Counted from the first letter of the stretch, positions 1-64,000 are shown. The stretch is DNA of 64,000 nucleotides from Chlamydiota bacterium (GCA_022601345.1 JAJACU010000010.1:21758-85757); one strand, 5' to 3'. Numbers and translations are program-made. The notes: generated from the letters alone by a model not told the origin.

Positions 1-2199
1 ACGAGAAATTTTCTGTAACATTCTCATGACTCTTGCTATGCTTTTAGTGATATTTTCAGCGGTTTGCGCTGCACTTTCTCCACCTTTTGCAATAGCACTT
101 GCTTCAGCCGCATCCGCAGACAATCCTGACGTAATACTTCTTTGTATTTTGACAAGCTTTGCCAACATCTTTGTAAACATTCTTCTAAGAGCACTTAAAG
201 CCTTTTGCTTCATAGTTCTAGTATCAGTTCCCTCTTCTGCTTCACTAGTAGTAGCCTCTGGAGTCCCTTCAGGAGCAGACGCTTTACTTACAGAAGTGAT
301 AGCCTGACTAGAATCCTCTTCTCCATCTAAAGCCATATCTTGAGCAATTTCTGTGAAACTTGTACGAACAGCAGCAGCATTAGCAGTTGTTGGAGAAACT
401 TCAGCCTGAGCAGCACCTGTAGTGGTAGGCTCTACGGCAACAGGATCTTCCAAAGCAGCTACACCTTGAGCTGTCTCATCAACAGCTTGAGCTCCTCCAC
501 TCTCAGACATCGTTATAGCAACGGATGCAGGTGTCTCTGAAGCGACCATGCTGACAGAAGCCGATGGGTCACCTGGAATCGCTCCTGCTGCAGGTTCAAC
601 AACATCACTAGCAGATGCTTGCGCAGCTGCAGGAACTGGTGTTTTTGCTGAAGTGGGCTCTCCCCCTTCACTTGCTGATCCTTCTTCAATAGCACCATCA
701 TCACCAAGACTTAAGCTCTCATCCATCTCTACTCCAACATCACTTGCAAGTGACTCAGTATCCCCAAAAACAGAAGATATATATTCCATTGCAGAAGATG
801 CCGCACTAGAGATTCCATCTGCAGCCATAGCCGCTCCTGCAGACAAGGCGCTACCAACTGATCTTACTAAATTTGTTAATGAGTCACCACAAGTTAAAAG
901 AATCATACCAATATTGATACCCATTACAGCCCAACATACCCATCCTGGAAATTTACTTGGATCAAACTGCCCTGTAGCAATAGCTCCGACTGTATTTGTT
1001 AACCATCCGGTCATCCCTGCAACAAAAAGTACTGCTGCAACACATAGTCCAGTACAAGTTCCTTCAGAGGCTATAGCGACTGTAATCGCTATAATAAGTG
1101 TTATTGTCACGATAATTGATTGAACAACATATGGAGGAATATTCATAAATTTAGCTACTGCAGCAATCATTTTCTGGATATCACCATTAGCTGCAAGAAT
1201 CATAGGTATACCAAACTGTGGTAAACCTGAAGCACATAATATTGCTCCAAAAACATCACCTAGAATCTTTAACGTCTCAGCTTTACATGAGTGATCGTGA
1301 GATTCTTTAATTGCATCCGCATTTTTAGAATAAACCTTCTTAGAGTCACTAAGCATCTCTTTACCCATCTCATCTTGAACATCCATCTCTACGATTTCTG
1401 TTTTGATTCCAAGTTTCTGAAGAAGCTGATTGACTTCAATTGAGTCTAGAATCGATGCAAAAATAGACTGATCAATATCCGGGTTAGATTTATGCTCTGG
1501 ATTGGTAATATCCACACCATGTTTAGCATATCCCTTGGCAACCGTGTTTAAAGCGGGCTTCCAAGCTTTCATTCCAATTTTACGAAAGGCTCTAGAATAA
1601 CCTCTAGCTTTATGCTTAGCTTTTTCAAGTTGCTTATCTGTTAGCTTACAATCCTTCAAATTTTTACGGTCTAAAATTTGATCGAGAACATTCTTTTTAA
1701 GATCAAGTTTAAGTTCTGGCCACTCTTCTGCTTGAGCACGAAGCTGTATTTTTGTGTGTTGGTTGAAGATAAGCCCCAAACCTTTTATTTGAGCTTCGTT
1801 AAAAGCATTTTTTCTTCCACTTTTACCTGCATTTTTACCTTTACTAGTTTTAGATGGCTTGCTTGCTTTCCCAGTCTTAGCAGATGCTGCTGTCTTTGTT
1901 TTTTTCGCAATTACAGGAGTGTCTTGAGTTTTGCTTTTTTTAGAAGATTTTCCATTTTTAGAAGCACGTTTAGACATAGCGCGAGCCACGTTTCTTCTTC
2001 TAGAAATAATATCCTTACCATCAGAGCGTTTCTTTTTTAATTTATCATCTTCTTTATCAGATTGCTGAAGAGAGATTTCATCACTTTTAACTTGGTGCTT
2101 GCGTTTTTCATCTTGCTTACGTTGACTTTCATTCAAGCGATTAAGTGCTTGAACGTCAAACAAAAGACCGATAGAAGATTGACTACTTGATGAAGACAT
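1..2199 (-). CDS. Partial (3' end outside window) T3SS hydrophobic translocator-like protein, SctE/CopB/SseC-type, at least 733 aa
   Basis: Not in the ORF track. ATG at 2199 with AAAGGAG RBS; frame reads open to position 1. Ser-rich start (MSSSSSQSS), Lys-rich region, helical region, long hydrophobic segment (VVQSIIVTITLIIAITVAIA...LCVAAVLFVAGMTGWL...WVCWAVMGINIGMILL), then an acidic Ala/Glu/Pro linker. Confidence 0.7.
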   Translation of the reverse strand, partial: MSSSSSQSSIGLLFDVQALNRLNESQRKQDEKRKHQVKSDEISLQQSDKEDDKLKKKRSDGKDIISRRRNVARAMSKRASKNGKSSKKSKTQDTPVIAKKTKTAASAKTGKASKPSKTSKGKNAGKSGRKNAFNEAQIKGLGLIFNQHTKIQLRAQAEEWPELKLDLKKNVLDQILDRKNLKDCKLTDKQLEKAKHKARGYSRAFRKIGMKAWKPALNTVAKGYAKHGVDITNPEHKSNPDIDQSIFASILDSIEVNQLLQKLGIKTEIVEMDVQDEMGKEMLSDSKKVYSKNADAIKESHDHSCKAETLKILGDVFGAILCASGLPQFGIPMILAANGDIQKMIAAVAKFMNIPPYVVQSIIVTITLIIAITVAIASEGTCTGLCVAAVLFVAGMTGWLTNTVGAIATGQFDPSKFPGWVCWAVMGINIGMILLTCGDSLTNLVRSVGSALSAGAAMAADGISSAASSAMEYISSVFGDTESLASDVGVEMDESLSLGDDGAIEEGSASEGGEPTSAKTPVPAAAQASASDVVEPAAGAIPGDPSASVSMVASETPASVAITMSESGGAQAVDETAQGVAALEDPVAVEPTTTGAAQAEVSPTTANAAAVRTSFTEIAQDMALDGEEDSSQAITSVSKASAPEGTPEATTSEAEEGTDTRTMKQKALSALRRMFTKMLAKLVKIQRSITSGLSADAAEASAIAKGGESAAQTAENITKSIARVMRMLQKISR

Positions 2200-2244
2200 A
2201 TAATATTTGCTCCTTTAAGAGGGTTTTAACTTATTGACATAAAT

Positions 2245-2273
2245 ATTATAGCACATTTTTTAATAAATGTCAA
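2245..2273 (-). promoter_or_regulatory. Sigma70/66 promoter TTGACA-N17-TATAAT with extended -10 TG
   Basis: Minus strand reads TTGACA tttattaaaaaatgtgc TATAAT, 45 bp upstream of the ATG at 2199. Confidence 0.85.
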
Positions 2274-2313
2274 CTAATATCGAACATTTAGTTTATTAAA
2301 CTTAGATCAATTA

Positions 2314-3048
2314 TTAACTAAATTGAAGCTGATCTTGCATGACTCTAAGGAAAGATGTAAATTCAGAGGCATACTGACTCTGATCATTAAGCATCAACCT
2401 AACTTGAGCTTGCAAAGAGTCTGGAATCTGCTTGTTACTCTCGACTTCGGTATTTGCAGTATTGATTTTCTGAGAAAACGCATTTACATATGAACGATAA
2501 TGAGACAACGTTTTGAACTTGTGAACAAGACCCACGCACCCATTTATCATCGTAGTAGTGCATCCAGAAGGTATCGCAGGAGGGTGTCCTGATAACTGTT
2601 CAACTTCCAACTTACCTGCCATTCTCTCTGCAGGGTTCTTACTTTTCTCTAACTGGTGCGCTGCTGAAAGGGCATCTGACCAACCTGTATAAGCAGAAAA
2701 AGCCGCCCAGTTTTTTTGTAAAAAAGAAAGATCACTCAATTCTTTTTGCATATTTTGGATTGATCCTGTTCCATTTTTTATGAGAGTATCATAGAGAGTT
2801 TTGGACATTCTAGCTAAAGAAACTCCGATGTCTTCAGACTCTCCCATTCCTTCTAGAAGGGACATCATACCCAAAAACATAGCATGGTCAGATTCAGACG
2901 CCTTAGAGTGGGATTTAGATCTACTTGTATGGTGAGCTCCGCTCACAGAAGAAGACCGACTTGCCTTCTTCTTGGAAGAAGGGCTCTCTTGGTGTTGAGA
3001 AGCTGCTTGAGACATTACATGAGGATTGATTGCTGCGCTTTGGCTCAT
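2314..3048 (-). CDS. Putative T3SS-secreted helical protein, 244 aa
   Basis: N-terminal INPHVMSQAA motif shared with neighbours, Ser/Lys-rich N-terminus, amphipathic helical C-terminus, AAGG RBS, own promoter. Confidence 0.65.
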   Translation of the reverse strand: MSQSAAINPHVMSQAASQHQESPSSKKKASRSSSVSGAHHTSRSKSHSKASESDHAMFLGMMSLLEGMGESEDIGVSLARMSKTLYDTLIKNGTGSIQNMQKELSDLSFLQKNWAAFSAYTGWSDALSAAHQLEKSKNPAERMAGKLEVEQLSGHPPAIPSGCTTTMINGCVGLVHKFKTLSHYRSYVNAFSQKINTANTEVESNKQIPDSLQAQVRLMLNDQSQYASEFTSFLRVMQDQLQFS

Positions 3049-3092
3049 AAATTAACCTTATTATTTTATTATACTATTCTTACTATAGAAAT

Positions 3093-3121
3093 ATTATAGC
3101 ACAAAATTAGTTAATTGTCAA
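3093..3121 (-). promoter_or_regulatory. Sigma70/66 promoter TTGACA-N17-TATAAT with extended -10 TG
   Basis: Minus strand reads TTGACA attaactaattttgtgc TATAAT. Confidence 0.85.
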
Positions 3122-3133
3122 GGATTTTTTTAA

Positions 3134-3168
3134 TAAAAAAAGACCCATGTTGTTAAAACATGAGCCTT
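3134..3168 (-). terminator. Rho-independent terminator
   Basis: Minus strand GGCTCATGTT-ttaac-AACATGGGTC followed by a T7 run, just after the stop of 3194..3925. Confidence 0.75.
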
Positions 3169-3193
3169 TAAGTTAGAAACAAGGGGTGATTTT

Positions 3194-3925
3194 TTAAGCA
3201 GAAACTACGTCAGTCCACATAGAAGATTCTGAACCGATCTCTGCAACAAGTTCTGTTGTTGCCTGCTGGACTTGTGTAGGTTTCATAGAATCAGCAACCG
3301 TTTGCCAATTCGATAAATTGGTTGAAGCAATATTTAAGTCATTAGAAATTACAGATCCTTTTCCAAGAAATGTCGAAAGGGTATTATTACTACTAGCGGC
3401 CCATTTAGACACTAAGCTTGCAAAGGCATCTTTGTCAGTTGAGGTTATGTTTGGATTATTATAAACCCCACTAAACACATCTGCATATCCAGTTTGTGAA
3501 CAAAATTTCATAAAATTAGCAGCTGTTGCGCTAACTTTATTGCCCACAGCAGCGCCCCAACGCTGAACAAGTCCTATAAATGCCTTACTATTACAGCAAA
3601 GACCTTGAGCACTTAAAAGAGCCTTAAGCATAGCTACATAAGATTGGGAGTTGCTCACAGCTGTCTTTTGAAGAGTCGCATCCATAGAACTCATACTAAT
3701 GGTTACGTCTGCCAAATCCATAATCATACCCACCTGAAGGTTGATCGCTGCATTTACAGCATCATCGGGATTGAAGGGGCCTTTACCTTTAGGAGCTGCG
3801 CTTTTCTTTGGGGCAGAACTTCCCAGTCCTCCAGCTTTTTTTCTCTTTGTAGAGTCAACTTTATGCTGTTGAGTAGAAGCTGCCTGAGACATTACATGTG
3901 GGTTTATTGTGTGTGAACCTGTCAT
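3194..3925 (-). CDS. Putative T3SS-secreted helical protein, 243 aa
   Basis: INPHVMSQAA leader, Lys-rich stretch, similar size and layout to 2314..3048, AAGGA RBS. Confidence 0.65.
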   Translation of the reverse strand: MTGSHTINPHVMSQAASTQQHKVDSTKRKKAGGLGSSAPKKSAAPKGKGPFNPDDAVNAAINLQVGMIMDLADVTISMSSMDATLQKTAVSNSQSYVAMLKALLSAQGLCCNSKAFIGLVQRWGAAVGNKVSATAANFMKFCSQTGYADVFSGVYNNPNITSTDKDAFASLVSKWAASSNNTLSTFLGKGSVISNDLNIASTNLSNWQTVADSMKPTQVQQATTELVAEIGSESSMWTDVVSA

Positions 3926-3968
3926 TTATTTATTCCTTTTACTATACTTATTATTATTTTATAAAAAC

Positions 3969-3997
3969 ATTATAACATAATTAACTATACTTGTCAA
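3969..3997 (-). promoter_or_regulatory. Sigma70/66 promoter TTGACA-N17-TATAAT with extended -10 TG
   Basis: Minus strand reads TTGACA agtatagttaattatgt TATAAT. Confidence 0.85.
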
Positions 3998-4028
3998 GTT
4001 ATTTATTGATATCCTATATATAAAACTA

Positions 4029-4925
4029 TTACGTCGCTGAGTAATTGGTTAGAGTTTGATTTAAACCTTTAAACATTGTGACTGAAGCAGCAAATAATTT
4101 AGTCAGTGAATCAACCTTTTTTGTTGTTAAATTCAACTTTTCAACATCTGCTTGGTTTTGGGTATTTAATGAACCCATTAGATCAGACATGTTTTTAAAT
4201 ATAGTCGTGACACCTGCAGGAGCCGCTCCACCGCCTGGACCTGTTAAATATTCTTGGACTTTTTGAAGATCGTCAGGGTTGCTCACCACATCCGACCAGC
4301 TTTTACACGCTCCTTTTGTAGCCTCTGAAATTATCTGATCTAAAGATCCACCAGGGCTAGCAAAAGCACTTAGTGATTTGATAAGTTCTGGGCCAAGCTT
4401 GGATCCATACTGCTTAATTAAGCTATTTAGGTCCTTTTGGGCATCTGATATAGATTGAGCATCGTCTCCCTGCTCTGAAGGGCTTTTATTCGTCATCAAA
4501 TCATTAACATCATCTTGAATAGTTTTCATGTCTTTAACAAACTTTTTAATGTTTGCCATAGAAACCCCTAGATTTGACATGATTTTAGCCAAGTATCCGT
4601 ATGATCCACCACCACTCATCAGTAGAAGATAAAGAGCCATCATAATAGGGTCATGTTTCAGAACATGGCGTCTCCAATCCTTCTCTGCTGTGGCTGCTGC
4701 TTTAGAAGTTGCAGAACTAGAGCTTGCTCCAACGCTTTGGGCTCCCCCTTTTCCATTTGTCGCACCAATCATTTTACATGCTTGAGATATTTGATTCATC
4801 TGATCAGCTAAAATTTGCTTATAACTCTGATCACTTTTCTTTGATTTCTTAGAAGCAGAGCGATCTTGTTTAAGAGTGGCTGCCTGAGCCATCATATGAG
4901 GAGTTATTGCTGTATTATGATTCAT
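4029..4925 (-). CDS. Putative T3SS-secreted protein with EspA/SseB/Bsp22-like architecture, 298 aa
   Basis: ITPHMMAQAA leader; helix MMALYLLLM; C-terminal coiled coil LNTQNQADVEKLNLTTKKVDSLTKLF...LNQTLTNYS; paralogous to the C-terminal half of 5034..6779. Confidence 0.6.
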   Translation of the reverse strand: MNHNTAITPHMMAQAATLKQDRSASKKSKKSDQSYKQILADQMNQISQACKMIGATNGKGGAQSVGASSSSATSKAAATAEKDWRRHVLKHDPIMMALYLLLMSGGGSYGYLAKIMSNLGVSMANIKKFVKDMKTIQDDVNDLMTNKSPSEQGDDAQSISDAQKDLNSLIKQYGSKLGPELIKSLSAFASPGGSLDQIISEATKGACKSWSDVVSNPDDLQKVQEYLTGPGGGAAPAGVTTIFKNMSDLMGSLNTQNQADVEKLNLTTKKVDSLTKLFAASVTMFKGLNQTLTNYSAT

Positions 4926-4973
4926 CTTTTACCTATTATTAAATTTAATTATTAGTTTTATTGTACATGAAAC

Positions 4974-5002
4974 ATTATATCACAAATTAAATAAATTGTC
5001 AA
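4974..5002 (-). promoter_or_regulatory. Sigma70/66 promoter TTGACA-N17-TATAAT with extended -10 TG
   Basis: Minus strand reads TTGACA atttatttaatttgtga TATAAT. Confidence 0.85.
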
Positions 5003-5033
5003 CATTTATTTACAAACACAGGACATAAAAAAA

Positions 5034-6779
5034 CTAAGTACTGGAATAGTTAGTTAAAGTTTGGTTTAAACCTTTATACATTGTTACAGATGCTGCAAAT
5101 AATTTAGTCAATGAATCGACTTTTTTTGTTGTTAAGTTCAGCTTTTCAACATCTGCTTGATTCTGAGTATTAAGAGAGCCCATTAAATCAGACATGTTTT
5201 TAAATACAGTTGTGACACCTGCAGGAGCCGCCCCTCCACCAGGGCCTGTGAGATATTTTTGTATTGCTGCTACAGCATCAGAACTAGCTGATGCATCTTT
5301 CCAATTAGAGAGAGGGGTGCTCATTCCTTTGGTTGCCTCAGAAACAACCTGGTCTAATGATCCACCTGAATTTGAAAAATTACTTAAAGACTGCCTTAAC
5401 TCTGAACCAAGCTTAGACCCATAAGTTTTAATTAGGCCATTTAAATTGTTTTGAGCATCCCAAATGGCTCTTGCATCATCTTCCTGCATAGATACACTTT
5501 TATTCGACATTAAATCATTCATATCGTCTTGTATTGCCTTCATATCTGAAACAAACTTTTTAATATTAGCCATTGAAACACCAAGATTTGCCATGATTTT
5601 AGCTAAAAAACCATATGAGCCACTACCACTCATTAACAATACATACATTGCCATCATAATAGGTTCATGGTGAATGACACTGTGCTCCCAGCTATGAAAC
5701 ACCGAATCGGAACTATGGCTCACTTTTGATGGAGCTTGACTTGCGCTGTCTTGGCCAACCTTGCCTGGGCCATCAGAAGTAGAGGCTTTCAACTGATTTG
5801 AACCCATAGCTTCAATAGCTTGACATCCTTGCTTGCAATCATCAGGAAAAGCCGTTTGCATTTTCTGAACAAATGCTAAAAATAACTTCTGAGGATCGTT
5901 TGCTCCAGAAGTTTGAGAGAAGTGTTGCACAAGCAACTTTGATATTTCCTTTTGACTAGAAGAGCTTTTTATTAATGGCTTAATGACTCTAGATAAAGTT
6001 TCCATTTGATGTTTAGCCCCTTTAGGAGCTGATTCCACAACGTTAACAACCTTTTGAATAGAGAACTTTCCTTTATTTAAGTCGCTCATCAGTTCGCTGT
6101 ACTGTTGGTTCCAAACTTGGAAGGGTCCAAGTGTTGTAGCTACCTGTTTTTGAAGCTTCTTAATATTAGGAATTTCATTGTGAGTGGTTACACAATTTTT
6201 ATATGTTTTCAAAGTTGTATCCACAAGAGGGTGCTCAGAACCCATCAATAAATTCAGACACATTTGAAGAACTGTTGTATTTTTTGACTGATGAGAAAGC
6301 TGCCTGTAAGCATTAGCCATTGATAGTGCAAAGCCTTTCTTACTTGTTGCATCTGACAAACTAGAGGCAAATAATGACTGAAGGTCCTTTGATGCGAGCG
6401 CTTTGATTGCAGGAGAATCAATTTCAGAGCAATCCATCGTAGCTAAAAAAACTTTCTGGTAAAATTGATTTGGATGGGTCTCAAATTCTTTGCTTTGCAT
6501 TGCTTGTACAAGATGACCTATACTTTGAGCCGGATCGGATTGATTTGCCACGACAGGCCCAGTTGAGGCAACCCCCTTTGAACCGCTAACGGGTGTAACA
6601 TCATGACAGGTGGAAACAAGAGTCATAAGTTGAGCCATAGTTTTATAGATCATTGCTACACCCGAAATGTCACTTTTCTTCTCAACTTTCTTATTCCGGA
6701 TTCTTTGAAGTTCAGCTGGACTTAGCCTTTGATGACTTTTTTCTGGTTGCTTATCTGGCTGAATATTTGACTGGCCCAT
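5034..6779 (-). CDS. Putative T3SS-secreted protein, 581 aa: unique N-terminal domain plus C-terminal domain paralogous to 4029..4925
   Basis: Last 73 aa are 70/73 identical to 4029..4925; homology starts near HEPIMMAMYVLLM. Confidence 0.65.
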   Translation of the reverse strand: MGQSNIQPDKQPEKSHQRLSPAELQRIRNKKVEKKSDISGVAMIYKTMAQLMTLVSTCHDVTPVSGSKGVASTGPVVANQSDPAQSIGHLVQAMQSKEFETHPNQFYQKVFLATMDCSEIDSPAIKALASKDLQSLFASSLSDATSKKGFALSMANAYRQLSHQSKNTTVLQMCLNLLMGSEHPLVDTTLKTYKNCVTTHNEIPNIKKLQKQVATTLGPFQVWNQQYSELMSDLNKGKFSIQKVVNVVESAPKGAKHQMETLSRVIKPLIKSSSSQKEISKLLVQHFSQTSGANDPQKLFLAFVQKMQTAFPDDCKQGCQAIEAMGSNQLKASTSDGPGKVGQDSASQAPSKVSHSSDSVFHSWEHSVIHHEPIMMAMYVLLMSGSGSYGFLAKIMANLGVSMANIKKFVSDMKAIQDDMNDLMSNKSVSMQEDDARAIWDAQNNLNGLIKTYGSKLGSELRQSLSNFSNSGGSLDQVVSEATKGMSTPLSNWKDASASSDAVAAIQKYLTGPGGGAAPAGVTTVFKNMSDLMGSLNTQNQADVEKLNLTTKKVDSLTKLFAASVTMYKGLNQTLTNYSST

Positions 6780-6933
6780 AAAAACTCTTAACTCTTATTG
6801 ATAGTACAAGCAATAAGAGAAAAATAAATTTTAAACAAGGTAAATTCAAGAAAGCACCGAAGGTTAATAATGCCAAAAAGGTCACTTAAACATCATAACT
6901 AAAGTAAATGATAATCGTTTCAGAACAGATTCT

Positions 6934-7641
6934 TTATTCTATAGCTTCTTCAGAATCTCTAAGGCGATAGCCAATACCACGAACAGTTTCAATCCAATTA
7001 AATTTTGGCCCTAATTTTTTTCGAAGCGCAGCAATATGAACATCAACATTACGATCTACAATAAACGAATCATCATTTTGGATGTCGTCTAAAAGCTGAT
7101 TCCTAGTTAACACTCTACCTTGGTTTTCCAGAAGCCTTTTAAGGATATTAAATTCTGAAAGTGTAAGAGTTATATATTCGTCAGCACCTCGACGAAGTAG
7201 ATAACGATCTGTTTCTAGTGTAAACTCACCAAAGCCCATTGCCTTGCCCGTCTTTTGCCCTGCAACTCCGCGCCTTAAAACAGCTTTAACTCTTGAAAAG
7301 AGCACTTTAGGTGAGAACGGCTTAGCTACGTAATCATCTGCACCAAGCTCTAGCCCCAAAACCATATCCAGTTCATCGCTTTTAGCAGAAATAATGATAA
7401 TAGGAATTTTTTTTAGCTCAGGGTTTGCTTTCATTCGCCTGCAAACATCAAACCCGTTTAGACCCGGGAGCATAATATCCAAGACGACTAACTCAGGCTT
7501 TTCTCTCTCGATTGCTTTTAAACCGTTAATCCCATCTGTTTCTACATGTAGGTTGTATCCAGAGATGTCAGCTTGAAGCTTAATTAGCGCCGCTATATCC
7601 TCTTCATCCTCTAGTAGGATAACTCTTTTCTTTTGGGCCAT
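6934..7641 (-). CDS. OmpR/PhoB-family two-component response regulator
   Basis: Receiver motifs EDEED, LDIMLPGLNG, GADDYVAKPF; winged-helix DRNVDVHIAALRKKL and IETVRGIGY. Likely start is the ATG at 7641 (track starts at TTG 7665). Confidence 0.95.
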   Translation of the reverse strand: MAQKKRVILLEDEEDIAALIKLQADISGYNLHVETDGINGLKAIEREKPELVVLDIMLPGLNGFDVCRRMKANPELKKIPIIIISAKSDELDMVLGLELGADDYVAKPFSPKVLFSRVKAVLRRGVAGQKTGKAMGFGEFTLETDRYLLRRGADEYITLTLSEFNILKRLLENQGRVLTRNQLLDDIQNDDSFIVDRNVDVHIAALRKKLGPKFNWIETVRGIGYRLRDSEEAIE

Positions 7642-7772
7642 AAAACTCGGTTCTCTCTTTTTCAAATTGCATTAAATCAAAAGTTCATAAAATATATCCA
7701 GTATTTTTAAAACTAATTTTGCTTTTGTTATATCATTGCATAATTTTCTAAAGTTTGTAAGAGTGCCAAAGT

Positions 7773-9269
7773 ATGAAATATATTAAACCCGTTCTCCTTA
7801 CCCTTTTTGTTTTAACCCTAACTTTATGTGGTTATATTTACTATAAATTTGATGCAAAATACGCTTCAAACCAAGCCTATATTGCCTTTAAAGATAATGA
7901 TCTTGAAAAATCTAGCTCTCACATTGCAGCTCTCAACAAGAAAAGCAACCCAACCTATTACCTTTATCAAGGGTATGTAGATCTTGAACAAAAAAAATAC
8001 CATGAAGCTCAAACATCTTTTAAAAAAGCTAAGCTCCTTACAAAAAACAACGATCTCAAGCCTGAAATTTCAGGAGCCCTTTTCCTTTCGGCCTTTCTTT
8101 TAAATGACTTTCAATCTCTTGAAAACTTTCTCAACCAAGATAAGTCCAACTCTTCAGTTAGACAACTGTTTGAAGGTATTTTGCAATACCACAAATCAGA
8201 CTTTGAAAACTCTAAGAAATCTTTACAAAATCTCAGCAATCCCTTGTCTGAAAGCAAATGGCTTCAAACAGAATTAGAGCGCCATATTAACACTGAGAAA
8301 CTGACATACTATCTTAGCCACAGCATGATTGAAAGTGGTCAAGCACACAAAGCAAGACAACACTTAGAATCCTTTATTGAGTCAACCCATTCAAAAGAGC
8401 CCTCTCTTTACTACCTAATTGGGCTAAGTTTTTTAAAAGAGGCAGAAAACAAGCCCCTTTCAAACACTATTCCCTACTATCAAACCGCCTTTCAATATTT
8501 CAGACAAATTCCATTTTCTCAAACAACTTACTTCGAATACAAAGCCAATGTTGTCTCTTACTATGAAAAACTAATCGGTTCCATTCTTGAAGAATCTATT
8601 TATCAAGAGCTGGGTTGTTTTTTAGATATATTAGGGTATTTTGATGCCAAAGTTAGCAACATCGCCGATTTATTTCTTACCCACATAAAAAAAGAAGTAG
8701 GCCTAGAAAACAAAGCTAAACTGTTTGAGCTCTCTTGCCAAACTTTGGCATACTGCCATAACAGTTCTTTTAAAGAGAAACTCTCGGCTTCTTTTTATTT
8801 CTACATCCAAAATTTAGTTAGAGAGCGCCAAATAGACTCTGCAAAAAAAGCATGGCCCATTTACAGTCAAATTTCTGCTCAGCCAGAAGAAGATCAAATC
8901 GCGCTATCTCAATCCGTATACGAAGAATTAGAAAAAGAACTTGATGTAGATGAGTTCAATCTTGAAAAATCACAAGAGCTGCTTGAAATGCTTGGAGCCT
9001 TCAACCTTTCTTACAAACAAAAATTCGAACTTTTAGAAGCATTAAGCCCAAAAATTGAACAAATGTGGATCAGCTCGGGTCAAAAAGCTTGGCTTTTTTC
9101 AAAATCTTTGGATGAACTAATTTTTTCAGATAACTCTGTTGATTTTCACAAAAAAATGAACTCTCTATTAGAACAGTTTCAAAGTGAAGTTGATCTAAAA
9201 GAGTACTCTTTTAAAAATCCTTTAAAAGAAGCAAACCAATACTTTCAATGCGTAGAAAACAAAGAATAA
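7773..9269 (+). CDS. Membrane-anchored TPR-like protein
   Basis: N-terminal TM helix; TPR-like helices (YYLYQGYVDLEQKKYHEAQTSFKKA, LYYLIGLSFL). Confidence 0.7.
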   Translation: MKYIKPVLLTLFVLTLTLCGYIYYKFDAKYASNQAYIAFKDNDLEKSSSHIAALNKKSNPTYYLYQGYVDLEQKKYHEAQTSFKKAKLLTKNNDLKPEISGALFLSAFLLNDFQSLENFLNQDKSNSSVRQLFEGILQYHKSDFENSKKSLQNLSNPLSESKWLQTELERHINTEKLTYYLSHSMIESGQAHKARQHLESFIESTHSKEPSLYYLIGLSFLKEAENKPLSNTIPYYQTAFQYFRQIPFSQTTYFEYKANVVSYYEKLIGSILEESIYQELGCFLDILGYFDAKVSNIADLFLTHIKKEVGLENKAKLFELSCQTLAYCHNSSFKEKLSASFYFYIQNLVRERQIDSAKKAWPIYSQISAQPEEDQIALSQSVYEELEKELDVDEFNLEKSQELLEMLGAFNLSYKQKFELLEALSPKIEQMWISSGQKAWLFSKSLDELIFSDNSVDFHKKMNSLLEQFQSEVDLKEYSFKNPLKEANQYFQCVENKE

Positions 9270-9272
9270 ATC

Positions 9273-10313
9273 ATGACTACACTTTTTGAAACTCAGTCCA
9301 ACACATGCAATGTTAACCAAGAAACTTCTATTTTAGGAGGGTTTCTACCTCAAATGCGCCACATATTAAAGCAGTACACTGTCTTTAATATAACATTTCT
9401 CTCTTTAGGTATTGTTGAAATTTTATGTTGCCTAATCTTTTTCAATTTGATGACTCATTCTCATCTAATAGCTATTACAATAGCCGTCTTTTTAATGACT
9501 CTTTTTAGCTATTTTACTCTTAAAATCTACTTCCAACATAAAAAACCACAAAGCTTGTTAAGCCTCTGCCGCAACTCTTTAAACAATCTCCAAAAAAAAA
9601 CAGAGCAAATGAGCAACCCAACAGAGAAGTCTCTTTTTATAGCCTCATCACTAACACGTCTTGCAAACGCTCTAAAAGATTGCGAATATTCATTTTATCA
9701 ACCTCCAAAGAGCTTAGAGAGTCTTCGTTTAAGCTTTGAAAAAGTGGGTTGTTGGCTCCATTGGAAAGATTTGCATCTGGTCAAAGAATGGCTTTATCTT
9801 CAAACAGTAGAAATTTATATCAACCTGATTAAAGAAGAACCCGATCACTTGCAGTTTCATATGGCCCTAGCAAACACATATGTGATGTTTTCAGGAATCT
9901 ACTCTCTTCCAAAAAATGAAGAAATTTCAGAAGTTGCTCGTTGGATCCCATCAGAAAAACAAACCGAAAAAATTAAAGCTAAATTTACTCAATGTGCAAA
10001 GAGAGCTATTGAAGAATTTAAAATTTTAAACGATTACAATCCTGAAGATCCTTGGGTTTACACACAGCTTGCCTACAGCTACCATGACCTTCAGATGCCT
10101 CAAGAAGAAATCAAGGCCTATGAAAAGATTATAGAGCTAGCTCCTGAGGATTATGATTCATATTACAAGTTAGGAACTCTTTACTTCCAGCAAGGGCAAA
10201 TAGCCAAAGGTTTGAAGATTTATGAGCAGCTCAAATACAACCACTCACATAAAGCTACAAACCTTATCAAACACTATGGCTCTTTTACTGAATTGTTTTC
10301 TCTAATTGAATAA
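9273..10313 (+). CDS. TPR-repeat membrane protein
   Basis: Two N-terminal TM helices; clear C-terminal TPRs (PWVYTQLAYSYHDLQMPQEEIKAYEKIIELAPED, YYKLGTLYFQQGQIAKGLKIYEQL). Confidence 0.85.
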   Translation: MTTLFETQSNTCNVNQETSILGGFLPQMRHILKQYTVFNITFLSLGIVEILCCLIFFNLMTHSHLIAITIAVFLMTLFSYFTLKIYFQHKKPQSLLSLCRNSLNNLQKKTEQMSNPTEKSLFIASSLTRLANALKDCEYSFYQPPKSLESLRLSFEKVGCWLHWKDLHLVKEWLYLQTVEIYINLIKEEPDHLQFHMALANTYVMFSGIYSLPKNEEISEVARWIPSEKQTEKIKAKFTQCAKRAIEEFKILNDYNPEDPWVYTQLAYSYHDLQMPQEEIKAYEKIIELAPEDYDSYYKLGTLYFQQGQIAKGLKIYEQLKYNHSHKATNLIKHYGSFTELFSLIE

Positions 10314-10575
10314 AAGAAAACCTTCCAATCCATGGTTTCTACAAAAAGTAGAGATTCCATTCCACCACTGATAAGAATGTTCAAAGGCTACACCAAAAAA
10401 TAACACCCTAATAACAGCAAAGCTGTTTAAAAATACTTTAAGAATCTCCCTGCATCTACATTTCTTCTCATAAAAAGACTATTTAATGCACACAAGCCTG
10501 CAGCTGCAAAAGCAAGCGTTCAAGCCATTGCCAGATCTCCAGTAATTTGGTTTCGTTTAAATATAGAAAATAAAT
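10311..10575 (-). pseudogene. Collapsed remnant of the EamA/DMT gene at 12635..13555
   Basis: Three blocks match the intact gene's 3' end (~12635-12675), middle (~13181-13275) and 5' end plus upstream DNA (~13471-13600). Large internal deletions; reads ATG GCT TGA from 10528. Confidence 0.85.
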
Positions 10576-10614
10576 TAAAGTTTACTCATTAATCAAAGGG
10601 TGAGAAATATATGA

Positions 10615-10643
10615 TTGACAAAATAATCCTAGAGCCTTAACAT
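10615..10643 (+). promoter_or_regulatory. Sigma70/66 promoter TTGACA-N17-TAACAT
   Basis: Located 35 bp upstream of the ankyrin gene ATG. Confidence 0.65.
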
Positions 10644-10678
10644 TAAGCCAATTAACCTAAAACATCTACCTGTTTTCA

Positions 10679-12634
10679 ATGAATTACGTTGCTCTACCAC
10701 ACCCTCCACTCTCCCAGTCTTATGGACTCTTTCCACAAGCAGGAGCTTCAATACAAGCTCCTTTATTCTTGGGAGAGTTGAAAATTCCTAATTTACAAAG
10801 TCTTTTTTCTAGAGTTATTGCACAAGTCACAAGCGCTACTCAAACATTAGAACTCTACTCAAAACCCCCTGAATGGACTAACCTAGATAAACAAGCTTGC
10901 GCAATTCAAAAAAATGAAGCTCATCATGAGATGCATTCATTTATCACTGGAAGATATACTCTCAATGAAGTTTGGAGAATTGATCGAAAAACTCCAAGAA
11001 TTCCAATCAAACAATTTGCGGTAAAAACAAATAAAGAATCATCTCCATCTTCCCCTACTGTTCCTAAGAAAATCGTAGAACCAGATCTTTTAGCTGACCC
11101 GGGTCATTACGAAAAAAAAATAAACGCTGGAGAGATGACTTGTTTAGATCTTGCTCAAAAAATGGAAAGTACAAAGTTCTTTACATGTTGTCCAAACCCA
11201 GAAACAGTTCCTCCCCTCCAAACATTAGCACTCTTTACAACGATCCTTCGTCTTACAATGGCATATCTAAAAAAGCATGAGGGTGAATTAGACCAAGAAA
11301 ACATTAATGCCATATTTAAAATAGTAAGGCGTGCAATACATCTAAATTGCTCCAACGTGTTCAATCAGTTTATTCAACTAATTCCTAATACGGCTAAGGA
11401 TAAGGAATCTGAGGGAGACAACCTAGCTCACTTAGCTACAAGGACTGGAAAATTAGAAGCATTAAAATGGGTTCACGAAAACTACCCTGATCTAATGGCT
11501 GCCTGCAATAATATAAGAGAAAATATTGCTCACCTAGCTACATGGAGTCGCCAATTAGAAGTATTAAAATGGATTTGTGAAAACTACCCTCATCTAATGA
11601 CTGACTGCAATTATAAAGGAGAAAACATTGCATTTTATGCTGCAATAAACGGCCACTATAAAATATTAGAATGGATTCAAGAAAACTGCCCCTATCTATA
11701 TCTAATGATTGTCAACAATTATAAAGGAGAAAACATTGCTCACATAGCTTCAAGGGCTGGCAAATTAGAAGTATTAAAATGGATTTGTGAAAACAAGGCT
11801 GAGCTCATAACTGCAACAGATTGGTTTGGCAATAACATTGCTCATTTTGCAATACAAAATGATGACCGACAAATGCTGCAATGGATTCACAAAAACTACC
11901 CTCATCTAATGATTGTCAACAATTATAAAGGAGAAAACATTGCTCGCCTAGCTACAATGACTGGCAAATTAAAAGTATTAAAATGGATTCACAAAAACTA
12001 CCCTCATCTAATGATTGTCAACAATTATAAAGGAGAAAACATTGCTCACCTAGCTACAATGACTGGCAAATTAAAAGTATTAAAATGGATTCACGAAAAC
12101 TACCCTGATCTAATGACTCATGCAGATAGTCTTGGCAATAACATTGCTCATTTTGCAATACGAAGTGGGGACCGACAAATGCTGCAATGGATTCAAGAAA
12201 ACTACCCTGATCTAATGACTCATGCAGATAGTCTTGGCAATAACATTGCTCACCTAGCTACATGGAGTCGCCAATTAGAAGTATTAAAATGGGTTCACGA
12301 AAACTACCCTCATCTAATGACTGCCCAAAATCGTCAGGGAGGAAACATTGCTCACCTAGCTACATGGAGTCGCCAATTAGAAGTATTAAAATGGATTCAC
12401 GAAAACTACCCTGATCTAATGACTGAAGGAAAAAGCATTGTTCATCTTGCAATACAAAATGATGACCTACAAATGCTGCAATGGATTCATGAAAACTGTC
12501 CTCAACTCATGAACGTTAGAAAAGAAGGAAGAACTTTTGTTAATTTTGCTACACACTTTAGGCAAAAAAAAGTACTCGAATGGCTCAAAAGCATAATTGT
12601 TGACGACTCTTTTTCTGATTCTTCCCCTAATTGA
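10679..12634 (+). CDS. Ankyrin-repeat protein, putative secreted effector
   Basis: About 12 repeats of 34 aa (G-x-N-I-A-H-L-A...LEVLKWIHENYPDLM) after a unique N-terminal ~240 aa. Confidence 0.9.
   Translation: MNYVALPHPPLSQSYGLFPQAGASIQAPLFLGELKIPNLQSLFSRVIAQVTSATQTLELYSKPPEWTNLDKQACAIQKNEAHHEMHSFITGRYTLNEVWRIDRKTPRIPIKQFAVKTNKESSPSSPTVPKKIVEPDLLADPGHYEKKINAGEMTCLDLAQKMESTKFFTCCPNPETVPPLQTLALFTTILRLTMAYLKKHEGELDQENINAIFKIVRRAIHLNCSNVFNQFIQLIPNTAKDKESEGDNLAHLATRTGKLEALKWVHENYPDLMAACNNIRENIAHLATWSRQLEVLKWICENYPHLMTDCNYKGENIAFYAAINGHYKILEWIQENCPYLYLMIVNNYKGENIAHIASRAGKLEVLKWICENKAELITATDWFGNNIAHFAIQNDDRQMLQWIHKNYPHLMIVNNYKGENIARLATMTGKLKVLKWIHKNYPHLMIVNNYKGENIAHLATMTGKLKVLKWIHENYPDLMTHADSLGNNIAHFAIRSGDRQMLQWIQENYPDLMTHADSLGNNIAHLATWSRQLEVLKWVHENYPHLMTAQNRQGGNIAHLATWSRQLEVLKWIHENYPDLMTEGKSIVHLAIQNDDLQMLQWIHENCPQLMNVRKEGRTFVNFATHFRQKKVLEWLKSIIVDDSFSDSSPN
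11405..12585 (+). repeat. Tandem 102-bp coding repeats (ankyrin units)
   Basis: For example, 11881-11982 and 11983-12084 are nearly identical. Confidence 0.9.
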
Positions 12635-13555
12635 CTAAAAGAAAACGTTCCAATCCATTGTTCCAACAAAAAGTCCAAATAAACAAAGTGCCATTGCTTT
12701 CCAATGAACATCTTCCTTGTACAAAACCTTGCCCCAAGCATTGCAGAGCATAATTAAGCTAACCGCAAAAAGAGGAAAAACCATTGCATTTTCCCATACC
12801 GTTGCAACTTGCGCTGCTTTAATTAAAAAGTATGTGCAAGCGCCATTACAGACTCCACCATAAAAACCATAAATAACTTCCTGCTTCTTGGGAAGTCTCG
12901 CTTCATCTCGTATGAATAAGTAAAGTAAAAATATAGTAGCTGCCACAAAAATCATTGGCATGAACCATTCGGACTGCGTTGCATCTAAGCGGAAAGGTAA
13001 AAGGCGACTACCTGGCATATTTGGATTGATGAGCATTGCTCTCCATTGCAAAATAACTAGAAAAAACACATGACACCAAAAAGCTACTGATGCAAAAGTT
13101 ACCCAAAGAGATCTATTTTGATAATTTTTTGTTGTTTCCCAAACAGCCCAAAAGAGTCCTCCTACAACCAGTAAAGATCCCATTCCATTCCACCACTGAT
13201 ATGAATGTCCAAAAGCAACTCCAAAAATTAACACCATAATAACAGCTGGAACAACTGCAGAACTATTTAAAAATGCAACCGTTAGCCCTGGAGGACCTTG
13301 CTCCATTGCGCGACCAAGAGCCCACATCATGATCCCCAATAAAATCCCAGCAACAACTCCGATCATCCCAATAGAGTAGCTCCATTCATAGTTACCCGAT
13401 TTAATAGGTCCAAGTAAAATAGCAACTAAGATTGAGAAGCCTTCAACAAAAACTAAAAATGCTTTAGTAGTCCCTCCTGCATCTACGCTTCTTCTCATAA
13501 AAAGGTTATTTAATGCGCACAAGATTGCAGCTGCAAAAGCAAGTATTAAAGCCAT
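12635..13555 (-). CDS. EamA/DMT-family transporter
   Basis: About 10 TM helices in two halves, 306 aa, motif ALGRAMEQGPPGLTVAF. Confidence 0.8.
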   Translation of the reverse strand: MALILAFAAAILCALNNLFMRRSVDAGGTTKAFLVFVEGFSILVAILLGPIKSGNYEWSYSIGMIGVVAGILLGIMMWALGRAMEQGPPGLTVAFLNSSAVVPAVIMVLIFGVAFGHSYQWWNGMGSLLVVGGLFWAVWETTKNYQNRSLWVTFASVAFWCHVFFLVILQWRAMLINPNMPGSRLLPFRLDATQSEWFMPMIFVAATIFLLYLFIRDEARLPKKQEVIYGFYGGVCNGACTYFLIKAAQVATVWENAMVFPLFAVSLIMLCNAWGKVLYKEDVHWKAMALCLFGLFVGTMDWNVFF

Positions 13556-13668
13556 AGCCAGGTCTCCAGTAATTTTGTTTTGTCTAAATATAGGGAATAT
13601 TAAAAAAATAAATCAAACCAAAGTTTAGTAATCAGTCTATAATAAGTGGTTAAAGTGCTCGGCATCCT

Positions 13669-14025
13669 TTAAGAACTAGAACAGTCCTTGAAAAACGACA
13701 TGAAATCCTTCCTCTCTTGGAAGTCATCTGGAAGAAGACGAACCCTTTCGTGAAGTTTTTCTAAGTCGTCCCTACAGAGAACCTCTTTTTTTTTGTTGAG
13801 TAAGCTCATTACAGCACCTGCAACACGATCCCGAGTAGAGTCTTCAATACTAGTATCGATTACTCGTCTAAGTAAGTCCAAACTCTCAAGCTCATATAGT
13901 ATAGGAGAATCATCAGGCTCCCCTGCAAACAAACGATCCTCACGTTGAGCACGTTCAAAAAAATCTGAGGGTGCAGCAGCCAAACTTTGGGCCGCTAGAC
14001 GATATCGCATACTTGAAGAATGCAT
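13669..14025 (-). CDS. Hypothetical protein, 118 aa
   Basis: ATG with AAGGT RBS; fills the intergenic space; no recognised motif. Confidence 0.65.
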   Translation of the reverse strand: MHSSSMRYRLAAQSLAAAPSDFFERAQREDRLFAGEPDDSPILYELESLDLLRRVIDTSIEDSTRDRVAGAVMSLLNKKKEVLCRDDLEKLHERVRLLPDDFQERKDFMSFFKDCSSS

Positions 14026-14288
14026 TTTTTACCTTATGAAAAAGCTTCAATAAAAATTAGTTTAAACAGAAAAGTCTTTTTTACAAAAAAAAACTAAATC
14101 TCATTAAGATAAAGATATAATGGTTTGTTACTGACTATGTATTATTCAAGGCTACAACCCCAATTTTAATGAAGTAAATTCATATATTTTGCCTTACTTC
14201 TACACAAGTGACGGAATGCACTTGCACTTATCCATTTTATTAAAGTATTTTGCTCTTTATGCTGAAGCAAACATGATGCATTTTGTTT

Positions 14289-17024
14289 ATGAGTTTTCTA
14301 AAATTAAAAAAATTCCCACTAATTGGAATATCTGCACTTATACTTTCTTGCAATGCATTCTCAGAGTCAGAGGAGACTCTAGCAATTAGAAGAATTGCTA
14401 CTTGCTACCATGAAAAAGACTTTGAGCTATCTGGGAAATTAATAGACCACTTCTTTGAAACATACCCCTCGTCTTGCCACCTTGAAAATTTATATCTACT
14501 GCAAGCCGACAACTACCTGCAAAAAAAAGAGTGGAAAAAAGCTCTTACAGCCTACCAACTCATCCAGAGCCCTCTTTTGAGAGACGAGTCGTTTATACAA
14601 CGGCTTCATTGCCACTACTCACTAAGGAATTTTCAAGCATTAAAAAAAGAAATTGAACCGCGCTTCAATGATTTAAGCAACTTATCAACTAGTGATCAAA
14701 ATATTGTAACCTTCTACTTTGCTGAATCTCTATTTAAAGACGATCTCAAGTCACTAAATTCAAAAGATCTTACGCGCATTCTTAAGCTTTATAACACACT
14801 TTTAAATACTTCTTTTGAAGCTTATGCAAAAGTAAGCATGGCCCATATCTACGCTCTTCAAAACAAACATAATGAAGCATCTGATCTCTTTTCACAGTCT
14901 GCAAAGGCTTTCCCTGATCAGAAAGAAAGGCTCTTATTTGCTGCTGCATCTCACCAGTCTCACTTTGATCCTAACCTTGCCACTGAAACTTTTAACCACA
15001 TTAAAGAACTTAATGCCCACACTCACCAAGAAGCTTTTTATAATTGGATGGTGCTTCTTTATCACAGTGATAATTTTGAAAAAATAATTGAGTCTAGAGA
15101 TGAACTCTTATCTCAAATCCCTGACTCTAAGATCTCCAGTACACACCTTATTTTAGGTAAAACTTTTTTCAAACAAAAGCAATATATTGCAGCTCTCAAT
15201 CATTTTGACAAATGCTTAGACGGGCATAATCCAAAAATGTTGCTTCAAGAAGTTTCTCTATTAGGTCTTCTAGCAAGCTACCAACTTAATGATTTGTATA
15301 AACTCAATTCTTATTTATCTATTTTGGAAAAGAAGTTTAGATCTTCAAAGGAATATTCAGAGGGCTTATTTTGGAAAGCAAAGTATTTTCAAAATAATAA
15401 AGAGTTCTCAAAAGCGCTGCACACCTACCACAAAGTTATCAAAACAAAATCAGAAAAATTGCTGCCTTCTTCGTCCTATCAAATAGCTTTGATCTATTAC
15501 CAACAAGACCAGTTTCAAAAAGCCCAAAGTTCATTTACAAAGCTTTTGAAAAATTTTCCAGATAGCGCCTACTCCAAACCTAGCATCTCCTACTTACTGC
15601 AGTCTTGCTTTAAGTTGCTTCACCAAAAAGAGAGTCCAAAAGTCAAACAACAACTCATTGATGCTCACCTAGCAGCATTAAACATGAAAGGATATTTTGA
15701 AAAAGATCAAGTTCCACAAGTTCATTTAAGTATTGCCAAACTATATCTCGATTTAGGCAGGCAAAAAGAATTTGAAGAGACTTTGACTACTTTTCTAAGC
15801 TTATTCCCCAAAAATGATAAAACCTATCAGGCTCACCTATTACTTGCCTATTCATCTAAGAAAAAGCAAGATGGCTTAGATAATTATTTGCAACACTTAG
15901 AGGATGCAGCTTTTGCAGCTCCTCCTTTAGAAGTTCTAAGCCCTATCTATGCCGATCTTTTTTATGGCTACTTACAAAGTGCTAAACGCATTAAATCTAT
16001 GGAGATTGTTTTTGAAAAAGTAAGTGATTGCGTCATTGAGCTCATTAACTTTGGTTATGATTTTCCAAAAAGCCTTTACCTGTGGTTTAGCCAATCATTT
16101 TTTCAAGAACTTGAGAAAAAAATTAAAGATAGCCGGGAGTTTGAAAATGCAGATTTGCTAGAGAAAGCTAGTAAAATCTTAACTTATTATATTCAAAAGT
16201 TCCCTGAAATTGAATCTGCTCATGATCAAAATATACGCTTTAATTATGCACGTGTTTTAGGCTGGCAAAGATTGTTTAAACAACAGCTCAAGAGTCTTCA
16301 GTCACTTAATAAGCAACTGAACCCCGACAGCTCCCTATATTTCAAGTCCCTTTTTGAAGAAGCTCTATGCCATCAAATATTAGATCAAAAAGACACTGCA
16401 ATTGATATTTATGAAAAAATAATCTCGAAACAAAGCTTATTTATTCAAGATGTTTCACTCAAAGCTAAGTTGAACCTGGCTCGTCTTCTAACAGTAGAGT
16501 ACCTTTCAAACAAAAACAGCACTCTACTGAATAAAATTAACGAACTCTATGAAGATCTACATGTAGCAAGATCTTTTAAAAACGAACCTCTGCATCTAGA
16601 GGCTGCACTAGATTCAAGCTTATTAAACCATTTAGATTTCCTACAAAAAAAGGATTACTCATCCTATTTAAAAGCTCTAATAAAAATTAAAGACGACTTT
16701 TCAAATAAAGACACACTACTAACTCAAGAATATCATGAAATAAGGCTTAAATCTCCTGAAGAAAATAGCTTTTATGAATCATATATGATGTTTCTTGATG
16801 CACGAATTTTAAACCTTCAAGCAAAGCTCCAGACAAACGAAAACGACTCCATGAAAAAAGAGAAAATGGCTCTAGCACAAAAAATTCTTTCGCGCCTTCA
16901 AAAAGAAAATACAACTCCATACCTCTCTAAAATAATACAAATTGAAACGCAATCCTATAAGAAAGATGTTTTTACCGACGACTTTTTTTGTGATTTTACT
17001 AAAGGGTTGAACAATGAACTATAA
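14289..17024 (+). CDS. Large exported TPR protein
   Basis: Signal peptide; many YbgF/BamD-like TPR units (FTKLLKNFPDSAYSKPSISYL). Confidence 0.85.
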   Translation: MSFLKLKKFPLIGISALILSCNAFSESEETLAIRRIATCYHEKDFELSGKLIDHFFETYPSSCHLENLYLLQADNYLQKKEWKKALTAYQLIQSPLLRDESFIQRLHCHYSLRNFQALKKEIEPRFNDLSNLSTSDQNIVTFYFAESLFKDDLKSLNSKDLTRILKLYNTLLNTSFEAYAKVSMAHIYALQNKHNEASDLFSQSAKAFPDQKERLLFAAASHQSHFDPNLATETFNHIKELNAHTHQEAFYNWMVLLYHSDNFEKIIESRDELLSQIPDSKISSTHLILGKTFFKQKQYIAALNHFDKCLDGHNPKMLLQEVSLLGLLASYQLNDLYKLNSYLSILEKKFRSSKEYSEGLFWKAKYFQNNKEFSKALHTYHKVIKTKSEKLLPSSSYQIALIYYQQDQFQKAQSSFTKLLKNFPDSAYSKPSISYLLQSCFKLLHQKESPKVKQQLIDAHLAALNMKGYFEKDQVPQVHLSIAKLYLDLGRQKEFEETLTTFLSLFPKNDKTYQAHLLLAYSSKKKQDGLDNYLQHLEDAAFAAPPLEVLSPIYADLFYGYLQSAKRIKSMEIVFEKVSDCVIELINFGYDFPKSLYLWFSQSFFQELEKKIKDSREFENADLLEKASKILTYYIQKFPEIESAHDQNIRFNYARVLGWQRLFKQQLKSLQSLNKQLNPDSSLYFKSLFEEALCHQILDQKDTAIDIYEKIISKQSLFIQDVSLKAKLNLARLLTVEYLSNKNSTLLNKINELYEDLHVARSFKNEPLHLEAALDSSLLNHLDFLQKKDYSSYLKALIKIKDDFSNKDTLLTQEYHEIRLKSPEENSFYESYMMFLDARILNLQAKLQTNENDSMKKEKMALAQKILSRLQKENTTPYLSKIIQIETQSYKKDVFTDDFFCDFTKGLNNEL

Positions 17025-18735
17025 ACCATATCAATCTAAAATACGTTGGAAGCAACTCAGCACTGTTATAACCTTGACAATAGCCTTTCATATTTACATT
17101 GTTTTTTTAATCAAAGACATTTCTTTCACATCTTACTCTCTCTCAATTCCTAAACAAAACCATTTAGCTGAAGACACTCTCGATCTTTACTCACAATCTA
17201 TAAAAAAGAAAAACCAGGACCTAGAGCATATCTTTAGCCGCTTAATTGCAAAAAGTGTATTACCTCACGATGTCAAATTTGATTTTCAAGACTTAGAGAG
17301 CGCCTCATTCCCTGAAGAGTTAACAAGTGTAAACCCACAATTTTCACCCAAAGAAAATACATATCCAAAACGAGATTCTATACTCTCATCTCAAGAGAGT
17401 TCTTTGATTGGAGAGAATAACTTACTCAATTCACTGGCTTTGCTCGAGTCTCCTCTAGAAACTACTTTCGACCCAGCAGATCAATTTTATGCCATTGAAG
17501 ATCAAGAATCTCTTGAACTTATTGACGAATCAAAAAATGTATTTCAACAAAGCTCCTTAATAGACGTTTTTGATTCGAGTTCAATGACATCTAATTTAGA
17601 ACTTAACTTTGAAATGATCGGCCTAAAAGAGCCTACTCTTCCCTCTTCTGAGAATTTCCAATCTGACATGAGTAAGGCAAATGATGAAAAAAGAATGATT
17701 GCCTCAAGCTCGGACTTCACAGTCCAAGTAGAGTACGCCCCCCAAATTGACGCTGATGGCTTTGTTTTCAAACTGTCATTGAGACCCAAGCCTCACAAAC
17801 ATTTCAAACGAATCAAACAAAATCTTTTTTTTCTAATAGATCGCTCACACTCGATCCCCATCAAACACTATTTAGCAGCAAAAGATGCGGTTTCTAACGC
17901 CCTGGATTATTTAAACTTAGAAGATAGCTTTAATATCTTAATATTTGATGATAAAGTAGCCAAACTTTCCTCAAAAAACCTAGTTTGTTCACCAAAAAAC
18001 ATTAAACTTGCAAAACAGTTTCTCAAGAATCAAAAACACGGTGGTTTTTTTGCAACAACTGATCTTTACTCATCCCTTGATAAAATTGTTCCTGATGTTG
18101 TGAAAGAAGATGAAGTAAATACAGCTATATTACTTTCTGATGGCGATACTTACCTCACTAAACAAAAACAAAGAAAGACCCTCAATTACTGGTCACAGAA
18201 AAATAAGGGCAAAGTCTCATTATTCTCTCTTGCTATTGGAAAAAATAAAAACATAAGCCTTTTAGATCTGCTAAGTATCTTTAACAAAGGATCAATGCGC
18301 GCAGCATTTTCTCCTGCTACAATTTCAAATGAATTATTAATGCTTGTACAATCACTTCACTCTCCTATTGGAAAAGATCTAACTGTAACGGGGTTGCCTC
18401 ATAATAAACTTGCCACACTAAAAGTCTATCCTGGGCAAGAGCGCCTTCCCAACCTCTATGAGAATCTAGAATATGTCCTCTATGGAACAATTGATCAAGC
18501 CTCTGACTTTACTCTTTTTTTACAAGGTCGCTACTATGACCACTGGCTTGATATAAAAAAATCTATCTCATTATCAAAAGGCACTCTTGGTGATAGTCAA
18601 TCACTCAAAAAAGGAGTTATACTTCAACAAGCTTACGGCGAATACGAGCAATATTTAAGATCAGGTCATCCAGGATTTTTAGAAAAAGCAAAAAGCCTGC
18701 TTAAGCCAGTTAACTTACCTCTAGCTTTCGAGTAA
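17014..18735 (+). CDS. von Willebrand factor A domain membrane protein
   Basis: N-terminal TM; MIDAS FLIDRSHS, then TTDLY and ILLSDGD. Confidence 0.85.
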   Translation: MNYKPYQSKIRWKQLSTVITLTIAFHIYIVFLIKDISFTSYSLSIPKQNHLAEDTLDLYSQSIKKKNQDLEHIFSRLIAKSVLPHDVKFDFQDLESASFPEELTSVNPQFSPKENTYPKRDSILSSQESSLIGENNLLNSLALLESPLETTFDPADQFYAIEDQESLELIDESKNVFQQSSLIDVFDSSSMTSNLELNFEMIGLKEPTLPSSENFQSDMSKANDEKRMIASSSDFTVQVEYAPQIDADGFVFKLSLRPKPHKHFKRIKQNLFFLIDRSHSIPIKHYLAAKDAVSNALDYLNLEDSFNILIFDDKVAKLSSKNLVCSPKNIKLAKQFLKNQKHGGFFATTDLYSSLDKIVPDVVKEDEVNTAILLSDGDTYLTKQKQRKTLNYWSQKNKGKVSLFSLAIGKNKNISLLDLLSIFNKGSMRAAFSPATISNELLMLVQSLHSPIGKDLTVTGLPHNKLATLKVYPGQERLPNLYENLEYVLYGTIDQASDFTLFLQGRYYDHWLDIKKSISLSKGTLGDSQSLKKGVILQQAYGEYEQYLRSGHPGFLEKAKSLLKPVNLPLAFE

Positions 18736-18737
18736 TT

Positions 18738-19301
18738 ATGCATATCATCGGTGGACAATTTAAAAAACAAAAACTGCAGTCTCCAAAAGGAGAACAAACA
18801 CGCCCAACTAAAAATATTTTACGAGAGACTTTTTATAATATTTGCATGCCCTACATAGAAGGTGCCATTTTTGTAGATCTTTTTGCAGGGTCAGGGGCAA
18901 TGGGTTTAGAAGCTTTAAGCCGTGGGGCAAAACATTCATACTTTATTGAAGCCCATAGAAATGCATATATTGCCATTGAAAAAAATATCCAGCACTTAAA
19001 AGTTAAGAAAAGTGCCACACTTATTAAAGGTGATGTTTTTCAAAAACTCAAATGCATTGACTCTAGGTGTGATATTATTTTTGCTGACCCACCCTATGCT
19101 AAGGAAAACCAAGCATCTTATGCTGTGAGGCTATTAGAGTTCTTAAATCGCCACTCTCTTTTGAAAGAAGGAGGGAGGCTGTATATCGAAATAGGGAGTG
19201 ATGAAAATATCGATCTTTCTAGCTATAGCTCTTTTGAATTTATAAAAAAGCGACTAATTGGCAGTTCTGCTCTTGTTGAGATGAAACAACTTGCTAATTG
19301 A
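18738..19301 (+). CDS. rsmD: 16S rRNA m2G966 methyltransferase
   Basis: MHIIGGQFK, TRPT, DLFAGSGAMGLEALSRGA, FADPPY. Confidence 0.95.
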   Translation: MHIIGGQFKKQKLQSPKGEQTRPTKNILRETFYNICMPYIEGAIFVDLFAGSGAMGLEALSRGAKHSYFIEAHRNAYIAIEKNIQHLKVKKSATLIKGDVFQKLKCIDSRCDIIFADPPYAKENQASYAVRLLEFLNRHSLLKEGGRLYIEIGSDENIDLSSYSSFEFIKKRLIGSSALVEMKQLAN

Positions 19302-20267
19302 CTCTTCAAAAATTTTGAAGAAGTTCCCCTCTTTTTGATTTTCTTTTTTATCTTCTATCACCTCGTGTGATCTTGTCTCCAAAAGCTCGTGCATTGAAGG
19401 CATTTGAAGACTAGACCGCATTCTATCTTCAGGGTTCAAGTAGTTGTTTGCACACGGTTTAATGCGCTTTAAATTATCGCTGTATGTGATTTCAAAATTC
19501 AATTTAGCCGCAAAATACTTACTGCCTTTTTGATCAAAAACCATCACACCTCTATATTTACCCACAGGAAGATCACTTACACCAATTGTGTATTTATTTT
19601 TTTGTGATGGAAAAGTCCACCTCTCATAGGGATTCTCATGCAACACCTTGATCCCCTGACTATTATAGATATCAACAGAGACTCTAGGTCTTAGGGCAAG
19701 AGAACCTTCATTTTTAATGTTTATATGATACTGAAGCTCTTTTATGGCTTTGTTGTATGTAACAGATCTATCCTCTGCTGATAGGGCATATTGACCTGTT
19801 CCTTTTATATGAACAATAGCCTGGGCTGCATATTGAATAACATATGAAATCATTTTTTTATTCTCAGAGCTATCTGCGCTTTTACTAGATGGTGACAGTA
19901 AAATGATGCAGTTGTAAGAGCCTTCAAGATTTGGATCATTTGGAATTGAAATGTTATAGTTATAAGAATAATCAGAGCGAGAAGAAATCATAACCTCACT
20001 TTTTGATAATTCAACCCAAGCAGCGCACGAGTGGGGATCTTCACCTACAATAGGGTTGTTCATGTCCGTGTGTATCTCTAAAGGAAAATCAAAACATCTA
20101 ACCTTTACCCCTTTAGGATTCTTATCTGGGTTGTGTAACTTAATGCTTCCCGTAAGGACCTCTCCAGGCTCTCCATAAAATTCAAACTGCATAGGCCCTC
20201 TAACACCAAAGTCACGAGCACATAAATTACAACTAAGTAACAGCATGAACATCAACAAATATTTCAT
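19254..20267 (-). CDS. Exported two-Ig-domain protein, pilus chaperone-like (PapD-like / DUF916-type)
   Basis: Signal peptide from the ATG at 20267; SCAAWVEL, IPNDPNLEGSYNCIILL, IKNEGSLALRP, LPVGKYRGVMVFD. Confidence 0.6.
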   Translation of the reverse strand: MKYLLMFMLLLSCNLCARDFGVRGPMQFEFYGEPGEVLTGSIKLHNPDKNPKGVKVRCFDFPLEIHTDMNNPIVGEDPHSCAAWVELSKSEVMISSRSDYSYNYNISIPNDPNLEGSYNCIILLSPSSKSADSSENKKMISYVIQYAAQAIVHIKGTGQYALSAEDRSVTYNKAIKELQYHINIKNEGSLALRPRVSVDIYNSQGIKVLHENPYERWTFPSQKNKYTIGVSDLPVGKYRGVMVFDQKGSKYFAAKLNFEITYSDNLKRIKPCANNYLNPEDRMRSSLQMPSMHELLETRSHEVIEDKKENQKEGNFFKIFEESISKLFHLNKSRTAN

Positions 20268-20491
20268 CAAAGACCCATTTAGTTTTAGACTATTCAACAA
20301 ATATATTTATATTAATTCTCATTTTTTTAAACAGATAAAAGTTATCGATAATAAAACTAAAAATTTTAAAGCTGATTTATAAGCGCTAGATTTGCTCTAT
20401 TTATCCCAATACAGCATTAAATTAAGCATACTTATTTACATAAATCTTTTTTCTTATATAAAAAGAGCATCTATATTTATAGGACAAGAGT

Positions 20492-20983
20492 GTGACTACC
20501 AATAAACTTAAGTACATCAGAAATGTTTTAGTGATGCTGTGCTTTTGCATGCAGCTACACCCCTCTACTTTCAGTGATCATATTATCACAATGAGAGTAG
20601 GTGCCGAACCTTCCAGCGTATTTACAGACCTCTCCTTAGACCAGGATGACTTTATAGGAGGAGCTACTACATATAATTATGAAAACTCCTCTTTGACATG
20701 GGAGTATTCAAATAGTGATAGTACAACCTATTCACTATCTGCAAATTTGTCAGCAACAGCAGATACTGGCTGGACCTATTCTATGACAGTTGCTGGAATA
20801 GGGACATCTGTAGGCGAAGTTTCTTGGACTTCAGCAGATACAACGACAGCAAAAACAATTGCGACAGGGCTGCCCCAAGACACTACCGTGACAGATGGAA
20901 CGCAAACATTAAAGATAGAAGTTGTCCACGCTAATTTCACTGGCGGCGATCACAACAGAACATTTGTGTTTACTTTTTCATAG
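20492..20983 (+). CDS. Secreted pilin-like beta-rich subunit
   Basis: Signal peptide, Thr-rich, ends in an alternating beta strand (RTFVFTFS); paralog of 21085..21576. Confidence 0.6.
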   Translation: MTTNKLKYIRNVLVMLCFCMQLHPSTFSDHIITMRVGAEPSSVFTDLSLDQDDFIGGATTYNYENSSLTWEYSNSDSTTYSLSANLSATADTGWTYSMTVAGIGTSVGEVSWTSADTTTAKTIATGLPQDTTVTDGTQTLKIEVVHANFTGGDHNRTFVFTFS

Positions 20984-21084
20984 ACCTCTTTTTTTCCTGA
21001 TAATCAACTTTATTTAAAAAAAAGATTTACATTAATTCGTATTTTTGAATACAGACGAAAAATATATGTAAACAGGAGGCACCT

Positions 21085-21576
21085 ATGCTTTACAACAATT
21101 TTAAATACGTATGGTTAATCGTATTAACTCAAGTATTTTTCGTTTCTTTTTGCTTTGCAGGAATAGATGATCAATTAGTAGATGTTAATATTACTGCAGG
21201 TAAATCTGTGGAATTTACAGATATTGTTCTAACTGAATTTGACTTTACAGGTGGAGTGACAACCTACGATTATTCAGACAATACTTTAACTTGGCAATAT
21301 GACAACACAGATGGTACAGCTTATGCTTTGCATGCAGGTTTAAATTCTGCAGCTGAAACAGGTTGGACCTATACCATGACTCTTGGTGGGATTGGAACAA
21401 CATCGGGTGCGGTCACTTTTAACACTGCTGATGGAACCACTGCAAAAGAAGTTGCAACAGCCCTTCCTGTCAACACTATCGTGACAAATGGAACTCAAGA
21501 CTTTGAAATAAGTGTTCTACACGCTAACTTCACTGGGGGTGTTCACAACAACACATTCTTGTTTACATTTATTTAA
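21085..21576 (+). CDS. Secreted pilin-like beta-rich subunit
   Basis: AGGAGG RBS, signal peptide; mature part roughly half identical to 20492..20983; ends NTFLFTFI. Confidence 0.65.
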   Translation: MLYNNFKYVWLIVLTQVFFVSFCFAGIDDQLVDVNITAGKSVEFTDIVLTEFDFTGGVTTYDYSDNTLTWQYDNTDGTAYALHAGLNSAAETGWTYTMTLGGIGTTSGAVTFNTADGTTAKEVATALPVNTIVTNGTQDFEISVLHANFTGGVHNNTFLFTFI

Positions 21577-24287
21577 ATGTAATCAAGCTGCCTTTTTAAC
21601 TGAAGAATTCTTAGCTTGAAGTATTTATTCTCACCTTGAACAACCTCAAAGTCTATGCGAGGTTGTTCAATTTCATAGTCATAAGATAAATTATCAACAT
21701 CTATTGAAATATTCCACTGACCTGGCCTTAAATTAGGAAAGTGAAAGTTTCCTTTCTTGTTAGGCTCAATAGAGTATTTTTCTCCAGATGCAGAAACAAG
21801 AGTTATTTGAGCTATTGCAGAATGACTTTTCAGATACTTATTAGCATTCGCTTTATCATAGTTGTAATAAGAAAGATTTCCTTCAACTGAGCACGGACGA
21901 ATAAAAACAACATCTAAATTAGTTACTTTGTTTTTGGCAACTTCCACGCGTTGCGGCATTGCTTCTTTTGTGATAAATCCTTCAGGAGTATCGTCTACAT
22001 CTAAAAGATAGGTTCCTGGCTTGAGATAATCAAAACTATAGTCCCCCTTCTTGCCCGCCTTACAATCTAATTCATTACAACTAATAATTGGATTTGCAGT
22101 AGGCCTCAAAATTCCATTTTCTTCATAATAAGTTTTACCTTTTACTTGAGTTCTATCTGCTTTTTTTCCTATAGGAAGTCCCCAGGGGATTTTAAAACTC
22201 AAGACACCTCTATAAGTAGCTTTTGCTCTAAAAGGGCGAATAATACTCCCTTTGAACTCTAAAATTTGATTATTTCTAAATCTATAGGAGAAATTCCCTT
22301 GATAAAAATTTCTAAAAACGGCGTAGCTAATTTGAGAATGTTCATATACAAATGAACTTTTAAATCGCCCTATATTTGCTGTAGCTGACGCCCCATACGT
22401 TTGATTCCATCGTATGTTGTGTATCTTATATAGATACCCCCATCTTCCATAAACAGAAAGAGTCTGACCCTTAACTCTCAAATAATTATAGGCACTATAC
22501 CTTTGCCATGTCTTTGTAAATGAATCAATTGGCTCTTGAATATACTTACCGACTTCGGCATTTCCAACAAAAGTAAAGCGTCTTAGAGATTGGGTAATTC
22601 TAAGAGAAGCAAAATTTGTTTTAAATCCAAGCCCAAAGAAATGATTTCTTGCCTCGAAGTTATTATAGGCTGTTGAGATAAAAAGCCCCATTGGAAGAGT
22701 TAAGGTAGCCTCTCCAAGCACCCTCTGTGATTTGTTTGCCGAAGAAAATAAAGGGTTATTATCTAAATTAGAATCATAGCTTGTAAACGCTCCAAAAAGA
22801 TTAAGACGCTCTTTTATTCGAAACCCTGCCGAATAACTATTCTCTGAATAGTTGTTATAATAACCTAGAAAAAGATAGGGGGCATAAACTTTTTGAAAGT
22901 TATACCAAAACCATTTAACTGGACGCCCATTACCTTGCAGGTAATATCCATCTTTGCGTGCTCGAGGAGCTCTAGAATAACTCACCCCCCACTCACCTTG
23001 AATATTTGTCCATTCTTTATAGGAGGCATTACCTGAAACAGACAGTATATTTACATCATTTTCTTGGGTATAATTAGAGTTACTCAATTTTCCATTTGCG
23101 TAATAATATGTTGTCTGGAACCCAAGCTCTTTTATTGGCATAAACCTAAAAAAAGCTCCGACATCTGTTCTAGGAACTGCTGAAGATCTTGCAACAGCCA
23201 ATGACCCTACTTGAAAATTTGGAGATTTTAGAGTTAACATCCCACCTCTTCCATATCTTGAAGTCAACGTTAGTGGGCTTAAGTGATAGACTCCATCTGC
23301 TCCATAAGCATCGATATGAGCAGAGGTGTAGTTTACAAAATATTTCTCTGGAGTTCCTCCAAACTGTTGAAAAACAGAGGTCTGCCTAATAAAGGGTATT
23401 CTAAATAAATAAGAGAACCACTTAGTTTTTTCTCGATCTACATAGCCACCTCCTTCTGTATTGATAAAAAGAGTCTTCTTCCAATTATTAAAACCCGCTA
23501 CAAATGTTGAAACAGATGGAATGAGCTGATACTTTTCTAAACCTTTAATGAAAGTTGATCTTGCGTGAAGGGGAATCGAGATGGATTTGCTCTCTAACTG
23601 CTTCAAAGAGTTAGAATCTTTGATAAAAATAGTCAAAAAGTCATAGCTATGATTGCGTTTTTCAGACTTAGTTTTAACGTTAATATTTACTTTTACTGTG
23701 CGACCTGGATCTACCTCTACTCGATTTGAAGGTTCAAAGTTTACTTTTTCTAAAAGAACTCCTTGAGCTGCCAAAGTAACGTCCCTTTTAAAGTTCCCGT
23801 TATTCGTTAAGGCTAAAGTTGCTTTATAACCTGTCCCCTCAACAACATGCTTTGTTGTTACAGTGAGCTGAGAATTTAATGAATCAACGGCTAAGACCTC
23901 TATGTTGACTTCTGCTACACCAATGAGCGTCTCATTGTCTGTTCCCTGCACTGTAAGCTTGACCACATGCCGCCCTACACGCGCATCCTTAGGCAATTTA
24001 ACCGCAATAATTTCAATCGTCTCTCCCTGACTTCCTAAATTTACAGGAGGCAAATCCATAGGGATAGTTTGCCAACCCTTAGGCAAGTCCATTCGAGTCA
24101 CAAAAGTGTCACTTTTAGAACTGTAATTTTGAATTAAAAAAGAAAGAGTAAGGACTTCATCAGGAGCCGCTTGTAGAGCTTTCGAAGTCATGGGTTGCAC
24201 ATACAGACCGTATCCTTTCCCCGAAGCTTGAATAAATGCAGTCGGTATACACAAAGCTAAGCAAAATATAATCCAAAACTTTTTCAA
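21573..24287 (-). CDS. Usher-like outer membrane protein, 904 aa
   Basis: Signal peptide, two N-terminal Ig/NEW3-like domains, ~450 aa of aromatic-rich alternating beta strands ending SFKIPWGLPI, then two carboxypeptidase-regulatory-like domains (GDYSFDYLKPGTY, GNFHFPNLRPGQW). Confidence 0.6.
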   Translation of the reverse strand: MKKFWIIFCLALCIPTAFIQASGKGYGLYVQPMTSKALQAAPDEVLTLSFLIQNYSSKSDTFVTRMDLPKGWQTIPMDLPPVNLGSQGETIEIIAVKLPKDARVGRHVVKLTVQGTDNETLIGVAEVNIEVLAVDSLNSQLTVTTKHVVEGTGYKATLALTNNGNFKRDVTLAAQGVLLEKVNFEPSNRVEVDPGRTVKVNINVKTKSEKRNHSYDFLTIFIKDSNSLKQLESKSISIPLHARSTFIKGLEKYQLIPSVSTFVAGFNNWKKTLFINTEGGGYVDREKTKWFSYLFRIPFIRQTSVFQQFGGTPEKYFVNYTSAHIDAYGADGVYHLSPLTLTSRYGRGGMLTLKSPNFQVGSLAVARSSAVPRTDVGAFFRFMPIKELGFQTTYYYANGKLSNSNYTQENDVNILSVSGNASYKEWTNIQGEWGVSYSRAPRARKDGYYLQGNGRPVKWFWYNFQKVYAPYLFLGYYNNYSENSYSAGFRIKERLNLFGAFTSYDSNLDNNPLFSSANKSQRVLGEATLTLPMGLFISTAYNNFEARNHFFGLGFKTNFASLRITQSLRRFTFVGNAEVGKYIQEPIDSFTKTWQRYSAYNYLRVKGQTLSVYGRWGYLYKIHNIRWNQTYGASATANIGRFKSSFVYEHSQISYAVFRNFYQGNFSYRFRNNQILEFKGSIIRPFRAKATYRGVLSFKIPWGLPIGKKADRTQVKGKTYYEENGILRPTANPIISCNELDCKAGKKGDYSFDYLKPGTYLLDVDDTPEGFITKEAMPQRVEVAKNKVTNLDVVFIRPCSVEGNLSYYNYDKANANKYLKSHSAIAQITLVSASGEKYSIEPNKKGNFHFPNLRPGQWNISIDVDNLSYDYEIEQPRIDFEVVQGENKYFKLRILQLKRQLDYI

Positions 24288-24290
24288 ACT

Positions 24291-24742
24291 CTATAGCTCT
24301 TTTGATTTATATAAATAGTTAATTCCATACGATGTTGGAGGAAACACTTCAGCATCAAAAGAACCTGAAAAATAATACTTTATGTAACAATCTAAGTACT
24401 GGCCTTCTTTAATGTTTGTGACAAGTTCATGCACTCTTCCATCACTGATATCTACGATCCCGTGGTTCCTTGCTCCCTTTAAAGATTCCAATTCCACCTT
24501 TAGTTTTAAATTTGAATTTAGTGGAGTCTGAAGCTGAACTGTTATTTTACCCTTGCTTTTCCTATCCACTTGTAGAGAATAACTTTGTGACTCATCTATA
24601 ACCTCTAACAATTGTGGTCTACCTTCTTGCTCAACATCATCAATGGATAGTAAAGGGACAGTGCCGTTTATTACAAAATTAGAAGCGTCTAATAATGGGA
24701 GCTTAAAAACTAAAAATAGAAGATTAAAAATAAATATCTCAT
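24291..24742 (-). CDS. Pilin-like subunit with uncertain 5' end (possible frameshift)
   Basis: Body (KITVQL...LKLKVEL...HELVTNIKEG...IKYYF) resembles neighbouring subunits. The ATG at 24742 is out of frame by one base at the A5 run 24712-24716; the track starts at TTG 24611. Confidence 0.55.
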
Positions 24743-24820
24743 AAATAAAATTTATTTTTTTTATTTTTTCTTTTATAGTAGTTTCAACTCTTAAAAAAAA
24801 GTTGTTTTATCAAATTTTAT

Positions 24821-25339
24821 ATGATTAATAAGAACTTATTTTCATTTCCGTTGTTTCTCACCACTTTTTTTCTCTTTAACGCGTCTCTACTTCATAGTGA
24901 GAGTATTTCTATCAACCAAAACATCATTCTAGAAGTTAGTAAAATTAGAGCGGTTTCCATAAATTCTTCTACAGCTAAAATTACTTTAGGAAATGAGCAT
25001 ATTTCCCCTGGAGATCCTGTTTTTGAATCTGAAAGCTATTATGAGAATACACTAGACATTACAACGCTAAGTGATAAACCCCAAAAGATTACAGCCCTTT
25101 TAAGCTCATCTCTTCCTAAAGGAATGACACTGTCTGCATGCCTTCAACCCCCTCTTAAGGGCAAAAGTTCTGGATACCAAATTTTGAATACTCAAAGACC
25201 AGTGACTCTAGTTTATGCCATCCCAAAAGCTTGTTCAGCAAAAGAACTTGTCTTATCTTACAAATTTTCCGTTGCAGATAAAACTCTTCCGCAGTCAGCA
25301 GATGCTCATGTTATTTATAAAATTGAAGATGACAATTAG
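24821..25339 (+). CDS. Secreted pilin-like subunit
   Basis: Signal peptide; QKITALLSSSLPKGMTLSACLQPP...SSGYQILNT...LSYKF...VIYKIED. Confidence 0.7.
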   Translation: MINKNLFSFPLFLTTFFLFNASLLHSESISINQNIILEVSKIRAVSINSSTAKITLGNEHISPGDPVFESESYYENTLDITTLSDKPQKITALLSSSLPKGMTLSACLQPPLKGKSSGYQILNTQRPVTLVYAIPKACSAKELVLSYKFSVADKTLPQSADAHVIYKIEDDN

Positions 25340-25839
25340 TGATCCATTAAAGTGTATCTAATAGCGCACTGCTGAATTCTAGAAGTTATTTTTTCTCGAT
25401 TTTGAATGCTATAGCTAATTGGTATACTCGATTCATTACAAAAAGCATCTATTTTATCGATAAGAACAACTGGAGATTTTTTTCCAATGGCCACAAAGCC
25501 TGAATTTTTCAGAAAAGCACTCCCTTGGCAACATACCATTAATTCAAAGTTATCAGGTGTGTTAAAATTCTTTATTTGTTCGACCAGAAGTTTTTTTTCA
25601 CGTCCATCATTACTGACAATCCCCATTTCAGCCTCTTGATCTGAACTTCCAAAAAACCTTCCCCTTTCTCTGACTAGCTCTATATGTAAATTCTGAGGGC
25701 TTATTTCTATTTTATTAACAATTTGATAGTCCAACTTCAAAATATGATCTACGGTATCCAATGAAAACACCAAAGCAGAACTAAATAACAAAGATATAAA
25801 TAATGAAAACTTCATAAACAACTTACAATTAACAAACAT
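25336..25839 (-). CDS. Secreted pilin-like subunit
   Basis: Signal peptide; DHILKLDY at the mature start; C-terminal IRYTLMDH. Confidence 0.65.
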   Translation of the reverse strand: MFVNCKLFMKFSLFISLLFSSALVFSLDTVDHILKLDYQIVNKIEISPQNLHIELVRERGRFFGSSDQEAEMGIVSNDGREKKLLVEQIKNFNTPDNFELMVCCQGSAFLKNSGFVAIGKKSPVVLIDKIDAFCNESSIPISYSIQNREKITSRIQQCAIRYTLMDH

Positions 25840-25860
25840 TAAATTGCACTTTACAATACT

Positions 25861-26361
25861 TTACTGGTCCATCAAAGTATATACTATTTTTCTTGAAAAA
25901 GATTCCACATCAAGGGCCTCTCTTCCAAAATAAAACTGATAAGTGATTACATTTGGAGTGTAAATTGTAGAATCTTTTGTTAGATTTCTTAAAATATCGC
26001 TATCTACAGTAGATAGTTTTTGCAATCCAGTCGACTTGCCCGATGGAGGTGGAGCAAAGTACACATATAATTCCATGCCCTTTGGCATTTCAGCATCAAG
26101 TTGAGCAACAACTTTTTTGACCGTATCATCTGCAATAACTATAGAAAATCCGGTAGAATCATCAGTGATCTCCGACATCTTCCCAGGCCTTATATCTGAG
26201 CTACTTAATTGAAAGTCTGGGGTAGGCCCTACCAATACAAATGCATTTTGAGCTGAAATTGTGACATTGATAATTTGAGAATTAGATGGATTATTTGAAA
26301 ACAAACTTCCTTTAGGTGCTAGCAGCAGAAAAACTACTAAAAATAATATCCTCTTACGCAT
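25861..26361 (-). CDS. Secreted pilin-like subunit
   Basis: Signal peptide MRKRILFLVVFLLL; KKVVAQLDAEMPKGMELYV...PPSGKSTG...LST...ITYQF...IVYTLMDQ. Confidence 0.7.
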   Translation of the reverse strand: MRKRILFLVVFLLLAPKGSLFSNNPSNSQIINVTISAQNAFVLVGPTPDFQLSSSDIRPGKMSEITDDSTGFSIVIADDTVKKVVAQLDAEMPKGMELYVYFAPPPSGKSTGLQKLSTVDSDILRNLTKDSTIYTPNVITYQFYFGREALDVESFSRKIVYTLMDQ

Positions 26362-26492
26362 GTGACTTGTAGAGCAAACGACGCCCCCCTCCAAGCCGGA
26401 ACCTAATTCAAAGCTTTTTTTTTGAAAAGCCCTCCCACGCAGAAACTTTAAAAAAAACCTAATAACTTAATAATAAGTAATTTGAAATTCCA

Positions 26493-26768
26493 TCAATCTT
26501 TGAATAGACGCTTTGCGATATCATCTACTGATGGTTTATTGTCTTTTATTGACTCAGAAAGAGCCTTAAATTCTTCACAATAGTTGAAATGATCCCTGTC
26601 TCTGACCTGATCCGTGTTTGGAATTTGACAGTCATTTGGCTTGCCTGGCTGATAAAACTTGCACCCTTGACAGGCATGTAAATAGGCCCCACACCCCTCA
26701 CAGACAGATTTAAAACCAATAACTTCTTCACATTTTTGATGACACTTCCAACAAAACCCTTGAAACAT
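26493..26768 (-). CDS. Small Cys-rich putative metal-binding protein
   Basis: Three CxxC motifs plus two further Cys (CQIP, NYCEEF). Confidence 0.8.
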   Translation of the reverse strand: MFQGFCWKCHQKCEEVIGFKSVCEGCGAYLHACQGCKFYQPGKPNDCQIPNTDQVRDRDHFNYCEEFKALSESIKDNKPSVDDIAKRLFKD

Positions 26769-26769
26769 A

Positions 26770-35852: not shown

Positions 35853-36923
35853 CTAAAAAGGCCCTGTAAATGATTTGTCTGGAACATCTAAATATTTTTT
35901 TTGTCTATCTAAAATCATCTGCTTTAAGTCTACTTTTTTACCAAGTAGCTTTTTCACTGAATAAACAATGTCATTGCTATTAGGATAATAGTGATTTGTT
36001 AATGCCCAACTAGTTGGAGCATAGCTATCTGGAAGGGTTATTCGAATTGGAGGGCATTTCAAGTCATCAAATGCTTGCTCTACAACTATTGTTATTATCT
36101 CTGAGGCAAGCCCCAATGTCTTCCAGCTCATATCAGCTACAACCAGCCGCCCAGTTTTTCTAACTGACTTAAGTATCGTTTCAGTATCTAGAGGTTTTAT
36201 TGTCCTTAAGTCTATGAGCTCAGCTCTCACACCACTTGCTCTCAGCTCTTTCACAGCCTTCAAAGCCTCAATGGTCATATAAGATGAAGATACAATTGTA
36301 ACGTCTTCTCCCTCTTCAAGAACTTTAGCTTTACCTAGTGGTACCAAGTAATTTTCAGAAGGCACTTCATCAACAATGTTGTATAACCACCGGTGTTCAA
36401 TAAAAATTACAGGGTTAGGATCAGCTATTGATGAGTTTAAAAGCCCCTTTGCATCATATGCAGTAGTAGGCATTACCACTTTTAATCCCGGGAAATGTGC
36501 AAACATTGCATGAAGATTTTGTGAATGCTGCGGTCCTTGTCCCCAGCCCATTCCAACAATTAAACGAATAACCATAGGAACTTGCATTATACCATTAAAC
36601 ATATAATGCCATTTTGCAGCGCTGTTTACTATTTGATCCATGGCCAACAATGCAAAATCAACTCGTTGATGAGTCATCACAGGTTTCATTCCCATAATAG
36701 CGCTTCCCACTGCAATGCCTGTCATTCCATTCTCAGAAGTTGGCATATCCATAACTCGATTAGAGCCATGTTTTTTATGTAAGTCAGTAGTTGTACCAAA
36801 AACACCTTTAGGGTCGGGAACTCCTAGCCCCATAACATATACACTTGAATCATTTTCTAAATTGAAATCTAGTGATTGCCTTATGGCTTCTGCAAAATTT
36901 ATTGTTTGTGTCTCTTTAGGCAT
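35853..36923 (-). CDS. TPP-dependent dehydrogenase E1 beta-like subunit
   Basis: DMPTSENGMTG, GPQHSQ, PVIFIEHRWLY, IDLRTIKPLD; ATG at 36923 overlaps the alpha-subunit stop region. Confidence 0.9.
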   Translation of the reverse strand: MPKETQTINFAEAIRQSLDFNLENDSSVYVMGLGVPDPKGVFGTTTDLHKKHGSNRVMDMPTSENGMTGIAVGSAIMGMKPVMTHQRVDFALLAMDQIVNSAAKWHYMFNGIMQVPMVIRLIVGMGWGQGPQHSQNLHAMFAHFPGLKVVMPTTAYDAKGLLNSSIADPNPVIFIEHRWLYNIVDEVPSENYLVPLGKAKVLEEGEDVTIVSSSYMTIEALKAVKELRASGVRAELIDLRTIKPLDTETILKSVRKTGRLVVADMSWKTLGLASEIITIVVEQAFDDLKCPPIRITLPDSYAPTSWALTNHYYPNSNDIVYSVKKLLGKKVDLKQMILDRQKKYLDVPDKSFTGPF

Positions 36924-37884
36924 AGATATGAGATTGCAGCTCCTGTTCTTCTGGAAATGGGCTTTCTTTAGCAAAAAGAAATGCCTCATCAATTTCTGTT
37001 TGGATTTTTAGCTCACTGTGGGCTAGTTCATCTTCTGAAAGTTGATTATTAGACAGTAGTAAATTTTTCAGTCTAAGAATAGGACATTTTAATTTCCAGC
37101 TATCGACTTCTTCTTGAGAGCGATACCCTAAGTTTACATCATAATTTGGACCACAATGCTCTCTATAGCGATAAGTTGTAAACTCTAGTAACCTAGGCCC
37201 CTTATTAGCACGTACATCATCTATTGCAGTTTGTGAAAAACTAGCGACTTCTTCTAGATTGTTTCCGTCTCCATGCATTGAAATAATGCCATGAGCTTCT
37301 GCAATCTTTGGAATGCTCCTCTCTTTAGGTTGACGAACTTCCATTGGGGAATAAACCGAATAAAAATTGCTCTCGCATAAAAAAAGTATAGGCAGTTTTT
37401 TTAAAGCTGCAAAATTGATAGCCTCAGAAAAGACCCCTTCCTCTGTCATTGCTTCGCCAAAAAAAATTACTGTGACTTTGTTATCGTTTTTCATTTGAGA
37501 TGCTAAGGCAACTCCGACAGCAAGAGGAAAAGATCCTCCTACAATTGGCGTTGAACCCACCATATTAGCTTGTGGGTCCACAAGGTGCATTGAGCCACCT
37601 TTACCACCGCAACATCCTGTTCTTTTTCCGTACAATTCTGCAATCATTTGTTTAAGGTCACCACCTTTGGCTAGGTAGTGAGCATGAGCCCGATGAGTAC
37701 TCATAATATAATCATTTTTTTGCAGCTGAGAGCAAACACCTACAGCAACAGCTTCCTGGCCGATGCTTAAATGAACCGGACAACGCATCTCTTGATTAGA
37801 GTATTCATCAGCTATAGCTTCTTCGATTCTGCGGATTCTAAGGCTTTGAAAAAAAAGAGCTTTTAGATCGTGTCTGAAATGCAT
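36916..37884 (-). CDS. TPP-dependent dehydrogenase E1 alpha-like subunit
   Basis: HLSIGQEA, STHRAHAH, GKGGSMH, TYRYREHCGP. Confidence 0.9.
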   Translation of the reverse strand: MHFRHDLKALFFQSLRIRRIEEAIADEYSNQEMRCPVHLSIGQEAVAVGVCSQLQKNDYIMSTHRAHAHYLAKGGDLKQMIAELYGKRTGCCGGKGGSMHLVDPQANMVGSTPIVGGSFPLAVGVALASQMKNDNKVTVIFFGEAMTEEGVFSEAINFAALKKLPILFLCESNFYSVYSPMEVRQPKERSIPKIAEAHGIISMHGDGNNLEEVASFSQTAIDDVRANKGPRLLEFTTYRYREHCGPNYDVNLGYRSQEEVDSWKLKCPILRLKNLLLSNNQLSEDELAHSELKIQTEIDEAFLFAKESPFPEEQELQSHIYA

Positions 37885-37893
37885 ATATATTAC

Positions 37894-39423
37894 TTATTTA
37901 AGAAGAGTAGTAATGTATTTTAGGAATGGTATTTTTTCAATACATTTTTTATTACCAACAATTTGCACATCAAGGGCTGCAGCTACGGACCCTAAAAAAG
38001 CGGCGACATCCGCTTCTTGGCCACAAGCTAAACTTAATGCAGAAAGAGCAAGGTAGCTATCTCCAGCTCCAACCCTGTCAATCACCTTTTGTGTAAGAGC
38101 AGGCACTTGTTTTACGCCATTTTGTCTATCATAAATAGACACACCCTCTACCCCTTGAGTGACACTAACATTTTTGCAGCCAAGCTTGCTACTTACTTTT
38201 TGCATAAGAGTCTCTAACTTACTCTCTAAATCATGTGCTGTTAGACGAAGCTCAGGCTCATTAACAGAAATGTAGTCTGCACGATTATACTTTGTCACAA
38301 CATGATAACCTCTATTTCCACTATTAATTTGTGTATTGATAGCCAAAAATCCAGACATCTCTGAAATTGCATTGTTTAGTTTTGAGTTAATAAAACCATT
38401 GCCAAAATCAGCAACAACTACAAGGTCATAGTTTTCTTTGTTCTTTTCTAAAAACTGCTTTATTTGTTGAGTGTGATTCTCATTAAGAAGGTCTTCATTT
38501 GAAGAGTAGGTCTCAAATAATTTGGTTAAAAACACTCCATCTTTTTGGACATAGCGCTTTTTGATTAAGGTTTTGATGCCTAATAGCTCTACAAATTGCC
38601 TTTGAACATTTGAGTTGAGACCCACATCTAAATTTACATCTTTTGGGTGTGATCCAACAGCGGTGAGCAAAGTAACATTAGAGGAAAAATCTGCGATGTG
38701 ATTTGCAATAGCAAATGCCCCTCCTAAAAATGATTCACTATAATTTTCTTTTGCAACCAGATGAGTTCCCTTACCCGACACACCCATAGGGGATACATAA
38801 GCATATTGATCTATAATAGCATCACCAATAACTAGCACTTTTAAATCTTTAAACCGATCTACAAAATCCACAATTGATGAATAATTATGTTTTTGTTTGA
38901 AGCTTTTAATGAAATGCTGAAACTGGGTAGATCTATCACCAAAAAAAGAATTTAAAAGTTTTGAAGAGCTAAATACGACATCATCTGTGTAAATAATTTC
39001 ACCACCAACACCCTCTATAGCATCAACTTCTTCTTTTATTTTCCCTGTAACGTCGTTTTCAATATTTTTATACTCGATCCCTTTGACATAGTAATTAGGC
39101 TTTAACTCCTCAATAACTTTAATTCCATCGGGGTTGTTATTTAAAACAACAAAGTCGACATCGCCAATGGCCGCTATGGAGTCCATTCTAAGGTCTTGAT
39201 CAAAAACAGGTCGATCGGGTCCTTTATTAACAAATTTGTTGGCAGTGACAGCTACAACAAGGATATCACCTTGCTCTTTTGCACGTTGAAAATGTTTAAT
39301 ATGCCCTGGGTGCACTAAATCAAAAACTCCAAGACAAAGTACAACCCTCTTTCCTAGCTTTTTCTCTTGTAAAAGCTCTTCTTTAAGAAGATCAATCTCA
39401 ATTTTTTTTTCTAAGGTTTTCAT
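37894..39423 (-). CDS. Bifunctional nucleotidyltransferase / PfkB kinase, HldE(RfaE)-like with reversed domain order
   Basis: N-terminal GVFDLVHPGH; C-terminal VIGDAIIDQY, DFGNG, DRVGAGD. ATGA overlap with gmhA. Confidence 0.85.
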   Translation of the reverse strand: MKTLEKKIEIDLLKEELLQEKKLGKRVVLCLGVFDLVHPGHIKHFQRAKEQGDILVVAVTANKFVNKGPDRPVFDQDLRMDSIAAIGDVDFVVLNNNPDGIKVIEELKPNYYVKGIEYKNIENDVTGKIKEEVDAIEGVGGEIIYTDDVVFSSSKLLNSFFGDRSTQFQHFIKSFKQKHNYSSIVDFVDRFKDLKVLVIGDAIIDQYAYVSPMGVSGKGTHLVAKENYSESFLGGAFAIANHIADFSSNVTLLTAVGSHPKDVNLDVGLNSNVQRQFVELLGIKTLIKKRYVQKDGVFLTKLFETYSSNEDLLNENHTQQIKQFLEKNKENYDLVVVADFGNGFINSKLNNAISEMSGFLAINTQINSGNRGYHVVTKYNRADYISVNEPELRLTAHDLESKLETLMQKVSSKLGCKNVSVTQGVEGVSIYDRQNGVKQVPALTQKVIDRVGAGDSYLALSALSLACGQEADVAAFLGSVAAALDVQIVGNKKCIEKIPFLKYITTLLK

Positions 39424-40025
39424 CCTTGAGAAACCTCCGCTGTTTGAGATTGCTGCATAGTGATTTTCTGTGCCCATGCATCTATAAACGTATGCAGAAT
39501 AAAAAAATGGGCAGACTCTACAAGACCATAGTCGTCAATTCCAGTCCAAATATTGAGGTCTCCAGCTGATCTTAGCGGATTATCCTCTTTGAAACCGCTT
39601 AGAGTAACCACTACACCACTTTTTTGTTTCATAACTTTGCACGCTTCTAAAATATTTTGGGATTGGCCTGAACTACTTATAGCAATAAGAATATCACCTT
39701 GATGGGCTAAATTCTCTAGTGGCTTTGAAAAAATCAAAGGATATCCATAGTCATTGCCCATGCATGTAATTAAATTGCTATCTGAGAGGGCAAAGGCTGG
39801 CGCTTTAACAACATTGACTAAATCTACAACATGATGTGAAGCAATCCCAGAGCTTCCTCCATTTCCAACTACAAAGATTTTTCTTTTAAGGCGAATCGAC
39901 TCTGATAAAATTCCATGAATTTTCTCCTGAGCCTGCCAAAATAAGATGTCTTTTTTTTTCGTAGAAAAAACAGTTTTCTCAATAAGACTTGAAAACTCAG
40001 AAAGTCTTTTTAATAAAAATGACAT
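39420..40025 (-). CDS. gmhA: Phosphoheptose isomerase (SIS domain)
   Basis: GNGGSSGIASH, GNDYGY, AISSSGQSQNI, VESAH. Confidence 0.8.
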   Translation of the reverse strand: MSFLLKRLSEFSSLIEKTVFSTKKKDILFWQAQEKIHGILSESIRLKRKIFVVGNGGSSGIASHHVVDLVNVVKAPAFALSDSNLITCMGNDYGYPLIFSKPLENLAHQGDILIAISSSGQSQNILEACKVMKQKSGVVVTLSGFKEDNPLRSAGDLNIWTGIDDYGLVESAHFFILHTFIDAWAQKITMQQSQTAEVSQG

Positions 40026-41012
40026 CTAACCCTCTAAATATTGAAACCAACTTTCAGTTGCTTTTTTGATGTTTTTTGGTTCCCAAAGAGGAGCTTTTTT
40101 CCAGTAATCAATATGATTAAGGATCTGTTGCACACCCTCTTCAAAAGAAACTTTAGGCTGCCAGTTTAGCTGGTTCTTTATTTTTTGAGTATCCGCAAAA
40201 GTGCACTCTGGCTCTCCGGGTCTCTTAGGAATGTGAACTTTATCCCCTTGTAGCAACTGGATCAAACGATTTACGCTATAATGCCCGCCACTACCCACAT
40301 TAAAGACACCAAACTTAATTTCAGCCTCTGCTGCTCGATAAAATGCTCTAGCAACATCTGTTACATAAGTAAAGTCACGTGTTTGCGTTCCATCTCCAAC
40401 AACCGTGTAGGGTTTACCGTGAATTTTTTGTGCTAAAAACACTCCAAAAACTGCACCATAAGTTCCACTAGTTCTAGATCTCGGGCCATAAACGTTAAAC
40501 AACCTCAGTGAAACCACGGGAAGATTGTATACTTGATGCCAGTGCACAGCTAGCTGCTCTCCTAAATATTTAGTCAAAGCATACGGATATTGTGGCAAGG
40601 CTGGTGCTGATTCAGGTGTTGGAAATTGAGTGGCAAGTCCATAGCATGAAGATGAAGCTGTATATACAAACCTCTTAACCTTTGATTGCTTAGAAGCTTG
40701 GAGCACATTAAAAGTGCCCGTTACATTTGTGTCATAGTAATCTTTAGGGTTTTCAATTGAAGGAACAATATCAGCTAGGGCTGCTAAATGAAACACCCAG
40801 TCTATGTTTTTAAAATGAGGAGACAGCTCTTCTTTATTTCTAATATCGGCTTTAACAAAACAAAAATTAGGATTTTGCTCAAACTCTTCTATGTTCTGCA
40901 GGCTTCCACCCACTAGATTATCTAGTGCAAGAACATGATGCCCCTCTTTGAGCAAAAGTTCAACGAGGTGACTGCCAATAAAACCTGCTCCACCTGTAAC
41001 TAAACATCTCAT
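40026..41012 (-). CDS. NAD-dependent epimerase/dehydratase
   Basis: GGAGFIG, ASSSCYG, YALTK, FNVYGPR. Confidence 0.9.
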   Translation of the reverse strand: MRCLVTGGAGFIGSHLVELLLKEGHHVLALDNLVGGSLQNIEEFEQNPNFCFVKADIRNKEELSPHFKNIDWVFHLAALADIVPSIENPKDYYDTNVTGTFNVLQASKQSKVKRFVYTASSSCYGLATQFPTPESAPALPQYPYALTKYLGEQLAVHWHQVYNLPVVSLRLFNVYGPRSRTSGTYGAVFGVFLAQKIHGKPYTVVGDGTQTRDFTYVTDVARAFYRAAEAEIKFGVFNVGSGGHYSVNRLIQLLQGDKVHIPKRPGEPECTFADTQKIKNQLNWQPKVSFEEGVQQILNHIDYWKKAPLWEPKNIKKATESWFQYLEG

Positions 41013-42001
41013 CGCAACTCTATTTCTTTCATAGTTTTAATATTGGAGTATTTTATATCGGTTAATGAGTTAGGAAGCAAATCTTTTCTAAATGCCATAA
41101 CAAGCTCTTCAACTGCATCTTCTACAGTATATTTTGGGACAAAGCCTAACTCGTCTTTAATTTTTTGAGATGAGACGTGATACGAGCGATTATCATTTGT
41201 ATCCTCTTGAACAAGAGACACCTCTTTTTCTTTCTCTACTAGCTTTTTAACCATTTCACCTAGACTTTTAACCGAATGGTTTTCATAACCGATATTATAA
41301 ATTTTTCCCTGAACTTTATCCTCAGGGCACTTAAGCACGTGAAGATACGCTCTGATCATATCCTTGATATGAATATTTGGCCTTAACTGGTCTCCACCCA
41401 TAATTTTAATTTTTCCGGTATTGTAGGCTAAATTGGTTAAAATATTTACAATAACGTCTAAACGCTGACGCGTTGAAAAACCACAAACAGTAGCAGGCCT
41501 TAAAATTGTTCCAATAAAGTTTTCATCAATATGTTTTAGTAAAATCTTTTCACATTCTGCTTTAAATTTTGAGTAGTCCGTTAATGGTTCTAATTCCATG
41601 TCTTCAACTACATTTGGAACATCTTTTACTCCATATACAGATGAGGAAGATGCGTAGATAAAGCGTTTAATTCCAGCTTCCTTACTCATTAGGACAAATG
41701 GTTCAAAAGAATCTAAGTTAATTGACTTTCCAAGCTCTGGATTGAGTTCAAAGCTAGGATCATTAGAAATGCAAGCAAGATGAATAACAGAGTCGCAGCC
41801 CTTAAGAGCTTCTTTAACAACTGTCGAATCTCTCATATCTCCTTTTATTTCTTTTAAATTTGGATGCGCCTTTACAGAGTTAAGCACGTCATCTCCGTAC
41901 ATATATAGATCTAATACTGTTACCTTGTAACCTTGCACAAGCAATTCAGGAACTAGTTGAGCTCCTACATATCCAGCTCCGCCTACAACTAACACTCTCA
42001 T
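41009..42001 (-). CDS. NAD-dependent epimerase/dehydratase
   Basis: GGAGYVG, HLACISNDPS, YSKFK, RPATVCG. Confidence 0.9.
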   Translation of the reverse strand: MRVLVVGGAGYVGAQLVPELLVQGYKVTVLDLYMYGDDVLNSVKAHPNLKEIKGDMRDSTVVKEALKGCDSVIHLACISNDPSFELNPELGKSINLDSFEPFVLMSKEAGIKRFIYASSSSVYGVKDVPNVVEDMELEPLTDYSKFKAECEKILLKHIDENFIGTILRPATVCGFSTRQRLDVIVNILTNLAYNTGKIKIMGGDQLRPNIHIKDMIRAYLHVLKCPEDKVQGKIYNIGYENHSVKSLGEMVKKLVEKEKEVSLVQEDTNDNRSYHVSSQKIKDELGFVPKYTVEDAVEELVMAFRKDLLPNSLTDIKYSNIKTMKEIELR

Positions 42002-42023
42002 ATTTTCTCCTTTTATATTTGTA

Positions 42024-43007
42024 CTAAGTTACTTTTGAAAAAAGTTTATCTTCTCTTGCCATTTCTAGAACTTCCATGACTCTTAAACCTTCGAGTCCAC
42101 TACTTATCGGTTGCGTGCGACTCTTACAGCACTCTAAAAAATGTCGACACTCTTCTTTTAGAGGTTCTTTAGGATCTACAGAGATGCATTTACTTTCTTG
42201 AGCAATGAACTTGATATTCGCTTCGTCTGTATTAATTTGATTATTCCAAAGAGTGATTTTTTTATCCCAGTCTTGCAGGTCATCAAAAACAACCATAGCT
42301 TTAGTGCCCATTATGGAAAACTTTCTCTCTGCATAGGGGTAAGACCAGCCAACTTGAATATCAGCGCTCAAATTATCAGAGAATTCAAAGTGCAGCCAAC
42401 TTTGATCAACAAATTTTTCAGAGAAAAAACTTTTATGGCGCGAAGTAAACTCATTAATTTCTCTTCCTGAGACCAAAGAGAGCAAAATAGAAATATCATG
42501 AGGAGCAAACGCCCAAAGAGCGCTATCTTCAGCTCCCACAGAACCAAAATTTAACCTGCTAAATGAGCAGTGATAAATATCCCCAAGTTCTCCTTGAAGA
42601 GCCATATCTTTTACTTTTGCTACTGCTGGGTGATAGTGAAGAAGATGACCTACCATCAATATACAATTATTTTTTTCTGCTAGCTCTACCAATTCGCGAG
42701 CTTGTTGAAGTGAAGAGCACATTGCTTTTTCTACAAAAACATCTTTTCCGGCAATTAATGCTTCTTTAGCTAGTGAGTAGTGAAAAAATGTTGGGACTGC
42801 AATAACAACTTTTTTTATTTCAGAGCTACTTAAGATGTCTTGAAAATCTTTGGCAATCTCAGTGCCTGGAAACTTTTCCTGATACTCTAAAAGTCTATCT
42901 TGATGGTGATCACAGATAGTATGCAATGACCCCAACTCAAAATAATTTCTAGCTAAATTCTTTCCCCAATATCCAATTCCAACTACTGCTACATCTCTTT
43001 TATTCAT
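42024..43007 (-). CDS. Gfo/Idh/MocA oxidoreductase, WbpB/WlbA-like
   Basis: GIGYWGKNLARN, DVFVEK, MVGHLLHYHPA, FAPHDIS. Confidence 0.85.
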   Translation of the reverse strand: MNKRDVAVVGIGYWGKNLARNYFELGSLHTICDHHQDRLLEYQEKFPGTEIAKDFQDILSSSEIKKVVIAVPTFFHYSLAKEALIAGKDVFVEKAMCSSLQQARELVELAEKNNCILMVGHLLHYHPAVAKVKDMALQGELGDIYHCSFSRLNFGSVGAEDSALWAFAPHDISILLSLVSGREINEFTSRHKSFFSEKFVDQSWLHFEFSDNLSADIQVGWSYPYAERKFSIMGTKAMVVFDDLQDWDKKITLWNNQINTDEANIKFIAQESKCISVDPKEPLKEECRHFLECCKSRTQPISSGLEGLRVMEVLEMAREDKLFSKVT

Positions 43008-43010
43008 TAT

Positions 43011-44111
43011 CTAGATCTTTTGTAAAACTGCATCATTAAGAACTTTAATTATTTTATTTTGATCGTCTTCAGTTAGAAAAGGGTGCATAGGAATACTAAA
43101 AACTTCATCTGCTACAAGCTCAGAGTTAGGAAAGCTGCCTCTTTCATACCCCAAATCTGCATAGGCAGGCTGAAGGTGAATGCACTTAGGATAATAAATA
43201 GCTGAAGGGATTTTGTTTTCCTGAAGTTGACTGACGATTGCATCTCTTTCTTTTGATCGTAAGACGTATTGAGCAAAAGCATGTGTGTTTCCGGAGACGA
43301 TTTTAGGAGTAATAAAATTTTCTTTTAATCTTTCGTTGAAAAAGCTACCTATTTCAAACCGCCTAGAAATTTCTTCTTGAAAATGAGGAAACTTTGCCAA
43401 TAAGATTGCCGCTTGAAGAGTGTCTAGCCTTGCATTTTGTCCAATATACTGGTGGCTATAACGCTTAGAAGCACCGTGAACTCTTATAGCCTTCATTTTT
43501 TCTGCTAAATCATCTCGGTTGGTAAAGATTGCTCCACCATCACCATAGCAGCCTAAAGGCTTTGTAGGGAAAAAACTTGTAGTTCCAATTGTTGCCATAG
43601 AGCAGCTTTTCTTACCGTTTTGCTCTGATCCGAAACTCTGAGCTCCATCTTCGATAACCGCAATATTCTGAGACTTGGCAAGCTCCATAATCCTTTTGAA
43701 ATCTGGCATTTGGCCATAAAGGCTCACAGGAATAATTGCTTTAGTTTGCGGGGTGATAGCTTTCTCAAGTTGATCGAGATCCATTAGGTATGTCTCTGGA
43801 TCAATATCTACAAGCACTGGTTTAGCTTTCAACCTTTTGACGCATTCAACAGGGCTAATCCATGTAAATGGAACACAGATAACTTCATCTCCTGGCCCAA
43901 TATCTAAGGATTTAAGTGCTAATAGAAGAGCGTCTGTTCCGCTCGAGACCCCAATGCAATGCTTAACTCCAACATATGCCTTGAGTTCGCTTTCAAGCTC
44001 ATCAATAGCCCGCCCCATGATATACTGGCCACTTTCAAGCACCGATCGAATAGCTTGGTCAATCTCTTCTTGGTACTGTTTATATTGGTAAGTTAAATTA
44101 ATTAGTTCCAT
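43011..44111 (-). CDS. DegT/DnrJ aminotransferase, WbpE/WlbC-like
   Basis: IEDGAQSFG, SFFPTKPLGCYGDGG, NARLDTLQAA. Confidence 0.9.
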   Translation of the reverse strand: MELINLTYQYKQYQEEIDQAIRSVLESGQYIMGRAIDELESELKAYVGVKHCIGVSSGTDALLLALKSLDIGPGDEVICVPFTWISPVECVKRLKAKPVLVDIDPETYLMDLDQLEKAITPQTKAIIPVSLYGQMPDFKRIMELAKSQNIAVIEDGAQSFGSEQNGKKSCSMATIGTTSFFPTKPLGCYGDGGAIFTNRDDLAEKMKAIRVHGASKRYSHQYIGQNARLDTLQAAILLAKFPHFQEEISRRFEIGSFFNERLKENFITPKIVSGNTHAFAQYVLRSKERDAIVSQLQENKIPSAIYYPKCIHLQPAYADLGYERGSFPNSELVADEVFSIPMHPFLTEDDQNKIIKVLNDAVLQKI

Positions 44112-44331
44112 AAATCTCTCTTTTTCAGAAGGGGTATGCTGAAGGGGCTTGATTAAAACGGTTAACTTTAAGCGTCATATCACAAATAAATCCAGAAAAA
44201 AAATCTGGTGACCTTCGCATCTATAGTTAGATAAACGATGCAGGCATTATAATCTAATTTTATTTTGCTATAAATGAAAAAATAATCATAATGCTGCCAT
44301 CAGTTTATATAGTAACCCAAGGGACCCCAAA

Positions 44332-45510
44332 ATGCGCGTGCCATTTTCTTATTTAGAAAGACAGTTCAAGCAATCTGAAAATCTCGAAGAAAAAAAAGAG
44401 CTCGCAGACACTATTATAGATGATATTAGAGACTTTCTAAAAACTTCTGAATTTACACTTGGAAGTAAAGTCGAAGCTTTTGAGAAAAAATTTGCAGCAT
44501 TTATAGGTGTCAAACATGCAATTGGAGTAGGTTCAGGAACGGATGCACTTATCTTGTCACTTAGAGCTCTCGGCATTGGAGCTGGAGATGAAGTGATTAC
44601 ATGCGCTGAAACTTTTATAGCAACAGCTGGCGCTATTGCCGGAGTTGGGGCAACCCCTGTGTTTGTAGATGTAAACGATGAGTTTACTATTGATGAGAAC
44701 TTAATAGAAGGCGCAATCACAGAAAAGACAAAAGCAATTATGCCCATTTTTTTTACTGGGAACTGCCCAAATATGGACGCTATTTTAGACATTGCACATA
44801 AACATAAGTTGCATGTTGTAGAAGATTCTTGCTGCGGAATTGATGCACGCATAAAAGACAAAAAAGCAGGGTCGATGGGCATTACTGGAACGTTTAGTTT
44901 TCACCCTCTTAAAAACTTAAATGTCTGGTCTGATGGAGGAATGGTAACAACAAATTCTGATGATGTAGCTCACAAACTTAAGCTTCTTAGAAACCACGGT
45001 CTAGCTAACCGAGACGAAGTAGAATGCTTTGGATATAACTCTAGACTTGATGCACTCCAAGCAGTTGTCGCTCTTCGTATGATTGATGATGTAACAGAAG
45101 TTACAAACCAACGTATTGCTAATGCTAAGCGCCTTGATGAGGCTTTTAAAGACTTGTCAGACTTTATTGAAATCCCCTATCGCAACCCTGACTATAGAAA
45201 TGTATTTCACCTCTATATGCTTCGTGTGAAAAAACGTGATGAACTTCTTGAATACTGCCATCAACATGAAATAGAAGCAAAAGTTCACTACCCGATCGAA
45301 TTGCCCTATCAAAATTGCTGTAAACATTTAGGTTATAAAAAAGGTGATTTTCCAAAAGCAGAAAGAGATCGCGACAGTATTATTACGCTACCTTGCCATC
45401 AATGCCTAACTGAGGCAGAGATAAACCATATGATTGAGACTATACGGAGTTTTTATATAAATGAGCACAGTGCCTTATGTGGACTTAGTTCTACAGCATC
45501 AGACCATTAA
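44332..45510 (+). CDS. DegT/DnrJ aminotransferase
   Basis: GSGTDAL, SFHPLKNLNVWSDGG, YNSRLD. Confidence 0.9.
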   Translation: MRVPFSYLERQFKQSENLEEKKELADTIIDDIRDFLKTSEFTLGSKVEAFEKKFAAFIGVKHAIGVGSGTDALILSLRALGIGAGDEVITCAETFIATAGAIAGVGATPVFVDVNDEFTIDENLIEGAITEKTKAIMPIFFTGNCPNMDAILDIAHKHKLHVVEDSCCGIDARIKDKKAGSMGITGTFSFHPLKNLNVWSDGGMVTTNSDDVAHKLKLLRNHGLANRDEVECFGYNSRLDALQAVVALRMIDDVTEVTNQRIANAKRLDEAFKDLSDFIEIPYRNPDYRNVFHLYMLRVKKRDELLEYCHQHEIEAKVHYPIELPYQNCCKHLGYKKGDFPKAERDRDSIITLPCHQCLTEAEINHMIETIRSFYINEHSALCGLSSTASDH

Positions 45511-46573
45511 AGATGATATTTTAAAAGCTATTGATAAAATCTTATCTAATGGAGATTTTATTTTAGGGCATGAAGTTAGTGTCTTTGAAGAACAACTGGC
45601 AAAATATTGTGGAACGCGTTTTGCTCTTGGTGTAAATTCTGGAACTGATGCTCTTTTTTTAGCATTAAAAGCCTATGATATTGGAGAGGGTGATGAAGTA
45701 ATTATTCCACCCAACTCATTTTTAGCTACAGCTTCAGCTGTCATTGCAGCGCGTGCTAAACCCGTCTACGTAGATATTCGCTCGGATTTAAACATTGACC
45801 CAAGTCTTATTGAAGAAAAAATTACAAAACGAACTAAGGCAATTATCCCTGTTCATTTAACAGGTAAAGCTGCCGACATGGCCCCTATTTTGAAGATTGC
45901 CAAAAAGCATCGCTTAAAGGTTTTTGAAGATGCAGCTCAAGCTATTGGAGCAGAATACAAAGGGCAAAAGGTTGGCTCTTTTGGCCATGTAGGATGCTTT
46001 AGTATGCACCCACTAAAAACTCTAAATGCTTGTGGTGACGGCGGAGCCATCACACTTAACGATGAAAAAATCTACAACAAGCTTAAGCAATTAAGAAATA
46101 TCGGGCTCAAAAACCGAAATGAGTCTGAGATCTGGGGCTACAACTCTAGACTTGATACTATTCAAGCTGCCATTTTAAACATTAAACTAAAATATTTAGA
46201 TAGCTGGAATGATAAGCGCCGATTTCTCGCTGAAATTTATTCACAAGGATTAAAAGATATTGTAGCTGTTCCTTATGAAAATAAATATGAGTGCCAGGTC
46301 TACCATACTTTTGTGATTCAAACGCCGTACAGAGATGAGCTACAAAAATATTTAGAGAGTCATCAAATAGGTTCTAAAATTCACTATCCGATTCCTATTC
46401 ACATGCAACCTGCAGCCAAACGTTTCGGGTATGCTTTTGGCCACTTCCCAGTTACTGAACAATCCGTTCAGGAAGTTTTAAGTCTTCCAATTCATCAAGA
46501 TTTAGAACCCGAGCAAGTCAAGCATGTCATTGAAAAAATTCATGTTTTTTTTAAAAATAAAGATCGACTATGA
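45461..46573 (+). CDS. DegT/DnrJ aminotransferase
   Basis: NSGTDAL, EDAAQA, SMHPLKTLNACGDGG. Confidence 0.9.
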   Translation: MSTVPYVDLVLQHQTIKDDILKAIDKILSNGDFILGHEVSVFEEQLAKYCGTRFALGVNSGTDALFLALKAYDIGEGDEVIIPPNSFLATASAVIAARAKPVYVDIRSDLNIDPSLIEEKITKRTKAIIPVHLTGKAADMAPILKIAKKHRLKVFEDAAQAIGAEYKGQKVGSFGHVGCFSMHPLKTLNACGDGGAITLNDEKIYNKLKQLRNIGLKNRNESEIWGYNSRLDTIQAAILNIKLKYLDSWNDKRRFLAEIYSQGLKDIVAVPYENKYECQVYHTFVIQTPYRDELQKYLESHQIGSKIHYPIPIHMQPAAKRFGYAFGHFPVTEQSVQEVLSLPIHQDLEPEQVKHVIEKIHVFFKNKDRL

Positions 46574-47469
46574 CAGATGAAAAAATCATTATTATTGGAT
46601 GCTCTGGCTATGTAGGCTCACAGTTATTCCAATTCTATAACTCTAGAGATGCTGAAACCTTAGGCACTAGTCGTCATGACTCAAAAAAACATCCCTACTT
46701 TGATCTCAACAACCCTTCCTTAGATTTTTTAGATCAATTAAGTGCAAAATATACTACAGCAATTATATGCGCAGCAATTCCCAATATAGCTAAGTGTGAA
46801 AATGCTCCCAAAGAAACTTTCTCACAAAATGTCTTAGGCACTTTAAATCTGGCGCAGCAACTCGTAAAAAGAAATATTAAACCTGTCTTTTTTTCAAGTG
46901 ATGTTGTGTTTGACGGCAAAGCAGACCTTTATCAAGATGAAAGCGCTGCAAACCCTATAAATGAATACGGCTCTCAAAAACTCCTTTTAGAACAGTTAGT
47001 TCCTAAAATCTGCGATGATTATCTTATGATAAGGTTAAGCAAAACATTTAGTGTAGAGAGGCAAGATGAAACTTTTTTACATCAACTTGCAAAACAAGTT
47101 TATAGTGGAAAAAGCATTAGAGCTGCCTCAGATCTAGTTTTTAACCCTATTAATATTAGCGATGTTATCAAAGCCATTGATTTGCTGATTCAAAATAACT
47201 GCAATGGGACTTACAACATTTCGGGGACAGAAACTACAAGCTGGTATTTGCTAGCTAATCAACTAGCTGATGCTATAGGCCTTTCCAAAAACAAAATTGA
47301 GGAAACTTCTATAGATGAATTTGGAAAAGGAGCTAGCCGCGCTAAAAAGCTCAATGTTCAACCCAAAAAATTACTATCTGAATTCCCCCATTTTAAATTT
47401 TCTACAATAAATGAAAATATCCAAACCTTAAAAAAATTTTATCCCTCAACCACGAGAATACTACAATGA
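46570..47469 (+). CDS. RmlD-like NDP-4-keto sugar reductase
   Basis: GCSGYVG, FSSDVVFDG, PINEYGSQK. Confidence 0.85.
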   Translation: MTDEKIIIIGCSGYVGSQLFQFYNSRDAETLGTSRHDSKKHPYFDLNNPSLDFLDQLSAKYTTAIICAAIPNIAKCENAPKETFSQNVLGTLNLAQQLVKRNIKPVFFSSDVVFDGKADLYQDESAANPINEYGSQKLLLEQLVPKICDDYLMIRLSKTFSVERQDETFLHQLAKQVYSGKSIRAASDLVFNPINISDVIKAIDLLIQNNCNGTYNISGTETTSWYLLANQLADAIGLSKNKIEETSIDEFGKGASRAKKLNVQPKKLLSEFPHFKFSTINENIQTLKKFYPSTTRILQ

Positions 47470-48506
47470 AAAGTTTAGCTGCTGTACTAGAAAAATTAAA
47501 TGAACCTTTAAAAATTATTGAACTTGATATTCCACCCCTTAAACCAGGTCAAGTTTTAGTCAAAATTGCATATTCAGGACTTTGCCACTCCCAGCTCAAC
47601 GAAATAAAAGGAAAAAGAGGCGAAGATAAGTTTCTTCCTCATACGATGGGACACGAGGCTTCAGGTACAGTACTTCAAGTGGGCGAAGGTGTTACAAAAG
47701 TCAAAGTTGGAGATCATGTTGTAGCCTCCTGGATCAAAGGTAACGGCTTAAATGTAGCGGCATCTCAGTATCTTTATGGGAAAGAAGTTGTGAACTCTGG
47801 GGCAATCAGTACCTTTATGACTCACGCAGTCATCTCAGAAAATAGACTCATTCCTATTGAAAAAGATCTTTCATTAAAACTTGCAGCCCTACTTGGGTGC
47901 GCCCTACCTACCGGTATAGGAATGGTTTTAAATACAGCCAAAGTAAAGCCTGGCTCATCTATAGCTATTTTTGGTTTAGGCGGAATTGGCATGAGCGCTC
48001 TTATTGGAGCAAAGCTAATGTATGCGTCTAACTCAATCGCTATTGACATTTCAGAAGAAAAACTTAATTTAGCTAAACAGCTAGGAGCAACCCACACCAT
48101 TAACGCATCAAAAGAAAATGTTAATGAAAAAATTCTTGAATATACCTGTAACCTAGGAGTTGACTATTCTATTGAAGCTGCAGGTAACAAAAGTGCTATG
48201 CAACAAGCTTTTAAATCAGTAAAAAATCATACGGGCCTTTGCGTCATTGCTGGAAATTTGAAACATGACCAAACCATTGAAATTAATCCTTTTGACCTCA
48301 TTTTAGGAAAAAAAATTATAGGCACATGGGGCGGAGAAAGTAAAATTGATGAAGATATTTTTCTATATTCAAAATTACTTAAAGAGGCTAAGATCAACCT
48401 CGATCCACTAATAAGCCACGAATTTAAATTAGACCAAATTAATGAAGCTGTCAGCTTATTAGATGAAGGAAAAGCTGTTCGCTGTCTAATAAATTTAGGA
48501 AACTAA
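47466..48506 (+). CDS. Zinc-binding medium-chain dehydrogenase
   Basis: GLCHSQ, GHEASG, GLGGIG; lacks the four-Cys structural zinc lobe. Confidence 0.9.
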   Translation: MKSLAAVLEKLNEPLKIIELDIPPLKPGQVLVKIAYSGLCHSQLNEIKGKRGEDKFLPHTMGHEASGTVLQVGEGVTKVKVGDHVVASWIKGNGLNVAASQYLYGKEVVNSGAISTFMTHAVISENRLIPIEKDLSLKLAALLGCALPTGIGMVLNTAKVKPGSSIAIFGLGGIGMSALIGAKLMYASNSIAIDISEEKLNLAKQLGATHTINASKENVNEKILEYTCNLGVDYSIEAAGNKSAMQQAFKSVKNHTGLCVIAGNLKHDQTIEINPFDLILGKKIIGTWGGESKIDEDIFLYSKLLKEAKINLDPLISHEFKLDQINEAVSLLDEGKAVRCLINLGN

Positions 48507-48535
48507 TATTACTAAAGGGAGCCTGATACAAAGCA

Positions 48536-49678
48536 ATGAATTCTACATCGTATGTCGATTTTTATAAAAAACATAATATCTGCCCAGTACTGAATAATAT
48601 TGACCCACTTTTTCTAAAGAAAAGAGCAGCCCTTTATTTTCAGTTAGGCATCTTTCCTTCTTTTTTAAAAGATAAAACTGTTCTTGAATTTGGTCCTGGA
48701 AATGGAATCAACTCATTATATACAAATTCCCTAGGACCTAAAGAATATGTTCTTGTGGATGCTAATCCGACAAGCCTTGAAAATTGCAAAAAAAACTTCC
48801 AAGATTCTTTTGATGAGCATGACAACTATAGCTTCGTAAACAGCCTAGTCGATGACTTTCAAACGAATAAAAAATTTGATCTTGTTATATGTGAGGGCCT
48901 CATTCCTCACCAACACGATCCTAAAAGCTGCGCTAAACATGCTGCCTCGTTTACAAAAACTGGAGGCCTTTTTGTTCTGACATGCCACGACTTCCTTTCT
49001 TTTTTAAGTGAGAAGTTAAGGTGCTTTATTAGCTACATAAGTGTAGATAAAGATTGGAACTTTGACCAAAAAGTTGACCAAATTACAGCGCAACTCAGCA
49101 GTCATTTTAAAATTCTTAAATCGATGAATAGAAAACAAAGAGACTGGGTCATTGACAACACCATGCAAGTTGAGCATTGGACTGAAACTCCTCTATTTTC
49201 AGTTCATGACGCCATTGAGGCTCTCGATGAGAGTTTTATTCCTGTAGGTAGCTCTCCCAAATTTATTAATGACTTGCGCTGGTACAAAGACTTAACAGAT
49301 GATAATGATTTTTTATTCAATAAACATGCATTAGAAAAATACTGGAAAAATGTACATAACCTTATTGATTTTAGATTTGAGTTTCCAGAGAGATCTGCAA
49401 GGGCAAATAAAGAGCTTTACCAGATGTCGATAAATATTAAGAAATTAATTTCAAATTATCTTGCTGAGCCATCAAATAGTAACGGTGAGGCAATTATTGC
49501 GTTGCTTTATGAAATCAAAAGATCTGTTGAAGAGTTTTCAGAAGAAACAGCAAGAGCCATTCAATGCTACATTGACAATTTAAGTAGGGTTTTCAATCAA
49601 CAACCCACAAACTTTACCCATTTTCAAAACTGGTGGGGAAGAGGCATGCAATTTTTAAGTTTATTAAAGGTAGATTAG
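48536..49678 (+). CDS. Class I SAM-dependent methyltransferase
   Basis: VLEFGPGNG, FDLVICEG. Confidence 0.85.
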   Translation: MNSTSYVDFYKKHNICPVLNNIDPLFLKKRAALYFQLGIFPSFLKDKTVLEFGPGNGINSLYTNSLGPKEYVLVDANPTSLENCKKNFQDSFDEHDNYSFVNSLVDDFQTNKKFDLVICEGLIPHQHDPKSCAKHAASFTKTGGLFVLTCHDFLSFLSEKLRCFISYISVDKDWNFDQKVDQITAQLSSHFKILKSMNRKQRDWVIDNTMQVEHWTETPLFSVHDAIEALDESFIPVGSSPKFINDLRWYKDLTDDNDFLFNKHALEKYWKNVHNLIDFRFEFPERSARANKELYQMSINIKKLISNYLAEPSNSNGEAIIALLYEIKRSVEEFSEETARAIQCYIDNLSRVFNQQPTNFTHFQNWWGRGMQFLSLLKVD

Positions 49679-49682
49679 ATTT

Positions 49683-50498
49683 ATGCACACACTACAACAG
49701 CTCAAGCAGTACGAGAAAGATTTCATTGAAAACGGCTATTTTGTATTAGATCTAAACAACTTAGAGTACGTACAAGAAGCCGCAAATCTCATAGAAAATC
49801 ATCTTAAAAAGATTTCAGGTATCTCAGATATAACACTGAAAAATTACCACCAATTCTTTGATAGCAATGATGAACATTACGAAATGCAATTTCAAATGCT
49901 TCAGTTTTTTAGACAGAATCAGTTTGCACAGAAAATTCTTCAATCCAATCTAGATGTATATCAATTTTTACTAGGTCCAGATTTAGAAATCCAAACTGAG
50001 CCTTATTTAAGAATAACTAGACCCTTCAAATCTAAGGACAATATAGGCTTCCACAGAGACACTTTCTATGGCACTGGTCCTGGGGAAATTTCTTCGGTAA
50101 TACCTTTTGTAGATCTAACTGAAAAAAACTCTCTTTCAGTTTCTCCGAAATCGCACATTATACCCGATCGTCTCTTCAAATTAAAACAAGTGGTTAATGC
50201 TGAGGTTCCAAAAGATTCTAAAAGGCATAAAATGGGATTTCTATATGCTCCCAAGCTCATGGACCCTACAATTAGAGATCAAGTTGTTCCAGTTCCTTTA
50301 AAAAAAGGACAAGCTCTTGTTTTTATGCTTTCAATAGTACACGGTAGTGAAGAGAATCAAACGGACTATCCTAGGTGGTCAACAGATATAAGAGTGAGAA
50401 ACTCACTAACACCTTTAAATGAAAACATGAAAGCAAACTACTACAAGCCACTAAAAGTTTCTGCTACAGCTCAGACTTTTGAAAAACTTTCTGTATGA
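49683..50498 (+). CDS. PhyH-like 2OG-Fe(II) dioxygenase
   Basis: FHRDTFYG ... IVHGS ... RWSTDIR (HxD...H...R). Confidence 0.8.
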   Translation: MHTLQQLKQYEKDFIENGYFVLDLNNLEYVQEAANLIENHLKKISGISDITLKNYHQFFDSNDEHYEMQFQMLQFFRQNQFAQKILQSNLDVYQFLLGPDLEIQTEPYLRITRPFKSKDNIGFHRDTFYGTGPGEISSVIPFVDLTEKNSLSVSPKSHIIPDRLFKLKQVVNAEVPKDSKRHKMGFLYAPKLMDPTIRDQVVPVPLKKGQALVFMLSIVHGSEENQTDYPRWSTDIRVRNSLTPLNENMKANYYKPLKVSATAQTFEKLSV

Positions 50499-50914
50499 AA
50501 AACATATTGCCCCCACACTTTTCTAATATATCGATCATAAAAGCTATACATAAAGCAACTTATTACGATTATGAATCTTCACAAAGTGAGAAAGACAACT
50601 TAGAATTTTTAGAGCTAATAGATAGAGATTATATTCACTTAGCATCTAAAAGATTTTTCCAAAAAGCATTTGTATTTAGCTTATGTAAGGCTGTTAAACT
50701 CAGACGACTCTCAACTTTGACCTACCTAAAGACAAGCAAGCTATTTAATCAGCTACCAAAATCCAAGAAAGTTGAATTTCTATCTTATGCCCTATCCTTT
50801 AAACATGAAAATTACAAATTAATCCTAGATTTGCTCAAAAGTGACCCAGAGTTACCCAATAATCGTAAAATTAAGAAAACCCTTGAGATGGTCAAAACCA
50901 GCTCATTCAATTGA
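50495..50914 (+). CDS. Hypothetical protein, 139 aa
   Basis: ATGA overlap with the upstream gene; no recognised motif. Confidence 0.55.
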   Translation: MKNILPPHFSNISIIKAIHKATYYDYESSQSEKDNLEFLELIDRDYIHLASKRFFQKAFVFSLCKAVKLRRLSTLTYLKTSKLFNQLPKSKKVEFLSYALSFKHENYKLILDLLKSDPELPNNRKIKKTLEMVKTSSFN

Positions 50915-50931
50915 TTAGCAAAATTTAAACT

Positions 50932-52173
50932 CTACAGTTCATCAGTATTTTTATTAGATTTTTCAAAACTTTTGCTTACAGAACTTGCGGCTTTATAACA
51001 ATAAACAATAGGTGAGCCAAAAATGCTTGTATTTTGAGCATGTGTAATAGATTTAGAAGGGTTGATGAGCTCTCTATTCATTATTTCGCTTACCACATCT
51101 AAAACTTCGCTTGAAGTGTTATCATCAATGCGAATGTTGTGCTTTTTGAAATCTTCATCTAACCTAAGGTGACAGTAAGGACTTGCAAACATCTCACTAA
51201 ACTTAAGGTGTCTTTTCTCTTCTAAATGCCAATACTTCTTATATGTAAAAATATCAAATTTATGAATAGGTAGTCCATAGAATGGAGCAGTTTGAACTTG
51301 AACAACAGGCACTCCAAAATATCCTGGAATCAGTGAAGGGCCAGAGTTGCAGCCCAAAAAGAATTTACACTTTGAAAATAAAAAGACAGAGAAATGCTCT
51401 ACGTCTCCACAAACATCTGAAATATCAATAACTTTTTTAAGTGATTTGAATTTCTCAGGTAAAGGATTTGATTTTTTAGAAGCTACCCTAAAACACCACC
51501 CCCCTTTCTCAATAATTTTCTGACAAGCTTCGAAGTAACTCTCAACATCTACGCATCTGTTGTTGTAGTTTTTTTCCCAAAAAGAGTCTTTATTATAAAA
51601 GACACTGTCTCTGTAATGAAACGTTACAAACCACGCATTTTGCGGAACCTGCAATTTTTCCAAGATTTTTCTGGCATATCTTTCATCTTTTCTTGTTATT
51701 TCAAATAGTTTTTTAGAATAAAAGCGATTCGTTTCAAACATCGATCCACTACTTTGCGTATCTGACATATAGTAGTTAACTGGATATCGTAAGTTATCTT
51801 GTTCTTTAGATCTTAAACCATAAATTTCTGGATAGACAAATGGAGCAAGCAAACTGAATTTAATTTTTTCCCACTTAGAACTCGAATATTCAAAAAGTAA
51901 AGTAGAAAAGTACTTTTTTAAGTATTTAATTAAGTGAATATTTAGGTGCGGTGTTTGAAACTTAGAATGCGTTAAATCCATAGAAAAGACCACTATAAAT
52001 TTATAGTGTGGAGGCACTAACCCTAGCCGTTGCCGCTTAATTAGGGTACATGGCTCAGTTATTTGATGGCCTATTCCTCTAATAATAAGAGGTATCTCAA
52101 CAAATCGATATCCTAAAATGTGTAGAAACCGATAAGCCCCTTCAAATATTTTTTGATACAACCATTTAAACAT
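50932..52173 (-). CDS. TIGR04372-type glycosyltransferase
   Basis: GIGHQITE, WFVTFHYRD, CKFFLGCNSGP, DNTSSEV. Confidence 0.75.
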   Translation of the reverse strand: MFKWLYQKIFEGAYRFLHILGYRFVEIPLIIRGIGHQITEPCTLIKRQRLGLVPPHYKFIVVFSMDLTHSKFQTPHLNIHLIKYLKKYFSTLLFEYSSSKWEKIKFSLLAPFVYPEIYGLRSKEQDNLRYPVNYYMSDTQSSGSMFETNRFYSKKLFEITRKDERYARKILEKLQVPQNAWFVTFHYRDSVFYNKDSFWEKNYNNRCVDVESYFEACQKIIEKGGWCFRVASKKSNPLPEKFKSLKKVIDISDVCGDVEHFSVFLFSKCKFFLGCNSGPSLIPGYFGVPVVQVQTAPFYGLPIHKFDIFTYKKYWHLEEKRHLKFSEMFASPYCHLRLDEDFKKHNIRIDDNTSSEVLDVVSEIMNRELINPSKSITHAQNTSIFGSPIVYCYKAASSVSKSFEKSNKNTDEL

Positions 52174-52174
52174 T

Positions 52175-52924
52175 TTATTTTCTAATTAACATTGTAAATT
52201 CAAAGCTAACTCGAGAGTTGTTCATTGCATTGAAACATCCTCCATGAAGTAAGCGATCATGAAAGATAACACTTTCACCCGCTTTGTTACTAAGAGGAAG
52301 AACATTTAAATTATAATCTTCTTCATTAAAAACAGGCTTTAAAAACCCATCTCTTTCTTGTTGACCACAGCAATAATTTTCTTTTTGTGAGTGAGGAACA
52401 ACTCTTAAACCATTTCCAGCCTCTTCACACCAAATTGGAATCCAAATTTTAAGTCTTGTGTATCCTTCTGGCATTGTTCCGTGCCCTAAGTCCCAAAACC
52501 ATTTATCAGCATGCAATGGTCCAATATCATTTTTTTGTTGGGGTCTAACAAATCTCCAATAAATTTCTTCTTCATAAAGGTTTTCTTCATTAGCTACCTT
52601 AATTCCTCCAAATAACTCATTTAGCTGGTTGTAAAAAGGCATCTTTTGGATTTCATGAATATATTCTTGAGGAAAAATTCTATTGAGCTTTGTCCAAACC
52701 TTTTTATGGTCAATTAAGTCAGAAAACTTGTGAAATTCATCCATAGGCGTTTGAGAGCATTTATCTTTGAGATCTGGATAGTATTTTGACACGAGTGAAA
52801 CTGCATGCAAGTGCACCAGCTCTCTTATTTTTGTTAGCTCAGATGAAGATAATTTTACATCTAAAATGTAACCTGCTCCGTCATTAATTTCATTTAATGC
52901 AGCTTCTTGACTTAATGTGTCCAT
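52175..52924 (-). CDS. PhyH-like 2OG-Fe(II) dioxygenase
   Basis: PLHADKWFW ... FHDRLLHGG ... RVSFEF. Confidence 0.8.
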   Translation of the reverse strand: MDTLSQEAALNEINDGAGYILDVKLSSSELTKIRELVHLHAVSLVSKYYPDLKDKCSQTPMDEFHKFSDLIDHKKVWTKLNRIFPQEYIHEIQKMPFYNQLNELFGGIKVANEENLYEEEIYWRFVRPQQKNDIGPLHADKWFWDLGHGTMPEGYTRLKIWIPIWCEEAGNGLRVVPHSQKENYCCGQQERDGFLKPVFNEEDYNLNVLPLSNKAGESVIFHDRLLHGGCFNAMNNSRVSFEFTMLIRK

Positions 52925-53061
52925 ATGAATTTCAAACTCCTAAAATAGGTTTGTGCTTTCGCTCATGATGCATAATTTAAACCTTTCAAATCAACGAGAT
53001 ATTTAATTCACCTTAATTTATTCATCTGATAGAATCTGAAGATCTTAAACTAATAAGATAC

Positions 53062-54057
53062 ATGATGATTATTTCAAAAACTCCAGTCAGAATTAGTTTA
53101 TTTGGAGGTGGAACTGACTACCCTGATTACTTTAAAAGAGACAAAGGTGCAGTTTTAGGAACTACCATCAACAAGTATATTTATTTGAGTGTTAATAAAC
53201 TCAGTTCTTTTTTTGACTACAAAATAAAAGTTAGCTACTCGTTGTCAGAAAAAGTAGAATCTATTGAGGATATACAACACCCAAGCATTAGAGAATGTCT
53301 AAAGTACAAAGAAATGACCCAAGGATTAGACATTCACCATTTTGCAGACTTACCTGCCCGCACAGGACTAGGCTCATCATCATCGTTTACTGTTGGACTA
53401 TTAAACGCTATTCATAAGCTTCAAGATCATAAGGCTTCTAAAGAAATTTTAGCCAAAGAAGCGCTACATATTGAACAAAACTTAATTTGTGAACGTGTTG
53501 GCTCACAAGATCAAGTTCATGCAGCTTATGGTGGATTAAATATCATTGAATTCAACCAAGATGGCCATCAAGTAACTCCTTTGGATATTTCTCAAGAAAA
53601 ACAGGAACTTATTGAAAACAGCCTTTTGCTATTTTATACAGGCATTAATCGTTATGCCAATGACATTCTTGAGGAACAAATTAAAAACACTAAGGCGGGT
53701 TCTAAAGATGCCTTTTTAAAGAGAATGTATGAAATGGTCTACGAGGCAAAAGAAATAATCTTAAATTTAGATGGCCCAGAACTTATCCAAAAATTAGGGT
53801 CACTACTTCATAAAAGCTGGGAACACAAAAAAAGACTCTCCAGCAAAATTTCTAACAACAGTATTGATAACTATTATAGTCTGGCTAAGGATGCAGGAGC
53901 AATTGGCGGCAAACTTTGTGGAGCTGGGCATGGAGGTTTCCTGCTTTTAATGGTTCCTAGCAAAAAACAAGACCAAGTGCGCCATTCCCTACAAGATCTC
54001 TTAGAAGTAGACTTTAAGTTCGATCGAGAAGGCAGCCAAATTATTTACCAACAATAA
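53062..54057 (+). CDS. hddA: D-glycero-alpha-D-manno-heptose 7-phosphate kinase (GHMP family)
   Basis: TPVRISLFGGGTD, PARTGLGSSS, GSQDQ, GGKLCGAGHGG. Confidence 0.85.
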   Translation: MMIISKTPVRISLFGGGTDYPDYFKRDKGAVLGTTINKYIYLSVNKLSSFFDYKIKVSYSLSEKVESIEDIQHPSIRECLKYKEMTQGLDIHHFADLPARTGLGSSSSFTVGLLNAIHKLQDHKASKEILAKEALHIEQNLICERVGSQDQVHAAYGGLNIIEFNQDGHQVTPLDISQEKQELIENSLLLFYTGINRYANDILEEQIKNTKAGSKDAFLKRMYEMVYEAKEIILNLDGPELIQKLGSLLHKSWEHKKRLSSKISNNSIDNYYSLAKDAGAIGGKLCGAGHGGFLLLMVPSKKQDQVRHSLQDLLEVDFKFDREGSQIIYQQ

Positions 54058-54064
54058 CAACTAG

Positions 54065-55018
<954 letters not shown>

Positions 55019-55022
55019 CTAA

Positions 55023-55322
55023 ATGATTTTCAAAAGATTAAAATATCTAAAAGAGCTTAAGAAAAACAAAAATCAGTACTATCAGCTTATAAAAGATAAA
55101 AACACTTCTGAAATGAAAAAGTTATTTGACTCTGAAGTATTTTACAACTTCCCAAAGAAGTATATTTTTCGCTACATCCATTTTTGCTCAAGTTCATCTG
55201 ATGCTTTTTTTAGAAATGAAATTGTTGATTTTTTACTTTCAAATAAACGGTATTTGGAATTTGCTATAAAACACGTCAAAAACTTTCCTCTCGATGCCGA
55301 GGGGAAAGAGATTAACTCTTAA
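55023..55322 (+). CDS. Hypothetical protein, 99 aa
   Basis: Starts 4 bp after the upstream stop; no recognised motif. Confidence 0.5.
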   Translation: MIFKRLKYLKELKKNKNQYYQLIKDKNTSEMKKLFDSEVFYNFPKKYIFRYIHFCSSSSDAFFRNEIVDFLLSNKRYLEFAIKHVKNFPLDAEGKEINS

Positions 55323-56229
55323 TTAAGTCTTGCCCTATGTACCAAGAAATTGTTTTTTCTAAACCTTCTTGTAGTGGTGTAAATGCAAGTGATGGAAGAA
55401 GACTTTTTAACAAACCATTGTTCAAACATTTAGATTTAGCACCTACATATTTAGAAATATCATATTGTACATTCTCAAAATCATATCCAACTTCTTGACA
55501 TATGAGCTTTGCAAAATGACGAATCGTGTGTTCTTCTCCTGAACTAACATTAATCAACTTATTTTCTTCGTGTTCTATAAGGTTCAACATAACATCGACT
55601 AAATCAGTGACAAAAAGTAGCTCTCTTTTTTGATAACCATCACCCCACAAAACAGGCGGCTCTCCACCAGCCTTTGCCCCTGCAATTTTTCTAATTAAAT
55701 CGATAATAAAGTGGCATTGCTTGCCTTTATGAAAGTATTCAGTTCCATAAAGAGCGCTAAAAGCAAAGCACAAATATTTCATGCCATATTGCTTATTAAG
55801 TGAGACAAGCCCATTATAAAGCATCCGCTTAGTCATTGCATATGAAAAAAGACTTGAGTGTGGCAGCCCCTCAAGGTAATTTTCTTCTTTTAAGTCTGCC
55901 CCTGGTGCATAAGCGCAACTAGTGCCCATTGCAATCAGCTTTGCTTGTATTTGGCTTTCTTTCCACCACGAAAGAACATTTGTATTTATCTTTTGGTTCA
56001 TTAACCAAATATCACCTTGGTGAAGAGAAGGAAAGTCCCCAGCCTGTACCCACACAGCAAGGTGAAAGATATAATCAAACTTAATGCTATCAAATTGGTT
56101 TAAGGCTCCATCCTTAGACAAGTTGCATGTTTTAGAGCTAACTTTTGTGACCTCGTGGCCCTGCTCTTCAAGGGATTTACAAAGATGTCTTCCTAAAAAA
56201 CCCAAAGCACCTGTTACTAAAAACTTCAT
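55312..56229 (-). CDS. GDP-L-fucose synthase-like epimerase/reductase (Fcl/WcaG family)
   Basis: GALGFLG, GTSCAY, YAMTKR, LWGDGYQKRE. Confidence 0.85.
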   Translation of the reverse strand: MKFLVTGALGFLGRHLCKSLEEQGHEVTKVSSKTCNLSKDGALNQFDSIKFDYIFHLAVWVQAGDFPSLHQGDIWLMNQKINTNVLSWWKESQIQAKLIAMGTSCAYAPGADLKEENYLEGLPHSSLFSYAMTKRMLYNGLVSLNKQYGMKYLCFAFSALYGTEYFHKGKQCHFIIDLIRKIAGAKAGGEPPVLWGDGYQKRELLFVTDLVDVMLNLIEHEENKLINVSSGEEHTIRHFAKLICQEVGYDFENVQYDISKYVGAKSKCLNNGLLKSLLPSLAFTPLQEGLEKTISWYIGQDLIKS

Positions 56230-56348
56230 CCCTATCTCCATAAATAAATCTAACCCGTAGGACTATAGACTCTCCCTTAAAAGCTTGTAAAGAATAAGTA
56301 GATTTTTTCTCGATATTTTCACAAATTTCACCTATAGTCAGTTCCAAT

Positions 56349-57512
56349 ATGAAAACAAAAATTATTTCCATAAATCCTTGCTTTTACACAGAGATTGGAC
56401 ATAACTTCTACTACCTAAAATCAGTTGAAAAAGCCTGCAACATCTTAAACTGGGATTTCCATGCATTAGTCCCTCAAAAGAATATTTTAAAAGACCTTCC
56501 CTCCAATTGGTATAAAGTAATTAACTCTCCTACTATACGGGTTTGGTTTGAGTTTATTGAAAAAAAACCTTACAAAAGACCAAGAAAACTTATTAGAGCC
56601 AAACAAAGATTCTTGTACTATTTATCAGTTTATAGGGCCTTAAAAAAACTACTTAGAAAAGATAAACATAATCCTAGCATTTTGCTGTATGAAGCTTTTG
56701 GAGTAGAAGACCTCAGTTTAATTGCCCAGCTTATTCCTTTCCTACCTTGTAAAAACCTGCAAATTTGGCTTATTTTTAGATACCCTGCTTCATTTATGAA
56801 TGAAGATGCAAAAAAATATAAGTATTGGCTCTCTAAGATTGAAAGCAGCAGTGCTCAACTAAAATTAATTACTGATACAGACTTACTCCAACAAGATTTG
56901 TATCAATATTTTGAATCAAAGTTAGAGGTTTTTCCAATTCCTCTTCCCAAAGATTTAGGAAAAGAAAAAACTAACGAAAACACTAAAGAAATTACGTGTT
57001 GGTGGCCAGGAGTTGTCAGACCAGGAAAAGGATTGGATATTATACAAGAGTTCTCTGCATCTGAAAATAGCTCCAATAGGCTTATCAAATTAATAGCTGC
57101 AAAAAGTGCAAATCTAGTCCAGCAAAAACGAGGCCCTCACCTTAAAATTCTAGATGATAAACTCTCTAAAGATGACTACAACCTACACCTTGCAAAAAGC
57201 GACTTCATCCTTTTGCCATACACAGATGCATGTTATGAGAAAACCTCTTCAAATATTTTTGTAGAAGCGCTGCTTGCCGGAAAGATCCCTCTTGTATATT
57301 CAAATACATGGATGGCCTATGAACTTGAAAAATTTTCGCTCTCAGAACTGATTCTAGATTGGAAGGGCTCTTCATTATGCAATAGTATAGTTAAAATTTA
57401 TGAAAACCAAAAAATCAGAGAAAAAATACTTTATATGCAAAAAAGCTATCATCAACTTCACAATGTCGAAAACTTCAGCAAAAGCATGAAAAAACTAATA
57501 GAGAGAAACTAA
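56349..57512 (+). CDS. GT-B fold glycosyltransferase (GT4-like)
   Basis: GHNFYY, GVVRPGKG, DFILLPY...SSNIFVEALLAGK. Confidence 0.75.
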   Translation: MKTKIISINPCFYTEIGHNFYYLKSVEKACNILNWDFHALVPQKNILKDLPSNWYKVINSPTIRVWFEFIEKKPYKRPRKLIRAKQRFLYYLSVYRALKKLLRKDKHNPSILLYEAFGVEDLSLIAQLIPFLPCKNLQIWLIFRYPASFMNEDAKKYKYWLSKIESSSAQLKLITDTDLLQQDLYQYFESKLEVFPIPLPKDLGKEKTNENTKEITCWWPGVVRPGKGLDIIQEFSASENSSNRLIKLIAAKSANLVQQKRGPHLKILDDKLSKDDYNLHLAKSDFILLPYTDACYEKTSSNIFVEALLAGKIPLVYSNTWMAYELEKFSLSELILDWKGSSLCNSIVKIYENQKIREKILYMQKSYHQLHNVENFSKSMKKLIERN

Positions 57513-57513
57513 G

Positions 57514-59702
<2,189 letters not shown>

Positions 59703-59771
59703 AAGAAATTTCTATTGACATTATCTTGTTATTTAAAAGAAAATTTTGAAATCTAAAGCTATAGTTATGAA

Positions 59772-60473
59772 GTGAATAGGACATCTTCTTTTTTCAGAAT
59801 TCTTTGTGCACTTTCTACATTTTGTTTGGGATCTTTTATTTCAGCAAACTCTTCTATCTTTTTGCAATCTCGACACCACCGCTATAAACTAAATAAACCA
59901 CTACCTAAAGAGCAAGACCCTGAATTCATTAAGCAAGTAAACACCGACATTAGCATGCAAAAAGTAACGTGTGAAGGGCGTGTCGCATTTTTCTTGCCTC
60001 TTGGCAAAGATTTTCAAAAGACTTATGGGTATTCTAACCTTTCGTACCAACTAGAGGCTCTTTTTCTTTTACCCAAAAACTTAAACTGGTGGAGTAATTT
60101 TTCATTTCTACACACCGATGGGCACAGTAGCCCTTTGAAAAACCCAGCTCGTCTAGATATTTACTCCTTAAGTTTTGGGGCAAGTTATGTTTTTTATGTT
60201 TTTAACACTATCTATGCATACATAGGGCTTGGAGGACTATATTCATGGACTAATGAACAAATTAGAACAATCGACTTTAGGCCTTATGTGAGAAGAAATG
60301 GAGGGGGATTTATCTCCAAACTAAAAATTTCACGTGAAATAGAAAACCAGTTTTTTCTATCTTTTTTCTCAAACTACCAACTATTAAATTTTAAGAAGAA
60401 AAGTCATTTTAAAGCTATGAGGGTAAACCTAAGTGGCTTTTATGTTGGCATAGGTGCAGGATTAATTTTTTAA
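59772..60473 (+). CDS. Small outer-membrane beta-barrel protein
   Basis: Signal peptide, about 8 amphipathic strands, C-terminal GFYVGIGAGLIF ending in Phe. Confidence 0.75.
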   Translation: MNRTSSFFRILCALSTFCLGSFISANSSIFLQSRHHRYKLNKPLPKEQDPEFIKQVNTDISMQKVTCEGRVAFFLPLGKDFQKTYGYSNLSYQLEALFLLPKNLNWWSNFSFLHTDGHSSPLKNPARLDIYSLSFGASYVFYVFNTIYAYIGLGGLYSWTNEQIRTIDFRPYVRRNGGGFISKLKISREIENQFFLSFFSNYQLLNFKKKSHFKAMRVNLSGFYVGIGAGLIF

Positions 60474-60475
60474 AT

Positions 60476-64000: not shown

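Follow-up and report, generated by a model that had tools for sequence, protein, structure and literature searches.

The eight genes at positions 19254–26394 of the window (the whole 64,000-nucleotide stretch of Chlamydiota DNA analyzed here) probably encode a chaperone-usher-like pathway of a type undescribed for double-membraned bacteria, equipped with a WxL-type chaperone, and the locus most likely builds a thin surface fiber through an outer-membrane pore. [quoted passage not shown] In this locus and its relatives, the WxLIP/ElrE type of chaperone, in a soluble periplasmic form, appears to be paired with an outer-membrane pore from a separate family, so that the evolutionary relationship of Gram-positive to Gram-negative strand-exchange pili can be tested directly. 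A search of the literature found no description of this module. The first-pass annotation had read the locus as a noncanonical chaperone-usher-like system, a reading at risk from a large protein that was no barrel, from subunits with complete folds, or from genes that did not keep company elsewhere; none of these three outcomes occurred, and the reading is supported. The genes are the following.

A: 19254–20300, minus strand, 348 aa, candidate two-Ig-domain periplasmic chaperone
B: 20492–20983, plus strand, 163 aa, small subunit, exported as judged by hydropathy, S2 type
C: 21085–21576, plus strand, 163 aa, small subunit, predicted exported, S2 type, paralogue of B
D: 21573–24287, minus strand, 904 aa, predicted usher-like outer-membrane protein
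E: 24291–24742, minus strand, fourth S1-type subunit (open reading frame 24291–24611, 106 aa)
F: 24821–25339, plus strand, 172 aa, S1-type subunit
G: 25336–25839, minus strand, 167 aa, S1-type subunit
H: 25861–26394, minus strand, 177 aa, S1-type subunit

All eight open reading frames annotated earlier were found in place; the end originally given for the locus, 26361, falls on the ATG that forms codon 12 of H, the likely start of that gene, whose open reading frame runs to 26394. The likely start of A is also an ATG at codon 12. S1 denotes the subunit family of E, F, G, and H, and S2 the second subunit type, B and C; together these are the six small beta-rich proteins of the locus (150–177 aa). 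An N-terminal hydrophobic 12-mer was present in A, B, C, D, F, G, and H (Kyte-Doolittle 1.8–3.1; a hydropathy measure only), and none of these seven had a transmembrane-like 19-mer farther downstream by hydropathy. The N termini agree with the earlier count of five small proteins out of six with a clear signal peptide, E being the exception. Judged by sequence, the eight genes are real and not chance open reading frames, since D has many relatives and both A and the E/F/G/H family recur beside D elsewhere. Pfam and NCBIfam searches with the eight proteins yielded no usable match for A, B, C, or E through H.

Family-profile evidence identifies A as a distant homologue, at the superfamily level, of WxLIP (DUF916/DUF3324). 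A profile of 24 A-family sequences matched EfmWxLIP1 (9i25_C) over both domains with an E value of 3.4e-8, profile columns 39–257 aligning with residues 27–251 of the EfmWxLIP1 chain. At E ≤ 1, PF06030 (DUF916) was matched by 16 of the 24 family members (best E value, 3.3e-6) and PF11797 (DUF3324) by 2; the window's own A matched neither of these models, and a scan of the genome with both gave 0 matches at the same threshold. The PapD-like chaperone families PF00345 and PF02753 had no match in the window's A. The protein ends in a hydrophilic tail of 70 aa. According to a recent preprint, WxLIP/ElrE serves the Enterococcus Elr/WxL pilus as its donor-strand chaperone, a role shown experimentally, and in the ElrE-ElrD pair the donated strand and the last subunit strand are parallel (bioRxiv 10.64898/2026.10.17.759780).

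Modeling of A with H, the subunit-chaperone check suggested at first pass, suggests the same arrangement. Three runs gave ipSAE values of 0.72, 0.77, and 0.75 (median, 0.75) versus 0.00 for the best of 3 controls; 58 of 80 solved complexes passed the ipSAE mark, as did 2 of 110 mismatched pairs, counts that are only rough given that our own alignments were used. The runs shared at least 91% of contacts, with a partner pLDDT of 80. In the model, A strand 148–158 pairs in parallel with the last, C-terminal strand of H (165–177), which is the classic chaperone topology; the closest pairs (A152-H169, A154-H171, A156-H173, and A158-H175) keep a parallel register, and A155 additionally touches H52. 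Because the A strand is placed between the first and last strands of H, the fold of H would be incomplete there, the gap being filled by the chaperone. The pass of the A+H model could, in part, reflect memory of solved chaperone-pilin complexes.

The monomer model of H is folded like a pilin. In a fold search of 48,161 chains, the top 12 rows were nine chaperone-usher pilins, TLP-1b, the Hyper2 tube, and cannulae, all of which we take to be subunits of donor-strand-assembled fibers. The fold is closest to class-5 chaperone-usher pilins, the matches being only middling, and the fold lists hold no WxL-domain structure, a class of which the library may contain no example. The mature N terminus of H (residues 33–50) is unstructured in the monomer model and includes a conserved alternating amphipathic strand (38–46), in which the columns at positions 38, 42, 44, and 46 are 78–97% hydrophobic across 72 S1 sequences; residues 33–46 lie outside the modeled interface with A.

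At E ≤ 1 the 72 S1 members matched 25 Pfam families, each through just one member; WxL (PF13731) was not among the 25, and no fimbrial family gave S1 membership. A genome scan for PF13731 gave 0 matches with a positive Lactococcus control, and the sole WxL lead for the subunits came from the ESM Atlas, in which the nearest named cluster is WxL (0.91). The S1 profile had 0 matches in the PDB at E ≤ 10 and 7 in an insensitive word-index search; all seven lacked Pfam domains, and one was 100% identical to H. Within the locus, F matched H (BLASTP E value, 2e-11) and G (2.5e-7), and the S1 profile scored F at 1e-33 and G at 2e-24. B and C are 48% identical, and S2 was found solely in this genome among 41 searched; its profile aligned with that of S1 over 146 columns (hhalign probability, 93.2; E value, 2.9e-7).

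The structure model of D (pLDDT, 88.1) comprises a signal peptide, two Ig domains (28–131 and 137–239), a barrel of about 24–26 strands (approximately 253–708), and a transthyretin-like pair (712–896), bearing out the original description of Ig domains, a barrel core, and two C-terminal sandwiches as well as the expectation of a large barrel. The best barrel matches of D are MtrB, a barrel of 26 strands, and TonB-dependent receptors, and the barrel of D probably has 26 rather than 24 strands. A plug, if there is one, might be formed by residues 302–343 and the conserved motif Y-x-L-S-P-L-T...R-Y-G-R-G. Pfam and NCBIfam place CarboxypepD_reg/SpaA-type matches at the C terminus and weak Ig matches at the N terminus, and a PDB sequence search with D alone gave 0 matches at E ≤ 1. 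The N-terminal Ig pair is homologous to A (hhalign probability, 95.8; E value, 6.6e-9), and the alternating strand is kept in this chaperone-like module at the position aligned with A; the independent hhalign comparison is given in place of the iterated HMM search of the A profile against D, the E values of which were inflated by fed-back hits.

These features bear on whether the locus is a very divergent classical chaperone-usher system, in which PapC/FimD and PapD homologues have eroded beyond sequence recognition. Such an origin would fit the Foldseek rows of D, which are FimD at ranks 1–6 and 8–9 and PapC at rank 10 (with a streptococcal protease at rank 7), the common order of barrel followed by two C-terminal sandwiches, the nearness of the subunit fold to class-5 pilins, and the single A-family member of 24 that touches PapD_N (E value, 0.067). 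However, the TM-scores of D with ushers were low (0.21–0.33), and barrels other than ushers aligned better with it. Usher (PF00577) was absent from the Pfam matches of D at E ≤ 1 and had 0 matches at E ≤ 0.01 in the whole genome, with a positive E. coli control; together with the PapD_N result, this upholds the first-pass observation that classical PapC or FimA motifs are lacking, and by sequence D is no member of the PapC/FimD family. Further against a classical origin, the strand list of D shows no plug insert of roughly 80 residues, the N-terminal region of D is a paralogue of a two-Ig chaperone and not an usher N-terminal domain, and A is homologous to WxLIP, a family reported as disjoint from PapD-like chaperones (10.64898/2026.10.17.759780). 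We consider this origin extremely improbable.

A second use of the barrel can be envisaged, namely, an outer-membrane uptake or conduit system, either a transporter of the TonB-dependent or SusC kind that works with binding proteins or a sheath like that of MtrB, the small proteins then being ligand binders or inserted partners. CarboxypepD_reg domains occur on SusC-type transporters too, and this counts for uptake, as does the ranking of MtrB and TonB-dependent receptors as best barrel matches. The likeness of D to MtrB, LptD, and TonB-dependent receptors is only that of barrels in general, however: the flanking domains differ, no plug or TonB-box family was matched by D in Pfam or NCBIfam, no cytochromes are found among the locus genes, the small proteins are pilin-like, and the partner A is homologous to a donor-strand chaperone and modeled in that mode. 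Uptake or conduction is therefore very unlikely, if slightly less so than the eroded classical system.

We propose the following working model for fiber assembly. All eight proteins would be exported by Sec, as suggested by their N termini, and soluble A would hold each subunit in the periplasm (E, F, G, and H, and probably B and C). The chaperone is predicted to donate strand 148–158 into the gap between the first and last strands of the subunit, parallel to the last; in position, the donated strand is homologous to the donor hairpin that WxLIP/ElrE carries in Gram-positive bacteria. D may form a 24–26-strand pore in the outer membrane; its N-terminal Ig pair, the paralogue of A, probably takes up chaperone-subunit complexes at the pore or keeps them there, and its two transthyretin-like domains would face the periplasm, as the C-terminal domains of ushers do. 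This placement draws on C-terminal SPOR domains fused to 3 of 34 D relatives, from a Pfam scan that took in 34 of 105 sequences. Polymerization would occur when the N-terminal amphipathic strand of the next subunit replaces the chaperone strand, a step suggested by sequence and by analogy, and the fiber would leave the cell through D. It might serve in adhesion, to a host or to another surface, or have a part in a matrix.

Alternatively, the genes may form a surface-display or export module without a fiber, in which A is a periplasmic holdase, D an outer-membrane pore or anchor, and the small proteins are displayed on the surface singly or in short oligomers, with, for instance, the chaperone-like N-terminal domains of D as their cap. 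We regard this as unlikely overall, though it deserves more weight than the two alternatives above. Chaperone-subunit binding is the sole modeled contact, D carries its own chaperone-like module with the alternating strand kept at the aligned position, many loci have only one or two subunit genes, and the fold matches of H are middling, all of which a fiberless module would accommodate. Yet the conserved N-terminal amphipathic strand lies outside both the fold and the chaperone interface and is thus hard to explain without strand exchange, and the homologous Gram-positive system is reported to polymerize (bioRxiv 10.64898/2026.10.17.759780). Fiber assembly accordingly remains our preferred reading.

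The module extends well beyond this genome. D had 2147 relatives (representatives) at E ≤ 1e-3 and 434 at E ≤ 1e-30, while a word-index homologue search, which is insensitive for this lineage, returned 1; the database names of 10 of these relatives were "hypothetical protein" or none, and the work thereby suggests a likely role for a large set of such genes. The A-D-subunit module was found in 34 of 401 Chlamydiota genomes and likewise in Bacteroidota, Zixibacteria, Verrucomicrobiota, Planctomycetota, and others; Chlamydiota are one group of hosts among several. Among 24 Chlamydiota loci chosen for D, A was present in 23 and S1 in 22; in 18 loci, A and D were immediate neighbors in the same orientation. 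A degenerate motif scan selected 47 loci from many phyla (9 of the 47 being contigs already among the 24), and D was present in all 47, A in 40 (in 38 of them next to D and in the same orientation), and S1 in 36. The genes thus co-occur widely, as the first-pass reading required. In two betaproteobacterial loci, L074 and L088, D was present and A absent at the expected place. The locus is missing from same-genus and same-family genomes, indicating that it is dispensable.

Comparison with known systems places the locus nearest to the Elr/WxL pilus of E. faecalis and the WxL-WxLIP Csc clusters of Bacillota (PMC10599100) with respect to the chaperone. A is homologous to WxLIP/ElrE in both domains, the strand that it is predicted to donate belongs to the homologous hairpin and pairs in parallel with the subunit's last strand, the N-terminal alternating strand of the small subunits is left free by the chaperone, and there are several paralogous subunit genes per locus. 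In contrast, a C-terminal membrane helix is reported for 96.7% of WxL chaperones (10.64898/2026.10.17.759780), whereas 0 of 56 A-family members had a hydrophobic 19-mer above 1.6 beyond residue 60. This locus also lacks a sortase and any LPxTG-type anchor protein among its genes, its subunits are unmatched by PF13731, and it has an extra 900-aa protein, modeled as an outer-membrane barrel, with a fused chaperone-like module. Its hosts belong to double-membraned phyla, whereas the WxL system is reported in the October 2026 preprint as usher-less and confined to Bacillota (10.64898/2026.10.17.759780).

The resemblance to chaperone-usher pili is of another kind. An incomplete subunit fold completed by a parallel chaperone strand, as modeled here, is shared with the classical systems, but by sequence (Usher, PapD_N, and fimbrial Pfam families) the locus belongs to none of the classical, alternate (class 5: CFA/I, CS1, and CS17), or archaic (Csu) types. 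The N-terminal part of the pore is a chaperone paralogue and not an usher N-terminal domain, and the barrel probably has 26, not 24, strands, with no plug recognized in the strand list. [quoted passage not shown]

A broader hypothesis, to which we give somewhat less than even weight, is that these loci represent a third, ancient chaperone-usher lineage of many double-membraned phyla, in which the chaperone shares ancestry with WxLIP/ElrE and the "usher" is a copy of the chaperone fused to a 26-strand barrel. On this view, WxL pili would be a wall-anchored remnant or precursor of an outer-membrane system instead of a Bacillota invention, and the fused chaperone module of D would hold the base subunit and anchor the fiber. 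For environmental chlamydiae, the locus provides a candidate surface fiber, and the existence of cultured carriers (Maribellus sediminis, for example, going by its record label) puts experiments within reach.

Gene E merits separate comment. Its 106-aa open reading frame matched the S1 profile with an E value of 2e-23, and upstream of it the frame is open and encodes signal-like residues but contains no ATG, GTG, or TTG; the ATG at 24742 is in a different frame. The frame is broken once, near 24719, within a short T run of the coding strand. In a contig from run X1, one additional base follows 24719, and the frame of E then continues from the ATG at 24742, so the break is probably an assembly-length difference. 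This comparison draws on X1 only, which may be the source sample, runs X2 and X3 having no contig over 24524–24765.

The locus comprises eight open reading frames (ORFs) in mixed orientation, A to H (window 19254-26394), and is bounded by an rsmD-like gene and a gene for a MORN-repeat protein.

18738-19301, forward strand: rsmD-like gene
A: 348 aa, candidate chaperone
B and C: 163 aa each, 48% mutual identity, the S2 subunit type
D: 904 aa, usher-like barrel protein
E: 106 aa as listed, subunit of family S1
F, G and H: 172, 167 and 177 aa, subunits of family S1
26770-29298, reverse strand: MORN-repeat protein gene

By a hydrophobicity criterion, all of these ORFs apart from E (in its listed form) start with a signal-like hydrophobic segment, and no further membrane segment follows it in A, B, C, D, F, G, or H. 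As listed, A and the convergent rsmD-like gene overlap at their 3' ends by 48 bases (window 19254-19301), and a 91-aa Cys-rich ORF (window 26493-26768, reverse strand) lies directly downstream of H, before the MORN-repeat gene. A near-identical locus (window 19200-26450) is carried on contigs of three DNA runs labelled as sponge metagenome and belonging to one study, one of which may be the source sample.

The structure of D was predicted with AlphaFold2 from an alignment of 105 relatives' sequences (pLDDT 88.1, pTM 0.73). In the model, two Ig domains (residues 28-131 and 137-239) are followed by 26 consecutive strands (253-708) and two sandwich domains (712-896). Pfam searches with D recognised only a pair of CarboxypepD_reg/transthyretin-like domains at the C-terminus (E 1.1e-10) and, at the N-terminus, weak Ig matches of the NEW3/FixG_C type; NCBIfam gave no useful match. 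The modelled protein thus appears usher-like in architecture yet is no member of the usher family, because the usher Pfam model has zero matches in the whole genome. Erosion of a true PapC/PapD system fits the data poorly and is very improbable, and the reading of the locus as a transporter or conduit, likewise a poor fit, is hardly less so. A word-index search with D retrieved only one relative; a full HMMER search across 1.84 billion representatives yielded 2147 relatives at E<=1e-3, of which 434 reach E<=1e-30. A peptidoglycan-binding SPOR domain forms the C-terminal end of three (P0090, P0101, and P0125) of the 34 relatives scanned. These SPOR ends would place the C-terminus of D in the periplasm and, together with the even strand count, the N-terminus as well; they also suggest that the SPOR-bearing pores are attached to the cell wall at their C-terminal end.

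Among the small proteins, F, G, and H are paralogous (F versus H, E 2e-11; F versus G, E 2.5e-7), and E groups with them by the S1 profile (E 2e-23). As listed, the E frame remains open upstream through signal-like residues without a start codon, and the ATG at 24742 lies in a different frame. A Logan contig (depth 22) of sequencing run X1, a run that may represent the source sample, carries one extra base behind 24719, with which the E frame is unbroken; the evidence comes from this run only, as runs X2 and X3 have no coverage at 24719. We take the break to be a probable difference in assembled length, and with E read as continuous the six subunit genes counted by the first-pass annotation are borne out. 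The B/C type is distantly related to S1 (hhalign probability 93.2, E 2.9e-7) and is present only in the window's genome among 41 searched. No Pfam family was matched by more than one of 72 S1-type sequences, and the S1 profile had no match among PDB sequences. The AlphaFold2 model of H (pLDDT 89.1) shows a seven-strand sandwich at residues 51-176 preceded by an unstructured mature N-terminus (33-50). In the S1 alignment, this N-terminal stretch holds mostly hydrophobic columns at H38 (78%), H42 (97%), H44 (86%), and H46 (91%), separated mainly by Thr or Ser, and columns 170, 172, and 174 of the last strand are hydrophobic in about 100%. The nearest ESM Atlas entries to H are unnamed clusters, mostly Bacteroidota (0.96); the nearest named cluster is WxL-domain (0.91), rated by the tool as a lead only. 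In a Chlamydiae-labelled metagenome-assembled locus with a D homologue, an 800-aa protein (L101:5206-7608, reverse strand) matches the S1 profile (E 1e-42); this protein is possibly a large subunit of the tip-adhesin type, comparable to the "large WxL" proteins, and no counterpart is found in the window.

The window's own A had no family match by itself. The A family was compiled from this copy and 23 orthologues at neighbouring positions in other genomes. Sixteen of the 24 members touch PF06030 (WxLIP_PGBD, formerly DUF916; best E 3.3e-6) and two touch PF11797 (WxLIP_HBD, formerly DUF3324). Furthermore, the family profile matches the solved chaperone EfmWxLIP1 (9i25_C, 9i1y_A) at E 3.4e-8 over both domains, with profile positions 39-257 aligned to chain residues 27-251. 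The A family also aligns with the D family (hhalign probability 95.8, E 6.6e-9; A 25-252 on D 28-222), and the N-terminal module of the pore is therefore a paralogue of the chaperone. The C-terminus of A is a hydrophilic tail of about 70 residues, and longer tails of this type occur in only 4 of 23 orthologues (loci L052, L009, L045, and L060).

A complex of A (29-280) and H (33-177), with a separate alignment for each chain, was modelled in three runs with ipSAE of 0.72, 0.77, and 0.75, and all three controls gave 0.00. In the tool's calibration, 58 of 80 solved complexes passed the mark, as did 2 of 110 mismatched pairs; these rates apply only approximately here, given the use of own alignments. 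At least 91% of contacts agreed between runs, with a partner pLDDT of 80. In the model, A strand 148-158 (KKMISYVIQYA) runs parallel to the last strand of H, the best-defined pairs being A152-H169, A154-H171, A156-H173, and A158-H175, and A155 contacts H52 on the first strand; from this pairing and contact, the chaperone strand is predicted to fill a gap that H leaves between its first and last strands. H 33-46 does not take part in the interface. In the profile alignment with EfmWxLIP1, A 148-158 maps to a stretch ahead of the conserved R-x-x-Y motif, which we take to be the WxLIP hairpin described as the donated strand in PMC10599100 and bioRxiv 10.64898/2026.10.17.759780. The complex model supports binding of A to H as a prediction; it may draw in part on chaperone-pilin structures already known to the predictor.

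PMC10599100 describes WxLIP as the DUF916/DUF3324 protein encoded in the WxL clusters of Gram-positive bacteria. In the Enterococcus Elr/WxL pilus, as described in bioRxiv 10.64898/2026.10.17.759780, a strand of the chaperone ElrE complements the WxL pilin ElrD, lying parallel to the final ElrD strand, and ElrD polymerises after this step via its own N-terminal donor strand; the system is usher-less and confined to Bacillota (48 of 4,698 genera). Unlike these WxL chaperones, 96.7% of which have a C-terminal membrane helix according to that preprint, none of 56 A-family proteins (including five duplicates across two locus sets) carries one, as would be expected of a free periplasmic chaperone. 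The Pam pilus differs as well, belonging to monoderm CPR bacteria with anchored chaperones (bioRxiv 10.64898/2026.03.03.709456). In the main texts of openly accessible papers, the literature searches found no description of an outer-membrane pore paired with a chaperone of the WxLIP type. We class the chemistry with that of chaperone-usher pili, the chaperone lineage with WxL, and the pore as a family of its own.

A chaperone-usher-like pathway is probable and the best-supported mechanism. All components would leave via Sec, and A, as modelled, would capture subunits by donor-strand complementation and deliver them to D, whose chaperone-like N-terminal module may receive or hold them. By conservation and analogy, polymerisation would proceed by exchange for the N-terminal strand of the next subunit, with the D barrel as the likely exit route. 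Alternatively, subunits may be displayed without a long fibre; this main rival is considerably less probable.

The distribution of the module was followed with D. As a single query, D matched 6 of 41 related genomes, and its profile matched 34 of 401 genomes of the phylum at E<=1e-10, including none of 30 in the family with roughly 1.1-Mb genomes and none of seven others in the window's own family. In 24 retrieved loci scored with our own profiles, A was present in 23 (directly adjoining D on the same strand in 18) and S1 genes in 22, in up to ten copies. The only locus without A, L062 (G101:C1), holds a barrel-only D-like gene of 591 aa. L062 and L037-L042, from one chlamydial family, carry shorter D-like frames (~530-660 aa) matching only the barrel part of the profile (~positions 123-710), and neither A nor S1 lies near the gene at L062, the one such locus examined; these genes may form a side branch that has only the barrel and serves a different role.

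A degenerate DNA scan of 185,579 species' genomes for the motif Y-x-L-[ST]-P-L-T-x3-R-[YF]-G-R-G yielded 47 loci, nine of them contigs already among the 24. All 47 encode a D homologue (E<=5e-72), 40 have A (38 adjoining D on the same strand), and 36 have S1. Most misses were cut by the locus end; A was missing where expected in L074 and L088, both labelled Betaproteobacteria. Labels were Bacteroidota (11, including the isolates Maribellus sediminis and Maribellus sp. YY47), Chlamydiota (8), Zixibacteria (7), Verrucomicrobiota (4), and Betaproteobacteria (3), with one each for KSB1, Planctomycetota, Ignavibacteria, Chlorobiota, Armatimonadota, Nitrococcus, a deltaproteobacterium, an unclassified proteobacterium, and a "Clostridia" label; five were unlabelled.

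In genome G018, the locus is flanked by the same genes as in the window, and in G001 (same genus) and G004 (same family) the flanks are kept with a few hundred bases in its place; the locus is therefore old and dispensable. Interspersed with the G018 subunit genes is one (L009:13215-14117) whose 300-aa product contains a long KDKED-type repeat rich in Lys, Asp, and Glu and has no window counterpart. The G018 locus lies directly downstream of a putative type II secretion-like gene set (L009:1219-8622), comprising from translations a secretin-like protein (789 aa), an ATPase-like protein (555 aa), a polytopic protein (397 aa), and two small pseudopilin-like proteins. The corresponding side of the window (14283-18735) encodes a TPR protein and a vWA-like protein.
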